Below, piece by piece: positions 1-64,000 of a stretch of 64,000 nucleotides of DNA; positions within the stretch are counted from its first letter, which is position 1, and each line of letters opens with the position of its first letter. The notes beneath the pieces are model-generated. The model was not told the DNA's origin. It saw only the letters and a list, made by a program, of their open reading frames with translations, and searched no databases. Position numbers and translations under genes: made by a program. Source of the DNA: Candidatus Latescibacterota bacterium (GTDB taxonomy: Bacteria > Latescibacterota > UBA2968 > GCA-2709665). The stretch is from NCBI GenBank assembly GCA_965248435.1, contig OZ252100.1:352001-416000 (forward strand), read 5' to 3'.

Positions 1-245
1 GCGATCCCTTTCCACCACCCATCCTCATCTCGCCCCCACCGAAAGAGCTGGCCCGATCCGAGCGTGTAGCCGAGGTGAAATCGCTCACCCCCGACTTCGC
101 CCTCGACGGGATCAGCGGACACCACCTCCTCGACCTCTCTCGGCGGTCCGGATCTCTGCCGACGACAGCCCTCGAGCGCATAACACACTTCGCAGACCTC
201 GAGCGTCTCATTGTATCGACCGAAGCAGCGTGGAACCTCGTCCAT
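1..245 (-). CDS. 8-oxoguanine DNA glycosylase (OGG1/AlkA-like), N-terminal part, runs off the window edge; has a Cys-rich N-terminal extension
   Basis: Hand translation from ATG at 245 (not in the ORF track): MDEVPRCFGRYNETLEVCEVCYALEGCRRQ...FHLGYTLGSGQLFRWGRDEDGWWKGI. 'L..TL.SGQ.FRW' is the OGG_N signature. Confidence 0.7.
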   Translation of the reverse strand, partial: MDEVPRCFGRYNETLEVCEVCYALEGCRRQRSGPPREVEEVVSADPVEGEVGGERFHLGYTLGSGQLFRWGRDEDGWWKGI

Positions 246-375
246 AGCAGGGATGATAAGCCATTCCCTCAGCCAGAGCAAGAAGGGGGTAGGTGATTTC
301 GTGTGGAACGATTATATTTGGTGTCGCGCTTTGTCGATCTGCGTTTGGATTTTGATTCCGTAGAGGAGTTTTCTG

Positions 376-1290
376 ATGGATCGCGAGGGACTGAAGGAGC
401 TGATGCAGGGCGTATCCGCTGCTGTCCCAACCCCGTTCGACAGCGACTACAAGCTGGACCTGGGGACCACCGCTGCGCTCGCCCAATGGTGGGTCGAACA
501 GGGGCTGGTCACCGGCACGGCGATGATCAAGGTCTGCTCGGCGTGGGGTCAGGGACCCGACCTGGGTGACGACGAATGGCCTCAACTGCTCAAGGCGACC
601 GTGGACGCGGGCGGTCCGGAGGCCAACGTGATGTGCGGTCTGAAATCCAAGGACACATTACACACGATTGAGGATGCAAAGATCGCGCAGGATCTGGGCG
701 CCAAACACCTCCAGATAGAGCTGCCCTACAACCACGCCCCCAAGCAGCACCAGTATGTCAAACACTTCTCAATGATCTCCGAGGCTATCGACATCGGCAT
801 CATGATCTACAATACCTACTGGTTTGGCTGCGAACCGATCACTGCAGAGACGATGTTGAAGCTGGAGGATGCAGAGCAGGTCGCGGCGCTCAAGTGGAAC
901 ACCCCGAATGACTATGACGAGATGAAGGAATTCTCACACATCTTCAACGTGATCGACAACGCGGGACAGCCAGTAAAGTGCCACAAGAACGGGGGGCGCG
1001 GGATCGTCAGTGCCACGGTTGGAGCCTACCCGGCGCACGACATCGAGGTCTGGAATCTGCTGGAGGCCGGCAAGTACGAGGAGGCCCAGGCGGAAAAGGA
1101 CAGAGTCGCGGACCAGATCGGGCCGGTACGTCAGAAGGTGGCCGAGAACGGCGGTGGGTATCGCCTGGTGAAGGGTATGATGGAGATCATCGGGCGCCCG
1201 GCGGGTCCGCCGCGACTTCCCACGGAACCCCTGAACGACGAAGAGATGGCAGAGCTCCGGGCCGCTATGGAAAGGATCGGCTGGGTATGA
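376..1290 (+). CDS. Dihydrodipicolinate synthase (DapA/NAL) family aldolase
   Basis: AVPTPFD N-terminus, IMIYN catalytic Tyr, AALKW Schiff-base Lys, GPPRLP C-terminus; GGAG RBS upstream. Confidence 0.85.
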   Translation: MDREGLKELMQGVSAAVPTPFDSDYKLDLGTTAALAQWWVEQGLVTGTAMIKVCSAWGQGPDLGDDEWPQLLKATVDAGGPEANVMCGLKSKDTLHTIEDAKIAQDLGAKHLQIELPYNHAPKQHQYVKHFSMISEAIDIGIMIYNTYWFGCEPITAETMLKLEDAEQVAALKWNTPNDYDEMKEFSHIFNVIDNAGQPVKCHKNGGRGIVSATVGAYPAHDIEVWNLLEAGKYEEAQAEKDRVADQIGPVRQKVAENGGGYRLVKGMMEIIGRPAGPPRLPTEPLNDEEMAELRAAMERIGWV

Positions 1291-1296
1291 AAGCAG

Positions 1297-1381
1297 ACCG
1301 CGGACGACAGACGACAGACGGCGGGATGAATCAGCTGATTTATCGGGTATCAAGCGGCCCGCTGTCGGCGGTCAGCGGTTG
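1297..1381. repeat. Intergenic inverted array of 7-mer repeats (GAC-type, e.g. CAGACGA/GGACGA ... CTGTCGG/CGGTCAG)
   Basis: accgcggacgacagacgacagacggcggg ... cccgctgtcggcggtcagcggt forms a hairpin; same style as 42571-42652. Confidence 0.65.
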
Positions 1382-1399
1382 TAGAGAGCGGTTCTCTAT

Positions 1400-2458
1400 A
1401 TGAACATGAAGGTAACCGAATCGACCGAACGAAAGCCTCGCCCGAAGGACAGCGAGCTGCGATTCGGCAAATACAAATCGGACCATATGTTCCTGATGGA
1501 TTACGCTGGCGGCTGGCGTGATGCGCGAATCGAGCCCTACCACGACCTGACGATCGACCCGACCGCGAAGGTGCTGCACTACAACCAGGAGGTCTTCGAG
1601 GGCATGAAGGCCTACCGCCAGGCGGACGGTGGAATCGCCCTGTTTCGGCCCGACATGAACATTCAGCGCATGAACCGGTCGGCGCGAAGGATGGTGATGC
1701 CGGAATTAGATCCCGATCTGTTTCTCAACGTGCTCAAGTCGCTCATTCGGTTGGACTGCGATTGGGTCCCGGATGCCGACGGTACGTCGCTCTACATCCG
1801 ACCGACCATGATCGCAACCGAATCGACCCTCGGTGTCAGCGTCTCGAATCAGTATCTGTTCTTCATCATCACCCTCCCGGTGGGCGCCTTCTACGCCGAG
1901 GGATTCAACCCAACCCGGATCTTCGTCGAGCAGAACCACGTCCGGGCGGTGAGCGGAGGTGTGGGAGAGGTCAAAACTTCGGGGAATTATTCGGCCACAC
2001 TCCTGGCCTCTCAAGAGGCGAAGCGAAAGGGGTATACACAGGTCCTCTGGCTGGATGCGAAGGAGCGCAAGTACGTCGAGGAGGTCGGCACGAGCAATAT
2101 CTTCTTTCTCCTGGACGACGAACTCGTGACGCCCCCGTTGGGAGGCACAATCCTTCCCGGCGTAACACGAGACTCCGTCATTCAGATCGCAAGAGACTGG
2201 GACCTCAAACTAACAGAACGACCGATTACCATCGAAGAAGTCGTGGAGGGATGCAGCAGCCTGCGCGTCAAGGAAGTGTTCACTACGGGGACCGCGACGG
2301 TCATCTCTCCAGTCGGCAGGCTCGCCTACAATGGTGCAGAGGTTCGAATCGCGGACGGTGAGACGGGTGAGCTGTCCACGAAGCTGTATGAAGAGATCAC
2401 CGGGATCCAGTACGGGCGGAAGGAAGATCGGTTCGGCTGGCGGGTGCGGGTCGCCTGA
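1400..2458 (+). CDS. ilvE: Branched-chain amino acid aminotransferase
   Basis: VLHYNQEVFEGMKAY, SLYIRP, KTSGNY (PLP Lys), EEVGTSNIF, ILPGVTRDS motifs. Confidence 0.95.
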   Translation: MNMKVTESTERKPRPKDSELRFGKYKSDHMFLMDYAGGWRDARIEPYHDLTIDPTAKVLHYNQEVFEGMKAYRQADGGIALFRPDMNIQRMNRSARRMVMPELDPDLFLNVLKSLIRLDCDWVPDADGTSLYIRPTMIATESTLGVSVSNQYLFFIITLPVGAFYAEGFNPTRIFVEQNHVRAVSGGVGEVKTSGNYSATLLASQEAKRKGYTQVLWLDAKERKYVEEVGTSNIFFLLDDELVTPPLGGTILPGVTRDSVIQIARDWDLKLTERPITIEEVVEGCSSLRVKEVFTTGTATVISPVGRLAYNGAEVRIADGETGELSTKLYEEITGIQYGRKEDRFGWRVRVA

Positions 2459-2518
2459 TGTAGATTGGTCCTGTCAGGCCCTGACTGGTGATGGATATTT
2501 TGCTGGGAGGCTGAACGA

Positions 2519-3151
2519 ATGGATGAAATCCTGCCCGGGCTGTTTCAATGGCGAATCGACTGGCCTGGCTACTACTGTCTGGATTCCTACATGCTAAGAA
2601 CTGAAGACGGAAGTATACTGATCGACCCTTGCGAGACAAAGGGTGCCGGGGCACCAGAGGACACCAAGGCGATCATCATCACCGTCGGTTGGCACGAACG
2701 GTCGGCCTCTTTGTTCGCGAAGCGGACCGGGGCCCCCGTCTTCGTACCGGCCAGAGATGTCTGCATGATCGAGGACCTGGAAAACTACGAGACCTACGGC
2801 GACGGTGACGACCTGCCCTGCGGCTTGAAGGCGATCGGCACGCCGGGTCTGACGCGCGGCGAGCAGGTGATCCTCTCCCCTGTTCACGGCGGGACGCTTT
2901 TCGTGGGTGACGCCATGGGCACGACAGGAAAATGGGCACCCGGTGAGATCACGCTCGGAGGTCACCCCAACGGGCATCCCCAACCCGCCGAAACCCTATC
3001 TCATCTGCTCGATTTCGAGTTCGAGAACCTGCTTCCCGGACACGGGGACGCACTGCTCGATGGAGCGAGGTCGCTCGTCAAGCAGGTGCTCGATTCGGGG
3101 GTGAGCACCTCTACCGGTCCCCCTGCCGTCACCTACTTCCCCCTGAAATAA
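2519..3151 (+). CDS. Metallo-beta-lactamase fold protein (atypical metal motif)
   Basis: ILIDP, LFVGDA, LLPGHG; the HxHxDH motif is replaced by GWHERS. Confidence 0.7.
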   Translation: MDEILPGLFQWRIDWPGYYCLDSYMLRTEDGSILIDPCETKGAGAPEDTKAIIITVGWHERSASLFAKRTGAPVFVPARDVCMIEDLENYETYGDGDDLPCGLKAIGTPGLTRGEQVILSPVHGGTLFVGDAMGTTGKWAPGEITLGGHPNGHPQPAETLSHLLDFEFENLLPGHGDALLDGARSLVKQVLDSGVSTSTGPPAVTYFPLK

Positions 3152-3232
3152 GAACAATCGCCCCCTCACCGACCGGTCCGTGCCGATGACCGGCAAACCA
3201 AATCAGGAACTGATCCCCGCAAGGTCTCAACG

Positions 3233-3790
3233 ATGAATACACCCCTGAAAGACAAGGTCGAGATCCTTCCGTATGACCCGGAATGGCCCGAGCGCTTTGA
3301 GCAGCTGGGTTCAGACCTGCGGGACGCCCTTGGAAACGTCGCGCTCCGCATCGACCACATCGGGTCCACCGCCATCCTGGACCTGGCCGCAAAGCCGATC
3401 ATAGACATCCAGATCTCCGTGGCCGCATTCGACCCTGCTGAGGCCTATCAGGCACCTCTCGAGAAACTGGACTACGTCCTACAAAGCGACAACGGGGACC
3501 GATCCAAACGTAATTTCAGAGAAGCTCCCGGGACACGACGGACACACATCCACGTGAAACGGGCCGGCAGCTGGTCGGAGCAGTCCTCGCTCCTGTTTCG
3601 CGACTATCTGAGATGCCACAAAGACCACGCATCCGCCTATGCCTCGGTGAAGCGGCAGCTCGCCGGGAAGTATGGCAGGAGCCGCATCGGCTACACCGAA
3701 GCGAGGACAGAGATCATCTGGGACATCATGAACCGCGCAGACCGGTGGTCTCAGTCGACAGGATGGGAACCCGGACCGTCGGACGCTTGA
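3233..3790 (+). CDS. GrpB family (nucleotidyltransferase-like) protein
   Basis: YDPEWP, IDHIGSTAI..LAAKPIIDI, LLFRDYLR, Y..VKR.LA motifs. Confidence 0.9.
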   Translation: MNTPLKDKVEILPYDPEWPERFEQLGSDLRDALGNVALRIDHIGSTAILDLAAKPIIDIQISVAAFDPAEAYQAPLEKLDYVLQSDNGDRSKRNFREAPGTRRTHIHVKRAGSWSEQSSLLFRDYLRCHKDHASAYASVKRQLAGKYGRSRIGYTEARTEIIWDIMNRADRWSQSTGWEPGPSDA

Positions 3791-3836
3791 ATGCTCGAAG
3801 ACTTATCATCCACCACCCCAAAAAGGAGGATTAGTC

Positions 3837-4274
3837 ATGTCCTTTAGAGTAAAGCTCACCTGTGCAGCCGCTGCAGCCACGCTGGCGATCGCCTGGCTGT
3901 GGCTGCCACAACTCAGCCCGCAGGACGCCTGGGCCGATCAAGGCGCGGCAACGACGCAGTACCTCGTCAAGGGATCCGGGGGTCCGGGGCCGGGAAGCCC
4001 CGAGGAGGCCGTTCAGCTGCTCGAAGGTTTCATCATGCCAACCCTGAATCAGCTCGCGGGGAGCAAGAAGGTCCTGGGGGGCGGCCTTCCGGTAGGGGCT
4101 CGAGCGGTCATGTTCATCATGGAGGCAGCGTCCAATGACGAAGCCGACAAGTTCGTGCGGGGCCTTCCTGCCTGGCATCTGCTGAAATGGAAGGTGATTC
4201 CGCTGCAAAGCTTCAGCGGAAGGGCCGCGATGGAAATGGGCGTGGTTAAGCAGATGAAGGCTGATATGAAGTAG
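3837..4274 (+). CDS. Putative exported small protein, muconolactone isomerase/YciI-like dimeric alpha+beta barrel
   Basis: Signal-like N-terminus; 'FIMEAASNDEADKFVRGLPAW..LKWKVIPL' resembles the MIase-like family; strong AGGAGG RBS. Confidence 0.55.
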   Translation: MSFRVKLTCAAAAATLAIAWLWLPQLSPQDAWADQGAATTQYLVKGSGGPGPGSPEEAVQLLEGFIMPTLNQLAGSKKVLGGGLPVGARAVMFIMEAASNDEADKFVRGLPAWHLLKWKVIPLQSFSGRAAMEMGVVKQMKADMK

Positions 4275-4299
4275 CCTGTGCCTCGCCTGCATCCGACGC

Positions 4300-7173
4300 C
4301 TATTTTCCAAACTCGAGCGCAAACAGAACTAAATCGCCGAATCCGATCACCGAGTTGCCGTCCATGTCGAAGATCGGATCGAACCCCAGCATGTCCGAGG
4401 TCAGCCCGAAGGCCAGGGCGAACATCACAAAATCTGAAAAATCGACGGTGTCGTCTCCGTTGAAATTCCCCGCCCTGATATCCCCCCGGTCCGGCGACTC
4501 CGACAGCACCTCGATCAGCAGGTTGCCTCCAGGATGAATCTTGAACTTGAGCCTCGCCTGGGTCTCCCGTGATCCTACCGCGCCGGGCACATCGGCCCTG
4601 ACCGTCATGAACCCGGACAGAATGTAAGTTCCAGGGGCAGAGGGCAGCGGGAAGGTCTCCTCCACGGCGAGGGAATCCCCTGGAATCAGTTCCTGCTCCC
4701 ACAAGGCTGCGGTGAACTTGAACCGACTCGACCATCGCCACACCTCCCCAATCTCGTCCCCAAGAACAAATTCGTACTCCTGTCCTGAGCGGTGCATAAA
4801 CAGCAACGGATCCTTCGTCAGGTTTTTAACGCGGTATTGGATTCGTCCCACATCTGTGTCAAACTCAACTTCCAGCGATGCGTCCACCCTTCCCGTCTGA
4901 GGTGAGCCTGGAAACGGTTCAGGCTGCGGCAACGGAGGAAAGGTATCGTCGATCTTTCCGTCCAGGTCCACGACGAATCTGGTCCAGGCCTCTGTTTCCG
5001 TCTGGTGCACCGCTCCGGAATCTCCCTGTGTCACCGTCATGAAGCCCTTCAACGCGTAACCGCCTTCCACGTCCGCTCCGATGTCCGATAGATGGATCGT
5101 CTCCCGGAAAGCGAAGGTGTCGCTCGGCGCGAGCGTCATCTCTCCGGTCGCCTGGTCGAACAGGAAGCGCGAAGACCACCGCCACAGCCTCCCCTTAGGT
5201 CCGTCAAGCACCAGGTCGTATCGCTGTCCGGACGGGAACATCAGGTTGACCGGATCGGAAGATGTATTGATCAATCGGTAAGAGACGCGCACCGAATCCT
5301 CAGGTTTGTAGACCTGGCGGTCGACCTTCAGATCGGCCTGCAGCCGATCGGGCGAACCGGGTCCGGGAACGACAATGTCGCCGTCCACCGAGAACTTCAC
5401 GGACCCTTCGGTCTCTTCCCGCGAGACAGCACCGTCCGCGTCCGGACTGACGGCCAGGAATCCTGTCAGGAGATAGGTTTCTCCCGGTATCGCCCAACCC
5501 TCCCAGAGCGGCAACGACGCCTTGAACTCGAACGACTCCCCGGGCGCCAGTTCCCGGTCGCTCAGCACCTGGATGAACAGCTTGCCGTCCGACCACTGCC
5601 AGACCTTCCCTCCGGGCCCGTCCAGCACAAGGTCGAACTCCTGTCCCGAACGGAACTGCAGCGTTTGCGCCTGGTCCGTCAGGTTGGTCAGCCGGTAGCG
5701 CACGCTCACCGAATCTCCGACCGGGTAGGTCTCCTTCTCCGTCGCCATCTCCACGCGAAACCGTTCGTGATCGATCGTATGGGTGTTGATAAACTCACCT
5801 TCGGCGACCGGCTTCAGCTCCACTTCCACGCGATTGTCACCCGCATCCAGACTGACCGGCAGGGTTGCAGAATGATATCCGCGTCTGCTCGCGGTGAGCA
5901 GATACTCGCCCGGAATCAGGCCACTGAGCGTAAACCGCCCTGTCGGATCGGTCCACCCGACCGAAGCAGAAGCGATCGAAATCGTCTCCGCATCCGGCTG
6001 CGATTGCAGCTGCACGAGCACACTCTCCAGAAGGGTGCCGTCATCTGCTCGCACCTCTCCGTCGAGTCGCGCCCGGTCCGGCTGGCCAAGGACCGTCAGG
6101 GTCACCGCCACCTCGGTATCGATCGCGTCGACTGTCTCGCCTTCAAACGCACGAGTCGGCAGGAAGCCGGTCAGCGTGTAGGTCCCCTCGGCAACCGTCA
6201 CCGCCTGAAGGTCCAGCACCTCCTCGAACGCTCCAGACTCCCCTATCTTCAGGTCGAACTGCGTGAGCGCGTCCCCGAAGCCCCGCGTCTCAGACCATGT
6301 CCAGACCCGCTGCCCTTCCGAGTTGTCGAGCGTGAATTCGATCTGCTGTGTGGAAGTGAACTGGAAGGTGGCGTCATCCCGCTCCACCGAGGTCACCTGG
6401 TAGTGGAGGTGAACGATGTCGCCCTGAACGTAGACTGAGGTATCCGAGGCCACTTCGTAGCGAATCCCGTCGCTCTCGATCACGGACCGGTTCCCGAACG
6501 CCTCGCCCGGGATCACCGGGAACGGCCCCGGGCGCGGGTCGACCGACCCGCCCGACGTGGAGTCCGACGGCGATCCGCCCGGGGTCTGTCCCGAACCCCC
6601 GAGGAACGCGAGCTCGAACGCCTGCGGACCGGCGATGTTCTGCTCGACCCATTTCACCACGCCTACATCCGGCGCGAACCAGATTCCCGTCAACCCCGCG
6701 TCGGCCAGCTGAGGGTCCGGGTCCAGCGCCAGATGGATGCAGTCTTTGAACGTCCCGAGGGGCACCTCGACCTCTGCCGTCCGGCTCTGGAACGTCATCA
6801 CCGTGCCACCCAGCAGGTTCTCGTCCTCGGTCTTGGGGATCGTCCAGGAGGTGCCCACCTCGGCCCCGAGATCGAACAGCAGGCGCCAGGTTCCCTCTCG
6901 CAATTCCATCACCTTCATATCCGCGTCCTGTCGGACCGTTCTCTTCCCCTCTATCCCGTCCCAGACGTAAGCCGGACCTTCGCTCGTCTCGACGACCTCC
7001 GAAATGCTCACCAGACGGGCGATCTCGAGCGGATTTCCTCCGTAGGTCCACGTCGCACCTTCGAGCGGAAAGTAGTCCACACCTTCCGCGATCTGGGTCG
7101 CGCTGAACACAAAAACGACCGCCGCAACCCACGCGCCGGTCCGTGTGCCCACGAAACTGCAATACATGCTCAT
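4300..7173 (-). CDS. Large secreted multidomain protein: four BsuPI-like (proteinase inhibitor) Ig repeats, a carboxypeptidase-regulatory-like domain, and a C-terminal double EF-hand/dockerin-like module
   Basis: Four copies of 'Y.(L/V).N...L.F.SGQ.(F/Y)D..L....(V/L)W.WS....F.......L.PG(E/D)'; 'TDPTGRFTLSGLIPGEYLLTASRRGY'; C-terminal GNFNGDDTVDFSDF...FDMDGNSVIGFGDL; hydrophobic signal peptide. Confidence 0.75.
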   Translation of the reverse strand: MSMYCSFVGTRTGAWVAAVVFVFSATQIAEGVDYFPLEGATWTYGGNPLEIARLVSISEVVETSEGPAYVWDGIEGKRTVRQDADMKVMELREGTWRLLFDLGAEVGTSWTIPKTEDENLLGGTVMTFQSRTAEVEVPLGTFKDCIHLALDPDPQLADAGLTGIWFAPDVGVVKWVEQNIAGPQAFELAFLGGSGQTPGGSPSDSTSGGSVDPRPGPFPVIPGEAFGNRSVIESDGIRYEVASDTSVYVQGDIVHLHYQVTSVERDDATFQFTSTQQIEFTLDNSEGQRVWTWSETRGFGDALTQFDLKIGESGAFEEVLDLQAVTVAEGTYTLTGFLPTRAFEGETVDAIDTEVAVTLTVLGQPDRARLDGEVRADDGTLLESVLVQLQSQPDAETISIASASVGWTDPTGRFTLSGLIPGEYLLTASRRGYHSATLPVSLDAGDNRVEVELKPVAEGEFINTHTIDHERFRVEMATEKETYPVGDSVSVRYRLTNLTDQAQTLQFRSGQEFDLVLDGPGGKVWQWSDGKLFIQVLSDRELAPGESFEFKASLPLWEGWAIPGETYLLTGFLAVSPDADGAVSREETEGSVKFSVDGDIVVPGPGSPDRLQADLKVDRQVYKPEDSVRVSYRLINTSSDPVNLMFPSGQRYDLVLDGPKGRLWRWSSRFLFDQATGEMTLAPSDTFAFRETIHLSDIGADVEGGYALKGFMTVTQGDSGAVHQTETEAWTRFVVDLDGKIDDTFPPLPQPEPFPGSPQTGRVDASLEVEFDTDVGRIQYRVKNLTKDPLLFMHRSGQEYEFVLGDEIGEVWRWSSRFKFTAALWEQELIPGDSLAVEETFPLPSAPGTYILSGFMTVRADVPGAVGSRETQARLKFKIHPGGNLLIEVLSESPDRGDIRAGNFNGDDTVDFSDFVMFALAFGLTSDMLGFDPIFDMDGNSVIGFGDLVLFALEFGK

Positions 7174-7223
7174 TTCGGCACCTTCTTGTTGCTATTGTGA
7201 GGAATAGTAATCCTCCTTGTCTT

Positions 7224-7251
7224 TTGGACTCTCCTCGCGTCAGGCGGTTCC
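7224..7251 (-). promoter_or_regulatory. Putative ECF (sigmaE-type) promoter of the BsuPI-repeat gene
   Basis: Minus strand reads GGAACC-N16-GTCCAA, about 50 nt upstream of the ATG. Confidence 0.45.
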
Positions 7252-7486
7252 CTTCATGTTGTCACAGAGATGGAGCTTCTGTTGTATCGAAAATTCCTTG
7301 ACAAGAGCATATGGGCGACCAACATTGTGATGAATCGCTTGGCGGCGCCTGGGACTTTGCAGCTCCCATTAAGGGAGGGAGCGCCGCGTATTCATGGAAT
7401 TCGAAAACCCGGATGGCATCCCTCTCAGGGACTGTTTCCGGGTTTTGCTGTTTTTCGAAGGATGCCCGGTTTGCGAGCAAACAGAA

Positions 7487-8023
7487 ATGCGATATGATAC
7501 AGGGAGGGCACGCGTGCTCGTGTACTCAGCTGACCTCCCGGCCCGGGGGAGATCGGCACTCACCCCCGGCGCGGAAATACGCATCACGGCGCCGTCTGTT
7601 TTCGAAAGACAGATCGTCGGGCCTCTGATATCGCTGGACGCCGACACCCTGGTGGTGAAATCACTGCTAGAATTCTCGCCCTTGTCGATTCCTCTCGACG
7701 CAGTGAAGAGACTCGAGATAAAGCGTCGAAAAAGCGCGTTTCCAAGCGTGGTGAAGGGCGCCGGAATCGGCTTCCTTGGGGGCGGGGTTCTCGGCCATCT
7801 TTACGATCGCGCAGGGCATCCGGGACTGCCACATATCGACCCCGAGGTCCCTCCTCTGTTCGAATACACGCCTTTTCTGATCATGGCCGGCACCGTCGTC
7901 GGTGCGGTTATCTGGGTTGGTCGCCGCGGCCACCGATGGGAACGCGTTCCCCTTCCACTGCGTGTAGGAATCCATTCTCCGGCATACTCGGGACCTAGGC
8001 TGTCCGCTTCGTTCGCTTTCTGA
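7487..8023 (+). CDS. Hypothetical membrane or exported protein with glycine-zipper-like helices
   Basis: 'GAGIGFLGGGVLG' and 'AGTVVGAVI' helices; start uncertain (7394 or 7487). Confidence 0.55.
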   Translation: MRYDTGRARVLVYSADLPARGRSALTPGAEIRITAPSVFERQIVGPLISLDADTLVVKSLLEFSPLSIPLDAVKRLEIKRRKSAFPSVVKGAGIGFLGGGVLGHLYDRAGHPGLPHIDPEVPPLFEYTPFLIMAGTVVGAVIWVGRRGHRWERVPLPLRVGIHSPAYSGPRLSASFAF

Positions 8024-8047
8024 CCATTCTGACAAACAGGAGGCTGT

Positions 8048-8801
8048 ATGCATCAAATCCAATGCGCTGAGATCTGGGGTGGCATTCGCAACGAACAACA
8101 GGAGGCCTGCTCTTCAGGCATCGTTGCCTCGCTATATTCTTCAGCCAGCGATGGCGGAAAAGGTGGCGACGTCTACTACCAGTGTGTGCGCGTCGGATGC
8201 GCTGACACGCATCGCGATCGCGGACGTGATGGGGCACGGCGAGGCCGTCTCCGAGGTCAGTCAGTTCATCTACGATGCGCTGGGGGCGCACATGAACGAT
8301 GCCTCTGGAGATGAGCTGCTGAAGGAGGTGAATGCGATCGCCGCGGAAAGAGGCATCCAGGCCATGACCACCGCGGCCGTCGTCGCCTTCTTCAAGGAGA
8401 ACAACCATCTTTTTTACGCATACGCCGGCCACTATCCGGTCCTGGTAAAGCGGAAGGGCGGCAGCAACTGGTCCGAGGCGAAGTTGGACGGGCCTGGGGC
8501 AGCAGAACCCACGGCCGGTAAGAACCTGCCCCTGGCCGTGATGTCCGATACTGTCTATACTCAAGACAGCATGCCGCTTGCTTCAGGCGACCGCCTCTTT
8601 CTGTATACGGACGGTGTGATCGAGGCCTTCGATCCAGAGGGTGAATTGTTCGGTAAGGAGCGCCTCAAAGAGGTGCTGGAGGAGCGCGGTGACGCACCGC
8701 TTCCGGAACTCAGTTCATCCATCCTGGATGCGCTGCGAAAGCACACGGGCGGCGAACTGGACCACGACGATGTCACATTCATTGCACTAGAGATTCGCTG
8801 A
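8048..8801 (+). pseudogene. PP2C/SpoIIE-family Ser/Thr phosphatase with a frameshift at about 8180
   Basis: Frame 1 from ATG 8048 (GGAGG RBS) gives ...GGKGGDVYY; frame 2 continues SVCASDALTRIAIADVMGHG...AGH...LFLYTDGVIE...FG...HDDVT. The GGD.Y and IADV.GHG motifs are split across frames. Confidence 0.8.
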
Positions 8802-8848
8802 GGTTTCTGACCCGGACTTGCCGGGCAATTCAAAAGGGGAGGCACCAG

Positions 8849-9259
8849 ATGTTAAAGCGAGCCATACTGGCTGTTGTTGTGATTTTCGTCGTCGTGTCGA
8901 TTCTGGACTTCATCATTCACGAAAAGCTGCTTCGGACCACCTACGAGCAGACGCCTCAGCTATGGCGACCCATGGAAGAGTTCAACATGCCGCTGATGTC
9001 TCTTACTACGGTCGTGTTTATTGCCTGCTTCGTGACGATCTATGCAACGATGATTCCCGATAAATCGATCGCGGCAGGCATCAAGCTTGGCGTCCTGATC
9101 GGCGTTGCCTCAGGCTTTTCCATGGGGTTGGGTTCCTATTCCTACATGCCGATCTCTTTGGGACTGGCCTGGAGCTGGTTTATAGCGATGGTGTTCGAGG
9201 TGGGTGTCGCCGGGGCAATCATGGGGGCGATTCTGAAACCTGCAGAAGAAACGGTCTGA
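8849..9259 (+). CDS. Four-TM membrane protein (DUF1761-like)
   Basis: Four hydrophobic segments; GGAGG RBS. Confidence 0.65.
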   Translation: MLKRAILAVVVIFVVVSILDFIIHEKLLRTTYEQTPQLWRPMEEFNMPLMSLTTVVFIACFVTIYATMIPDKSIAAGIKLGVLIGVASGFSMGLGSYSYMPISLGLAWSWFIAMVFEVGVAGAIMGAILKPAEETV

Positions 9260-9267
9260 TATTTACC

Positions 9268-9292
9268 GTAGGGGCACGGCGCGCCGTGCCCT
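9268..9292 (+). repeat. GTAG-type REP palindrome
   Basis: GTAG followed by the perfect palindrome GGGCACGGC-GC-GCCGTGCCC. Confidence 0.7.
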
Positions 9293-9455
9293 CGCACGTG
9301 AGGAATCCTCGCCTGCGCTGCAGAGCGCCGACTTGGAGGAATCTCCTGATCGACTCGGTGCGTGGAAATGAATTTCGCAGATTTCGTGAGCTAGGCCGTA
9401 TTTGGTCGCGAAGCTTAACTCCAGAGCATTACACTCATACAGGAGATGGAGCAGA

Positions 9456-10379
9456 ATGAACTCAATCAGATGGGTATCCGTCCTCGGCGAATTTCACCTC
9501 GAGGGCGGTGACCTAGTGTTCGAGGGAGGCACGACAGAGACTGAAACTGGAACACTCAGATCTGTGGGCAACTTCCTTTCGAATCAGACATTCGGAAACG
9601 GGGAGATTGGCGTCCAAGTTGAGTTTATTAAGTCAGTCGCAAACTCAGCTGCCGGTCTGATCCTCTACTATCAACCAAAGACCAAGGCCTTTGTATCAGC
9701 CACTCTAGGTGGTGGTTCCCTATGTTCGATCGGTACCTGGGTAAATCAGCAGTGGACTCATCATGCTACTCAAGGTCCGGGTGAGCAATTGAAGCCCAAC
9801 CAACCTTACGACCTGAAAGTGAAGGTTCAAGGGTCACAGGTATCGGTATCTCTGGATGAAATCCAAGTCCTGGCTACAGATCTACCTTTCTCAATGCCCA
9901 CGGGGCATGCCGGCATCTGGGCGCTTGGGCCAGACTTGATAAGGTACTCGAACTTCCGTGTGAATGCTCAGGCCTCAGAGATCTTCGTGGTCATGCAGTT
10001 CACAGATTCGTTTAACGAACTCTACTCAGATGTAATTGCACCTATATGCTCCCAGCAGGGCTTTAAGGTTGTACGCGCGGATGAGACCTATGGACCTGGC
10101 GTTATTATCGCCGACATCGTGCGCGAAATCACTGAGGCAAGCATTGTCATAGCTGACATAACGCCCAATAACCCGAATGTGTTTTGGGAAGTGGGATATG
10201 CCCACGCGTTAAGGAAGCCCACCATTCTTATAGCTGAAAGAGGTAGGGACTTACCTTTCGACATTTCTCCTTTTCGCACTCTCTTCTATGACAACACAAT
10301 AGCAGGCAAATCTCGTGTAGAGGAAGGATTGAGGAGGCATCTAAGCGCGATTCAGGAAGAATTGGCAAGAACATCTTGA
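9456..10379 (+). CDS. N-terminal concanavalin/DUF1080-like beta-sandwich fused to a nucleoside 2-deoxyribosyltransferase-like (TIR-related) domain
   Basis: C-terminal half: IFVVMQF...VRADE...I...I.EASIVIADITPNNPNVFWEVGYAHALRKPTILI...LPFDI..FRTLFY. N-terminal half: beta-rich with 'YDLKVKVQGSQVSVSLD...GHAGIW...YSNFRV'. Confidence 0.75.
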   Translation: MNSIRWVSVLGEFHLEGGDLVFEGGTTETETGTLRSVGNFLSNQTFGNGEIGVQVEFIKSVANSAAGLILYYQPKTKAFVSATLGGGSLCSIGTWVNQQWTHHATQGPGEQLKPNQPYDLKVKVQGSQVSVSLDEIQVLATDLPFSMPTGHAGIWALGPDLIRYSNFRVNAQASEIFVVMQFTDSFNELYSDVIAPICSQQGFKVVRADETYGPGVIIADIVREITEASIVIADITPNNPNVFWEVGYAHALRKPTILIAERGRDLPFDISPFRTLFYDNTIAGKSRVEEGLRRHLSAIQEELARTS

Positions 10380-10524
10380 CTCGCGTCCAGCTAGAAACGC
10401 CGCCTTACACGTACACTCACGGTCTACGGACATTCGCTCCTCCGCCCAACTTCTCTACGGTAGGTCCGTGGATGCTGGAGAGGTTAATCAAAACCGGTCC
10501 CATCCAGGCTTTGGGATTGCACGA

Positions 10525-11286
10525 ATGAGTGAGATCGGGCAATATACAACTGCGTTCTTTGGCCAGACCTACTGGAAGGAGTTTGAGAGGCGGGACCGCC
10601 TAAATGCCTCTCTGTCGCTTCCTGCGGGTGTAGTTATTCTTCTCGCAGGGGTTGTTGGCTACTACCTTCAGAACTTGCCCGAAGGCACATTGGACCTCTG
10701 GGCGAGATTCTTTGTAGGCTCAGTTGTCGTGCTCTCGCTCTTCTTGCTAATATCTGTATATTTCTTAGTGAGGGCTTATTTTAATCATCGGTACGGTTAC
10801 ATCGCGAGCCCAAAGGAGATTGAAGAGTACATTGATGCTCTATATGAGTATTACCATGAATTAGAACCAGATGATCTCCGAGTGGTTGTTGAGAGCGACT
10901 TTCGGGCTTTTCTCGCGCGAGAGTACGCACGGTGTGGAGCAGTCAATACTAACAACAACGACAGAAAGTCCGGATTTGTACATAGAGCTAATGCGTTCAT
11001 AGTAGCTTCCTTGATAACCCTAGTAGTGAGTTTGTTGCCGTACTTTGTTACCTATTACAGGCAACCCCGCATTCAAAAAATCCAGATTATGAACGAAGGA
11101 GGAGGTGACTATCAAAGTGGAAGATCGACCAAAGAACCAAGCACCTCGGAGCCAGGCCCAGAACCCGCCGCCAAAGCCTCCACCTCCAGCCAAAGAGAAA
11201 CCCAAACCACCAGAAAGTCGGTTTCTCAAGGAGAGCAAAGTGCCACCGAAGCGAAAGTGACGGATAATAGCGACGCACCTAAGTGA
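10525..11286 (+). CDS. Hypothetical 3-TM membrane protein (SLATT-like effector-style topology)
   Basis: Y..E..RRD.LNA.LSLP, two TM helices, N..NND.KS, third TM helix; low-complexity tail; AT-richer than flanks. Confidence 0.65.
   Translation: MSEIGQYTTAFFGQTYWKEFERRDRLNASLSLPAGVVILLAGVVGYYLQNLPEGTLDLWARFFVGSVVVLSLFLLISVYFLVRAYFNHRYGYIASPKEIEEYIDALYEYYHELEPDDLRVVVESDFRAFLAREYARCGAVNTNNNDRKSGFVHRANAFIVASLITLVVSLLPYFVTYYRQPRIQKIQIMNEGGGDYQSGRSTKEPSTSEPGPEPAAKASTSSQRETQTTRKSVSQGEQSATEAKVTDNSDAPK
11117..11260 (+). CDS. Putative 47-aa Pro/Lys-rich peptide nested out of frame in the tail of the membrane protein gene
   Basis: GGAGGAGGTGA RBS 8 nt before GTG; MEDRPKNQAPRSQAQNPPPKPPPPAKEKPKPPESRFLKESKVPPKRK. 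Confidence 0.5.
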   Translation: MEDRPKNQAPRSQAQNPPPKPPPPAKEKPKPPESRFLKESKVPPKRK

Positions 11287-11433
11287 AATCCGGCTCTGAG
11301 CGGTCAAAGCCGTGAGGCGGTTCGATTTGGAATTCATAGAGGCCAGCATTCTTTAACAGTACACGGGCGTTGCGGCCACGTTCAGGTACTCCTCGCTCTC
11401 GGTATACCTAGCTTCCTCGCTCGGGTTTCTGAA

Positions 11434-12233
11434 ATGCTAAATTTCGATCAGTCGAGCCTCCTGACCAATCCCGTGAACGCGCTCGGCGATCATCCGTTTG
11501 TCCTAGCAGCTTTTAATGAGCCAGCAAAACTCGCCAATGTCCTCATCAAAGATATAAGCGCGGCCGACCCTGAGTGGAGGCGAGATCCTGATGAATACGA
11601 GTGGTATCTGTTTCAAGTTGGTAGCACGACCGCGCAGCTACTCGACAGCTGTCTACAGCTGTATCACTCTATACACTATCTGAGCTCATTTACTCCAACT
11701 AGCAGGCAAAAGCGGGTAGGCATCACCCGGGCTCACCAGATCCGGTACCATATCCATTCATTCATCATCGGCACCCACTCAACATACGATAGAGTCCTGC
11801 AGCTTGCGGGAACAGTTTTTCATCTCGGCTTGCCTACAAGTAAGGTTGACCACGAGTCCATCATCGCTAATGTTCACGTTAAACACACTAACGTTCCAGA
11901 AAGATTGAGGGCCATCCGAAAGTCATTAAACCTTACTACGATCTCCGGAATGCCATAGTTCACCTAGAGATGTATAGCGATAACCAGCTTCGAAGGCTTC
12001 AACTCTATTACTCTCATGGCATTTCCGAAGCCGAACGAAGAGGCGAACTTGATTCTTTACTCTTTGCTCGGAATGTTAGGAGATGGGCAACAAAGCACTT
12101 TGTTATTAATAAGCAGGCCGAATACGTGCAAGCTTTGGACGACATATGCTCAGCAATAGCTCTCCTATTTGATGAATTCGATGGGGTCTTTGCTTCTCAA
12201 AAAGCAAGGTTGAATCTATGGGTTAACAATTAG
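11434..12233 (+). pseudogene. Cthe_2314-like HEPN RNase with a frameshift at about 11920
   Basis: 'RYHIHSFII..HS.YDR.LQL...VFHLGL'; shifting frame at the AAA run (11919-11921) gives KVIKPYYDLRNAIVHLEMYSD, in frame with ORF 11970-12233; RNAIVH is the HEPN RxxxxH motif. Confidence 0.75.
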
Positions 12234-12344
12234 CGTGGACATTGACACGTGCGTACATCTTCCTCTAATTTCTCTCAGGGTCGCAGAAATACTCCCATTC
12301 ATATTGTCCGGGTATCTATCTACTCAGAAGTCGCAGCAACATCA

Positions 12345-12511
12345 AACTCTCCACCGGAACCATCTCCAGTGGGGATTTTCTGTTGTCTTTATTGTGGGCG
12401 ATCAAGTCTTCCCAGTGGCCCCGCAACATAATCCATCAGCTGCGTAACCTCCGACATCGCCCGGTCTCGCTGCAGCTTTTCGATAACCGATCGACACGAT
12501 CCGGTCAAGCT
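12345..12511 (-). repeat. Degenerate copy of the CBS gene 3' end plus its terminator hairpin
   Basis: Minus strand encodes GIVSIG..KLQRDRAMSEVTQLMDYVAGP; hairpin tccaccgg...ccagtgggga matches 15937-15972. Confidence 0.75.
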
Positions 12512-12615
12512 CTTCCTCATAGAGAAAAACGGTTGCTCGAGGCGAAGCAAATTACGATTGTAATGCTCAGCCGCTTCCAGATTTTGATTTGGTTGAAGGC
12601 ACTTGAGGAGAAAAC

Positions 12616-13479
12616 GTGAAAATCGGATTTTTGACCCCTTACGATCAGAAGAAAATAGAGTTTGCCGGCCGAAACGGGTTCGGAAGCATTCAACTCATGA
12701 TTTCCCCGGGAAATCCTCTCGATCCCACGAAGGAAGGAACGGATTCAGTTAAAGCCGCAAAAGTGTTCATAGAAAACCAGGGCATTGAAATCTCTGCGCT
12801 GGGCGCGATAAGCAAGTTGAATTGCATTCACCCGGATGCAAAAACAAGGGAAGAGAGTGTGAAGTTCCTGATCGCCGCTATGGATGCATGTCAGATTCTG
12901 GACGTAAAGATCCTGGCGACTTATCCAGGACGTGACCCGGAGAAAAGCATCGAAGAGAATATTCCTCGCTTCAAAGAGGTATTCACTCCGTTGGCAAGGA
13001 TGGCCGAGGACAGAGGACTAAAGATCGTGTTCGAGAACTGTCCCAAGTTTCACTATTTCCCCTTCCGCGGGGTCAATATTGCCTACTGTCCCCGAGCCTG
13101 GGACTTGATGTTCGATGCTGTTCCCTCCGATGCGCTGGGTCTGGAATACGATCCTTCCCACCCCGTTTCCATGTTTTCGGACTACATCGCGCCCATCCAG
13201 CAGTACGGAGAGCGGATCTATCACGTGCACGCGAAAGACACCGAGATCATGGAACAGAACCTGAAAGAGAACGGAATCTTCCAGCCAGGGATGTTCCGCT
13301 ACCGCATTCCCGGTTGCGGAGATGTGGACTGGAAGAAGTTCATATCTGCATTAAAGGACGTGGGGTATAGCGGGAATTTGGACATTCAAGGCGGCCACGA
13401 TCCTGAGTTCTCTGAAAGTGAGGAGGAGGGTTTACTTTTCGCTAGGAAGTTTCTTTCGCAATTTTTTTCTAAAGTCTAG
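12616..13479 (+). CDS. Sugar phosphate isomerase/epimerase (xylose isomerase-like TIM barrel)
   Basis: IVFENCP, GLEYDPSH, YHVHAKD, RIPGCGDVDW; GAGGAG RBS. Confidence 0.85.
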   Translation: MKIGFLTPYDQKKIEFAGRNGFGSIQLMISPGNPLDPTKEGTDSVKAAKVFIENQGIEISALGAISKLNCIHPDAKTREESVKFLIAAMDACQILDVKILATYPGRDPEKSIEENIPRFKEVFTPLARMAEDRGLKIVFENCPKFHYFPFRGVNIAYCPRAWDLMFDAVPSDALGLEYDPSHPVSMFSDYIAPIQQYGERIYHVHAKDTEIMEQNLKENGIFQPGMFRYRIPGCGDVDWKKFISALKDVGYSGNLDIQGGHDPEFSESEEEGLLFARKFLSQFFSKV

Positions 13480-13633
13480 TGACCGCATGCATCGATCTCC
13501 TGGAACAGTCATCTTCTGACTTGAAAACGTAGATGATGGAAAATCTTGTATAATCAGTACCCGCAAATTGGTTAGTGGAGCGACAAAATTACTTGAGTAA
13601 CAGTGCCAGCATATTAACAAATGGAGGTGTCGT

Positions 13634-14491
13634 TTGAACGAGAAGCGATCACTAACGACAAAGGACATCGCATTACTTCACCAACTGTACGATCAAGGTC
13701 AGATAACACTGGCTCCGGAGTTCCAACGCAATAGTATCTGGCCCCGGACAGCCAAAGCCTACCTGATCGACACGATTCTGAGCCAGCGTCCTATACCTCT
13801 TCTCTACTTCCGCCGTGGTGCCTCTGCACAGACTGGCAAATCGAGATACGAGGTGATCGATGGGCAGCAGCGGCTACGAGCCGTCTTCGAGTTTATGGAC
13901 GACCGCTTTCCCCTTTCAGAGAGCAAAGACCCGCAGTATAAGGGAAAGAGGTACAGTGAACTCGGCTCGTCTCTGCAGGAACGCATTCTCTCATATGACC
14001 TATATATTCAAGAGCTGGTCGGGCATTCAGACGATGACATCCGGGACATATTCGTGCGGATGAACAAATACGTAGTTAAGCTATCCGGTCAGGAAATTCG
14101 CCATGCCAAGCACGAAGGGAAATTCAAGGAGTTCGTTGAGGATTTAGGCGCGTGGGCGTTCTGGACTAATAATCGCGTATTCACAGCTCATCAAATCAGG
14201 CGCATGCGAAATGTAGAATTCTCCGCCGAGCTAACGATACTCTTGCTCGAAGGTCCCCAGGACAAAAAGCAGACCATTGACCTATATTACGTGCAGTTCG
14301 CGAAGTCGTTCGGGCACCGAGCCGATGTTAGACGCCGTCTGGGTCGATACCTGAAGTGGATTGCCAAAGCAATCCCGGACCTTTCCCAAACACGCTATCG
14401 TAAGCCAGTAGACCTATATAGTCTCGTCGGAGCGCTTAAGGATATAGCGGAACATCCATTCCGGCTCAGCGACATCGATCCAGCACCTTAA
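13634..14491 (+). CDS. DUF262 (ParB/GmrS-like) domain protein, probably C-terminally truncated
   Basis: PEFQRNSIW, LIDTIL...PIP, EVIDGQQRL, IF.RMN....LS.QEIR; GGAGGTG RBS with TTG start. Confidence 0.85.
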   Translation: MNEKRSLTTKDIALLHQLYDQGQITLAPEFQRNSIWPRTAKAYLIDTILSQRPIPLLYFRRGASAQTGKSRYEVIDGQQRLRAVFEFMDDRFPLSESKDPQYKGKRYSELGSSLQERILSYDLYIQELVGHSDDDIRDIFVRMNKYVVKLSGQEIRHAKHEGKFKEFVEDLGAWAFWTNNRVFTAHQIRRMRNVEFSAELTILLLEGPQDKKQTIDLYYVQFAKSFGHRADVRRRLGRYLKWIAKAIPDLSQTRYRKPVDLYSLVGALKDIAEHPFRLSDIDPAP

Positions 14492-15170
14492 CATTCAGCA
14501 GTTTGGGTACAGGTCTGTTCACCTTGTCGCTCGCCTTAGCGTGAGCAAGCGGACAGATCCCGGTGTAGGGGAACTGGGTGCGAGGTGGTTTGAGATACAA
14601 GTACGCAGCGTGCTGGAGCATGCTTGGGCGGAGATCGAACACGAAGTGCGGTACAAGTCGGGTATCAATTACCCGCGCCCCTTCAATAGGAGCTTCAGCG
14701 CACTTGCAGGTGCCCTAGAGGTTGTCGAAGGCCAGTTCCTAAGCCTGAGAGCGGAGCGTAGCAAGCTCATCACAGCTCATAAGAATGCCTATCTACAGGG
14801 TTGTGATCTAGATGAAGTTTTGGATGCGGCACGCTTACTTGGCTTGCTAGAGGCATTGCGACCTGAGGGAGTAAGCTGGCAAATTGCCGAGGGAGCTGGC
14901 AATCCGTTCCCTCCCAGGATAGAGGCTGTCTGTGTCGAAGCACTTAACACGGCAGGTATAGCCACCGCGGCTGATTTCGAAGAAGTAATGCAGACAAGTG
15001 ACTTCCGAAATGCGGTTAGTAGATTTGCTAGTCTTAATTCGCTAGACCCTAATCAGGTCTCGCACTTCGCAATCTCTGTCATTGTGCTTGGTTGTATTAG
15101 GCCTGACCTGCTTCTTGAGAACTATCCGGAGCTCGCAGACGATGCTTCTATTAGGGAGTTGTTCAAGTAG
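14487..15170 (+). pseudogene. RelA/SpoT-type small alarmone synthetase, C-terminal half only
   Basis: The frame of ORF 14541 extends upstream as LNIQQFGYRSVHLV, then WFEIQVRSVLEHAWAEIEHEVRYK. The N-terminal synthetase motifs (RxKxxxS, DxxGxR) are absent. Confidence 0.8.
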
Positions 15171-15257
15171 CCTATTCCCACTAGAACGCTGTCCAATGGG
15201 TAATATTTGTGTGGATTTGTCATGGTAGCCGTAGGGAATCATCGCATTTAGACCTTT

Positions 15258-15297
15258 CAACATAATCCATAAGCTGCGTGATCTCAGACTTCACCTG
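15258..15297 (-). repeat. 40-bp remnant of the CBS gene 3' end
   Basis: caacataatccataagctgcgtgatctcagacttcacctg vs caacataatccctcagctgagtgacctccgacttcagctg at about 16027-16066 (6 mismatches by eye). Confidence 0.65.
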
Positions 15298-15334
15298 AAA
15301 TTTAGCACTGCTTAGCAGTTGTGGCTAATTATCC

Positions 15335-15375
15335 AAAAAAGCGAATCCCCACCGGAGTCAACTCCAGAGGGGATT
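15335..15375 (-). terminator. Intrinsic terminator hairpin downstream of the truncated CBS copy
   Basis: aatccccaccggag-tcaa-ctccagaggggatt preceded by an A-run. Confidence 0.6.
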
Positions 15376-15403
15376 CTTTGTGATACCTATTGTGACTATT
15401 AAG

Positions 15404-15735
15404 TCATCCTTGTGGCCCTGAAACATAATCCATCAGCTGCGTGTCCTCCGACTTCGCCTGGTCCCGCTGCAGCTTCACGATGTCCCCGATCGACACGATC
15501 CCCGCCAGCTTGCCGTCCGACATCACCGGCACGTGCCGGACCCGGCCTTCCGTCATCTCGTTCATCACCCATTCAATGTCGTCTTCCGGCGAAGTACAGA
15601 CAGGATCCCGAATCATCGCCTCGGTCACGAGCTTTTCGCGCAAGTTGGCATCGGCGTGGACCTCCCGCATGATATCCCGCTCGGTGATGATCCCCGCGAT
15701 CCCGCCCGAGTCATCCTTGACAAGCAGCGCGCCGC
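15404..15735 (-). pseudogene. 5'-truncated duplicate of the CBS-domain gene
   Basis: ALLVKDDSGGIAGIITERDIMREVH...DYVSGPQG is nearly identical to the C-terminal ~110 aa of 16010-16444; N-terminus missing. Confidence 0.85.
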
Positions 15736-15936
15736 AGACGCGGGGCTCAACAAGTCTATATTTTATGAAATCGTTGTGTTTTCACGATTTAGACCAATTT
15801 TCTACACGTGTGGAAAATTGTCACTACAGCCGTTCAGACAGTTCCAAGCGTTCCAGCCAGTGTTGAAGGGCAGCCTCGGTGCATATTGTGGCTTGTGACT
15901 CCTTTGGTCTCCTGAACCTTTGGCTGCACACCACGG

Positions 15937-15972
15937 AAAATCCCCACCGGGACGCTCTCCAGTGGGGATTTT
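15937..15972 (-). terminator. Intrinsic terminator hairpin of the CBS gene
   Basis: aaaatccccaccgg...ccagtggggatttt. Confidence 0.65.
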
Positions 15973-16009
15973 GATTCGGTTCTTTCTGTAGTTGAAGACT
16001 AGCTTGTCA

Positions 16010-16444
16010 TCACATCTGCGGCCCTGCAACATAATCCCTCAGCTGAGTGACCTCCGACTTCAGCTGGTCCCGCTGCAGCTTCACGATGTCCCCGATCGAC
16101 ACGATCCCCGCCAGCTTGCCGTCCGACATCACCGGCACGTGACGAACCCGTCCTTCCGTCATCTCGTTCATTACCCATTCGATGTCGTCTTCGGGTGACG
16201 TGCATACAGGATCCCGAATCATCGCCTCGGTCACGAGCTTTTCGCGCAAGTTGGCGTCGGCGTGGACCTCCCGCATGATATCGCGCTCGGTGATGATCCC
16301 CTCGATCCCGCCGGAGTCATCCTCGATGAGTAATGCGCCGACCTTGTTTTCAATCAGGTTACACAGCGCCTGATGGATCGTGGCCTGGGCATCGATCGTC
16401 GCGACCCAGTCCCCTTTTCTGTTAAGTATGTCCTTCACCTTCAT
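16010..16444 (-). CDS. CBS-domain (tandem CBS pair) protein
   Basis: MKVKDILNRKG, GALLI, GIITERDI, RVRHVPV, GIVSIGDIVK; GGAGGTG RBS. Confidence 0.92.
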   Translation of the reverse strand: MKVKDILNRKGDWVATIDAQATIHQALCNLIENKVGALLIEDDSGGIEGIITERDIMREVHADANLREKLVTEAMIRDPVCTSPEDDIEWVMNEMTEGRVRHVPVMSDGKLAGIVSIGDIVKLQRDQLKSEVTQLRDYVAGPQM

Positions 16445-16743
16445 GAATTCACCTCCGCGGGAGAGTGCCAGATGTGAACCGTTATAGGTTCCTGAGAGCT
16501 TTTTCATTTCGCCGGAGGGTCACCGGCCTGACAGAACAAAATACGTAACCGGACCTGGGCTGGCAAGGGGAAATCATTGCTTGAATTAGCAGGACTTATG
16601 TGTGGACGGCCGAATTAGCAGTGTAGCTGGGCCCGATCCCTCGATACACTGCGCGCTATTTCAAAGCCCAATCAGCGCCGCACTCGGGAATACGGGACTT
16701 TGGGATGGGGTAAGTCGGCGATTGAAAATGTGATCCACCAAAG

Positions 16744-16859
16744 GCCCTCACCCTGCCTCGCTGGCGCTCGGCATCCCTCTCCCATAAATGGGAGAGGGAA
16801 ACCATCTCGCTCTGACCTCCCCTCTCCTGCGTGCGGGAGAGGGGCCGGGGGTGAGGGCT
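16744..16859. repeat. Inverted doublet of CCCTCACCC/CCCTCTCCC...GGGAGAGGG palindromes with no gene between them
   Basis: gccctcaccc...ccctctcccataaatgggagaggg and ctcccctctcctgcgtgcgggagaggggccgggggtgagggc; the ends are inverted repeats. Confidence 0.8.
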
Positions 16860-18603
16860 ATCTATCCCAAGGAAACGCCAGAGTCGGCGTATTCGCATAT
16901 CTGTCCATCTGGATCACCAGGCGGCTGCCGCACCCGGGGGCCAGCGAAACGGTGAAGTGGGAGTCCCCTATCTGAGTCGTCTCTCCATCCGCTTCTGCGC
17001 TCTCGAATCTGTGTTCGCCGTAGGCCCCGCCCTGCACGACGACACGACGCGGCTCGACCGGGTTCAGATTCACGAGCTGAACGGTCACTGAATCCGCGCT
17101 CATCTTCTCCACAAGCGCAGCCACGTCTTCCGGGACGCCCGCCCGGCGCAGATCCGGGTCGAAATAACGCAGGCGGCAGTGCAGAAGCGAGCCGACCCGC
17201 CCGGTCGGGAGGCCGCCCAGCATCAACTGTGTCAGCCCCTGCGTCACGGCCGGGTTTATCCCGTTCATCACATCAGACAGTCGCGTGTCCGGCGTGCTTT
17301 CATCGTTACGCATCCGCTCCATCTTCTCTCTCACGCTGACGAGGTCCTGTTCCAGCGCCGTCACCGGAAAGTTCGGGTCGTTCCCTTCCAGATAGGCGAT
17401 CCACGGGTTTCCGGAGACGCGCTCCAGATCTTTTCGGTCCATCGACCAGGTGTAGACCTCCAATGCGCCGGGGTTGATCGGTTCGGCTTGAAACTCGTAC
17501 CATCCCTCGTCTCCATACATTCGGGGATACATCGTCCGACCGTCGATCTCCTTCGCGCCTTCGTTCATCCTGTCGATCACGCCCCGCCACACGTCCACGT
17601 AGCGCTGCTCCCCCGTCAACAGCAGCGCGTTCCCGAACCCGTAGTGCGCGCGGGCTTGGAACTGCGGACGGCTCGCCAAACGATCGCTGTCCGGCACCTT
17701 CACTGTGAACGCCCAGCCGTAGACCCCGCCGTACCACTTTCCGTCGCAGGCCCCGCCGATCGTGCCGTCCAGCCCGATGTTGGTCGGGATCAAGCCGTTA
17801 TTGGCCTCGGTCCGCTCCACCCAGGCGTCCGTGTAGTCGACCATCCAGTCCCGGTACTTCTCCTCGCCCGAGAACATGTAGGCGTTCAACGCCAGGACCG
17901 TCGTGCACAGGTTCAGCGGGTGGTCGCCCACCACGTCGTTGTAGTCCTTGAAATGCTCGAGCATCCCCTCGTAGCTGGCCTCCTGGTGGAGCAGCCGGAA
18001 GCCGGACACGTCGATCGGGTCCCCCGCCCAGTCCAGGGCCGTGGCCTTGCGCAGGAGGGGTCCGCGGCTCCCGTTGAACATGCTCTTGATGATTCGGTGT
18101 TCGGGGTCGAAATTATCCGCCTGCGGATCTTCGCCCATGTAGAAGCCGATGAAACGCCGGGTCCGCTCCTGGAAGCGCTCGTCGTAGGGGTCCGACAGGC
18201 CCTGCAGGAAAAAGGCGGCAAACCCCTCTCCATTGTGCATCCAGTCGAACATTACCGGAAACTCCTTGTAATACATCCCTTCCCGGGCCATGGGCACATC
18301 GACCGTCTTCGCCTCAGTGTACTGCCGCAGATGGCCATCCCAGCCCTGCTTGAACAGGTCCAGCACGATGTCATCTGCGCCCAGCGCGTGCAGCACGGTC
18401 CAGTTCAGCTGGTTCTCGGCCGCGTCGTCCGGGCCGTCGTCACCCCCCCAGCGCGGGACACACTGCAGATAACCCCGCTCGTCGAAGTATTTCGCGTAGA
18501 AGGCCTCGCACGCCTGTGCTTCGACCCTCAGCAGCTCGCGCTCCAGCAGGGCCCAGTGCGGCGCTGGCATCGGAGTGTTTATGGTAAGTGAAGCTGGTTT
18601 CAT
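16858..18603 (-). CDS. Conserved-looking hypothetical protein, possible (alpha/alpha) toroid enzyme with a C-terminal beta-sandwich
   Basis: ~580 aa with host-like codon bias, GAGG RBS, acidic WGGDDGPDDAAE motif, DWMHNGEG. Confidence 0.7.
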   Translation of the reverse strand: MKPASLTINTPMPAPHWALLERELLRVEAQACEAFYAKYFDERGYLQCVPRWGGDDGPDDAAENQLNWTVLHALGADDIVLDLFKQGWDGHLRQYTEAKTVDVPMAREGMYYKEFPVMFDWMHNGEGFAAFFLQGLSDPYDERFQERTRRFIGFYMGEDPQADNFDPEHRIIKSMFNGSRGPLLRKATALDWAGDPIDVSGFRLLHQEASYEGMLEHFKDYNDVVGDHPLNLCTTVLALNAYMFSGEEKYRDWMVDYTDAWVERTEANNGLIPTNIGLDGTIGGACDGKWYGGVYGWAFTVKVPDSDRLASRPQFQARAHYGFGNALLLTGEQRYVDVWRGVIDRMNEGAKEIDGRTMYPRMYGDEGWYEFQAEPINPGALEVYTWSMDRKDLERVSGNPWIAYLEGNDPNFPVTALEQDLVSVREKMERMRNDESTPDTRLSDVMNGINPAVTQGLTQLMLGGLPTGRVGSLLHCRLRYFDPDLRRAGVPEDVAALVEKMSADSVTVQLVNLNPVEPRRVVVQGGAYGEHRFESAEADGETTQIGDSHFTVSLAPGCGSRLVIQMDRYANTPTLAFPWDR

Positions 18604-18687
18604 GTTTACCTCTTTCATTATGGTTTCAGATCAATGCGGCCAGGCCCGATCGCTCATACACAGCGTGCGTAGTTGGAGCGAACGGCA

Positions 18688-18721
18688 AATCCCCCTCAGT
18701 CCCCCTTTTCCAAAGGGGGAA
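18688..18721. repeat. AATCCCCC...CCCCCTTT-AAAGGGGG palindromic repeat
   Basis: aatccccctcagtcccccttttccaaaggggga. Confidence 0.6.
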
Positions 18722-18751
18722 GATTGCGCCTTGTGAGTTGCGATTGTGATC

Positions 18752-18858
18752 CTTTCCGTGTCTTCCGTGCTCTTCCGTGTCCCTCCGTGATCCAGCTTCT
18801 GAGGGTGGGATTGGCGGCTTCGTGCCCTTCGTGCTCCTTCGTGTCCTTTCGTGATCCA
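18752..18858. repeat. Two arrays of 9-10-mer (T/C)TTC(C)GTG tandem repeats, each ending in GTGATCCAGC
   Basis: tttccgtg tcttccgtg ctcttccgtg tccctccgtgatccagc; cttcgtg cccttcgtg ctccttcgtg tcctttcgtgatccagc. Confidence 0.75.
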
Positions 18859-19020
18859 GCCTCTACGGGGTGAGGGCCCCACCCTATAACCAAAGCCGCT
18901 CAATATCAAGCCGAATCTCGACCGCTCCTGAAACGCGAGAAATTCGGGTTAGCACGAAGGTGGTGCCCAAACTATATTGATGCGTGGTTCGAAAAACAGC
19001 CCTCCGTGGAGTTATGATCC

Positions 19021-19800
19021 TTGACGCAGAGCGCCAATCAGACAGGTCGAGCGCGCATCCGACAGCCCTGGATCGACCTCTTTCTCGACCCCGGCGACAC
19101 CTGCCGCGCAGGCCTCTGGCTGCCCGAATTGGTCCTCCTGGGAAACAGCGATCGGAGGGCCCACGCCGTCGGAGCGGTCTCGTGGGTGAAGGACGGACCT
19201 TCCTGGCGATACGACCACGCCAATGAGGGGCAGCCCCTTTCGTTCGCGGCTTCGGTCGATCAACTGCCCGGCGGGTGGAAAACCGAGCTCACGCTTCGCA
19301 ATCAGTCTGAGGAGACGCTCCCTCACGTCGTCGGAACCGTCTGCCTTCAGCTCCCCGCGAGCGGCGGTTTCGAGGACCCGGACTGGACAAGAACCCATTA
19401 TCGCAGCGGCGGTGAGTTCCTGACCTACGCGGGACGGGCGTGTGAGGGCGGAGAGGATACCTACAGGATGAGTCTGGTAAGGGGCCGGGATCAGATCGAG
19501 CGAACGGCCCGCCACATCAAGAAATGGGGATTCACTGAGGAGGTCAGTGACGACGGGATCTTTGCCGTCGCCAGCGAAGATGACGAATCTGTACTCACAA
19601 CGACGTGGCAGGCAGTGCATCACCTGCAGGCGAACAGCAAGCCGGCATTTCGGTGCATTCACACCAATCCATACTTCGATAACCTCGAACCCGGCGAGTC
19701 GAAGACCGTTCTGGGCTGCGTGCTGATCACGCACGGCAGCCTGGATGAGGCATGGGCGGAGACGACGGGTGTCATCCAACAGATTGAACAGGAGGCCTGA
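19021..19800 (+). CDS. Hypothetical beta-rich protein
   Basis: 259-aa ORF ending 2 nt before the next ATG, with its GGAGG inside; start uncertain. Confidence 0.6.
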   Translation: MTQSANQTGRARIRQPWIDLFLDPGDTCRAGLWLPELVLLGNSDRRAHAVGAVSWVKDGPSWRYDHANEGQPLSFAASVDQLPGGWKTELTLRNQSEETLPHVVGTVCLQLPASGGFEDPDWTRTHYRSGGEFLTYAGRACEGGEDTYRMSLVRGRDQIERTARHIKKWGFTEEVSDDGIFAVASEDDESVLTTTWQAVHHLQANSKPAFRCIHTNPYFDNLEPGESKTVLGCVLITHGSLDEAWAETTGVIQQIEQEA

Positions 19801-19802
19801 CG

Positions 19803-21383
19803 ATGGGAGACACGCACAACAGAACACCCGAGGTGGGAACAGAGACCCAGCTGCTCATCGATGATCACGTCGTAGATGAAATCTGGTTGATCAGAAGGGC
19901 GCCGGAGATGCCCGTGAAGCATCTGAACAACCCTGTTTTCGATGACGCTTACGGCAACACGATCATCTACGATGAAGAGGAACGCGTATTCAAGATGTGG
20001 TACGGGATCGGCATACCCGGAACCTACGAAGCCCGCGGCGCGTATGCCGTTTCGGACGACGGGATTCAGTGGGAGAAACCGGACATGGGACTCGTCGAAT
20101 ATGAAGGTTCGAAGAAGAACAACCTGATCGGCACGAACGGGTTCGGAAGCATCATGAAAGACCACTTGGACCCCGACCCGCAGCGCAAATACAAGATGAT
20201 GACGAAGCGGCAAAGCACGGAGGTCTCTGAAGGCAGGGCCTTCGCGGCGTTTTCAGCCGACGGGATCAACTGGCAGGATCACCCCGGAGAAAAAGCGATC
20301 GTGAGGGATTCCGGGGATGGAAACGGGATGGTGCTCTACGACGAAACGATTCGGAAGTATGTCAACTTTCGAAGGCCGACGATCCGGGCCGGAGGGAGCG
20401 TGCATACGGGTGACATCGGTTTTCCGGACGGGCACGTGATGAAAGGCGCGGGCGGGGACGGTCGCTCTGCCCCAGAGGGCATCGGGTTCCCGTCGGAGGA
20501 TGACTTCGTTCTGCACGAGGAGGCGGAGGACTACATCCACCGGTATCTGAGACCCGCGCCCTACGTAAACACGCGGGCCCTGCGCATATTCAAGGAGAAA
20601 TCAGAAGCGGAAAGGGGGGCAACCCTGAAGTGTAACAGAAGGATCGCCCGGGCGGAGAGTGAAGATTTTATCAACTGGACCGAACCGGAGGTGGTCCTGA
20701 GACCGGATGAACTCGATCCACCGAAATTCTACAGCATGGGCGTTTCCAAATACTGCGGGATGTATCTCGGTCTCGTTCAGGTCTACAATGCATGGGGCTT
20801 CCGGAGATATCCGGGCTGCCCTCAGGAATCAGAGACGCTCGACATCCATCTGACATTCAGCAGGGATGGCTGGCGCTGGGAGCGGCTCGCCAACCGTCCG
20901 GTCTTCATCCCGAGGGGCTACATCGGGTCCTTCGACGGCGGGATGATCTGTCAGTCCAATCCACCGCTGATCGAATACGGGGACGAGCTCAGATTCTATT
21001 ATCAGGGCCACTCCGGCAGCCATAACGCACCCTCGAGGGAAGGTGGAATTGGTATAGCCAGACTGCCGAAGGAAAGGATCGTCGCCAGAACGGCCGGCGA
21101 TGAGGTCGGTGCCCTCCTGACAAAACCGTTCAAGTTGACGGGGAAGCGGCTTGCGGTCAACGCGAACGCTTCTAAGGGCTTCATCAAGGTCGAGGTGACC
21201 GACCCGATAGGAAAACCGATAGAAGGATTCAGCGGCGGAGAGGCTGAAGAGATCAGGGGCAACGAGTCCCGGCATCCGGTCGCGTGGAAGGGCGGAAGGA
21301 AACTGGAAGAGATCGCCGGGCAAACGATTCGGCTGAGGTTCTTTATGCTTCAGTCTAAGCTGTACTCCTTCAAGTTCAGTTGA
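19803..21383 (+). CDS. Five-bladed beta-propeller glycoside hydrolase-like protein (GH32-like architecture), copy 1
   Basis: QLLIDD, KHLNNPV, YAVSDDGIQWEKP.GL, SADGINW, SEDFINW, SRDGWRW blades; C-terminal sandwich 'LLTKPF....LAVNA...G.IKVEV...IRLRF.....LYSF'. Confidence 0.75.
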   Translation: MGDTHNRTPEVGTETQLLIDDHVVDEIWLIRRAPEMPVKHLNNPVFDDAYGNTIIYDEEERVFKMWYGIGIPGTYEARGAYAVSDDGIQWEKPDMGLVEYEGSKKNNLIGTNGFGSIMKDHLDPDPQRKYKMMTKRQSTEVSEGRAFAAFSADGINWQDHPGEKAIVRDSGDGNGMVLYDETIRKYVNFRRPTIRAGGSVHTGDIGFPDGHVMKGAGGDGRSAPEGIGFPSEDDFVLHEEAEDYIHRYLRPAPYVNTRALRIFKEKSEAERGATLKCNRRIARAESEDFINWTEPEVVLRPDELDPPKFYSMGVSKYCGMYLGLVQVYNAWGFRRYPGCPQESETLDIHLTFSRDGWRWERLANRPVFIPRGYIGSFDGGMICQSNPPLIEYGDELRFYYQGHSGSHNAPSREGGIGIARLPKERIVARTAGDEVGALLTKPFKLTGKRLAVNANASKGFIKVEVTDPIGKPIEGFSGGEAEEIRGNESRHPVAWKGGRKLEEIAGQTIRLRFFMLQSKLYSFKFS

Positions 21384-21602
21384 ACAATTCCTTGAAAGTC
21401 TTCCCCGCTATCGCGAAAGAGAAGCAATGGGCTGCAGGGTTGTGTTGGTCGGAGGTGGAAGCTACAGCTGGACGCCGAGGCTGGCGACCGATCTCTTCCT
21501 GAAGGAAGGACTCCGCTGCGGCACGCTGGTCCTGGTCGGCCTGGACGAGGCGTGGGCAGAAACGGCAACCGTCATCCAGCAGGTTTTACAGGGGGCTCAA
21601 CG
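21384..21602 (+). pseudogene. Duplication junction: decayed 5' end of the GH4 gene joined to the decayed 3' end of ORF 19021-19800
   Basis: 21384-21538 matches 23184-23339; 21539-21602 matches 19739-19802. Confidence 0.8.
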
Positions 21603-23183
21603 ATGAAAGAATCGCACAACACACATCCTGAGGTGGGAAAAGCGACCCAACTGCTTATCGATGATCACGTCGTAGATGAAATCTGGTTGATCAGAAGAGC
21701 GCCTGAGATGCCCGTGAAGCATCTGAACAACCCTGTTTTCGATCACGTGGGCGGCAACACGATCATCTACGATGAAGAGGAGCGCATTTTCAAGATGTGG
21801 TACGGGATCGGCATACCCGGCACCTACGAAGCCCGGGGCGCGTATGCCGTTTCGGACGACGGGATTCAGTGGGACAAACCGGACCTCGGACTCGTCGAAT
21901 ACGAAGGCTCGAAGAAGAACAACCTGATCGGGACGAACGGCTTCGGATCCATCATGAAAGACCACTGGGACCCCGACCCGCAGCGCAAATACAAGATGAT
22001 GACGAAGCGAAAGAACACGGAGGTCTCTGAAGGCAGGGCCTTTGCCGCCTTTTCAGCCGACGGGATCCATTGGCAGGACCACCCCGGAGAAAAAGCGATC
22101 GTGAGGGATTCCGGGGATGGGAACGGAATTGTGCTCTACGACGAAACGATTCGGAAGTATGTCAACTTTCGAAGGCCGACGATCCGTGCCGGAGGGGGCG
22201 CGCATACGGGTGACATCGGTTTTCCGGACGGGCACGTGATGAAAGGCGCGGGCGGGGACAATCGCTCTGCTCCAGAGGGCATCGGGTTCCCGTCGGAGGA
22301 TGACTTCGTCCCCCACGAGGAGGCGGAGGACTACATCCACCGATATCTGAGACCCGCGCCCTACATAGACACGCGGGCCTTGCGCATATACAAGTCGAAG
22401 GGAGAAGAGGAAAGGGGGGCAAGCCTGCGGTGTAACAGAAGGATCGCCCGGGCGGAGAGTGAAGATTTTCTCAACTGGACCGAACCGGAGGTAATCCTCA
22501 GACCGGACGAGCTGGACCCACCGAAATTCTACAGCATGAGCGTTGCCAAATACTGTGGGATGTATCTCGGTCTCGTTCAGGTCTACAATGCCTGGGGCTT
22601 CCGGAGATATCCGGGCTGCCCTCAGGAACCGGAGACGATCGACATCCATCTGACGTTCAGCAGGGATGGCTGGCGCTGGGAGCGGCTCGCCAATCGGCCG
22701 GTGTTCATCCCGAGGGGCTACATCGGGTCCTTCGAGGGCGGGATGATCTGTCAGTCCAATCCACCCCTGATCGAATACGGGGACGAAATCAGGTTTTACT
22801 ATCAGGGCCGCGCCGGCAGCCATAACGCACCCTTAAGGGATGGTGGAATTGGCCTGGCCAGACTGCCGAAGGAAAGGATCGTCGCCAGAACAGCCGGCGA
22901 TGAAGTCGGCGCCCTCCTGACAAAACCGTTCAAGTTGACGGGGAAGCAGCTTGCGGTCAACGCGAACGCTTCTAAGGGCTTCATCAAGGTCGAGGTGACC
23001 GACCCGATAGGAAAACCGATAGAAGGATTCAGCGCCGCAGAGGCTGAAGAGATCAGGGGCAACGAGTCCCGGCATCTGGTCGCGTGGAAAAACAAAAAGA
23101 CACTCGAAGAGATTGCCGGACAGACGATTCGACTCAGGTTCTTCATGATTCAGTCGAGGCTCTATTCCTTCAAGTTCAGTTGA
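21603..23183 (+). CDS. Five-bladed beta-propeller glycoside hydrolase-like protein, copy 2
   Basis: Colinear paralogue of 19803-21383 at exactly +1800 bp. Confidence 0.75.
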   Translation: MKESHNTHPEVGKATQLLIDDHVVDEIWLIRRAPEMPVKHLNNPVFDHVGGNTIIYDEEERIFKMWYGIGIPGTYEARGAYAVSDDGIQWDKPDLGLVEYEGSKKNNLIGTNGFGSIMKDHWDPDPQRKYKMMTKRKNTEVSEGRAFAAFSADGIHWQDHPGEKAIVRDSGDGNGIVLYDETIRKYVNFRRPTIRAGGGAHTGDIGFPDGHVMKGAGGDNRSAPEGIGFPSEDDFVPHEEAEDYIHRYLRPAPYIDTRALRIYKSKGEEERGASLRCNRRIARAESEDFLNWTEPEVILRPDELDPPKFYSMSVAKYCGMYLGLVQVYNAWGFRRYPGCPQEPETIDIHLTFSRDGWRWERLANRPVFIPRGYIGSFEGGMICQSNPPLIEYGDEIRFYYQGRAGSHNAPLRDGGIGLARLPKERIVARTAGDEVGALLTKPFKLTGKQLAVNANASKGFIKVEVTDPIGKPIEGFSAAEAEEIRGNESRHLVAWKNKKTLEEIAGQTIRLRFFMIQSRLYSFKFS

Positions 23184-23225
23184 ACCTTTCGTTGAAGCTC
23201 TTCTCCGCTGTCGGAAAGAGAAACT

Positions 23226-24584
23226 ATGAGCTGCAGGGTCGTGTTGGTCGGAGGCGGAAGCTACAGCTGGACGCCGAGGCTAGCAACCGATCTGTTCCTG
23301 AAAGAGGGGCTCCACGGCGGCACGCTGGTGTTGGTCGACAAGGATCCCGAAGCCGTCGAACTCCTCAGGCGATACGCCACCCTGCTCTCCGAGAAGATCG
23401 GGACAGGATGGCGCGTCGAGGTGGCCGCCCTCGAGCCGGCACTGGAGGGGGCGGATGCGGTCTGCATATCCATCTCCACCGGCGATCTTGACGCGATGCA
23501 GCTGGACTACTCCATCCCCGAGGCGTTCGGCGTCTATCACACGGTTGCCGACACGATGGGTCCCGGAGGGATCTCCAGATCGCTGCGTAACATCCCAGTC
23601 TTCCTGGACATCGCGCGAAAGATGGAGCGCATCTGTCCCGACACCTGGCTCATCCACGTCACGAACCCGCTGAATCAGCTCACCCGTGTCGTCGCCAAAG
23701 AGACGGCGATCAAGTGCGCCGGGCTCTGCCACGGATACGCCGGGACGGTCGCGTTCTTGGCGACATTCCTGGGTGCGGAGATCGACGAGATCGACGCCGT
23801 ATCAGTCGGCGTGAACCACGGGACCTGGCTCAAGGAGATTACCGTAAAGGGCGCTCCCGTCGACACGTCAAGAGTGACCGTCAGTGATTACATGCGCTTC
23901 GAGGCAGCTCGGGAGGGCCCGATCGAGACCGGGACGACCGACGATGAAATCGAAGCCATGTTTCCGGCAGACACCTCCCTGTCCTATCTGCTTCCATTCG
24001 AGCTGTTCGAGACGCTCGGCGTCTACCCGGTCGGGTCGGCACCGCACGTCGCGGAAAACTTCCCTTTCTATCTCAACGACCTCGAGACGATTCGAAAGCA
24101 CCGCATTCGCCGCAAAGGCGTACTTCCGATGAGAAGGGTCGGCAAGGAAAGCCGAAAACAGCAGATTCTCGACGTGCTCGAAGGACGCAAGGAACTGGAA
24201 TCTTTCAAGGCCTCCCGAGAGGATTTCTCCAGCGTCGTCGAGTCGCTCCACACGGGCAAACCTTCACGCGTCATGGCCACCATGGCGAACGCGGGACAGA
24301 TCACGAATCTTCCACCCGGTGTCGCGGTCGAGACCTGGGCGACGGTGAATCGCGACGGTGTCACCCCTGCAGACAGCGGCGAGGTCCCCGCTTCGGTCCT
24401 CGGCATCCTCCAGCCCGTGATCGCGGAGATGGAGCTGACGGTCGAGGCCGCGATTGAGGGCGACAGAGCGAAGGCGGCCCAGGCGATCTACGTGTCACCC
24501 ATGATGCACCAGAAAGATAGAGCGGTGGAGCTTGTGGATCGGTTGATCGAGGCGACGAAGGAGTATCTGCCACAGTTTGGCTAG
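23226..24584 (+). CDS. Glycoside hydrolase family 4 (NAD+/Mn2+-dependent alpha-galactosidase/glucosidase-like)
   Basis: VLVGGGSYSW, DTMGPGGISRSLRNIP, TNP, GLCH, GVNH, N.GQI.NLP..VAVE. Confidence 0.92.
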   Translation: MSCRVVLVGGGSYSWTPRLATDLFLKEGLHGGTLVLVDKDPEAVELLRRYATLLSEKIGTGWRVEVAALEPALEGADAVCISISTGDLDAMQLDYSIPEAFGVYHTVADTMGPGGISRSLRNIPVFLDIARKMERICPDTWLIHVTNPLNQLTRVVAKETAIKCAGLCHGYAGTVAFLATFLGAEIDEIDAVSVGVNHGTWLKEITVKGAPVDTSRVTVSDYMRFEAAREGPIETGTTDDEIEAMFPADTSLSYLLPFELFETLGVYPVGSAPHVAENFPFYLNDLETIRKHRIRRKGVLPMRRVGKESRKQQILDVLEGRKELESFKASREDFSSVVESLHTGKPSRVMATMANAGQITNLPPGVAVETWATVNRDGVTPADSGEVPASVLGILQPVIAEMELTVEAAIEGDRAKAAQAIYVSPMMHQKDRAVELVDRLIEATKEYLPQFG

Positions 24585-24604
24585 AATTCAAGTTTGGCAT
24601 AACC

Positions 24605-25438
24605 GTGGACGAATCTCACAAACACTCAGACGTGTACTCTCTCTCCGGTCAGGATCACTGGTTAGACGTGCTACGGTCGATTCATATCGGATTGCGCCGA
24701 ATCGTGGCCCTTGGATGGATCCTCTTTGTAGTTGTCATCGCGGATTGGGGATTTCAACACGAACAACTAGCATATGAGACACCGCTGCTTCTTGAGACCA
24801 TTAGGACTACCGGGCTTAAATATTCTGAAGATGGCCAAAAGGCTTTCGAGGAAAGAAATAAAAATGATGCCCTGATCGTGACGGCCCCTCTACGATCACT
24901 ACCACAGCTCCTAACCGAGGTCGACTCCCAAGTAGAAAAAGCACTTCCCCAGCGAAAACACCAGATAGGGATTTTTGAACTGCCTACGGCGGTCTATCGG
25001 TTGGCACTGCTGGCCGCAGCTCCAGCATTGCTCGGATTGTCGCTATTGAGGCTATGGCGAGTGCGCAAGCTTCATGAGATGTTGTCACCCTTGGCAGGTC
25101 CGATGTCTGAGGTTCAGCAGCTACTTAACTCACCGTTCTATGAAAGAGTAACAAAGGTGTACGGAGAGAAGCGTGGTTTGCACCTATTGACAGTTCTTCT
25201 TCTCCATTCACCGCTACTACTGTCCTCCATTTGGTATGTGCCCGGCGTGTTGATATCGAAGCGTGAGAACTTGATCGTAATGGTTACAGAGATAGGTCAT
25301 ATCTTCCCTGCTGACGAGCTGAGGTTCGAAGCGCCAACGCATTTTACGGTTATGTGGATTGTATCCATTCTATTGAGTCTAGCCGGTTCGATAGTTGTGG
25401 CGGCTCTCGCCACGAAGAGGCACGCCGAAAAAAGCTAA
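24605..25438 (+). CDS. Orphan multi-TM membrane protein with atypical (AT-richer) composition
   Basis: Four hydrophobic segments; codon style differs from its neighbours. Confidence 0.55.
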   Translation: MDESHKHSDVYSLSGQDHWLDVLRSIHIGLRRIVALGWILFVVVIADWGFQHEQLAYETPLLLETIRTTGLKYSEDGQKAFEERNKNDALIVTAPLRSLPQLLTEVDSQVEKALPQRKHQIGIFELPTAVYRLALLAAAPALLGLSLLRLWRVRKLHEMLSPLAGPMSEVQQLLNSPFYERVTKVYGEKRGLHLLTVLLLHSPLLLSSIWYVPGVLISKRENLIVMVTEIGHIFPADELRFEAPTHFTVMWIVSILLSLAGSIVVAALATKRHAEKS

Positions 25439-25463
25439 AACCAAATTTGGATTGAGAGGCTCG

Positions 25464-25501
25464 TTTCTTCCGTGCTTCTTCGTTTCTTTTCGTGATCCAG
25501 C
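25464..25501. repeat. 9-mer TTC(C)GTG repeat array ending in GTGATCCAGC
   Basis: ttcttccgtg cttcttcgtt tcttttcgtgatccagc; same family as 18752-18858. Confidence 0.6.
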
Positions 25502-25519
25502 TTTAGCGAGATTCACTCG

Positions 25520-26983
25520 ATGGCCGTAGACGATCACCCTCTCGCATTCAAATCCGCGCGTGAACTCGCCGAGAAGATCCGCAGCAAAGAGATCGGCACG
25601 CTTGAGCTGCTGGAGCATTTCCTGCAGCGCGTGGAGAGATACAATCCGGCGCTGAACGCGATCATCTTCACGCAGGTCGAGAAGGCGCGCGAGCGGGCAA
25701 AGGCCGCAGACTCAGCACTCGCGCGTGGAGAGGTCTGGGGCGAGTTGCACGGCCTGCCGATGACGATCAAGGAGTGCTTCGACTGGGTCGGCTCCCCCTC
25801 CACCTGGGGAAACCCGGTCTACGAGGAGAACTATCCCGAGCGCGACGCGGTAGCGGTCGAGCGTCTGGAAGGCGCCGGCGCGATCATCTTCGGCAAGACG
25901 AACGTCCCCTTGATGATCGCCGACTGGCAGACCTTCAACGTCATCTACGGGACGACGAACAACCCATGGGACCTGACCCGTGCCCCGGGCGGTTCATCCG
26001 GGGGCGCCGCCGCCGCGCTGGCCGGCGGCCTCACAGGGCTCGAGATCGGGAGCGACATCGGGGCATCGATCCGAAACCCCGCGCACTATTGCGGGGTCTT
26101 CGGGCACAAGCCGTCCTATGGCATCGTCCCGTGGAAGGGCCACGCCATTCCTGGCGATCTTACACCGACCGATATCAACGTCTGCGGCCCTCTTGCGCGG
26201 AGCGCGGAAGACCTCGCGGTCGCCCTGGAAGTGCTTACTTCAGATAGATCCGACAATACAGGATGGCAGCTCAACCTGCGAGCGCCCGAAAAGCGTAGAC
26301 TGAACGAGTTCAGGGTCGCCGTGATGCTCACGAGTCCTCTGTGCGCGCAGGACGACGAGCTGACGGATCAGCTTCAGCACGCCGTAGATGGGCTGAGCCG
26401 CGCCGGCGTGACGATAGACGATTCCGCGCGGCCGGACATCGATCTGGATCGATCTCATTACGTCTACAAGACGCTTCTCCGCGGGGCTACCGGGGCAAGA
26501 CTCCCCGAGAAAGATTTCCTCGAGCTTCGCGAGCGCGCCGCTGCCCGGGCGGGGGATGACCGGAGCTTTCGCGCCTATGTGGAGCGCGGCGCGATGCTCC
26601 CCCATCGCGACTGGGTGAAACTCGACAACGAGCGCGAGGAGATGCGTTTGGCCTGGGCAAACTTCTTCAAGGAGGTCGACCTGCTCCTCTGTCCGACCGC
26701 CGCTTCTGCCGCTTTTCCGCACGATCAGGAGGGCGAGCGCCCGGACCGCACGATTCTCGTCAACGGAAGGGAAGAGCCGACGACCGACCAGCTGTTCTGG
26801 GCGGGGCTGAGCGGGGTCGTCTACCTGCCCTCAACCGTGGCGCCGGCCGGCCTCACCCGATCGGGGCTTCCGTGCGGGCTGCAGATCGTGGGTCCTTTCC
26901 TCCACGACCGGACCTGCATCCAGTTCGCACGCCTGATGGAGCGGGAGTTAGGCGGCTTCACTCCACCGCCGGGCTATGAGTGA
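25520..26983 (+). CDS. Amidase signature family enzyme
   Basis: LHGLPMTIKE, GKTNVP, PGGSSGG, GSDIGASIRNPA. Confidence 0.95.
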   Translation: MAVDDHPLAFKSARELAEKIRSKEIGTLELLEHFLQRVERYNPALNAIIFTQVEKARERAKAADSALARGEVWGELHGLPMTIKECFDWVGSPSTWGNPVYEENYPERDAVAVERLEGAGAIIFGKTNVPLMIADWQTFNVIYGTTNNPWDLTRAPGGSSGGAAAALAGGLTGLEIGSDIGASIRNPAHYCGVFGHKPSYGIVPWKGHAIPGDLTPTDINVCGPLARSAEDLAVALEVLTSDRSDNTGWQLNLRAPEKRRLNEFRVAVMLTSPLCAQDDELTDQLQHAVDGLSRAGVTIDDSARPDIDLDRSHYVYKTLLRGATGARLPEKDFLELRERAAARAGDDRSFRAYVERGAMLPHRDWVKLDNEREEMRLAWANFFKEVDLLLCPTAASAAFPHDQEGERPDRTILVNGREEPTTDQLFWAGLSGVVYLPSTVAPAGLTRSGLPCGLQIVGPFLHDRTCIQFARLMERELGGFTPPPGYE

Positions 26984-27086
26984 AAAACCGGGTACCGCAA
27001 ACCGGTAGACGAAGAATCTGTGAGAAAAGGAACGTGGAAAGAAATGCAAGCGAGCTATCAGAAGTGTATCGTGGAGGGACCGGTTT

Positions 27087-27347
27087 TTACCGGTAGGCGT
27101 TGCCGCGTTGGCCAATCTTCACGACGTAGACGGTCAGCACATCATCTTCGACCGAGTAAACGATCCGGTACGGGCCTTGTCGGACGCGATAGCGATCCTG
27201 GTCCGAGAGCTTCTCGCATCCGGATGGACGCGGATCCTCGGCCAAAGCTTTGATTCGCGAAATTATGCGCTGCCGATGGCGTTTCTGAGGAATCGCCTCG
27301 ATCTCTCGCACAGCAGATGGCTTGATGAGAATCCTATATTTTGCCAC
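27087..27347 (-). CDS. Type II TA toxin, RelE/ParE family
   Basis: I..LAEDPRPSGCEKL....YRVRQGPYRIVY; overlaps the antitoxin stop. Confidence 0.9.
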   Translation of the reverse strand: MAKYRILIKPSAVREIEAIPQKRHRQRIISRIKALAEDPRPSGCEKLSDQDRYRVRQGPYRIVYSVEDDVLTVYVVKIGQRGNAYR

Positions 27348-27567
27348 TGCGTTTGAGTGCCTTGAGGACGTCCTCGAAACGTTGATCCGGTTCGCTGGCC
27401 CGTTCGTCGAACGCAGCCAGATCCTCCGCGTCCTCGGCGAGTGAGGCCTTGACAGCGTCGTTCACCAGTCCGGAAAACGAGCGATCGGTCTCAGCCGCCT
27501 TCATCCGCAGGGCGCGGTGTATGGCCGGGTCAAAGTAGACCGTACTGCGTTTGTTGGAAGAAGACAT
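27334..27567 (-). CDS. Type II TA antitoxin, CopG/ribbon-helix-helix
   Basis: KRSTVYFDP..HRALR.KAAET..S.S.LVNDAV...LAEDAEDL. Confidence 0.88.
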   Translation of the reverse strand: MSSSNKRSTVYFDPAIHRALRMKAAETDRSFSGLVNDAVKASLAEDAEDLAAFDERASEPDQRFEDVLKALKRSGKI

Positions 27568-27573
27568 AGACAG

Positions 27574-27602
27574 AATATAGTATTTTAACGTTATAACGTC
27601 AA
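27574..27602 (-). promoter_or_regulatory. sigma70-like promoter of the TA operon with an overlapping palindromic operator; probably leaderless
   Basis: TTGACG-N17-TATATT then 6 nt to ATG; the palindrome ACGTTATAACGT overlaps the -35 and spacer. Confidence 0.65.
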
Positions 27603-27624
27603 GACGTCAACTGGAGAAAACCGA

Positions 27625-28059
27625 ATGACCACTCCCTTTTATTTCGTCGTCGCATTCATTTCCGGTGTTGCGATCACCCTGCAGGGCCACCTTATGGGCC
27701 TGATGGATCGCGCACTCGGGACAAGAGCGAGTGTGTTCATCACCTATGCCAGCGGGGGCGCAATCGTGACGCTCCTGATCCTTGCCTTCGGGGGAGCGAA
27801 TTTCAAGTCCTGGTCGAAGGTCCCCTGGTATGCCTACACGGCCGGGGCGCTTGGTCTGGTCATCGTAGCGTCGATCGGTTTCGTCGTCGCGCGATTGGGC
27901 GCGGCGAAGGGATTTACACTGATCGTGGCCTCGCAGTTTCTGCTCGCCGTGCTGATCGACCATTTCGGTCTCCTCTCAGCTGACATCCGACCGATCGATC
28001 TCACCAAGTTGACTGGACTCTGCATGCTGCTCGCAGGCGTCTGGCTCGTCGTCAAGTAG
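27625..28059 (+). CDS. DMT family transporter (YdcZ/DUF606-like)
   Basis: G....LQG, PWY...G.LG, G.......ASQ...A.LIDHFG. Confidence 0.85.
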   Translation: MTTPFYFVVAFISGVAITLQGHLMGLMDRALGTRASVFITYASGGAIVTLLILAFGGANFKSWSKVPWYAYTAGALGLVIVASIGFVVARLGAAKGFTLIVASQFLLAVLIDHFGLLSADIRPIDLTKLTGLCMLLAGVWLVVK

Positions 28060-28070
28060 GTCCGTTGACC

Positions 28071-28943
28071 ATGAATGTTCGCAGGCTGGACACGAATCCG
28101 ATCATCACGCCGGACATGGACGAACGAATGGGCCACAACATAAATGGCCCTTCACTGATCCGGGTACCGGACTGGATCCAGGACCCGCTCGCCGAGTATT
28201 ACCTCTATTTCGGACACCACCGAGGAACCTACATCCGCCTCGCCTATGCGGACCAACTCGAGGGGCCGTGGCGAATCCACACCCCCGGTGTTTTGGACCT
28301 GGAGGAATCACTCTTCGGCCGCCACATCGCCTCGCCGGACGTCCACGTGATGGATGAAGGGCAAGAGATCCGCATGTACTATCACGGTGGTGGCCTGCCT
28401 AAGCCTTCTCCCTGGAGTCAGTGCACTCGCCTGGCGACCTCCAGTGACGGCCTCCACTTCGCGGTGCTGGAGGAGCTTCTGGGTTCCCATTACTGGAGAG
28501 TCTTCTGGTGGGACGGATTCTGGTACACCCTGGAGATGCCGGGCGTGTTTCGAAGGTCTCGAAACGGTATCTCCGGGTGGGAGGAAGGGCCGACACTGTT
28601 CACGCCGGACCTGCGCCATCCGGCGCTGCGGGTGAACGGAGACAGACTCGACGTCTACTATTCGAACACCGGCGACTGTCCGGAGCGAATCCTTCAGGCG
28701 ACGATCGATCTCGCTCTGGACTGGATGGATTGGACCGCCAGCGAATCCATCACCTTGCTGGACCCGGAGATGGATTATGAAGGTGCGAACTGCCCGCTCG
28801 AACCCTCGCAACGGGGCTCTATCAACGAACCGGTTCATCAACTCCGGGATCCCGGCATCTATGAAGAAGATGGGAGAATCTATCTCCTCTATGCTGTGGC
28901 GGGAGAGCACGGGATTGCGATTGCAGAGCTCACTGACTTCTGA
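28071..28943 (+). CDS. Beta-propeller glycoside hydrolase-like hypothetical protein
   Basis: NPII, NINGPSLIRVP, YYLYFGHH.G.YIRLAYAD...GPW, HIASPDV, QLRDP. Confidence 0.7.
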   Translation: MNVRRLDTNPIITPDMDERMGHNINGPSLIRVPDWIQDPLAEYYLYFGHHRGTYIRLAYADQLEGPWRIHTPGVLDLEESLFGRHIASPDVHVMDEGQEIRMYYHGGGLPKPSPWSQCTRLATSSDGLHFAVLEELLGSHYWRVFWWDGFWYTLEMPGVFRRSRNGISGWEEGPTLFTPDLRHPALRVNGDRLDVYYSNTGDCPERILQATIDLALDWMDWTASESITLLDPEMDYEGANCPLEPSQRGSINEPVHQLRDPGIYEEDGRIYLLYAVAGEHGIAIAELTDF

Positions 28944-28954
28944 GGGACGATTGC

Positions 28955-29401
28955 TTGCTGGATATCTACGTCGATGCGGATGCGTGTCCGGTGAAACAGG
29001 AAGTCTGTAAGGTCGCCAAGCGGTACGAACTGAAGGTGACGTTCGTATCGAACACCTGGATGCGGGTCCCGGATCAGGATGCGCTGGTCGTCGTCGACGG
29101 CCAGTTCGATGCGGCGGATGATTGGATCGTGGAACAGATCTCCAAAGGCGACATCGTCATCACCGCGGACATCCCGCTGGCCGACAGGTGCATCAAGAAG
29201 GACGCGCACGTCCTCGGCCCCAAAGGACGCCCCTTTACAGAGGCCAATATCGGGCAGGCGCTGGCGACACGAGATCTGATGTCCGAACTCCGTGAAGCCG
29301 GCACCGTGACCGGGGGTCCTCCCCCATTTCAGAAACGGGACCGTTCTCAATTCCTTCAAGGCCTCGACCAGATGATCCAGAGCATAAAGCGGAGTGTGTA
29401 G
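28955..29401 (+). CDS. YaiI/YqxD (UPF0178/DUF188) family protein
   Basis: IYVDADACPVK, DAADDWI, DIVITADIPLA, GGPPPF. Confidence 0.92.
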   Translation: MLDIYVDADACPVKQEVCKVAKRYELKVTFVSNTWMRVPDQDALVVVDGQFDAADDWIVEQISKGDIVITADIPLADRCIKKDAHVLGPKGRPFTEANIGQALATRDLMSELREAGTVTGGPPPFQKRDRSQFLQGLDQMIQSIKRSV

Positions 29402-29426
29402 CTACAATCACTCAGCGGGTTATTCG

Positions 29427-30650
29427 ATGACAATCACTGAAGAAGCAGGCCGCCTTCATCGCGAGGCGACCGTTCTGCTCGCCCACCTGCACATGAAACG
29501 TCGCTACACGGTGGACAGCATCGAGTATGATCGTGTAGACGAGGACCTTCCGGGCGTCCAGGTGGACATCCCGAAGTTGAAGCGAGGCGGCGTAAACGTG
29601 ATCTTGCTTTCAGAGGGAGGCCCCGGAGAGTTCGCCGTGGATGTCGAGGCGATGAGTCGCGGCGTCGTGGAGCCGAACCAGAGTCCTGCGGTCCGCACCT
29701 CCTTCTACGGCTCGTCGGAGCCGCATCGGATGCTGAGAGGTTTTGACGCGATGCGCCGGCTCTTCTCCGATTTTTCGGATGACCTGGAACAGGCGACGTC
29801 GGTACGGCAAGCCACGGAGATCAACGCCCGGGGCAAGATCGCGGTCTTTATTCACACCGAGGCGCTGCTCATCGGGAACGATCTGGCCGTCCTGCGCGGC
29901 TATCATGGTCTGGGGCTGAGATGCTCCGGCCTCGTCCACAACGCGCCCCTGGATTGGATAGACAACGACCATGAGCAGGGTGATCCGGGAGGTCTGACCG
30001 ACTTCGGCCGAGAAGTCGTCCGAGAGATGAACACGCTCCGCATCGTCATCGACGTCTCTCACGCCTCGGAACAGGCGGTGCGTGATGTGCTGCAGGAGAG
30101 CAAGCATCCCATCGTGGCGTCGCATTCCAATGCCAAACAGCTTAGCTCGATCCAGCGCAACCTGACTGACGAGCAGATCATGGGGATCGCCGCCGGCGGG
30201 GGCGTCATCGGCATCCACTGCTCGTCGGCATTCGTGGACATCGACTGCCTGAGGGGTCGTAAGAATATTTACGGCGCACAATACGGCGCATCCCGCCTCG
30301 ATATGGTTGAAAAGGTAAGGGTCCCCGGGGCGATCGACCCCTTTGGCTACGAGGTTGAGATGCGAAATCAGTATGCGCCTCCCGGCGCGGAGGAACCGAT
30401 CTTCCCCACCACCCACCTGGAGCGGCTGATCGACCACGTGGACTATATGGTCAACCTGGTGGGCGTCGATCACATCGGAATCGGCACCGACTTTCAGTTT
30501 CTCGAAGATGTCGTGGTCGACTTCGACGATGCCGGCAAGACGCCCAACGTCACGCAGGCCCTGTTGAATCGGGGCTATTCTGCGGAGGATGTGAACAAGA
30601 TCCTGGGAGAGAATTTTCTGCGAGTGATGAAAGAGGTGATCGGCGAGTAG
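29427..30650 (+). CDS. Membrane dipeptidase (peptidase M19) family
   Basis: VDIPKL..GG, GGLTDFGREVVREMN...IVIDVSH, ASHSNA, RNL.D, HIGIGTDF, KILGENFLRV. Confidence 0.9.
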   Translation: MTITEEAGRLHREATVLLAHLHMKRRYTVDSIEYDRVDEDLPGVQVDIPKLKRGGVNVILLSEGGPGEFAVDVEAMSRGVVEPNQSPAVRTSFYGSSEPHRMLRGFDAMRRLFSDFSDDLEQATSVRQATEINARGKIAVFIHTEALLIGNDLAVLRGYHGLGLRCSGLVHNAPLDWIDNDHEQGDPGGLTDFGREVVREMNTLRIVIDVSHASEQAVRDVLQESKHPIVASHSNAKQLSSIQRNLTDEQIMGIAAGGGVIGIHCSSAFVDIDCLRGRKNIYGAQYGASRLDMVEKVRVPGAIDPFGYEVEMRNQYAPPGAEEPIFPTTHLERLIDHVDYMVNLVGVDHIGIGTDFQFLEDVVVDFDDAGKTPNVTQALLNRGYSAEDVNKILGENFLRVMKEVIGE

Positions 30651-30691
30651 GCAGTTAGAGAGGTTGGGACTCAAACACGCGAGGGATTTCA

Positions 30692-31447
30692 ATGGCTGAG
30701 GTAGAGATACAACTCGAGAGACTCACCTCCCCCGAGGTCCGCGAGCGGATCCAGGCGGGATGGAAGACCGCGCTGTTCGGGTGCGGGTCCATCGAGCAGC
30801 ACGGACCTCACCTTCCCCTGTTTGTGGACAGCGAGTTCGGGAGCTGGTTGACCCAGGAAGTCGCCCAGCGTCTGGACCGCGCGCTCGTCGCACCGGTGAT
30901 CCGCGTAGGCTGTTCCGAACACCACATGAACTTTCCCGGTTCACTCACGCTGCGGAAAGAGACCTTCCAAGACGTTGTGATAGACTACGTAACCAGCCTT
31001 GCGCGCCACGGTTTCGAGCGGATCCTGATCATCCCCTGCCACGGCGGAAACTTCAAACCGCTTCAGGAGGTGGAGGGGCGACTCCAGGAGGCGGCCGGAA
31101 AAGCGAGAGTGCAGATCTGGGCCGATCTGATGGGTCTGGTTCGACTGTGGCGGGATGTCACCGAGGAGGCGGTCGGACTGGGTGACCGGGTCGGCGGCCA
31201 CGCGGACATCTCCGAAACGGCCATCATGATGGCCCGGCACCCCGATGTCGTGCGGACCGACCTTGTGGAGCCTGGCTACACCGGAGATTTGTCCAGGGAG
31301 GTCATCGACAGCGCCATTCGGAACGGGTTGGAGACGGTCACCCCGAACGGCATCCTTGGCGACGCAAGGGGAGGCACACCGGAACTCGGAAAAAAACTGA
31401 TCGCGGCAGTCGCGGATGAGATCGCGAATCACTTCGGTGAGAACTGA
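30692..31447 (+). CDS. Creatininase family amidohydrolase
   Basis: GSIEQHGPHLP...D, G.SEHH..FPGSL, HGGN, GHA...ET, NGILGD. Confidence 0.92.
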   Translation: MAEVEIQLERLTSPEVRERIQAGWKTALFGCGSIEQHGPHLPLFVDSEFGSWLTQEVAQRLDRALVAPVIRVGCSEHHMNFPGSLTLRKETFQDVVIDYVTSLARHGFERILIIPCHGGNFKPLQEVEGRLQEAAGKARVQIWADLMGLVRLWRDVTEEAVGLGDRVGGHADISETAIMMARHPDVVRTDLVEPGYTGDLSREVIDSAIRNGLETVTPNGILGDARGGTPELGKKLIAAVADEIANHFGEN

Positions 31448-31457
31448 GAGGAATCCT

Positions 31458-32444
31458 GTGCAAATTCAGACATTCGAAGCAAACGAGCTTCCGCGCGGAG
31501 AAAAGAGGACGGGATGGCTGGACGTCGCCTCCAGGCCGGATGGAGGGGCCTGGAGATTGCCTCTGCTCTATGTCACCGGCACCAACCCCGGTCCCCTGCT
31601 CCTGGTCACGGCCGGGGTCCACGGGAATGAATACGAAGGCATCGAGGCGATCCCCCGAATCTTCGAGCAGGTGCAGCCGGACGGTTTGAAGGGCACGCTG
31701 CTGATGGTCTCCGGCTGCAACATGCCCGCATACGAGGCCGGCACCCGCAGCAGCCCGGTCGACGGCCTCAACCTGGCGCGCGTCTTTCCGGGCGATGCAG
31801 AAGGCACGATCAGCCAGCGAATCGCCTACTGGCTCGCGCACAAGGTGATCAAACCGGCCGACCTTTTTATCGATCTCCACAGTGCCGGCTTTGACGACGA
31901 CATTCCCATGATGATCGGATATCCACGCCTCGACGATGAACGTGGCGAGAGGGCCCTGGCTGCAGCCCGTGCGTTCGGGGCGCCCGTACTCTGGGGACAT
32001 CCACCCTCCGACGCTGCCGGCCGCAGCGTCAGTTCCGCTGATGATTTCGGCATCCCCTGGCTGTATACCGAGACACCCGGCGGGAACCGGTCCACCCGAG
32101 ACGACCTGGCTTGCTACATTCAGGGCGTGCTCAACGTCATGATACATCTCGGGATGGTGGTGGGTCAGCCCCAGCCCCGCCCGATGACCCATCACCTCAT
32201 CGGAGATGGCGATCTGGACACGGTGACCTCCGCTCAGGAGGCCGGTTTCTTCAGGCCAGATGTCGAGCCACTAGACGACGTACGTGAAGGCCAGCGCGTC
32301 GGCACGATTCGGGATTTCTTCGGAGAGATCGCGGCCGAAGTCCTGGCCGACCGGGACGGCGTCGTGATCTACATGCGTCGAACACCCCGGGTTCGTGTCG
32401 GAGACGCCCTGCTTTCGATTACGGGACTGCTCGAAAAAGGATGA
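31458..32444 (+). CDS. Succinylglutamate desuccinylase/aspartoacylase (M14) family
   Basis: AGVHGNEYEG, NLARVFPG, IDLHS, C-terminal biotinyl-like hairpin. Confidence 0.9.
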   Translation: MQIQTFEANELPRGEKRTGWLDVASRPDGGAWRLPLLYVTGTNPGPLLLVTAGVHGNEYEGIEAIPRIFEQVQPDGLKGTLLMVSGCNMPAYEAGTRSSPVDGLNLARVFPGDAEGTISQRIAYWLAHKVIKPADLFIDLHSAGFDDDIPMMIGYPRLDDERGERALAAARAFGAPVLWGHPPSDAAGRSVSSADDFGIPWLYTETPGGNRSTRDDLACYIQGVLNVMIHLGMVVGQPQPRPMTHHLIGDGDLDTVTSAQEAGFFRPDVEPLDDVREGQRVGTIRDFFGEIAAEVLADRDGVVIYMRRTPRVRVGDALLSITGLLEKG

Positions 32445-32469
32445 ACCCACTCGAATCAGGGGAAAGACC

Positions 32470-33453
32470 ATGTTATTAGGCCTGGAAACGTTCAGCTATC
32501 ATCTGGCCTTCGGCTACGGCAAGATGGACATCTTCGATTTTATCCGAAAGACGGTCGAATTCGGCCTGGACGGCGTCGAGATCAATGTCGAGGGCGATGA
32601 CCTGGCCCATCTCGGGAGCGAAGACCCGGGATTTCTGGCCGAAGTCCGCGCCCTGACCGAGGCACACAACCTCTACGTCGAGCTCGACACCCGCGACACG
32701 AACCCGCAGAACCTGACCCGCGTTCTCAAGATCTGCAGCGCCCTTGGTGCCGATCGAATGCGGGTTTTCTCCAGTATGGGCGGCGATGTGCAGGGGGAGC
32801 TTGAACAAGCGGTGGAGGACTTTCGGGAGGTCCTCCCCCTCTGTGCGGACTACGGCATCAAGATCGGCTACGAGAACCACGAATTCGAAACCTCTCACGA
32901 TGTCCTGAAGGTCGTGCGCGAGGTGGACAGCGAATATGTCGGCACGCACGTCGACACCGGAAACTCCATGATGGTGTGGGAAGACCCGATCGAAGCGATC
33001 ACGAACATGGCCCCCTACGCCGTAAGCACACACTTCAAGGATCACATCGTGATCGTGCTCAAGGAACAGCCGATGGTCGTGGGCGTCCCGCTGGGCACGG
33101 GCAGCACGAATTGCGCGGAATGTTTCCGGATCCTGTCCGAACAGTCCCCGCTCGAGCGCATCAGCATCGAGGTCTGCTACGGCTACATCGCCCCCTTCCG
33201 CCTGCCCGAAGCGGAGGGCTACGGTGGAAAGCTGGGCGAGGGTGCCTTCCGTGTCTATCCGCCTCCGTATGACCCCGCCGTGGTTGCCCCCTACGTGTTG
33301 CGAACCCTGGAAGACGATCTCGGGCTGGAGTCCTTCGAGTGGGAAAGGCTGGCGGAGAGGGCCCGGTCCGAAGCCGAGCGCGAAGAGCTCGTTGCCTTAC
33401 AGGAAAAGGCGGTCGTTGACAGCGTCAGCTACGTCAAGAAGCTGAATGGCTGA
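32470..33453 (+). CDS. Sugar phosphate isomerase/epimerase (TIM barrel)
   Basis: GYENH, HVDTGNS, THFKDH, PLGTG, ISIE. Confidence 0.85.
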   Translation: MLLGLETFSYHLAFGYGKMDIFDFIRKTVEFGLDGVEINVEGDDLAHLGSEDPGFLAEVRALTEAHNLYVELDTRDTNPQNLTRVLKICSALGADRMRVFSSMGGDVQGELEQAVEDFREVLPLCADYGIKIGYENHEFETSHDVLKVVREVDSEYVGTHVDTGNSMMVWEDPIEAITNMAPYAVSTHFKDHIVIVLKEQPMVVGVPLGTGSTNCAECFRILSEQSPLERISIEVCYGYIAPFRLPEAEGYGGKLGEGAFRVYPPPYDPAVVAPYVLRTLEDDLGLESFEWERLAERARSEAEREELVALQEKAVVDSVSYVKKLNG

Positions 33454-33518
33454 CAATTCGCGGATCGCAACCTTCCGCTGTCCGCCCTCTTTTGATCGCC
33501 CTTACAAGAACGGATACC

Positions 33519-34388
33519 GTGGGCAATATCCATCTCAGATGGTGGGGATGCGGCGCGTTCGACATCCTCTTCGGTGACGTCAACATCGCGGTCGATCCCT
33601 ACCTGTTCGGTGAGAACCTCGAGAGCGTACAGCCGATCTACGACTACATCCTCATAAGCCACGAACACTTCGACCACTGCCATCCCAAATCGCTTCGGCA
33701 GCTCTGCCGGGGCGACCGCTTCAAGAAGCTGTTCGTCAGCATCGGCTGCCTCACCCCCAACGAACCGGTTGATGAGAAATACGGCGATGCCGCCTTTTCA
33801 CGCGACCTGCCGATCGACAAGCATGTCCCGTCTGACAAGATCCAGGTCGCCTATCCCAAATACCTGACCGACGACGCTCCCAGTTTCCCAGGGCCGTCCG
33901 AGTTCGATCTGGGCCCGATTCACGTAGAGGCCGTGGAGAGCGGCGAAAACGCCAGACCCGATCTCCCGACCTGCGGCTATTTGATCACACATACGCAAAA
34001 GCAGGTTTCATTCTATCATACGGGAGACCTCCAGAAAACCTTTCCGGCGCTGGAGAGTCTCAGGGGACGCGTGGACTTTCTGATCCACATGAAAACGGGC
34101 TTCAAAAAGGGTTCGAAGAAATACGAGGAGTTCACCGATCTGCTCGATCTCGTCCGACCCAGGTTCCTCATCCCCACCCATTACCGCACAGACCGGGTGT
34201 CGGACCCGGTCCCCGAAGGCCACTGGCCGTTGAATCTGACGGATGTGAACGCCTACATCGAGGACCTGCGGACACACGCTGCGGGAAAGACGGAGATTCT
34301 TCCCTTTACGGCCGGCGTGTTGTACGAGGTCGAAATGCCGGAAAAGAGGGTCGTATGGGATTGGGACTGGTACGAGTCGTGGACCTAA
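33519..34388 (+). CDS. MBL-fold metallo-hydrolase (UlaG-like)
   Basis: LRWWG, VDPYL, SHEHFDH, YHTGD, LIPTHY. Confidence 0.85.
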   Translation: MGNIHLRWWGCGAFDILFGDVNIAVDPYLFGENLESVQPIYDYILISHEHFDHCHPKSLRQLCRGDRFKKLFVSIGCLTPNEPVDEKYGDAAFSRDLPIDKHVPSDKIQVAYPKYLTDDAPSFPGPSEFDLGPIHVEAVESGENARPDLPTCGYLITHTQKQVSFYHTGDLQKTFPALESLRGRVDFLIHMKTGFKKGSKKYEEFTDLLDLVRPRFLIPTHYRTDRVSDPVPEGHWPLNLTDVNAYIEDLRTHAAGKTEILPFTAGVLYEVEMPEKRVVWDWDWYESWT

Positions 34389-34950
34389 CCCCCCTAGCCC
34401 CCCTTCCCTAAAGGGAAGGGGGGAACGGGTAAAGCTCCATTCGGTGCTCCAATTCTGGGAAGAACGGGATGCCTGAAAGACAGATCGTCACCGGGCAGAA
34501 GGTCGACAAAGAAAAAGGTCAACGCGCTAAAGACCTTCGACGTGAGATGACAGAAGAAGAGCGACTGCTTTGGGAACACCTTCGTGCCAATCGGCTAAAG
34601 GGCTTCCACTTCCGACGTCAACAAATCATCGATGGATTCATCGTCGACTTCTATTGCCATAAGGCGAGGCTGGTCGTGGAAGTCGATGGCCCGATTCACG
34701 AAGGACAAGCCGACTACGATAAGGAGAGGGATCGCGTCCTTTCCTTTCGCGGTTTGCACATCTTGCGAATCCAGAACGAGGACATTCGTGAGGAGCCGTC
34801 AAAAGTCGTATCGCTAATAGTTAAATTCCTGACCTAGTTCAGCTAGATGAACAGTTGTTATCTATTTCCAAACCTGATCAAGGAGGTCTCCCCTCCCCTT
34901 TAGGGGAGGGGCCGGGGGAGGGGTCGTGCCGACGCGTCGTGGACCTAACC
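34376..34950. mobile_element. Candidate mini mobile element: palindromic inverted ends around a DUF559 gene, bounded by a 15-bp direct repeat
   Basis: GTCGTGGACCTAACC at 34376-34390 and 34936-34950; inverted palindromic ends at 34382-34425 and 34887-34925. Confidence 0.65.
34469..34837 (+). CDS. DUF559 (Vsr-like PD-(D/E)xK) endonuclease domain protein
   Basis: RAK.LRREMT.EE..LW..LR......FRRQQII.GFIVDFYC...LVVEVDG.IH......D..RD..L...G..ILR..N. Confidence 0.92.
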   Translation: MPERQIVTGQKVDKEKGQRAKDLRREMTEEERLLWEHLRANRLKGFHFRRQQIIDGFIVDFYCHKARLVVEVDGPIHEGQADYDKERDRVLSFRGLHILRIQNEDIREEPSKVVSLIVKFLT

Positions 34951-34992
34951 TGGATCTCTACCCGCGCATGAGATCGAGCTAAGGGAAGAGAC

Positions 34993-35748
34993 ATGAAGCC
35001 CGAGAATGCTGATCGCGACGGCTATTCCAAAATCGCGGACCGCTACGATAGGTTTTACGAAGAGGATCCGAAGATTCTCGCCTTCTTCAAGTACCTGGTC
35101 GATCGGCATCAGATCCGGAGCGTGCTCGATTGCGCCTGCGGCACCGGACGGGAGCTTCTGATCTTTCACTCCCTTGGCTGTGACGTTACAGGTTCGGACA
35201 TCTCGCCATCCATGCTCGCGTTGGCCAGGAAACACCTCGCAGAGGCCGACGTGGGGGTCCCGCTTCATCAAACCGATTACCGGGAACTGCACGAAAAGTT
35301 CACCGAGTCGTTCGACGCCGTTCTCGTCTGGTCGGGTGCCATCTTTCACGTCTCAGATGATGCAGACGCCCTACAGGCCTTTCGCAGCATGCGGAAAGTA
35401 CTCTCACCCGACGGGATCCTCGTGATGGATCAAGGCATGACGGACAGGAGATTGCTCGAAAAAAAACGATTTGTCCTGAATCGATCAACTCCTGAGGCCT
35501 CTCGCGTCTATGTCATCGACTTCCTGAGTGACCGAGATTGGCGCTACAACACGTTGGATGTCACCCACGACGGTGGCAAACACAGGATGGAGGTCTGGAG
35601 CACGGATGCTCACTTTCTGCTCGAGGAAGATCAGAAGCGCCTTCTGGGTGAGGCGGGGTTTTCCAGAGTTGACTTCTACGGAACATATGACTTCGACCCG
35701 TACGACAGAGACTCCAGTTTGAGGCTGATCACCGTCGCACATAAATGA
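34993..35748 (+). CDS. Class I SAM-dependent methyltransferase (glycine/sarcosine N-methyltransferase-like)
   Basis: VLDCACGTG, GSDISPSML, FDAV, L.PDGILV. Confidence 0.88.
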   Translation: MKPENADRDGYSKIADRYDRFYEEDPKILAFFKYLVDRHQIRSVLDCACGTGRELLIFHSLGCDVTGSDISPSMLALARKHLAEADVGVPLHQTDYRELHEKFTESFDAVLVWSGAIFHVSDDADALQAFRSMRKVLSPDGILVMDQGMTDRRLLEKKRFVLNRSTPEASRVYVIDFLSDRDWRYNTLDVTHDGGKHRMEVWSTDAHFLLEEDQKRLLGEAGFSRVDFYGTYDFDPYDRDSSLRLITVAHK

Positions 35749-36161
35749 GCGGGGAAAAGTTGGGAGACAGGATGCCCGTCAAGATGACTTCTGACAAAAC
35801 GATCACGCCGATTCTGTCCATTTTTGCGACAATCCTTTGCCTGGGGTGCTCCGAGGGAGATTCGACGACGATCATAAGCAGTAATGACGAGCCGTCCGTG
35901 ACACTCACGCCCGGCGCTACACTGACGATAGGCACCACGTCGGGGATCGGAAGCAGCGGCACCTACAACATCCCGCAGGGCGCGAGTCGAATCCGTTGGA
36001 CGTGTACGGGGACGGTTACTGTCGATATTCAATCACAAAGCGGCTCGTCTTCGCAGCAGTGTTCGAACGGGTCGCAATCCGTTTCCGTCACGGGGCCGGG
36101 AACGATGGCAGTGCAGTTCGGGAACAGTGGCACACTGGTCGTCACCGCGACGGGAAGTTGA
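35745..36161 (+). CDS. Small Ser/Thr/Gly-rich putative lipoprotein
   Basis: Hydrophobic stretch ending in the lipobox-like LCLGC; beta-rich body with a Cys pair; start uncertain. Confidence 0.55.
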   Translation: MSGEKLGDRMPVKMTSDKTITPILSIFATILCLGCSEGDSTTIISSNDEPSVTLTPGATLTIGTTSGIGSSGTYNIPQGASRIRWTCTGTVTVDIQSQSGSSSQQCSNGSQSVSVTGPGTMAVQFGNSGTLVVTATGS

Positions 36162-36212
36162 GCGCTAAGAATGATCAGAAGTGAAGTGGCCAATCAGGCA
36201 CCCAGCTCAAGG

Positions 36213-37040
36213 ATGACCGAGCGGTTCGAATCCAGCTGTTCACTCGATCCTGCACAGATCCAGGAATGGGTGGAGAGGTTCAACCGCGAGGGATTCCTGC
36301 TCCTTGAGAATGTGCTGACCCGAGCCCACGTCGACCTGCTCAAGGCCGACCTGGACTGGTCGCTCGGAAATTTCACTTCACTCGATAAAGACCCCGACGG
36401 CAAGCTCCTCGGCCGGAAATCGAAGTCCTCTATCCAGCTCTGCCACCGGATGTTCGAGCACAGCCCCGCGAACCTGAACCTGTTCGACCTGGAGCCGATC
36501 GTCAGTCTCGCCGAAGCCCTGGTCGCCCCAAATTGCCACGTGATCCACAACAACTCATTCATCTCGCCGCCCGGAGGCGGCATCACAGGCTGGCACCAGG
36601 ACGACCCGCCTCACCTCCAGATTACCGAAGGCGAGCTTCCAAAAAATATCGTCCTCCCCGTCCTGTTCTTCACATGCAACTACTACCTGACCGATGTAAC
36701 GAAGATCGAGCAAGGCGCTACCGAGGTCATCCCCCGCTCACACCTCTTCGGCGCCAACGCGCGCGAGGCCGACATCGAAAGAGACTTTGTGGACAAGGTC
36801 CACTACAACCTGGGTAAGGCCGGAAGCGTAATCATGTTCAACAACCAGGTCTGGCACCGCGGTGGGCCCAATCAGACGGAGCAACCTCGATACATTACTC
36901 AAATCACCTACGGCCGCCGAATCATCGGTCACAAGTACTGGCCCTTTATGAACTACACCATGCCGGAGCACGTCTACAAGGATGCGAATCCAAGGCTGAA
37001 AAGGCTCCTTGGCTTCCTGGAGCACGGGGCTTATGGCTAG
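36213..37040 (+). CDS. Phytanoyl-CoA dioxygenase (PhyH) family Fe(II)/2-oxoglutarate oxygenase
   Basis: F..EGFL..ENVL, WHQD, GATEVIPRSH, AGSV..F....WHRGGPN. Confidence 0.9.
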   Translation: MTERFESSCSLDPAQIQEWVERFNREGFLLLENVLTRAHVDLLKADLDWSLGNFTSLDKDPDGKLLGRKSKSSIQLCHRMFEHSPANLNLFDLEPIVSLAEALVAPNCHVIHNNSFISPPGGGITGWHQDDPPHLQITEGELPKNIVLPVLFFTCNYYLTDVTKIEQGATEVIPRSHLFGANAREADIERDFVDKVHYNLGKAGSVIMFNNQVWHRGGPNQTEQPRYITQITYGRRIIGHKYWPFMNYTMPEHVYKDANPRLKRLLGFLEHGAYG

Positions 37041-37150
37041 TGGACACAAGCGCTGCGATTGGATTGTTCGCCGTCGGGAGCCTGCCCCGGGCCGAGAAAC
37101 GGGATATGTGGCCGCTCTCAATTCACCAATCTAATCAAGTTGTATGAGTG

Positions 37151-37174
37151 GTAGGACCCAACCCCTGTTGGCGA
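37151..37174 (+). repeat. GTAG-type REP palindrome
   Basis: gtaggacccaacccctgttggcga, similar to 39090-39113. Confidence 0.55.
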
Positions 37175-37257
37175 CGAAATGATTCACGGTGTTGGCAACA
37201 AATTATCGTGATCAGCTCCCGTTGGCGAATCGCGATCAAACCATCGGAGAAAAACTC

Positions 37258-37525
37258 GTGAGCCTCACCTTTTCAGCAGAGCCCTACGGCGCCTCAGTTC
37301 GCGATTTCGGTGCGGTTGGTAACGGACTTTCCGATGACAGTGGACCGATTCAAAAGGCCCTGGACTCGCCTCGCTGCCGACTCCACGCTTCCCGAGGGCG
37401 TTGTTCGGCCGTTGGAGATACCCGATAAGGATATCCTGCATCAGGCCGATCTGCGGATGTCGCCCGATCACAAGCTCCTCCTGGCCCGGGGTGGGTTCGA
37501 TCGGCTTGAACTGAACCCCGAATAA
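37258..37525 (+). pseudogene. Gene remnant with a pectate_lyase_3-like (beta-helix) N-terminal motif
   Basis: SVRDFGAVGNGLSDDSGPIQKALDS, after which the frame breaks; a second frame gives a short C-terminus-like stretch ending at TAA 37525. Confidence 0.55.
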
Positions 37526-37561
37526 TAAGCCATTAGAGTCTCTGCGAGAGGTGGTTAGATC

Positions 37562-39070
37562 ATGCGGAAAAACACGGATCCAGACGGACCGTTCGTACTG
37601 GGAATGGACCTGGGGACCGGTGGCTGCAAGGTCTGCGCGGTCGGACGAGATGGCCGTCTTTTGGCTGGATACTCCGCTCACTACCCGACGCACACGCCCG
37701 AGCCCGGCTGGGCGGAACAGAATCCGGATGACTGGATGCCGGCCATTTCTCAAGCCACTGCCGAACTGCTTGACGAGACCGGGATCCGCGGCGAAGATGT
37801 GGCCGGTGTCGCGCTGTCGTGCGCGTCCCATATCGGCGTCCTGGTCGACAAGCAAGGCCGACCGACGCGAAACGCCATCCTCTGGAGCGATCAGCGCTCG
37901 CAGGAAGAGGTGGAGGCGCTCGAGGTTTCATCAGGCGACGAGATCTTCGAACGAACTTCCAATCCCGTCTCCACGACCTGGACGCTGCCGCACCTGGCCT
38001 GGATCCAGCGCCACGATGCGGAGGCGTGGTCCCGAACCGAGCGAATCCTTCTGTCAAAGGACTTCCTTGCCTACCGGCTTGCAGGTTGTCTGACGACTGA
38101 TCCTGCGACGGCGCTCTCTTCCCTGCTTTATGACACCGCCTACGACGGCTGGTCCGAGTCACTATGCGAACTCGTCGACCTCACCCCCGATATGCTGTGT
38201 GAGGTCCACCCCGTAACCGCCGTCGTGGGTGAGTTGACCAAAGAGGCGGCGAGTATGCTCCAACTCCGGGCCGGAACGCCGCTGATCAACGGGACGCTCG
38301 ACAATGCGTCGGAGACCTTCGGCGCGGGGGTCGCCAGCCCGGGCAGGGCGCTCCTGCGTCTCGCGAGCGCAGGGGGTATCCACCTCGTGTTCGATCAAGT
38401 ACAGCCTCATCCCAGGCTGATCACCTACCCCCACGCCGTCGCCCCACTCTGGTTCTCTCAGGCCGGCACGAGCACCTGCGCCACATCAGTCACGTGGGCA
38501 ATCCGGACGTTTACATCAGATAGGGGCGTGTCTTTCGGGGATTGGGACGGGGAGGCCGAGAAAGTAGCTGTGGGATCGGAAGGGCTCTTCTTCCACCCCT
38601 ACCTTTCAGGCGAACGGTGTCCCCACTGGGACCCCCGGCTCCGCGCGAGCTTCGTCGGCGCGTCTCTTCGCCACGGAACCGCACATTTTGCCAGGGCGGT
38701 CTACGAAGGGACCGCGCTTTCGGTCCGTGACGCGCTTGGCGTCCTGGAAGAGGTCGGGCCGTCACCCACAGAACTCACAGCCGTAGGTGGCGGCACCGAA
38801 AGCGAGCTCTGGCTCAGGATCGTCTGCGACTGTCTCGGAAAGCCGCTCAAGATCGCGGCTCACGCCGACTCGTCCTACGGCGCTGCCCTGCTCGGCCTGG
38901 TGGGACTCGGTTTCTTCAAGGAAACAAAAGACGCTTTGGCTAACGTCGGGCAATCCCACAGGGAAATGCAGCCGGACAAAGAAAATCATGCGATCTATAA
39001 CGGGCTCCTCGAGAAGTATCGCGACATTCACGCGAGGCTGGCGCCGGTTTACCACGGTGATGGGTCGTGA
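37562..39070 (+). CDS. FGGY family carbohydrate kinase (xylulokinase-like)
   Basis: LGMDLGTGGCK, GWAEQNP, AILWSDQRS, PYLSGERCP.WDP, RAVYEG, VGGG. Confidence 0.9.
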   Translation: MRKNTDPDGPFVLGMDLGTGGCKVCAVGRDGRLLAGYSAHYPTHTPEPGWAEQNPDDWMPAISQATAELLDETGIRGEDVAGVALSCASHIGVLVDKQGRPTRNAILWSDQRSQEEVEALEVSSGDEIFERTSNPVSTTWTLPHLAWIQRHDAEAWSRTERILLSKDFLAYRLAGCLTTDPATALSSLLYDTAYDGWSESLCELVDLTPDMLCEVHPVTAVVGELTKEAASMLQLRAGTPLINGTLDNASETFGAGVASPGRALLRLASAGGIHLVFDQVQPHPRLITYPHAVAPLWFSQAGTSTCATSVTWAIRTFTSDRGVSFGDWDGEAEKVAVGSEGLFFHPYLSGERCPHWDPRLRASFVGASLRHGTAHFARAVYEGTALSVRDALGVLEEVGPSPTELTAVGGGTESELWLRIVCDCLGKPLKIAAHADSSYGAALLGLVGLGFFKETKDALANVGQSHREMQPDKENHAIYNGLLEKYRDIHARLAPVYHGDGS

Positions 39071-39089
39071 GAATCACGAAAATCGTTAG

Positions 39090-39218
39090 GTAGGAGCCAG
39101 CTCCTGCTGGCGAAGGCGAGCATCGGGGTGACCTTTTCGCCGCCAGGAGGCGGCTCACAGGGTTGGGCGTAGACTAACAGCGCGATCAACTTGTTCGCCG
39201 CCGGGAGGCGGCTCCTAC
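39090..39218. repeat. GTAG REP cluster (REPIN-like): one forward and two inverted units
   Basis: gtaggagccagctcctgctggcga (39090); ttcgccgccaggaggcggctcacag (39136); ttcgccgccgggaggcggctcctac (39194-39218). Confidence 0.75.
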
Positions 39219-39272
39219 CAGATTTTACCGTTTGAAGTCAGGTCGAACAACGCGACAAAGGAGGATGCTGAA

Positions 39273-41705
39273 ATGCAGCTGGTCGTTGACACGGAGCTGT
39301 CCAAACCGGCCAAATGGGCATTGGACCGACTGAACCAGGTCTTTCTTTCAAGGAGTGAATCCGTTCAGGAAAGGTCCGCTCCCGAGTCAGGCCACGCTAT
39401 ACTGATCGGTGTCGCCGACCGTTCTCCCCTCGTTGACCAGGCGCTCGACACGGCCGGATTGCAGTGCCCGGAGGCATCCGAATCCCTCGTCATCCATCGC
39501 GTGGATGAAGATCGGCTCCTCGTCGCGGGACGGGATAAACGCGGCCTGGTTTACGCGCTGCTGGAGGTGGCCAGGACGATCGAACTGTCGGACCGTGATA
39601 GCTCTCCACTGGACGGCGTTCAGCCGGCCGTCGAGTCGCCCGCACTCGACTGGCGCAGCATGCAGCTCTTTCTCTGCAACCGAAAGCTCGAACAGGAATG
39701 GTTTTACCGCGAAGACTTCTGGGAGGCGTACCTGACGCAGCTTGTGCGAGATCGCTTCAACAATCTGAGCCTCACCTTTGCGCACCAGACGAACTACCTG
39801 GCGCCTCCCTATCCCTTCTTTGTCGAGATGCCGGAGTTCCCACAGGTGGTTCCCGTCGATTTTTCTACTGAGGAGCGCGAGCAAAACCTCGACATGCTCA
39901 GGAAGATTTCGGAGATGGCCCGAGACCGGGCGCTTCATTTCACCTTTGCCGTCTGGACCCAGAACGCGGATAGCTACGGCGAACCTACGGTCATGGGGCT
40001 CGATGAGGAGAATCTCGTAGATTTCAACGCCGTCGGCCTCAGGAGAGTGCTCGAAGCCTGTCCGAGAATAGATGGCGTCCAGTTCCGTATGAATTCGGAA
40101 TCCGGAATTCCAGAGGACCGCCAGATAGAATTCTATGAAAAACAGTTCCGTGCTGTCGCTGATTGCGGCCGTCCCCTCCGTCTCGACCTGCGCGCCAAAG
40201 GGCTTGCCGACGAGACCATTCAGCTTTCCAGAGAAATCGTCCCTTCTACTGTAATCTCCACCAAGCACTGGTGTGAGCATCAGGGTCTACCCTACCCCAT
40301 GCCTGCCATCCAGAAGAGAGACATCAACAGTTACAGACGCTACGGGATGTGGGACCTGCTGCAGAAACCCCGGGCCTACCCGCTTGTCTACCGCCTCTGG
40401 AGCGCCGGTTCCCAGCGCGTGCTGCTTTGGGGGGATCCGGAGTGGGTGAAGCGGTTCGCCACCTCCTGCCGCTTCGGGGGGATCGGGTTCGAGGTGATGG
40501 CCCCGCTGACAAACAAAGGTTTTCGCGCTGACACCGAGCCCTGGCAGACCATCGACAACCCCGAATACCAGCCCTACCCCGACGAGATCCAGCGCTACTG
40601 GATGTTCAACCTGCTCTTCGGCCGCCTGGGATATAATCCCGAGACTTCGGCCGAGATCTGGGAACGCGAGCTGAGGGCCCGATTCGGTGAGGCGGCAGAG
40701 GCTGTCGGTGAGCTCTATCGCGGCGGCGGCAAGATCCTGCCGCTGATCACGACCGTCCTGCAGTTCTCCGCCAGTATGTGGGGGTTCTGGCCCGAAATGT
40801 TTGCCGGCAGGAGCCTCGAAGAGGACATTTTGATCGAACCGAGTGACCCGACACAGTTTTACCGCGTCGATGAGTATGTCGAGGACGCCGTGAACGGCCG
40901 GCTTTGCGGCAAGTGGACGCCCCCCCATACCGCTGCCCACTTCCGCAAGCTCGCAGCGGAAACTCGCGATGCCCTGAGCGCGCTCGGAACGGAGTCAACG
41001 TCCGATGATGCGGAACTTCGGGGAACACGGCTCGACTTCGCGATCGCCGCTGACCTCGCCGACTACCACGCCTGTCGTCTCCTGGCCACGACGCACCTGG
41101 CTTTCTATCACCAGACCCAGAACGCAGCCCATCTGCAGGCGGCGCGCGAAGCCCTGCAACAGGCTGAGCCGCACTGGGCGTCGCTGTCTGACGCAGCCGA
41201 CGGAGTCTATCATCCCTACCTGATCTTCGGTCGTGAGCAGCACCGCGGGCACTGGAAAGACAGGTTGAAAGTCGTGGCGGCGGATCTGGAGGCCATCGAT
41301 CAGCTTATGGAGAAGTCTGACGCCGCACCGGCTCCGAATCCCTTCGCCGGAGGCGACATCCATCCAGATCCGCCGGGCATAACCTTCACGCCGCCGTCTG
41401 AGGCCACACCTGACCATGATCTTGTGCTCCGCATCCAGGCGAAATCAGACGCCAGCCTGGAAACGGTTCGCTGTTACTACAAGATCGTGAATCAGGTCCT
41501 TCCTTTCGACTGTCTCGATATGTCGAACCAGGGAGATGATGGCTACACTGTGACGATCCCGGGCACCTCTATCGATGCGCGGTGGGACATGATGGTCTTC
41601 TTCGAGTTCGTGTATGCGGACGACAGCGCCTGTCGCTGGCCGGACTGGCGTCAACACACGCCATATGTCGTCATCCCGGTGGCTACAGGGCATCAAAACC
41701 CATAG
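39273..41705 (+). CDS. Large hypothetical glycoside hydrolase-like protein (GH20/GH67-type N-terminal domain plus a putative barrel)
   Basis: 'ESLVI......L.VAGRD.RGLVYALLE' is typical of the GH20/67/115 N-domain; GGAGG RBS. Confidence 0.65.
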   Translation: MQLVVDTELSKPAKWALDRLNQVFLSRSESVQERSAPESGHAILIGVADRSPLVDQALDTAGLQCPEASESLVIHRVDEDRLLVAGRDKRGLVYALLEVARTIELSDRDSSPLDGVQPAVESPALDWRSMQLFLCNRKLEQEWFYREDFWEAYLTQLVRDRFNNLSLTFAHQTNYLAPPYPFFVEMPEFPQVVPVDFSTEEREQNLDMLRKISEMARDRALHFTFAVWTQNADSYGEPTVMGLDEENLVDFNAVGLRRVLEACPRIDGVQFRMNSESGIPEDRQIEFYEKQFRAVADCGRPLRLDLRAKGLADETIQLSREIVPSTVISTKHWCEHQGLPYPMPAIQKRDINSYRRYGMWDLLQKPRAYPLVYRLWSAGSQRVLLWGDPEWVKRFATSCRFGGIGFEVMAPLTNKGFRADTEPWQTIDNPEYQPYPDEIQRYWMFNLLFGRLGYNPETSAEIWERELRARFGEAAEAVGELYRGGGKILPLITTVLQFSASMWGFWPEMFAGRSLEEDILIEPSDPTQFYRVDEYVEDAVNGRLCGKWTPPHTAAHFRKLAAETRDALSALGTESTSDDAELRGTRLDFAIAADLADYHACRLLATTHLAFYHQTQNAAHLQAAREALQQAEPHWASLSDAADGVYHPYLIFGREQHRGHWKDRLKVVAADLEAIDQLMEKSDAAPAPNPFAGGDIHPDPPGITFTPPSEATPDHDLVLRIQAKSDASLETVRCYYKIVNQVLPFDCLDMSNQGDDGYTVTIPGTSIDARWDMMVFFEFVYADDSACRWPDWRQHTPYVVIPVATGHQNP

Positions 41706-41713
41706 GAGGATGA

Positions 41714-42544
41714 ATGGAACGCCAGAAACTCCACCTGCTTGCCGTGGTCGCCCACCCTCACGACTTCGTGCACTGCTGCGGCACGTTCGGGGTTCACACC
41801 GCCATGGGCGACACGGCGACGGTCGTTTCGCTGATGAGCGGCGCGTCTACCCCCCACAACGATAAGCTCTCAGTCGAGCTGGCCAAACCGCCTGAGGATC
41901 GGGACCCCGAGGTTATGGGACAAACCTGGGAGCAGTTCGCCGAAATCAAGAAACAGGAGCTTCGCGACGTCGCCGCGATCTTCGGCATAACCGACGTCAG
42001 GGTCTTCGACTATCCGGACCACCCCTTCTACCTGCGCGACCATCCGAAGGCGATCGAACAGCTGGTAGACGTCATGCTGGAAGTGCGTCCCCACGTGCTC
42101 GTTACGCAGTCCCCGTACACGTCCAGTGCATTCAGGCACTCCGGTCAAAGCTCCGGTGCACACAATGACCACAACGAAACAGCGTATGCCGCCCTGGCGG
42201 CCCGCGCCCAGGCCGGGGCTCCCCAATTCGGCGAAACCCAGCGCCCGCACAAGATCGCCGCCGTCTATTACCTGGGACTCTATTTCGATCGGAGCAGGTG
42301 GGACTTCTGCGTGGACATCTCCGATTTCTTCGAGAAGAAGGTCCAGGCCGAGGCCTCGTTCCTGAGTCAAGGCCACACACCGGAGCGGGCCCGCCGATCC
42401 GTCGAGTTGAATGCCGGGCATACGGGCCGCTACGGCGGCGGTGTCAAATACGCGGAGTCGTTCGTCAGGGACAGCCACGAACTCTTGCCGCATTTCATCG
42501 TTCCCGAGGCGGCGCTCAAGCGCGCGGAGAATCCGGTTGTATAG
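41714..42544 (+). CDS. PIG-L/LmbE family deacetylase
   Basis: VVAHPHD, E....A.IFG, RPHVLVT, H.DH, VDIS...EKK, YAESF. Confidence 0.85.
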   Translation: MERQKLHLLAVVAHPHDFVHCCGTFGVHTAMGDTATVVSLMSGASTPHNDKLSVELAKPPEDRDPEVMGQTWEQFAEIKKQELRDVAAIFGITDVRVFDYPDHPFYLRDHPKAIEQLVDVMLEVRPHVLVTQSPYTSSAFRHSGQSSGAHNDHNETAYAALAARAQAGAPQFGETQRPHKIAAVYYLGLYFDRSRWDFCVDISDFFEKKVQAEASFLSQGHTPERARRSVELNAGHTGRYGGGVKYAESFVRDSHELLPHFIVPEAALKRAENPVV

Positions 42545-42570
42545 CCGTGAATTCTAGTGCCGCGATTATA

Positions 42571-42652
42571 AGACCGCAGACCGCAGACGGCAGACCGCCA
42601 AAGGCATACAACTGTTTCTTGATTTGGCCGTCCGCGGTCCGTGGTCTGTCGT
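42571..42652. repeat. Intergenic inverted array of 7-mer repeats
   Basis: agaccgc agaccgc agacggc agaccgc ... gccgtcc gcggtcc gtggtct gtcgtc. Confidence 0.75.
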
Positions 42653-42664
42653 CAGGTTTTTCAT

Positions 42665-43594
42665 ATGTTTGAACTCAAAGACCAAGTGATCGGCGATTCC
42701 TGGTATTTTGTTTCCGAGGACACGGCCCACATGTTCTTCCTGACCAAGCCCGTCGATCGCGAAGAGGCCGGGTGGGAGATTGGCCACGCAGTCAGCGGGA
42801 ACCTGATCGATTGGGACTACCTCGGCTTGGCCCTCACGCGCGGACCCGAAGGGGCCTGGGACGGCCAGGGTCTCGCGACCGGCAGCGTGATCGAACGAGA
42901 TGGCAAATACTGGATGGCCTTCACCGCGTTTCAGGAGAACGGTCGAGTGCAGCTGACCGGGATTGCGGTTTCAGACGATCTGATCACCTGGCGAAAACTA
43001 CCTGAGAACCCCGTGACCCAACCCGAGCCCCCTTACTATGAGCAGTTGTCGTCAGGGCAGCGACCAAGCTCTCACTGGCGCGATCCCTTCCTGCTGGACG
43101 ATGGCGATGCCGTCTACCAGCTCATCTGTGCAAGCCGAAGCGAGGGCGACGTGAAGACGCGCGGGACGGTGGCGCTGGCGCGCAGTACGGACATGGTCGA
43201 GTGGGAAATCCTGCCCCCTCTCGAGCACGACTGGATCGCCGAGGAGATGGAGGTCCCTCAGGTCTACCAGATCGAGGGTCGTTGGTACCTGGTCTTCTGC
43301 ACACAAAGCCCTCTGCTCTCGCCGAGCTTTGCCGAACGATTCGAGAACGGGGCTCCCAGACGAAGCAACTTCGCCATGGTCGGCAGCTCCCCCCTCGGGC
43401 CGTATCACATTCACGGGACAGGCCAGATCGTGCACCACCCGAATGACGTCTATTTTTATGCCGCTCAACTCGTAAATCTACGCGGAAAATGGTACCTGAT
43501 GGCAACGACACACGGCGAGGCGTCTAACGTGATTGCCGATCCGGTTCCCGTCTATGCCGATGAGACGGGCGTCCACGCGATCACTGATTCTTGA
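42665..43594 (+). CDS. GH32-like five-bladed beta-propeller glycosidase
   Basis: GDSWY, IGHAVS.NLIDW, ATGSV, WRDP, EVPQ (Asp/Asp/Glu positions of clan GH-J). Confidence 0.8.
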   Translation: MFELKDQVIGDSWYFVSEDTAHMFFLTKPVDREEAGWEIGHAVSGNLIDWDYLGLALTRGPEGAWDGQGLATGSVIERDGKYWMAFTAFQENGRVQLTGIAVSDDLITWRKLPENPVTQPEPPYYEQLSSGQRPSSHWRDPFLLDDGDAVYQLICASRSEGDVKTRGTVALARSTDMVEWEILPPLEHDWIAEEMEVPQVYQIEGRWYLVFCTQSPLLSPSFAERFENGAPRRSNFAMVGSSPLGPYHIHGTGQIVHHPNDVYFYAAQLVNLRGKWYLMATTHGEASNVIADPVPVYADETGVHAITDS

Positions 43595-43606
43595 GAGGGT
43601 CGTAAG

Positions 43607-44371
43607 ATGGCTGACGATATGAACGGAAAGGTCGCCCTCATCACCGGCGGTGCTTCGGGAATCGGCCGCGCGACCGCGCTGAGGTTTGCCGCCGATAAAG
43701 CCAGCGTCGTCATCGCCGATGTGGATACCGATGGAGGCGAAGAGACGATGCGCACGATCGAAGGGAATGGCGGCGATGCACGCTTCGTGAAGACGGACGT
43801 GGTGCGAGAATCAGAGGTGAAGGCGTTGGTCCGGAAGTCGGTCGACGCGTATGGACGCCTGGACTACGCCTTCAACAACGCCGGAATCTCGTCTCCGCGC
43901 AGTGTAGACCTTGTGGAACACACCGAGGAAGAGTGGGACCGTGTCATCGACATCGACTTGAAAGGCGTCTGGCTGTGCATGAAGCATGAAATTCTGCAGA
44001 TGCTGGAGCAGGGCTCAGGCGCGATCGTGAACACGTCGTCGATCTACGGTCTGGTAGGTATTCCCACTGGCCCGGCCTATGCGGCCGCTAAACACGGCGT
44101 CATCGGACTCACGAAGTCGGCCGCCCTGACCTATGCCCAGAAGGGCATACGGGTCAACGCCGTATGTCCTGGCGCGACCCGGTCGCCCATGGTGCAGCGA
44201 ATCATCGACCAAAACCCCGCGCGAGAAGAGTGGTACGTCTCTCAACATCCAATCGGACGAATGGGCGTGCCCGAGGAGATCGCCGAGGCGGTCGTCTGGC
44301 TCTGCTCCGACAAGACCTCGTTTATCACGGGACACGCAATGGCAGTAGATGGCGGCTACGTGGCGCAGTAG
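43607..44371 (+). CDS. Short-chain dehydrogenase/reductase (classical SDR)
   Basis: TGGASGIG, NNAG, YAAAK, RVNAVCPG, VDGG. Confidence 0.95.
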   Translation: MADDMNGKVALITGGASGIGRATALRFAADKASVVIADVDTDGGEETMRTIEGNGGDARFVKTDVVRESEVKALVRKSVDAYGRLDYAFNNAGISSPRSVDLVEHTEEEWDRVIDIDLKGVWLCMKHEILQMLEQGSGAIVNTSSIYGLVGIPTGPAYAAAKHGVIGLTKSAALTYAQKGIRVNAVCPGATRSPMVQRIIDQNPAREEWYVSQHPIGRMGVPEEIAEAVVWLCSDKTSFITGHAMAVDGGYVAQ

Positions 44372-44379
44372 ATTTGGCT

Positions 44380-44408
44380 TTGCTTCTCCTATCTGCAACC
44401 CGTATGAT
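44380..44408 (+). promoter_or_regulatory. Putative sigma70 promoter of the P450 gene
   Basis: TTGCTT-N17-TATGAT. Confidence 0.45.
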
Positions 44409-44459
44409 TGTTTACATTTGATATGGCTAGGAATGACAACTGCTCGGAGAAATCACTAG

Positions 44460-45695
44460 ATGGTTACAACCCTGACTCAGGACGCTGATTACGATCTCTT
44501 CTGCAACCAGCGGCTGAACAACCCCTACCCCCTCTTCGCCCGTATGCGCGCCGAAGATCCCGTGCACTGGTCCGAGCTGATGCAGTGCTGGCTGATCACG
44601 CGCTATGATGACACGATGCTCGCACTCAAAGACGACCTGCCCCTGTTGTCCAGCCGCGAAGGGATCTACACCGGTCCGCTCCTGCCGGAGAATCGCGAAC
44701 GGGCCCAGCCACTCATCGATCACCTCACCCTCTGGATGCTCAGCATGGACCCACCGAACCACACTCGGCTTCGCAAGCTCGTGGGGCTCGCCTTCACCCC
44801 TCGTATGGTCAAATCACTCGAGCCGATGATCGAACGAATCGTAAACGAGCTCCTCGACCAGATTTCCGGGGACAAGCAGACGGATTTCATCCAGTCGTTC
44901 TGTCTGCCGCTCCCTGCGACCGTGATCTGCGAAATGCTCGGCATCCCGACCGAGCACCGGGATCAGTACCGCGATTGTGTGGACAGGATGATTCGGTTCG
45001 TCTCAGGCGGCGGCCCGGTCATCAACGATCACATCGACGAGGCCCGAGAGAGTCTGGATACGCTGATCGGGTTCTTCGATTCGCTGATCGACGAGCGCCG
45101 CGCCGACCCACAGGACGACCTGCTCAGCGCAATGGCCACCGCGGAAGAAGACGGCGATCGACTGACGAAGGACGAGCTCTTCGCCCTGTGCGTCTTCCTG
45201 TTCGTGGCGGGGCACGAGACCACCATGGGCCTCCTCGCCAACGGGACGCTGGCGCTGCTGCAGCACCCGGATCAGCACGAAAAGATGAAAGCAGATCCGG
45301 AAGGCCTCGTCGCACCGGCGATCGAAGAATTCCTGCGGTATGAATCGCCGGTAACCCGCGCGGTGCGGCGCGCGGCCGAGGACTTCGAGTGGCGCGGCAA
45401 GAAGATCCGCAAGGGCGAGACCACCATGTCGCTGCTCGGCGCCGCGAATCGCGACCCGGAGCAGTTCCCGGACCCCGACCGGCTGGACATCGAAAGAGAC
45501 CCCAATAAGCATCTCGGGTTCGGGTTCGGGATCCACTTCTGCATCGGCGCTCCCCTGGCACGCCTGGAGGGCAAGGTCGCCTTCCCTGCCATCCTCCGGC
45601 GCTTCCCGAACATGCGGCTTGCGACAGACCGGATCGAATACGTGCCGGCCTTCGGTATTCGATCGATCGAGGCGCTGCCGCTCGAACTGACGTAG
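44460..45695 (+). CDS. Cytochrome P450
   Basis: DPPNHTRLR, AGHETT, EEFLR (ExxR), ANRDP, FGFGIHFCIG haem Cys. Confidence 0.96.
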   Translation: MVTTLTQDADYDLFCNQRLNNPYPLFARMRAEDPVHWSELMQCWLITRYDDTMLALKDDLPLLSSREGIYTGPLLPENRERAQPLIDHLTLWMLSMDPPNHTRLRKLVGLAFTPRMVKSLEPMIERIVNELLDQISGDKQTDFIQSFCLPLPATVICEMLGIPTEHRDQYRDCVDRMIRFVSGGGPVINDHIDEARESLDTLIGFFDSLIDERRADPQDDLLSAMATAEEDGDRLTKDELFALCVFLFVAGHETTMGLLANGTLALLQHPDQHEKMKADPEGLVAPAIEEFLRYESPVTRAVRRAAEDFEWRGKKIRKGETTMSLLGAANRDPEQFPDPDRLDIERDPNKHLGFGFGIHFCIGAPLARLEGKVAFPAILRRFPNMRLATDRIEYVPAFGIRSIEALPLELT

Positions 45696-45725
45696 TAGAA
45701 GCCAGAAAAGCCCTGATGGCTGGAC

Positions 45726-45759
45726 AAAGGAAAGCCTCTTTGGCTTTCCTTTTTTGTTT
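45726..45759 (+). terminator. Intrinsic terminator after the P450 gene
   Basis: aaaggaaagcc-tcttt-ggctttccttt followed by a T-run. Confidence 0.7.
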
Positions 45760-45804
45760 CTCTATATTGAGCCCTCTTGAAATTCTGACAATGAGGATCC
45801 GTTA

Positions 45805-46398
45805 ATGGCTGATAAACCGGAAGAACGAAAACAGGTTTTCGCTGCGGCACTTGACGAATTTGCCGAGACCGGATTCACTCAGTCCAGTCTGGATTCGATC
45901 GCGCAAAGGGCGAATCTCGAAGTAGCCGTTGTACGAGCGCTCTTTGTGAGCAAGGAGACGCTTCTCCGCGAACTTCTGCAAGAAGAGTGCGAGATCATGA
46001 GCGCGATCGCCGTCGCGGTGGATGAAATTGATGATCCGAAGGAATTCGTCAGAGAGTCGCTTAAGGTTTTCGATCGATGGATGCTGGATAACCCTAAGGC
46101 CACGAGAGCCTGGGTGCAGTGTTCTCTCGAAGCACCTGGAGCCTTACGGTCCCACTACGAGCGTTCCCTCATGCCTTCGGAGTTCTATGACAGGCTGGGT
46201 CAGATCATCGACAGTGGACAAATTCGATGCGACGATCCGTTCATATTGAACATGCTCTTTGAATCTCTCATCGTATTCCCTCACATAATGCGCCAGACAC
46301 TCGAGCTCATAGACCCCGGTCAATCTGAGGAAGAAATCTTTGATCGCAGGTTCGAGGCCATGATGGACCTTTTTGAACACGGGTTGTTCACGAACTGA
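45805..46398 (+). CDS. TetR/AcrR family regulator
   Basis: AALDEFAETGF...SLDSIAQRA.........F.SKE.L. Confidence 0.85.
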   Translation: MADKPEERKQVFAAALDEFAETGFTQSSLDSIAQRANLEVAVVRALFVSKETLLRELLQEECEIMSAIAVAVDEIDDPKEFVRESLKVFDRWMLDNPKATRAWVQCSLEAPGALRSHYERSLMPSEFYDRLGQIIDSGQIRCDDPFILNMLFESLIVFPHIMRQTLELIDPGQSEEEIFDRRFEAMMDLFEHGLFTN

Positions 46399-46466
46399 GT
46401 TTCCAGTCCAATAAAGTCTCGCTAGTGCATTCCGCTTTGCGGCGTTGGAGATAAGGAAAAAGATCC

Positions 46467-49400
46467 ATGGATAAACGAGACCGAGTCTGGGTCATCGTGT
46501 TTCTAGTTTTGGGAGCGATTGGACTCGCATCGTACCTTCGCCTCTACGAAGAGGCATCTCCGGTTGCCTCTCTGGATTTCAAGCTCGATCGGGAAGAGGC
46601 CTTCGAGAAGGCCAGGGACTACACAGAACGGCTGGGTTACAGCACGGGGGATTACGAGAGCGCCCAGATCTTTTCCTGGGACTATGAGCACCAAGTCTTT
46701 CTGGAACGCACCCTCGGATTGCCAGAGGCCAATCGCCTCGCTCGAGAATGGGTCTCCATCTGGGCATGGCAGGTTCGCTGGTACAAACCGCTAGTAAAGG
46801 AGGAATTCAGGATCCACCTCGACCCGGGAGGTCGGATCGTCAATTTTGTTCACCGGATCCTGGAGACCGATCCAGGCGCCAGCCTGACGCAGACGGATGC
46901 CCTTCCGATTGCAGAAACATTCCTCACGGTGACCCAGGGGTTCGACCTGGCCGATTACGAGCTCATCGAAGAGTCGAGCGTGGAACGGCCGGCACGAATG
47001 GACCACACCTTCACTTACCGGAAACGCGATTTCACCGTCGGAGACGATGGGCATTACAGGCTGAAAGTGATCGTCCTCGGCGATCGTGTGGGTGAGTTCT
47101 CCGAATTCTTGAAGGTACCGGAGTCCTTCAGCCGGAACTATCGGGAGATCCGTTCCAGGGCAGGATTACTCACTTCTTTTTTCCGTGTATTCCACATCGC
47201 CCTAATGGTGGCGATACTGTTCGTGCTGGTGCAGAGACACCGCCAGGGCACGCTCAGATGGCGCGGCCCCCTCTTGATCGGGATTGTTGTTGCCGTGGCG
47301 TCGATCATCGCGGGGGTCAATGCCCTGCCCCTCGCCTATTTCGGTTTCGAGACAACGGAGTCTCAGTCCTTCTTCGTTCTCGAGTTTCTAGCTGTGGCGC
47401 TCCTTGCTTCCATATACTCTGGTGGAGTCATCTGTCTTACTGGTGTCTCAGGAGGGTCGCTCGCCCGACAGGTTCTCTACTCGAACCGGCGCAACCCCCT
47501 CCAAGGGATTTCGATTCGACGCGTCTTTTCGCCCGGGTTTGCACGGTCAACAATCGTCGGCTACGGCCTGGCGTTCTCCAGTCTTGGTTATGTCACCCTC
47601 TTTTACATTTTCGGTATCCGATATCTGGGGGTGTGGGTACCCGCCGATCTTACGGAATACAATAATTCTTTTAGTACCCTATTGCCATGGATTGAACCTC
47701 TGCTGGTTGGTCTAAGGGCCTCCACGGGTGAAGAATTCCTTTACCGGCTTTTTGCCATTCCCCTTCTCATTCGCTGGCTCAAAAGGCCGTGGCTCGCTGT
47801 GCTGCTCCAGGCGATCATATGGGCATTTCTCCATTCCAACTACCCGCAAGAGCCGATCTACATTCGGGGGCTGGAGATCACAGTGGTAGGTGTAGTCTAC
47901 GGCGCCATATTCCTGCGCTTTGGTATCTGGGCCACTGTCATCTCCCACTACGCCTTCAACGCCTTCGTGGGCGCCTTTCCCATGCTGATTTCTTCCAGCC
48001 TATACTTCCAGGTCTCAGGAGGCCTGGTTGTCGGTATACTTTTTCTTCCAGTGCTGCCTGCGATCTATGGTATGATCACCGGCCGCTACCGCTACATCGA
48101 GGAGGAAGAGGAGGAAATGGCAGTCGCGGAATCCGTCCAGGAGCCACCTCCCGAGGAAACACCACAAATCAGAAGAGAATGGACTCACTATAGACCGGAC
48201 AAGCGGGCCTGGCAGATCGCAGTTCTCTTAGCGATTGCCAGCGCTTCAATCCTGATCGGACTCGAAAAGACCCCTTGGTTCGGAAGACGCACCCTCACCC
48301 TGGCCGTCACCCGCTCCGACGCCGTCACTGAGGCGGAGTCCTTCCTGCGAGACGCGGGTCTTCAGCTGGCGGGGGGTCACCAAACAACCTGGTTCGAGTC
48401 TGTTTTGGGATCCGATGACTATGTCCACCTGGTCCGAAAGGCCGGCGTAGCCCGCGCAGACAGTCTGGCGTCCGCCCTGACCACGCCCTGGCAGTGGCGC
48501 GTTCGCAGGTTCAGGCCTTTGGAGAAAGAGGAAGTGCAGATCGGCGTAGATCCAGACGGAAGGGTGACGCGTTTTGAGCACCTGATCCCTGAAAACCAAC
48601 CCGGTGACGCCCTCGAAATCGAGGATGCCCGGAGCATCGCCGAAACTTTCGTGGTGACAAAATTCAATCGGACCGTCACGGACTCGGTGCGCTACAAATT
48701 GCTCGAGGCCGAATCAGAAAAACGCGAAGCGCGGGTCGATCACCGGTTTGTATGGGAACGAATCGACAGAAAAGTGGAAGAGGGTCAGTTTCGTACGGAA
48801 GTAATCGTGCAGGGGAACACGATTGGCCTGGTTTCGGCCCATTACAAGGCGCCCGAGGCCTTTCTACGGGGCTTGCAGGAGAAGAAAGCCAAGGACTTCG
48901 TTTCGGAGGTCCTGCCGATCATTCTCATCGTCGTGACGATCGTTCTGGCCGGCCGAAGCCTGATGAGAGGGCACAAAGAGGGAGCGCTCACGTGGGGGTT
49001 TCCTATCAGGATCGGCGCTGTTGTCGTCCTCCTGAGGCTGCTTGATTACCTGAACGACTTGCCGATCTTCTACCGCGGTTATGATACCAGACTGGCCATG
49101 GGAACATTCGTAGGCCATCAGCTCATAGGCCTCTTCATCAGCCTCGCATTCACAGGCCTGGCTGTGACCTTGATGGTCGCGCTTGCCCAGGCCCTTTACC
49201 ATAGGACCTGGCCAGGTCAAATGCCCCCTGACAGGTGGCTCAATCTGCTCAGATTGCGGCCTGGCAGCGCCCGATTGCTGCGAGACGGTCTCTTCCTGGG
49301 CCTCATCCTCTACGTGGTAAAAAGCTGTCTGGGCAGATTGGACAACTTTGTCACCTATCACTGGCTGGCCGACTACCTGAAACCGGATAGTATACAGCCT

Positions 49401-49871
49401 CTTGAAATAGACACATTCATCCCTGCCTTGGGTCTGACCCTGGATGCTGTCTCCAGTCTCCTGTTGATCGTCTTCGCCACCTTGATGGTAGTCCTGCTTT
49501 GGCGCGATTTCTTAAGGAGACTCTGGCTGTTCCTGGCTCTGTTTATGGTCGTCGTCCTTGTAGTTGGCGCGATAAGCTCGGCTGAAGACCTCAGCCATTT
49601 CGCGGTCCTGGCCGGTCTCAGCCTGATCCGATGGGCAGCACTCCTCTTTCTGATCCTCAGAGTCGTCAAGTGGAACCTTCTTGCTTATGCGATTGCGTTC
49701 TGGCTCAATGCCCTGATCCCCCACGGACTTTCCCTTCTGGACGAAGCGAACAGCTTTTACCAGGGTAACGGAATCGCCGTGCTTGTGGTCGGCGTGATAC
49801 CGATGATCATGACAGTGATCGCACACCTCAAAGACCGGCGAGTAGCGCCGTCGGTAGGAACGACTCAATAA
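46467..49871 (+). CDS. CPBP (CAAX protease/Abi) family intramembrane metalloprotease with an internally duplicated architecture
   Basis: GEEFLYR, WAFLH, SHYAFN in the first half; the two halves share 'W.VR...PL.KEE..I..DP.GR...F.H.I.E..PG..L'. Confidence 0.85.
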   Translation: MDKRDRVWVIVFLVLGAIGLASYLRLYEEASPVASLDFKLDREEAFEKARDYTERLGYSTGDYESAQIFSWDYEHQVFLERTLGLPEANRLAREWVSIWAWQVRWYKPLVKEEFRIHLDPGGRIVNFVHRILETDPGASLTQTDALPIAETFLTVTQGFDLADYELIEESSVERPARMDHTFTYRKRDFTVGDDGHYRLKVIVLGDRVGEFSEFLKVPESFSRNYREIRSRAGLLTSFFRVFHIALMVAILFVLVQRHRQGTLRWRGPLLIGIVVAVASIIAGVNALPLAYFGFETTESQSFFVLEFLAVALLASIYSGGVICLTGVSGGSLARQVLYSNRRNPLQGISIRRVFSPGFARSTIVGYGLAFSSLGYVTLFYIFGIRYLGVWVPADLTEYNNSFSTLLPWIEPLLVGLRASTGEEFLYRLFAIPLLIRWLKRPWLAVLLQAIIWAFLHSNYPQEPIYIRGLEITVVGVVYGAIFLRFGIWATVISHYAFNAFVGAFPMLISSSLYFQVSGGLVVGILFLPVLPAIYGMITGRYRYIEEEEEEMAVAESVQEPPPEETPQIRREWTHYRPDKRAWQIAVLLAIASASILIGLEKTPWFGRRTLTLAVTRSDAVTEAESFLRDAGLQLAGGHQTTWFESVLGSDDYVHLVRKAGVARADSLASALTTPWQWRVRRFRPLEKEEVQIGVDPDGRVTRFEHLIPENQPGDALEIEDARSIAETFVVTKFNRTVTDSVRYKLLEAESEKREARVDHRFVWERIDRKVEEGQFRTEVIVQGNTIGLVSAHYKAPEAFLRGLQEKKAKDFVSEVLPIILIVVTIVLAGRSLMRGHKEGALTWGFPIRIGAVVVLLRLLDYLNDLPIFYRGYDTRLAMGTFVGHQLIGLFISLAFTGLAVTLMVALAQALYHRTWPGQMPPDRWLNLLRLRPGSARLLRDGLFLGLILYVVKSCLGRLDNFVTYHWLADYLKPDSIQPLEIDTFIPALGLTLDAVSSLLLIVFATLMVVLLWRDFLRRLWLFLALFMVVVLVVGAISSAEDLSHFAVLAGLSLIRWAALLFLILRVVKWNLLAYAIAFWLNALIPHGLSLLDEANSFYQGNGIAVLVVGVIPMIMTVIAHLKDRRVAPSVGTTQ

Positions 49872-49887
49872 GGACGAGTATACGTTT

Positions 49888-50337
49888 ATGGGGGCTAGGA
49901 AAAGGGTAACGATCCGATCTCGCCTCGGAGAGCACGAAGGCGTTACGGATGGGATCGTTGCTTATTTTGACAGTCTGAACCAAAAGACGGGTGGTAAGAC
50001 CCGACACTTTGTAATTCTTGATCAGAATGTCGATCTGCAGCACGAGCCCTGGGATTGGAAGGACAGACGGTACGTCGATCTGGTGCAAGTCAAGAGCGTG
50101 GATGAATACCTCATCGAGCTGAAGGATCTTTATGTCGACATTATTATCGAGGGAAACGGCCCGACCTACCGCGTGATCGACCTGGAAGAGCTTGGAGACG
50201 CCCTTGAATCCGGTCAGATTCAGCTTTCGGAAATTGCAGGACCGCTTCGCAATCTTCAGCAGTTCCTGGATGGGCATGTCCACGGCGCGAAGGAGTTTCC
50301 TCCCGAGTGTATTCGACCTTTCATGACTTCGGTGTGA
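49888..50337 (+). CDS. DUF402-like protein
   Basis: YVDL......DLYVDIII......VIDLEEL..A...G.I pattern. Confidence 0.55.
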   Translation: MGARKRVTIRSRLGEHEGVTDGIVAYFDSLNQKTGGKTRHFVILDQNVDLQHEPWDWKDRRYVDLVQVKSVDEYLIELKDLYVDIIIEGNGPTYRVIDLEELGDALESGQIQLSEIAGPLRNLQQFLDGHVHGAKEFPPECIRPFMTSV

Positions 50338-50343
50338 CTAAAG

Positions 50344-51414
50344 ATGTCTGTGCGGATCGAGCCCATGTCTGAAGCGCACGTGGACAGTTTTCGCGAGGCC
50401 CTGGACTCCGTAGCCCGGGAACGCAAATACCTCGCCATGGTCCAGGCCCCTCCAATCGATCGAATGCGGGGCTGGATCGGAGGCAACATCGAGAAGGGAA
50501 ACCCTCAATTTGTCGCGGTCGATGGTGAAAGCGTAGTAGGCTGGTGTGACATCACGCCCAAAACACGAAAAGGGTTTGAGCATTCCGGCTCATTGGGTAT
50601 GGGTGTCCTGGCGGAATATCGACGCCAGGGCCTCGGAACGGCGCTCCTTTCAGCGGCGATGGGCAAAGCGAGGGAAGTCGGCCTTGAGCGAATCGAGCTC
50701 GAAGTCTTCGCCTCGAACACAGAAGCGATCAGCCTCTACGAGCGATTTGGATTCATTCGTGAAGGCTTGAAGGAGAAGAGCCGCAAGCTGGATGGAAAGT
50801 ACGAGGACCTTGTATTGATGGCGTGCTTTCTTGGTGGCGCGATCCCGGAGCGACAGGGCCCCAACTTCGCGGGACACGACCTTAACCTGGAGACAGAACG
50901 CCTCCTGCTTCGCCCGTTCGAGGACACCGACTTCGACATCGCGCTGCCGTTTTACCAGGATCGGGAATTTCGAGACCTTATGGAGGGCGATCCGGACGCA
51001 CAGATCACGCGCTCCTACCTCCAGCGTGCAGGAGACTCCATGTCCCGCGCCGGGTATTACTTTGCGATCGTAGACAGGTCGACCGGAATGCCGATCGGAG
51101 AGCTGTGCCTGCAGTGGATGAACCTGCCCAGGGCTAATGTTCGCACCGGTGAAAAAGTGATGCGAACACCGATTGGAATTTGGGACAAGTCACTCTGGAG
51201 GAAAGGATATGGCCGGGAGGCACTGAATTGCATCGTTGACTATGCTTTCAACACGATCGGTATCGACCGCCTCTGCGCGATGGACGTGAAACCAGAAAAC
51301 TTCCGATCCAGAGGCCTTTTCCAGGGCTGCGGGTTTAAGATCGTCCGAGAAATGGAGGACGGGACGCTTGACTTCGAGATCACGCGGGAAGAATACGAAA
51401 AGAGCGCGGAATAG
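50344..51414 (+). CDS. Tandem double-GNAT acetyltransferase (YhhY-like plus RimJ/L-like)
   Basis: LGMGV..EYRRQGLG...N..AI.LYERFGF; second domain LETERL.LRPF...WRKGYG.EA...N.RS..L....GF. Confidence 0.88.
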   Translation: MSVRIEPMSEAHVDSFREALDSVARERKYLAMVQAPPIDRMRGWIGGNIEKGNPQFVAVDGESVVGWCDITPKTRKGFEHSGSLGMGVLAEYRRQGLGTALLSAAMGKAREVGLERIELEVFASNTEAISLYERFGFIREGLKEKSRKLDGKYEDLVLMACFLGGAIPERQGPNFAGHDLNLETERLLLRPFEDTDFDIALPFYQDREFRDLMEGDPDAQITRSYLQRAGDSMSRAGYYFAIVDRSTGMPIGELCLQWMNLPRANVRTGEKVMRTPIGIWDKSLWRKGYGREALNCIVDYAFNTIGIDRLCAMDVKPENFRSRGLFQGCGFKIVREMEDGTLDFEITREEYEKSAE

Positions 51415-51446
51415 ATTCATCTATCCTTTTACTGTAGCTATCAAAA

Positions 51447-51485
51447 CAAAACCTCGCGAGCAAAGTCAGCCTCGCAAGGTTTTTC
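51447..51485. terminator. Probable bidirectional terminator between convergent genes
   Basis: aaaacctcgcgag...ctcgcaaggttttt. Confidence 0.6.
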
Positions 51486-51512
51486 CTTTGGTCAATCCGT
51501 CAGGGATTTGAC

Positions 51513-52250
51513 TCAGGATGGTCGGTCCGCGATTTCGCGGACCCAGATATTGCGGTAACGCACGTTGTCCTTGTGGTCCTGGAGCCGAATCGGTCCCTTC
51601 GGAGGATGAAGCACGTAGGACGGCATCATCTTGTGGCCGGTCTTTCCAAGCAGCTCGGTGTGATGGTGTGCAACAACGCCGTTGTGAATCAGGGTCAAGT
51701 ATGCGGGAACGATAACTTTCTCACCCTCGAACGTCGGTGCAACGAAAATGATATCGTAGGTCTGCCACTCGCCCGGTTTGCGGCAGGCGTTTACCATCGG
51801 CGGATGCTGGCCGTAGATTGCCGCGGCGTGGCCGTCTGCATACGTCGGGTTGTCATAGCAGTCCAGCACCTGGATCTCATACTTGCTCATCATAAAGATG
51901 CCGCTGTTTCCACGGCCCTGGCTGTCTCCACTGACCTCCCGGGGTGAACACCACTCGATATGAAGCTGGCAGCTGCTGAAGTGCGCCCGGCTTTCTATGT
52001 CACCAGTCCGCGTCACCTCCATCACCCCGTCCACGAGTTTCCACCCGACATCCCCATCACGCCCGACCCAGTTCGAAAAATCGGTCCCGTCGAACAGCAC
52101 GGTCGCGTCAGAGGGAGCGTGACTGGCGATTTCCTCGGAGCTCAGAGGGCCCGGCGTGACGACGCCTGGATAAGGCCGATTCGGGTCGTGGACCTTCCAG
52201 GTCGTATCAGGAAGGATCGGTGTATCCTCATAGCCAAGGGGTGCTGACAT
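51513..52250 (-). CDS. DUF1080 (3-keto-disaccharide hydrolase-like) protein
   Basis: APSDA.VLFDG, QLHIEW, RGNSGI, YEIQVLD, GEWQTYDI.F, I.LQDH...VRYRNIW. Confidence 0.9.
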   Translation of the reverse strand: MSAPLGYEDTPILPDTTWKVHDPNRPYPGVVTPGPLSSEEIASHAPSDATVLFDGTDFSNWVGRDGDVGWKLVDGVMEVTRTGDIESRAHFSSCQLHIEWCSPREVSGDSQGRGNSGIFMMSKYEIQVLDCYDNPTYADGHAAAIYGQHPPMVNACRKPGEWQTYDIIFVAPTFEGEKVIVPAYLTLIHNGVVAHHHTELLGKTGHKMMPSYVLHPPKGPIRLQDHKDNVRYRNIWVREIADRPS

Positions 52251-52401
52251 CCGATATCTCCTCGCGAAATAATTGTGTATGCCTGTACCCCGCAAGGTAG
52301 CCGGGCTTCCCTCGGTGTGTCAAGTGGTCTGTTGAAGGGAGGAACGAAAAAGTTCGTCTAAACCTGTGGAGACGCTCGTCCCGCTATCAGTTCGCGTAAA
52401 T

Positions 52402-52500
52402 CTGGAGTAATGCAGGACTGGAGTAATGGAGTATTTGGAAAGACTAAAATCCAGGCCCCCTATATCCAATACTCCAATACCCCATTACTCCAAGACTCCA
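52402..52500. repeat. Intergenic inverted array of 8-mer TGGAGTAA/TTACTCCA repeats
   Basis: tggagtaa..tggagtaa tggagtat ... atactcca atacccca ttactcca agactcca. Confidence 0.75.
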
Positions 52501-52526
52501 GCGACCCCGTTCCTGTTTGTTTCGTC

Positions 52527-52555
52527 TTGACTCGCTTATTCAACCCGTCTATATT
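52527..52555 (+). promoter_or_regulatory. Putative sigma70 promoter of the RND-queC unit
   Basis: TTGACT-N17-TATATT. Confidence 0.55.
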
Positions 52556-52596
52556 TTCACAAGTAAGCAACTGCTATCATCACGGTGGGGTGAAAC

Positions 52597-55500
52597 GTGA
52601 AGCTTTCCGAGTTTTCCATCCAGCGCCCGATTACGACCCTCATGGTCACACTCAGCGTTCTCGTGCTGGGCGCGATCTCCCTCCAGCGCCTCCCCCTCGA
52701 GTACCTCCCCAACTTCACCTGGCCCGCAATGTATATCAACGTGAACTACCCCTCCTCCTCTCCCGAAGAGGTGGAGCAGGAGATCACGCGTCCGATCGAG
52801 GAAGTGATGGGGACGCTTCCACACGTCAAATCGATCAGCGCGAGTTCCTACGACAACCGCTCCTCGATTCGTCTGGAGTTCGAGTTCGCGACCGACATGG
52901 ACCTGATGGCTGTCCACGTCCGGGACAGGCTGGATCAGGTGCGCGGAGACCTCCCGGACGACGTGGAACAGATTCAGATCCGAAGGTGGAACACCGAGGA
53001 CTTTCCGATTCTTTACTACTCCATGGCCTGGCTCGAGTCCGATCAGGAGGAACTTAGTCAGGTATTCGATCACGTAATCCTTCCTCGACTCCAGAGACTG
53101 GAAGGCGTAGGCAGCGTCGAGCTGAGAGGCCTGGAGGAGAAGGCGCTTCTGGTCGAAGTAAATCAGAACCTCCTGAGCACCCACAAGCTGGATATTCGAT
53201 CCCTGAACCGTGCGATCAGCTCGAACAATGTCAATGTGTCGGCCGGATATATCGAGGAAGCGGATAAACGTTTTGCGGTGAGGGCAGTCGGGGAGTTCGA
53301 CCAGGTGTCACAGATCCGGGAATTGCCGCTCAGGAATGACCTGACGATCGATGATGTCGCAGATGTCAATTACGATTACCCCGAAAGAACCAGTTTCGAA
53401 CGACTCGGCGGGCGAGAAGCCATCTCCCTGAGCGTCCGGAAATCGTCCACCGCCAATCTGGTCGCCACGGCAGACCGGGTCAAGCGGGAAATGGAAAAGA
53501 TCGTAGACGAAATCGGTCGGACCAAACTCAGGGCCCAGATCGTCAGAGATCGCTCCCTGGATGTCACGACCGGCGTCCGAAACCTGATCCAGTCTGCCGC
53601 GTTGGGAGGCATTTTGGCCATCTCGGTCATCTTTCTTTTCCTCCGCAATTTCCGGAGTACGGTAATCATCGGATCGGCGATCCCGATCTCCGCCCTCTGC
53701 GTCTTCATGATCATGTATCTGCTTCGCCAGCTGTTTGATGCCTCGATCACGCTCAATCTGATCTCGATGATGGGGTTGATGGTCGCCGTGGGCATGCTCG
53801 TGGATCCGGCGGTTGTCACCCTGGAGAACATCTTCCGTAAACGCTTCGACGAAGGGCAGGACGCCTGGACCGCAGCTATGGAAGGCAGCAGGGAGATCGG
53901 CATGCCCGTCCTGGCAGCCTCGATGACGACCATCTGTGTGTTCGTCCCGATCGTGTTCGTGACCGACTCCCGCACGTCGCTCATCATGAGGGATTTCGCG
54001 CTCACGGTCTGCATATCCGTCGTGGCCTCTTTTTGCGTCGCGATGACCCTGATTCCCCTCGCGGGCTCACGAATCTTCAAGGATGGAACAGGGAATCTCG
54101 ATCGCCGGCTCAAGGTCTGGGCGGGACTCGCAGCTATGAGCCTGCTGGTGCTGGTAGCGCTCTGGGTGGGACCTCGGGAGCTGGCGGCCTGGGGATACCA
54201 AAACTTCACTCGCCTCCTGGTGGGACTTGCAGTCATCGAATTACGTATCTGGATCATACTAGGTATCGCTGCCGCCGCCGTCTTTGGACTGTACTACCCC
54301 ATCCGGCACGTCGGAATCAGACGGGTCTACACCCACATGATCAACGCCACGCTTACCTACCGGTGGACGACCATCGCCGCAGCCTCTATTCTGCTGGCCT
54401 TCGCGATTCACCTATTCGGGCAGATCGAAAAACAGCCATATCGATGGCAGCCCACGCGTCGGGTGACCTTCACCGTGGAGATGCCGAGAAACTATGCGCT
54501 GGAGGACGCCGTTTCCCTCTTCGAGGGCATCGAAAACCTGTTGATGCCTAAGAAGGCCGAACTCGACATCGACGCAATCAGCACCACCTTCAGCGACAGA
54601 AGAAGCAACCGGATTTCGCTTTACCTCGTACCCGCCGATAAGAGCATGTTAACGACCGACGAAGTCAAGCGAAAGGTTGCCGCACTGCTCCCGAAGGACA
54701 TCCCCGGTGTCCGGTTCAAGACCGGACGGACCCGAGGAAGCAATTCCACGGGAGTCGGTTTGGACATCAAAGGGCGGGACATCGCGGTGTTGGAAATGCT
54801 CGCTGAAGATATCGAGATTCAGATGCAGGGCATGCAGGGTGTCCACGACATCGAGACGAGTCTGGAAAGCGGGAAGGAGGAGATCCGTGTAACGGTCAAC
54901 CGCCAGCGAGCGCTCCGGTACGGCCTCTCCCCCAGACAGATTGCAACCACCGTCGCAACGGCCCTGGGTACTCGAGGGAGCAGCAAGTTCAAGACGGACG
55001 AAAGGGAGATCGATATCACCGTGCAACTGAGGGAAGAGGACCGGACGTCACTCGAGCAGCTCAAGAACGCCCAGTTCGAGAGTGACGCGGGGAGCCTCGT
55101 CTCCTTCGCCACCCTGGCCGATTTCCAGCTTCGAAAGGGCCCGAAGGCGATCACCCGCGAGGACCGGATGGCCACCGTCACGGTCTTTGCGAATACGGAA
55201 CAGTCGGCAATCTACCGGGTGGGCAGGGAGATGATGGGGCGCATGGAGAGCATCCCCTTGCCGAACGGATACAGCTGGAAAATGGGACGGTCGTTCCGCC
55301 GGATGTCCCAGGAACAGGGTGAAACCAACTTCACGATCTTCTTTGCGATCATTCTGATCTACCTCATTATGGCCTCGCTCTTCGAATCCTATGCCCACCC
55401 GTCCACCATCCTGTTCTCCATCGGGTTCGGGTTCATTGGGGTCGTTTTTGGACTCTACATATTCAACATCCCGATGGACAGCAACGCCTCATACGGCCTC

Positions 55501-55860
55501 CTCATTCTCTTCGGCATCGTCGTGAACAACGGCATCGTGCTCATCGATCACGTCAATCGGTATCGCCAAATGGGTCTGGCCCGAAGAGATGCGATCATCC
55601 GGGGCGGGCAGGACCGGTTGCGACCCATCCTAATGACCGCTACGACTACAATTCTCGGACTGACGCCTCTCGTCGTCCCGATGATTTACGGGATGGCTGA
55701 AGGCACCGCCCGACGCTTTGGCCCTATCGGGCTCGTCGTCATTTCCGGTCTTGCCGTGTCCACAATCCTCACTCTGGTCATTCTGCCCACCATCTACTCC
55801 CTGATCGACGACCTGGCAAACCGCACGAAACGCGTCGTTGCTCTGGCACTCGCCCGGTGA
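52597..55860 (+). CDS. RND (AcrB/AcrD/AcrF) efflux permease
   Basis: FSIQRP, YP.SSPEEVE..IT.PIEE, GMLVD..VV.LENI, GIVVNNGIVLID, RLRPILMT. Confidence 0.95.
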   Translation: MKLSEFSIQRPITTLMVTLSVLVLGAISLQRLPLEYLPNFTWPAMYINVNYPSSSPEEVEQEITRPIEEVMGTLPHVKSISASSYDNRSSIRLEFEFATDMDLMAVHVRDRLDQVRGDLPDDVEQIQIRRWNTEDFPILYYSMAWLESDQEELSQVFDHVILPRLQRLEGVGSVELRGLEEKALLVEVNQNLLSTHKLDIRSLNRAISSNNVNVSAGYIEEADKRFAVRAVGEFDQVSQIRELPLRNDLTIDDVADVNYDYPERTSFERLGGREAISLSVRKSSTANLVATADRVKREMEKIVDEIGRTKLRAQIVRDRSLDVTTGVRNLIQSAALGGILAISVIFLFLRNFRSTVIIGSAIPISALCVFMIMYLLRQLFDASITLNLISMMGLMVAVGMLVDPAVVTLENIFRKRFDEGQDAWTAAMEGSREIGMPVLAASMTTICVFVPIVFVTDSRTSLIMRDFALTVCISVVASFCVAMTLIPLAGSRIFKDGTGNLDRRLKVWAGLAAMSLLVLVALWVGPRELAAWGYQNFTRLLVGLAVIELRIWIILGIAAAAVFGLYYPIRHVGIRRVYTHMINATLTYRWTTIAAASILLAFAIHLFGQIEKQPYRWQPTRRVTFTVEMPRNYALEDAVSLFEGIENLLMPKKAELDIDAISTTFSDRRSNRISLYLVPADKSMLTTDEVKRKVAALLPKDIPGVRFKTGRTRGSNSTGVGLDIKGRDIAVLEMLAEDIEIQMQGMQGVHDIETSLESGKEEIRVTVNRQRALRYGLSPRQIATTVATALGTRGSSKFKTDEREIDITVQLREEDRTSLEQLKNAQFESDAGSLVSFATLADFQLRKGPKAITREDRMATVTVFANTEQSAIYRVGREMMGRMESIPLPNGYSWKMGRSFRRMSQEQGETNFTIFFAIILIYLIMASLFESYAHPSTILFSIGFGFIGVVFGLYIFNIPMDSNASYGLLILFGIVVNNGIVLIDHVNRYRQMGLARRDAIIRGGQDRLRPILMTATTTILGLTPLVVPMIYGMAEGTARRFGPIGLVVISGLAVSTILTLVILPTIYSLIDDLANRTKRVVALALAR

Positions 55861-56537
55861 AACCACCCGCCGTCGTCCTCTTGAGCGGCGGGTTGGATAG
55901 CTGTGTCACCGCTGCGATCGCCGCCCAATCTCACGACCTCGCACTGCTCCATCTCGACTACGCCCATCGCACCCACGATAGAGAGCGCAAGGCCTTCTGC
56001 GACATCGCCGACTTCTTTGGCGTGCCTCCCGAAAGTCGGATGATCGTGGAGTCAAACTATCTCTCCCGGATCGGGGGGTCCGCACTCACCGATCCAGCCA
56101 TTCCCATTCCACAGACTGAGCCCCGGTCCTCCGGTAGACTACCCGCAACCTATGTCCCCTTCCGTAATGCGCACCTCCTTTCCCTGGGCGTCTCCTGGGC
56201 GGAGACGATCGGGGCGGGCGCAGTATACATCGGCGTCGTAGAAGAAGACAGTTCCGGATACCCTGACTGCACGAAGGCCTTCTGTTCGGCCTTCGGAGCG
56301 GCCGCCGCCGCGGGGACCCGCGACCGTATCGAAATCCTCACGCCCGTGATCGACCATACGAAGTCTGAAATCGTGCGGCTCGGAGACCGGCTGTGTGCTC
56401 CCCTGGAGCTCACCTGGTCCTGCTATGGGCTCGAAGGGCCAGCCTGCGGTAGATGTGAAAGCTGCCGCCTCCGGAAAAATGCATTCCGGGAGGCAGGCAT
56501 ACCTGACCTGATACCCTACGCCGACCTCACGTCCTAG
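55857..56537 (+). CDS. queC: 7-cyano-7-deazaguanine synthase
   Basis: LLSGGLDS, TYVPFRN, GYPDC, TWSCY, CGRCESC.LR. Confidence 0.95.
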   Translation: MKPPAVVLLSGGLDSCVTAAIAAQSHDLALLHLDYAHRTHDRERKAFCDIADFFGVPPESRMIVESNYLSRIGGSALTDPAIPIPQTEPRSSGRLPATYVPFRNAHLLSLGVSWAETIGAGAVYIGVVEEDSSGYPDCTKAFCSAFGAAAAAGTRDRIEILTPVIDHTKSEIVRLGDRLCAPLELTWSCYGLEGPACGRCESCRLRKNAFREAGIPDLIPYADLTS

Positions 56538-56559
56538 AATCCTGGCCCACCACCACAAC

Positions 56560-56597
56560 AAAAAACGGGGGACGCGAATGCTACGCGCCCCCCGTTC
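56560..56597. terminator. Terminator hairpin between convergent genes
   Basis: aaaaaacgggggacgcg...cgcgcccccgtt. Confidence 0.6.
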
Positions 56598-56614
56598 CTC
56601 CCTCCCCACCCCAG

Positions 56615-56944
56615 CTACGCCTCATCCTCCTCAAGATCCATCGGTCCTTTCGTCCGGGTCAGTTCTTGAAGGACCTCTTCGTTGGATGTCTTGAGACCGT
56701 CTATCTCCTTCTCCATCCGACCGACTTCCCCCTCCAGCGAAATCTGCTGGCGGGTCAATGAGGTCTCTTCGCGTTCCGCCAGACGCCTTTCATTACGGAA
56801 TTGCTTCAGCCGTTCCTCCACACGCTTGCATTTGGCCTCTGCGTCCCGAAGGCGCTGGTTCAGTTTCACCATTCGGGTGACCGTACCGTATTTCAAGGCC
56901 AGGACCAGGATCAACATAATGAATGTCAGGATTTCCAGAAACAT
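56615..56944 (-). CDS. Small N-terminally anchored coiled-coil protein
   Basis: AGGAG RBS; MFLEILTFIMLILVLALKY TM helix, then a heptad-rich helix. Confidence 0.7.
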   Translation of the reverse strand: MFLEILTFIMLILVLALKYGTVTRMVKLNQRLRDAEAKCKRVEERLKQFRNERRLAEREETSLTRQQISLEGEVGRMEKEIDGLKTSNEEVLQELTRTKGPMDLEEDEA

Positions 56945-56990
56945 GAACTGTCTCCTATTCTGGGTCTGGAGACACATCGGCTGAGTGCAT

Positions 56991-57326
56991 CTAAGCGGCG
57001 ACGGAACGCCACTTCCCCTTCAGCCGCTCCTTGAAGACTTCAATCTCAATTTTTTGTTTCTTCGTGCTCTCAGACTCGATTGACCTTCGCAGGGCCACGA
57101 TTCTGCGACTCATGTCCGAGACGTTCGACCTCAGCCACGAGATCCTCTCGTGGACCTCACCACTCTGGACCTCCTCGGAGTCCAGCTCACACACGAGGTC
57201 CACAGCCTCTATCTGCAGATGCTCGATACGCGGGCGAATCTGAATCGAGTAGTTCGTGTAGTCCAAGAAGATCGTTCCCGCGTAGATCATCGCGCCGATA
57301 ATCAAGACGACAAATACCCATTCCAT
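56991..57326 (-). CDS. Small N-terminally anchored coiled-coil protein
   Basis: MEWVFVVLIIGAMIYAGTIFLDY TM helix, then coiled coil. Confidence 0.65.
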   Translation of the reverse strand: MEWVFVVLIIGAMIYAGTIFLDYTNYSIQIRPRIEHLQIEAVDLVCELDSEEVQSGEVHERISWLRSNVSDMSRRIVALRRSIESESTKKQKIEIEVFKERLKGKWRSVAA

Positions 57327-57580
57327 TCTTGCTTGCCCCTTTCCGACGACTGGCCTTCGTCCCAAACGGTGTGTGTGTCGGCAACAGAGGGGAACTGCAA
57401 CCAGACGAGTTAGAATGCAATTCAGGTGCCAAAACTTTGAATGTACACATACATCGTGCAATAACAATGAGTTATGTTAATAATCGGAGCCCGTTCAACA
57501 TGGGGTAATCGGTCGAATTTGTAACGTTTCGTTACTTATCGAACGGGGGTCCCACGCCCTCCGGAGAGACGATGGATGAC

Positions 57581-57615
57581 AAAAAAATAGGAGGCGATTG
57601 CCTATCGCCTCCTTC
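57581..57615 (-). terminator. Intrinsic terminator (minus strand)
   Basis: aaaaaaat-aggaggcgat-tgcct-atcgcctcct. Confidence 0.7.
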
Positions 57616-57651
57616 TTCGCTTCACTGTGCCGGGCCCAAAAAACGGGTCTT

Positions 57652-57942
57652 CTATCGCCAACTTTTCTCGATCCGCTCCTCCAGCTCGGTGTTTCTTTGT
57701 TCCTGCTCTGTGATATCCGTTTTCAGCGTGTCGAGCTTTTGCTCAAGCAAGTCGATTCCACGCTGTGCCGATTTCTCCTCGCTCTCCAGCTCTTCCCGCG
57801 CTCGGCACAGGTTATTATGTTTCGTTTCCAGGCGCAGAGATCGCTCATCTTGGTGGCTGTAATCCACCAGTGAGCGTTCCCCAATTAAGGGACACACGAT
57901 CTCGTAAGACCCCACCTTTGCCCCAGAAAGGAGCATAGCCAA
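57652..57942 (-). CDS. Small coiled-coil protein (N-terminus uncertain or degenerate)
   Basis: Heptad-rich C-terminal 60 aa followed by a terminator. Confidence 0.5.
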   Translation of the reverse strand: MAMLLSGAKVGSYEIVCPLIGERSLVDYSHQDERSLRLETKHNNLCRAREELESEEKSAQRGIDLLEQKLDTLKTDITEQEQRNTELEERIEKSWR

Positions 57943-58075
57943 GCCATGTTTGGTTCACCACAACCATCAGTGCTCGATCAGCCGATAATTCCCTTAACAA
58001 ACCCCTACAGACTCAGTAATATGCGGAAAATTAGCCCTCCTTGGATATCATTGACGCAGAGGGAGGTAAATTCCC

Positions 58076-58624
58076 TTGGAACCCTTAACGATCATTTTAG
58101 CCCTGCTGGGACTGGTCCTCTTCATCCTGAACGTATACCAGTATCTCACCCAGCGTTCGGTGCTTCGCATCGCAGAAATTCTCTACATCATGAGTCGAAA
58201 CGTTCGAGAGAAGGCGGCCGAGGTCCGTCGGGATCGCAAAGATGTCGAGATCGTGGAAGCGCACCTATTTGATATTTCCACGTCGGCGCGCAGTATTCTT
58301 CGAACCCTGGGCAGGAGCAACGATTCTCTCGGCCCGGATCCTTCTGTTGAACTCTCGCCCAACCCGAATCGGTTGGATTCGGACAGCCTCCTTAGGCTGG
58401 CCGATAACATACTGTATGCGGTGTTGGAAGACGCCCCCGAAGCCAAAGGGGATGAGGTCGTCGACAGGGCGCTGGATCGGTTCATGCAGAAGGTGCCCAC
58501 ACTCGACCGAGATGCCGCGAAGAAGATCGTAACAGCAGTGGCAAGGCAGTCCGAACGCGGGACCAACGGGCCGCTTACCTTTTCTGTATCCGAACACCAG
58601 AGGCAATATCCAAACAGCCGGTAG
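58076..58624 (+). CDS. Hypothetical single-TM helical protein
   Basis: GGAGGT RBS, TTG start, N-terminal TM helix. Confidence 0.7.
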   Translation: MEPLTIILALLGLVLFILNVYQYLTQRSVLRIAEILYIMSRNVREKAAEVRRDRKDVEIVEAHLFDISTSARSILRTLGRSNDSLGPDPSVELSPNPNRLDSDSLLRLADNILYAVLEDAPEAKGDEVVDRALDRFMQKVPTLDRDAAKKIVTAVARQSERGTNGPLTFSVSEHQRQYPNSR

Positions 58625-58705
58625 CTGACCGCCACCGGCTGTTTCTTCTCGTTCCAAATACCGCGCCTTCGCAACCACTCCCGGTCCACCTCCCTCAGCG
58701 CTTCA

Positions 58706-59155
58706 TCAACCCGACTGATTTTCTACGTATTCTTCGCTAAAGGCCGTGGAGAAATCTTTTTTCGAGGCCTCGGAAAGCCTGATATCTCCGCCCGCTTCGC
58801 ACTCGGCTTTGAAGGTTGCCCCTTCCTCTACGATCAGCACTTTGGTCTTTATCTTTCCCACAAAGGCCGCTTGAGATTGGAGGTGCACCTTCTCCTCCGC
58901 TATCAGAGTGCCGACCATCCTGCCGCTCACGAGTGCATCTCTCACCCGCACATCGGCTTCAATGACGCCCGTTTCACCGACGATCAGGGTCCCCGAGGAG
59001 ATAAGCTCTCCCCTCAGCACACCATCGACCCGGACCCCGGTCTCGATCTGAAACCTTCCTTCAGACTCAGACTCGCGCCCGATTACCGTGTTAATTGCCT
59101 TCCCGTTGGACGCAAACTTGACCTTTTTGAATTTCCCGTTGCCATCCATGATCAT
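58706..59155 (-). CDS. Bactofilin (polymer-forming cytoskeletal protein)
   Basis: TVIG.....EG......VRVDG...G......L.VGETG.I..D......V.G...G.......L......G.I....L.VEEGA.F. Confidence 0.88.
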   Translation of the reverse strand: MIMDGNGKFKKVKFASNGKAINTVIGRESESEGRFQIETGVRVDGVLRGELISSGTLIVGETGVIEADVRVRDALVSGRMVGTLIAEEKVHLQSQAAFVGKIKTKVLIVEEGATFKAECEAGGDIRLSEASKKDFSTAFSEEYVENQSG

Positions 59156-59273
59156 TTCCTTCTCTGTAGACTCAAAATGGACCCCCCCTAGAACCTCACA
59201 ACCCGCACAATATACAAAACTTAAGGAAAGGGAGTCAACGATTTAATTTCCACGCTTTTCGCCCCGTTGGGTC

Positions 59274-59302
59274 TTGACATACTGTCCCCAAGGCCTTATT
59301 TT
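59274..59302 (+). promoter_or_regulatory. Putative sigma70 promoter of the ABC permease, divergent from a TTGACT-N18-TATATT candidate at 59209-59238 for bactofilin
   Basis: TTGACA-N17-TATTTT. Confidence 0.5.
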
Positions 59303-59397
59303 GCAACAAGTTCCACACAATCACAGCGAACGGTCATTCCAACGGGAACACGACCATCTCACCTACGCAACCAGACCCATCTCATAAACCGTCCACG

Positions 59398-60189
59398 GTG
59401 AATCGGTCCGGTAGACTCCGGCTCCTACTCCACCAGTACGCCCTTTCCCCGATCTTTGTTCTGTTCCTGGTCGGGATTTGGGAATATCTCGTACGCATCC
59501 TGAATGTTGCTGACTACATCCTCCCCCCTCCCTCGCAGATCCTCGACCGGCTCATCACCTCTCGCCATATGCTCATTAACCACGCGGTCGTGACCCTGCA
59601 GGAAGCGATCCTGGGTTTTGTCCTGGGCGCATTCTCTGGCATGACGTGCGCCGCCGCGATGGCCAGGTCCAGGGCCGTTGAGCGGATGCTCTATCCCCTG
59701 GTTATTTCCTCACAAACTTTTCCAAAGGAGGCCCTCGCTCCGATTTTCGTCGTCTGGTTCGGTTTCGGTATCCTCCCGAAAGTTATCATCGCCGGTCTCA
59801 TCTCTTTCTTTCCGGTCGTCATCAATACGACGAGAGGGCTCCTGTCCGTCGATCCGCTCATCCTGGACTTGATGCGCTCCCTTTCGGCCAGACCACATCA
59901 GGTATTTCTAAAGGTCCAGCTGCCCAACGCGATTCCGTATCTTTTCGCAGCCCTCAAGATCTGCGTCACTCTGAGCGTGATCGGCGCGGTCGTCGGTGAA
60001 TTCGTCGGTGCGAGCGCGGGGCTCGGACACTTGATTCGCCTGGCCAACTCCGAACTGGCCACAGACCTCACGTTTGCGACGTTGATCGTCCTGGGCGCGA
60101 TGGGTACTTCCCTTTTCCTGCTCGTGGAAGGTCTCGAAAAGGGCTTGATGCGTCGGTGGCGCGGGACTTCCCCCGCCTTGATGAGATAA
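59398..60189 (+). CDS. ABC transporter permease (SsuC/TauC/ThiX-like)
   Basis: ILPPPS, P..ALAP....WFGFG, FFPVVINT..G, GAVVGEF.GA..GLG. Confidence 0.92.
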   Translation: MNRSGRLRLLLHQYALSPIFVLFLVGIWEYLVRILNVADYILPPPSQILDRLITSRHMLINHAVVTLQEAILGFVLGAFSGMTCAAAMARSRAVERMLYPLVISSQTFPKEALAPIFVVWFGFGILPKVIIAGLISFFPVVINTTRGLLSVDPLILDLMRSLSARPHQVFLKVQLPNAIPYLFAALKICVTLSVIGAVVGEFVGASAGLGHLIRLANSELATDLTFATLIVLGAMGTSLFLLVEGLEKGLMRRWRGTSPALMR

Positions 60190-60201
60190 GAGGCCCTTAA
60201 G

Positions 60202-61185
60202 GTGAAACGATACTTTCTGTTGGCTGCTGCTGTGGGTTCCTTACTACTCCTTCGTTGCTCCCAGGGTGTCCCCGAAGGCAATCATATCCAGCTTTTGCTC
60301 GACTGGAAGGCGCAGATGGAGCACGCCGGCTTCTTCCTGGCGGACCAAGCCGGGTATTACGAGAAGGAGGGTCTAACGGTGGAGATCCTGGAAGGGAACG
60401 GGGCTCCGACCACGGCTCAACTCGTTGGAAACGGGACCTACAAGCTGGGCGTGTCGAGTGGCTCCGCCACAGTTATGGCGCGCGCGAAAGGGATCGGGGT
60501 TGTTTCCTTGGCCGTCATCAACCAGCATTCGCCCGTCGTCGTCTATTCTCTTACCAAGAGCGGCATCCGCGAGCCTGCCGACCTCCGTGGCAGACGCATT
60601 GGGGTTAACCTTGGAGGCACCAAACACCGGGAGTTCCAGGCATTCTTGAAGAAGGTCGGCATCAAAGAAACGGATGTTCGCCTGATGGGGATGACCGAGT
60701 CCAGCCCGGCACCCCTTTTGGCGGGAAAGGTCGACGCGATGCTGGGTTATACCGAAGACCAGCCGGTCAGCGTCGAACTCCGGGGAGAGGAGGTGAATCG
60801 CATTACCCTGTCGGACCACGGGATAGATCTCTACAGCACAAATATCATCGTGAATCAGCAATTTCTCGCCGAAAACCCTGGCCTCGTCCGCCGCTTCCTG
60901 AGCGCCACGCTGGATGGGTGGCGCACCGCTGTTGCACATCCCGAAAAGGCCCTATCAGCCTACATGTCTGCTCGACCCGAAAGCAATTCCCGATTCAACA
61001 GGGCAAACTTCGAGCAGCTCATCCCACTTCTCGAGAGTGAGGACACGGAGATAAAGGGTTTGGGTGCACAGAGCGCACATCGCTGGGAGGCGACTCAGGA
61101 GATTCTGTTCGACCTTGGAATGATCGATCATAAGCTGGATGTGACGGAACTCTACACAGACCTTCTCCACCCCGCTCAACCATAG
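60202..61185 (+). CDS. ABC substrate-binding lipoprotein (NMT1/THI5-like)
   Basis: LLLDW....HAGFFLA...GYYEKEGL.V, DL.G..IG, L.GKVDA, Y...I. Confidence 0.88.
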   Translation: MKRYFLLAAAVGSLLLLRCSQGVPEGNHIQLLLDWKAQMEHAGFFLADQAGYYEKEGLTVEILEGNGAPTTAQLVGNGTYKLGVSSGSATVMARAKGIGVVSLAVINQHSPVVVYSLTKSGIREPADLRGRRIGVNLGGTKHREFQAFLKKVGIKETDVRLMGMTESSPAPLLAGKVDAMLGYTEDQPVSVELRGEEVNRITLSDHGIDLYSTNIIVNQQFLAENPGLVRRFLSATLDGWRTAVAHPEKALSAYMSARPESNSRFNRANFEQLIPLLESEDTEIKGLGAQSAHRWEATQEILFDLGMIDHKLDVTELYTDLLHPAQP

Positions 61186-61193
61186 CTCTCTGT

Positions 61194-61988
61194 TTACCCA
61201 TCGAGCATACCGCGCAGGCGCTCCTCCAGCTTTACGAACCGAGGGTCCGATCGAAGTCGAGATGTTCTGGGCCTGGGGAAGTCCACGCTTAAATCGCCGA
61301 GGATCCGACCCGGGCGCTCGGACATGACGATCACCCGGTCACCAAGCAGAATAGCCTCCGGAATGCTGTGTGTGACGAAGAATACCGTGGGCTCCGCATC
61401 CCTCCAGATCCTCAGCAATTCCACCTGCATTCGCTCACGGGTGATTTCGTCCAGCGCCCCGAATGGCTCATCCATCAAAAGCAGGGAAGGCCGATAGGTC
61501 AGCGCCCTGGCGATGGCCACCCTGGACTGCATGCCTCCTGAAAGCTCCCTGGGATAGGCCTGCTCGAACCCCTCCAACCCGACGGACCGGATCATCGGAC
61601 CGGACCGATCCACGACCGTCTCATCCTTCAATATTTCTCCGGGAAGCGCGACATTTTCTTCCACGGTACGCCAGTCCAACAGGGCCGGGCTCTGAAAGAC
61701 AACGCCTACGTCTTTCGCCTTCCTGGCCGTCTCCGGGTGCCTGCCATTTACCAGAACCTGTCCCTGGGTGGGCGCCTCGAGGTCTCCAAGCATGCGAAGC
61801 AGTGTGGTCTTTCCGCATCCCGACGGCCCGATGACACACACGAACTCGCCCACACGCACGCTCAGACTGATCCCCTGAACAGCGGTCACCCGATTCGAGC
61901 CCAGCTCGAAGACCTTGTGCACGTCCCGGAACTCCACCGCCGCGTGAACGGTATTGCTGTCGCTCATCTTCGAATTTTGTTTAAGCAT
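61194..61988 (-). CDS. ABC ATP-binding protein (SsuB/TauB-like)
   Basis: GPSGCGKTT, LSGGM, LLLMDEPFGALD, FVTH. Confidence 0.95.
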   Translation of the reverse strand: MLKQNSKMSDSNTVHAAVEFRDVHKVFELGSNRVTAVQGISLSVRVGEFVCVIGPSGCGKTTLLRMLGDLEAPTQGQVLVNGRHPETARKAKDVGVVFQSPALLDWRTVEENVALPGEILKDETVVDRSGPMIRSVGLEGFEQAYPRELSGGMQSRVAIARALTYRPSLLLMDEPFGALDEITRERMQVELLRIWRDAEPTVFFVTHSIPEAILLGDRVIVMSERPGRILGDLSVDFPRPRTSRLRSDPRFVKLEERLRGMLDG

Positions 61989-62082
61989 CGGAGGTGATCA
62001 GAACAAATGGCCGCCTCCGCAAGGGAAGCGGCCAAGGATAAAGACTCGGCTGAAACGTAAATCTGACCAGCTGGCTTCAAGA

Positions 62083-63192
62083 TCAGGGTTTGAACAGCGC
62101 GGCACGCTCTCGGGGGATGAAGTTCTCCCCATAACCGCCAACGATCAATACGTTCCCGTCGGGAAGAAGCGTGGTGGATGATCCGCTTCGAACTCGTCCC
62201 AGGTCGCTGTTCAGCGCACGGAATTGTCCCGAGGTCGGGTCGTAGATCTCTGCATCCCCTTCAAAACCGCCGATCATCAGGACACTGCCGTCAGCCAATA
62301 GGATGGCCGAGTGAGCAAAACGCGGTGAAACCATGTTTCCGGTCGGCGTGAAGCTCCCATCGTCAGGAAGGAAAAGCTCGGCTGTCCGGGTCGGTGAGAA
62401 CGTCCCGAAGACCCGGTTCTCAACGGTCGTGCTTCCGCCGGCGATCAGCACCCTCCCGTCACGCAGGAGCGTGGCCGTATGTCCGAATCTCAGACCGAAC
62501 AGATGGAATTGAATATCCTCTAACCCGAAATCGAATATCTCTGCGTATCCCCTTATGCCTGCACCGCCAAGAATCGTCCCGACCACCAGGACCCTGTCAT
62601 CTGAAAGCAGTGTGGCTGTCGGACCAATCCTGCGAGACGGGCGAAACTGACTCTGAAAGCGATATGGAGAGAAGGATTCGAATTCCCCGGTAGAAGGGTT
62701 ATAGAGCTCGTAGAATCTCTCATCTTCCCCCGTAACGAGGACGTCTCCACTCCGCACGCGAACAGCCGACCGAACCCTGTCGAGGATGTTGAGCTGCCCG
62801 GTCGTCGTGAACCTGTCGGTCGCCGGATCGTAAATCTCGGCCGTCGCCTCGCCCCCCCCGACGATCAGGACCCTCCCATCCTGGAGGAGCACCGCGTGAT
62901 GTTCCGAACGCCGGAAGGCCATCGTATCTTCAGTCAGAGTGAACAACCCGGTCGCAGGGTCGTATGTTTCAGCGGTCGTCAGGTTGCCCTCATCGAAGTC
63001 GATCGATGCCCCTCCGATTACCATGACCTTTCCATCAGAAAGGAGCGTGGCAGAGTGGTTCACACGCGCGTGATGAAGACCCCCTGTTGACGAAAAGTCG
63101 CCTGACCCGCCTGTGCTGATCTTGTCAATTTGACAACCATTCAGCACGAGCAACAGCGCCAACGTAGCCCGGAACCCTGTGATATTTCGCAT
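62083..63192 (-). CDS. Kelch/galactose-oxidase-repeat beta-propeller lipoprotein
   Basis: Repeated R..H.ATLL.DG.VL..GG....AE.YDP.TG.F; lipobox-like VLNGC. Confidence 0.88.
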   Translation of the reverse strand: MRNITGFRATLALLLVLNGCQIDKISTGGSGDFSSTGGLHHARVNHSATLLSDGKVMVIGGASIDFDEGNLTTAETYDPATGLFTLTEDTMAFRRSEHHAVLLQDGRVLIVGGGEATAEIYDPATDRFTTTGQLNILDRVRSAVRVRSGDVLVTGEDERFYELYNPSTGEFESFSPYRFQSQFRPSRRIGPTATLLSDDRVLVVGTILGGAGIRGYAEIFDFGLEDIQFHLFGLRFGHTATLLRDGRVLIAGGSTTVENRVFGTFSPTRTAELFLPDDGSFTPTGNMVSPRFAHSAILLADGSVLMIGGFEGDAEIYDPTSGQFRALNSDLGRVRSGSSTTLLPDGNVLIVGGYGENFIPRERAALFKP

Positions 63193-63295
63193 TTGAACAC
63201 CTTCTTTTTGTACCGGATGGTAAGTCACGTTCAAGCAAATCTAACCAAATCCCGGGCGGGGGCCAACCCCCTTTTGCCGTGTTTCTTACGACACG

Positions 63296-64000
63296 TCACG
63301 GAGCCTGCAATCTCTTCGATCCCGCGGAGGCCCGGGCCATCGGCCCCCATAGACGGTAGAGGCCAGCTAAGGTTCCAACGACGTTTCGGGCACGGAAGAA
63401 CTGAGAACGGCCATATTGGCGGGGATAATGGCTCACCGGCGCCTCGGAAAATCTCACTCCGGCAAGATCCAGTTTCTTCACGAGCTCCAGACAGACGGCC
63501 CCGCCCGTTTCCCTCAAACCCATCTGCTGCAGCTCCCGTCGGCGAATCAATCTGAAATCGCAGTTCAGATCCCGGATCGGGACCCGAAACAGCCGCCCAA
63601 TCAACCATCGATAAAAGAGACCGATCCAGATACGATGTTTGGGATCGTGCCGAGCGACCTTATATCCATTCGCGGCACCGGCCTCTTCTCCAAGGACGGC
63701 CAGGAGACTTCTGATCTCCCTGACGTCATACTGCCCGTCTCCGTCCGTGTAGAAGACCCACGCCTTGGTCGCGCTTTGGAACCCGGATCGGAGCGCCCCG
63801 CCATAACCTCTGTTTGCTTCGTGAAGAATGAGCTTGAGTCTCGGGTACCGACTCTGAAGTCTCGACAGTAGATCCTGACTCCCATCCGAACTCGCGTCAT
63901 CGACCACAATCATCTCATAGTCGTCGGCAACCTCTCTTGCAACCCGGTCGGCCCTTGAGATCAATCCCCCGATTGTACCCACGTCGTTGTAACAGGGGAA
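63296..64000 (-). CDS. Glycosyltransferase family 2 (DPM1-like), 5' end outside the window
   Basis: FPCYND, VVDDAS.DGS, NRGYGGALRSG, YTDGDGQYD, D.NC.FRL. Confidence 0.92.
   Translation of the reverse strand, partial: FPCYNDVGTIGGLISRADRVAREVADDYEMIVVDDASSDGSQDLLSRLQSRYPRLKLILHEANRGYGGALRSGFQSATKAWVFYTDGDGQYDVREIRSLLAVLGEEAGAANGYKVARHDPKHRIWIGLFYRWLIGRLFRVPIRDLNCDFRLIRRRELQQMGLRETGGAVCLELVKKLDLAGVRFSEAPVSHYPRQYGRSQFFRARNVVGTLAGLYRLWGPMARASAGSKRLQAP

Follow-up and report, generated by a model that had tools for sequence, protein, structure and literature searches.

A DUF559 nuclease gene between paired, triplex-type repeat units in a Latescibacterota genome: a candidate repeat-associated nuclease module

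At the end of an MBL-fold gene in Candidatus Latescibacterota, a small nuclease gene lies between two palindromic ends, and an exact direct repeat surrounds the whole arrangement. This raises the question of whether the nuclease drives a mini mobile element of its own, as the first-pass annotation of this locus had proposed, or is tied to the palindromes in some other way. We addressed this question in the 64,000-nt stretch of contig OZ252100.1 that contains the locus (the window), in the rest of the genome, and in relatives and other phyla. Two orphans meet here. DUF559 is, to our knowledge, a very widespread protein family with a solved structure and no assigned role or activity. BoxC/PIT/TM repeats, known since the 1990s, occur in abundance in bacteria as far apart as E. 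coli and the cyanobacteria, and we know of no function or means of spread assigned to them.

Anatomy of the cassette and its nuclease

The whole cassette spans positions 34382–34925 (544 bp) and consists of a type A repeat unit (34382–34424, plus strand), the DUF559 gene (34469–34837, plus strand) and an inverted type B unit (34887–34925, minus strand), with the units facing each other and their GACC termini directed outward. The A unit has its outer terminus to the left, followed by a C-rich third segment GACCTAACCCCCC, TAG and the hairpin CCCCCCTTCCC-TAAA-GGGAAGGGGGG, whose arms (34398–34409 and 34412–34423) are 100% complementary. The B unit reaches its outer terminus (...GGGGTC) at 34925 and holds a hairpin with likewise 100% complementary arms (34890–34899 and 34902–34911). 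Together the two ends make up an inverted repeat (arms of 25 nt, 88%), and the only credible gene between them is the ORF for the 122-aa DUF559 protein, so that the earlier description of imperfect inverted ends, each with its own hairpin and enclosing a single gene, proved accurate. Upstream lies the MBL-fold (Lactamase_B_3) gene (33492–34388, plus strand) and downstream a class I SAM methyltransferase gene (34993–35748, plus strand). Scans of 34200–35100 found no sigma-70 promoter, and terminator-like sites only inside the ORF and at chance level; an Rfam search gave no match close to any gathering score.

The direct repeat is an exact 15-mer, GTCGTGGACCTAACC, at 34376–34390 and 34936–34950 (both plus strand), and the similarity extends to 18 of 19 bases (ACGnGTCGTGGACCTAACC). 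When up to two mismatches are allowed, the window contains three matches against 0.10 expected from 100 shuffles. In the left copy, 6 nt of flank (GTCGTG) precede the 9 nt that form the A unit's outer terminus (GACCTAACC), and the copy and this terminus contain the last codons and the TAA stop of the MBL gene. The right copy is separated from the B terminus by a 10-nt linker, GTGCCGACGC (34926–34935), and is followed by TGGATC... rather than by the remainder of an A unit. Both the coordinates of the pair, with the MBL stop in the left copy, and the prediction that a 560-bp deletion between the copies would leave the MBL ORF intact were confirmed. Distant MBL orthologs are eight codons longer (...WTVPPWREG*).

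The encoded protein matches PF04480 (DUF559) with an E-value of 1.5e-37 and 128.2 bits (cut-off 20.6) over profile positions 3–108 of 109, and its residues 26–121 align with the solved structure 3HRL (E 2.7e-20), placing it among the Vsr-like PD-(D/E)xK enzymes. All 17 invariant columns in an alignment of 17 relatives are preserved in this intact gene, and D60, E71, D73, G74 and H77, invariant or nearly so among the 17 sequences, are all present; these conserved D/E/H residues presumably form the active site. The NCBIfam model for the YcjD equivalog (PRK09767) scores 79 bits, under its cut-off of 218, and the protein is therefore a DUF559 family member rather than a YcjD equivalog. The only other Pfam match, MTES_1575, falls under that family's cut-off, and a profile search found no GIY-YIG match in the protein. 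Identity as a defence system was set aside as unsupported, PADLOC returning weak and partial matches only (DpdF, 22.9 bits; HEAT_CxxC_PD-DEXK, 18.1 bits). At least 595 DUF559 relatives were found, and among the matches listed the best include cyanobacterial proteins at 61–68% amino acid identity; a second DUF559 protein of this genome is 39% identical and its gene has only a short upstream motif. In the available text of Steczkiewicz et al. 2012 (PMC3424549), the VSR/DUF559/DUF2726 group (structures 1cw0, 3hrl and 3r3p) includes Vsr and a group I intron homing endonuclease, and the available text of PMC1189080 has the YcjD profile detecting Vsr at 1e-5. The cassette protein shares this fold group, with its direct match to 3HRL, but its setting differs from both enzymes: no Vsr-type cytosine methyltransferase is adjacent, the neighbouring methyltransferase matching only generic class I SAM methyltransferase families (including UbiE/COQ5), and the gene lies in neither an intron nor an intein.

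A two-type repeat family and the history of the site

Queries with both cassette ends (blastn-short) recovered a family of 54 repeat units in this genome, 30 of type A and 24 of type B. Every one of the 18 convergent adjacent couples joins an A to a B unit and none is homotypic; 17 are gene-less (115–173 bp), the remaining one is the DUF559 cassette, and DUF559 is thus the only cargo among them. Solo units also occur. The palindromic ends are therefore not specific to the element but standard units of a genome-wide family, and the comparison with RAYT and REP sequences made in the first-pass annotation fits, with one flanked gene, 17 gene-less inverted doublets and solo units. By eye, the interiors of the gene-less doublets show no convincing similarity to the subterminal parts of the cassette, so an origin of these doublets as simple recent deletion products of the cassette was rejected.

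The build of the units points to known intrastrand-triplex repeats. In purine-motif triplexes, T opposite an A:T pair is allowed. On the plus strand the B unit reads CCCCTCCCC-TTTA-GGGGAGGGG-CCG-GGGGAGGGG-TC, a 9/4/9/3/9 architecture; the A unit reads CCCCCCTTCCC-TTTA-GGGAAGGGGGG-CTA-GGGGGGTTAGG on the minus strand, with a third block that is three positions off the mirror of the second (TTA vs AAG). Both fit the three-block scheme (C-stem, loop, G-stem, 3-nt loop, G-stem) set out in the available text of Holder et al. 2015 (PMC4666352). In a folding calculation for single-stranded DNA the hairpin part does form, and the three-block architecture suggests units able to form a purine-motif triplex. 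The TM_ECO pattern, CCCTCNCCC N3-6 GGGNGAGGG, matches neither cassette end and has a single match in the window (16775–16798, in another doublet), making our units relatives by architecture and not TM_ECO copies.

This relationship extends to organization. As given in the available text of Holder et al. 2015, the most thorough study of these repeats, the inverted TM couples of E. coli K-12 contain one of each type in five of five cases, TM-bearing loci are more rearranged among E. coli strains, and the motifs had no mobility genes in their vicinity; that text mentions neither ycjD nor any other endonuclease. In vitro, BoxC/PIT/TM repeats adopt stable triplexes, and in genomes they mark unstable regions. 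The B unit here, at 9/4/9/3(CCG)/9, has the architecture of the published triplex motif, two unit types likewise combine in mixed inverted couples (18 of 18), and the units are largely intergenic, present in tens of copies and strongly variable in number between near relatives. The stems here, CCCCTCCCC and CCCCCCTTCCC, are different, and the units here bracket a nuclease gene.

The first-pass annotation had listed the 15-bp direct repeat among the features of a candidate mobile element, but a reading of this repeat as a hallmark of transposition did not survive comparison. The 15-mer ends in the 9-nt GACCTAACC, which a repeat unit with about 30 copies in the genome regularly has as its outer terminus; the direct repeat therefore consists in part of repeat-family sequence instead of target DNA. 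The longest flanking repeats of the gene-less doublets measure only 4–7 nt in 17 of 17 cases; 39 two-sided cassettes from other phyla have a flanking-repeat distribution equal to the cross-locus null; and a well-resolved cassette insertion in the related genus g6 has no target duplication. Duplications were seen only at the present cassette (15 nt) and at one doublet of the g6 genome G027 (imperfect, about 26–28 nt), and their lengths differ. Target-site duplication was accordingly rejected as a trait of the family, and the 15-bp repeat is best read as a one-off by-product of junction healing, not as the signature of a mechanism.

One same-genus genome (G001) was available for comparison, and there the cassette is absent between the same two genes, with the methyltransferase gene about 40 bp after the MBL gene, which bears out the view of the gene and its two structured ends as a discrete block. 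The expected empty allele with a single 15-mer was not found in this one genome: its site keeps 23 nt that resemble an A terminus of the type found in the present genome (21 of 23 by reading) and not G001's own A units, and for this reason it does not provide a clean empty site. From its sequence this remnant looks more like a deletion footprint than an unoccupied target; alternatively, the 23 nt could be an ancestral look-alike of the A terminus. Similarity to an A terminus is likewise seen in the ancestral MBL 3' end (GACCGTnCCCCCGTGG), and the ancestral MBL tail GTnCCCCCGTGG following ...TGGACC, with no unit, is the form that a true empty allele would take. The cassette is still at the same site in related seawater strains (about 95% identity), and nothing thus shows recent mobility at the locus. 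In run X6 the DUF559 ortholog has two stop codons and changes at the invariant F48 and D84, and at least one related strain thus appears to have the gene in decay. The circular or excised junctions envisaged earlier were sought in the assembled contigs of four runs against 33900–35500, a search confined to contigs and hence blind to rare events in raw reads: no contig joins 34390 to 34951, and contig joints that skip about 460–468 nt with 24–40 letters between are other gene-less A–B doublets. The insertion is best regarded as old and fixed.

Hairpin-flanked DUF559 genes in other bacteria

The association of DUF559 with such hairpins extends well beyond this genome. We examined 70 DUF559 loci from Cyanobacteria, Chloroflexota, Latescibacterota, Armatimonadota, Planctomycetota, Spirochaetota, Proteobacteria and others for perfect homopyrimidine/homopurine hairpins within 200 nt of the gene, with control windows at least 600 nt away. 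Hairpins occur on both sides at 39 loci, on one side at 15 and on neither at 16, as against 8 of 1107 control windows, an enrichment of about 100-fold over control windows of the same loci. Among 19 loci in relatives, eight have hairpins on both sides, eight on one and three on none (controls, 12/152). The ycjD gene of E. coli K-12 has one TM_ECO about 170 bp downstream. A pairing that recurs in so many bacterial groups suggests, at the level of sequence, that the nuclease may be the partner of these old, unexplained repeats. We found no link between DUF559 and dispersed repeats in the literature, as judged from titles and abstract openings.

Relatives also supply the evidence for presence and absence en bloc. 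In genus g6, G027 and G023 carry the cassette and G030 an internal-deletion remnant, while at least 12 of 21 genomes have the flanks directly joined; GACC...GGTC, the outer termini of both units, mark the boundaries. The block-like behaviour anticipated by the first-pass annotation is thereby seen between species, with edges falling exactly at the unit termini. The g6 site is a hot spot, where three different small insertions are found in different species. The gene-less doublets of G027 consist of the cassette's two ends abutted and are absent at two of three tested loci, in four relatives each. Two cassettes of G021 (alignment A2) differ at many positions and have hairpins with different loops, and near-identical cassette copies within one genome were not seen. 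Locus L024 of genus g3 was dropped as a second cassette polymorphism, since only its left flank is conserved and no clean comparison can be made.

DUF559 is patchily distributed, being found in 27 of 41 relatives. Where a full DUF559 is present (20 genomes), the median hairpin-pattern count is 62.5, as against 6 in the 21 genomes without one, a comparison among related, non-independent genomes in which overlapping pattern matches are counted more than once; within g6 the counts are 59–709 with DUF559 and 0–30 without. Genomes with DUF559 thus tend to have higher repeat numbers, in keeping with the RAYT/REP comparison. Two genomes have many units and no detectable DUF559 (pattern counts of 74 in G004 and 62 in G007).

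A candidate nuclease–repeat partnership

Two kinds of repeat-associated enzyme provide the closest parallels. In REP/REPIN-RAYT systems, a single gene lies between two inverted palindromic repeats, and few genes accompany many dispersed repeats. The cassette shares the flanked single gene, the dispersal of the same repeats as inverted doublets and singlets, and the ratio of few gene copies to many repeats, but its gene encodes a DUF559 PD-(D/E)xK protein and not a Y1/HUH transposase, its repeats are of homopurine/homopyrimidine triplex type and of two kinds, and the gene-bearing cassette is present or absent between species. In the available text of Chenal et al. 2025 (PMC11893778), Ssn genes are flanked by their cognate hairpin repeat (NTS) on both sides in 42% of cases and on at least one in 71%, Ssn is demonstrated experimentally to cleave single-stranded DNA at the repeat and to affect transformation, and the layout is likened to an insertion sequence; DUF559 and Vsr are not mentioned in that text. 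Here, too, a nuclease gene is flanked by a hairpin repeat that is also dispersed (in hundreds of copies for NTS), with corresponding values of 56% and 77% for the DUF559 loci, but the enzyme is PD-(D/E)xK instead of GIY-YIG and the repeat differs in sequence and build, a judgement made without direct comparison to NTS sequences. Insertion sequences and MITEs resemble the cassette in having a gene between terminal inverted repeats and many short gene-less derivatives, one of them here (G030) produced by internal deletion; they differ in that the cassette has no transposase fold and no regular target-site duplication, and its ends are self-folding units that also occur singly. By analogy, the module would be best read as a repeat-associated nuclease comparable to REP/RAYT or NTS/Ssn.

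The account that we favour, at slightly better than even confidence, is that the cassette is a doublet carrying DUF559 as cargo, with DUF559 as the cognate nuclease of the repeats and spread occurring through copying by host repair. We infer that DUF559 acts as a structure- or sequence-specific nuclease of these units, nicking or breaking DNA where they are folded. As a hydrolytic PD-(D/E)xK protein rather than a Y1/HUH enzyme, DUF559 would itself be incapable of strand transfer, and since it cannot join DNA, spread would need host replication or repair to heal the lesions by copying, a step that we purely infer; doublets could then spread with or without the gene, leaving irregular junctions and no fixed target duplication. 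The module would be selfish, like REP/REPIN-RAYT or NTS-Ssn, with a third enzyme superfamily, and the present copy would be an old insertion at the MBL gene end that now supplies the MBL stop codon, its 15-bp repeat arising, for example, from microhomology at GACCTAACC with re-copying of the target. Counting against this proposal are the 16 of 70 DUF559 loci with no nearby hairpin, the units of G004 and G007 without DUF559, the single flanked DUF559 among 18 doublets, and the lack of observed movement at the locus itself, where strains at about 95% identity keep the cassette and the G001 site is footprint-like.

DUF559 could instead act on folded repeats for the benefit of the cell while the repeats spread by another route, clearing replication-blocking triplexes or hairpins, or, in the manner of SsnA, cutting incoming single-stranded DNA at the motif; its own regulatory or operator sites might be provided by the units on either side. 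The experimentally established SsnA/NTS case, with the same gene between repeats, the conservation of putative catalytic residues across phyla and the rearranged TM-bearing loci of E. coli are all compatible with such a host-serving role (PMC11893778 and PMC4666352, available text). We nevertheless consider each of these variants unlikely, because the gene is patchily distributed and differs in presence between species, a near relative apparently carries a pseudogene, the gene is inserted en bloc with both units at unrelated sites, and no sigma-70-type promoter or terminator consensus was found in the cassette. Patchiness, pseudogene and block insertion make the module look selfish rather than maintained for a host function, and the best reading of the distribution, the cyanobacterial relatives at 61–68% identity and the X6 stop codons is that DUF559 is probably not needed by the host.

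A homing-type process, in which free-standing DUF559 cuts gene-less A–B doublets and is copied in by gene conversion that uses the A and B units as homology arms, while the doublets themselves spread otherwise, appears to us quite unlikely. The gene-less doublets of this genome look like unoccupied versions of the site, as do the abutted cassette ends of G027, the fold group does include a homing endonuclease (PMC3424549, available text), and the decayed gene together with the G030 remnant would fit a cycle of invasion, fixation and decay; yet only 1 of the 18 doublets here is occupied, a very low proportion, cassettes that share a genome have diverged and are not recent copies, as in G021, arms of about 40 nt are short, and the higher unit numbers alongside the gene are left unexplained. 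Very improbable, in our estimation, is a passive association in which repeats gather around small horizontally acquired genes or gene ends, DUF559 is functionally unconnected and the 15-mer is a plain local duplication. Units are indeed numerous without any gene, some genomes have units and no DUF559, and the g6 hot spot took up three different small insertions in different species, but this explanation is opposed by DUF559 being the sole cargo among the 18 doublets, by the roughly 100-fold enrichment beside DUF559 at 70 loci in many phyla, and by the fixed inverted A/B arrangement of the units around the gene.

In a broader context, there is a possibility, to which we assign just under an even chance, that DUF559 proteins, including YcjD of E. 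coli, supply the enzyme partner still missing for the BoxC/PIT/TM intrastrand-triplex repeats. If so, DUF559 would recognise the two unit types, A and B, when folded as triplex or hairpin and would drive their gain and loss and the local instability reported for them, and a single partnership would account for two orphans at once. Alongside REP/RAYT and NTS/Ssn, this would be a third nuclease–repeat partnership of independent origin. It would bring a PD-(D/E)xK enzyme for the first time into the small set of repeat-associated nucleases, and DUF559 might be the first bacterial protein known to read an intrastrand DNA triplex. With ycjD and 23 TM copies, E. coli K-12 offers a direct testing ground for this idea, and a structure-specific DNA nuclease of this kind could prove of practical use, as Ssn was.

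The cassette and its repeat family

The first-pass annotation had described a 15-mer pair, hairpin ends and an intervening DUF559 gene, and the coordinates and family match confirmed this description. The 15-mer GTCGTGGACCTAACC is present at 34376-34390 and again at 34936-34950, in a direct repeat extendable to 18/19 bases, and its left copy contains the stop codon of the upstream MBL-fold gene (33492-34388). Perfect hairpins lie inside the cassette (34382-34925) at 34398-34423 on the left and 34890-34911 on the right, and the hairpin-bearing ends are inverted repeats of each other. The one real gene between them (34469-34837) encodes a 122-aa DUF559 protein (E 1.5e-37) that matches the solved structure 3HRL (E 2.7e-20) and retains all columns invariant among 17 relatives, including E71, D73, G74 and H77.

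The 5.67 Mb source genome has no more than two DUF559 genes. Queries with the two cassette ends found 54 units in it: type A (GACCTAACCCCCC-nnn-CCCCCCTTCCC-TAAA-GGGAAGGGGGG) accounts for 30 and type B (GACCCCTCCC...CCCCTCCCC-TAAA-GGGGAGGGG) for 24. Each unit is built of three blocks: one stem rich in C, a G-rich stem complementary to it, and a further block repeating or mirroring the latter. The B unit can be read as CCCCTCCCC-TTTA-GGGGAGGGG-CCG-GGGGAGGGG. Twenty couples of units lie no more than 700 bp apart, and the 18 that are convergent, with GACC termini outward, all pair one A with one B; 17 are gene-less doublets of 115-173 bp and the other is the DUF559 cassette, at 544 bp. Because the cassette ends belong to this genome-wide family, GACCTAACC, 9 bases of the 15-mer, is the normal outer end of an A unit. 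A 10-nt linker comes before the right 15-mer copy, and the sequence after that copy does not continue as an A unit. Short CG-containing motifs are frequent outside the unit termini (CGTATCTCG before A units, TACGATCCACGAACGACG-like runs after B units), so the repeated element may exceed the units in length or may prefer such targets.

Related arrangements occur elsewhere in this genome. At 16742-16868 of the window, a second triplex-type doublet of a different variant (CCCTCACCC...CCCTCTCCC-ATAAAT-GGGAGAGGG, then CCCCTCTCC-TGCGTGC-GGGAGAGGGG-CCG-GGGGTGAGGG) has no gene between its units. Three A/B doublets or B halves at C1:3811279-3815520, beyond the window, are spaced ~1.8-2.3 kb apart, as if each came after one gene of a tandem set. 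The second DUF559 gene (C1:2453538-2453843) is 39% identical to that of the cassette, and upstream of it lies a short triplex-like motif, CCCCC-TTTGGAAAA-GGGGG-ATTGA-GGGGG, with A/B units absent.

Occupied and empty sites

A presence/absence pattern is seen in the related genus g6. A cassette homologue, L018, is present in two genomes (G027 and G023), shortened by internal deletion in a third (G030), and missing from at least 12 of 21 genomes, where the two flanks abut. GACC and GGTC are the exact limits of the inserted block. G035 lacks the cassette, yet its flanks are nearer those of G027 (96-97%) than are the flanks of G023 (91-94%). Gene-less doublets of G027 were likewise absent at two of three tested loci, in four relatives each. 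The L018 site (L056-L065) is intergenic, just after a stop codon, and is an insertion hot spot with three different small insertions across species: besides the DUF559 cassette, two further genomes have other small genes there, with inserts of 335 bp (G040) and 434 bp (G044). At another locus of G023 (L168), an insertion of ~80 bp of different sequence splits an A unit within its hairpin loop, the outer unit parts being retained.

The earlier proposal of a mini mobile element bounded by a 15-bp direct repeat is only partly right: block-wise presence/absence between species agrees with it, but target duplication is not regular. Flanking repeats measure 4-7 nt at the 17 gene-less doublets of the source genome and equal the cross-locus null at 39 two-sided cassettes of other phyla, while the g6 cassette and its target have only AGGTC in common. 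One G027 doublet has an imperfect flanking duplication of ~26-28 nt containing its neighbour's ribosome-binding site. Since duplications are occasional and variable in length, they fit junctions healed through the host's repair or through template switching, and do not fit a fixed-stagger transposase.

In the same-genus genome G001, the MBL and methyltransferase genes lie ~40 bp apart, with neither DUF559 nor a hairpin between them. The site sequence, GACCTAACCCCCCTGGCCCCTCC, corresponds to 23 nt of the A terminus as found in the source genome, and G001's own A units start differently (GACCTACCCCCTAACCCCC); the site is probably a deletion footprint. The remnant may instead be an ancestral look-alike of the A terminus, and the ancestral MBL 3' end (GACCGTnCCCCCGTGG) does resemble one. 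In more distant orthologs the gene runs on as ...TGGACnGTnCCCCCGTGGCGnGAGGGATAG (protein ...WTVPPWREG*), so the last 8 MBL codons have been lost in this genus and the stop now comes from the A unit. The MBL protein of the source genus ends ...YESWT*, its TAA stop coming from the A-unit terminus (window 34376-34397; L002 2350-2400), and orthologs in other genera and families (gene ends in L003-L012) end ...WTVPPWREG* or ...WTTPSWR....

Seawater metagenome contigs of related strains, at ~95% identity, span both the MBL gene-cassette and cassette-methyltransferase gene junctions, which indicates that the insertion is fixed in the lineage. In run X6, where the differences listed are the best-supported subset from one contig, the DUF559 ORF shows 6 synonymous and 10 non-synonymous differences, among them two stop codons and substitutions of the invariant residues F48 and D84, and the MBL gene 11 and 3, respectively.

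Pairing of DUF559 with hairpins across bacteria

DUF559 is present in 27 of 41 related genomes. Under strict criteria (a perfect stem of 8 or more, with a pyrimidine or purine content of 90% or higher, no more than 200 nt from the gene), the 19 stand-alone loci of these relatives divide into 8 with two-sided hairpins, 8 with one-sided hairpins and 3 with none, against 12 of 152 control windows. A profile search of species-representative genomes returned at least 595 DUF559 relatives, the best 80 of which span Cyanobacteria, Chloroflexota, Latescibacterota, Armatimonadota, Planctomycetota, Spirochaetota, Proteobacteria and others, the cyanobacterial proteins among them being 61-68% identical to that of the cassette. 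The 70 of these 80 loci with enough flank have hairpins on both sides in 39 cases, one side in 15 and neither in 16, against 8 of 1107 same-locus control windows. Genus g3 also shows long tandem arrays of the hairpin unit beside some DUF559 genes (period ~159 bp in L016, ~249 bp in L020), clusters of several divergent DUF559 genes within 7-15 kb (G021 and G002), and hairpin loops that differ between paralogous cassettes of one genome.

Repeat numbers tend to be higher where DUF559 is present. A degenerate hairpin pattern gave 0-709 matches per genome versus 0-13 for its reversed control, with a median of 62.5 in the 20 genomes with full DUF559 versus 6 in the 21 without, although the rank test (p ~1e-4) is too favourable because the genomes compared are kin. 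Counts in g6 were 59, 60, 314 and 709 with DUF559 and 0-30 without; units also occur without DUF559 in G004 (74) and G007 (62).

Kinship with known repeats and a candidate mechanism

The build of the A and B units is that of the BoxC/PIT/TM_ECO 'intrastrand triplex' motifs, which come in two types, every inverted couple of E. coli K-12 pairing one of each (PMC4666352). The published TM_ECO pattern matches neither cassette end, and the units are therefore kin of TM_ECO by architecture; the same pattern does match the first hairpin of the 16742-16868 doublet. PMC4666352 states that a transposase or integrase was never found near the motifs and mentions neither ycjD nor endonucleases. In E. coli K-12, a TM_ECO lies ~170 bp downstream of ycjD, itself a DUF559 gene, whose stop codon is the site of a degenerate hairpin. 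Titles and abstract openings in the literature yielded no paper connecting DUF559 with such repeats.

The nearest working models for a DUF559-repeat module are REP/RAYT and NTS/Ssn; in the latter, the nuclease gene has its cognate hairpin repeat on its flanks, and single-stranded DNA cleavage at that repeat was shown (PMC11893778). In the proposed mechanism, DUF559 would recognise the folded units and nick or cut there, and doublets would then be copied by host replication or repair, with or without the gene. DUF559 may alternatively home into empty doublets, or may serve the host. These genome comparisons give good support to the broader idea of a nuclease linked to the palindromes that flank it.
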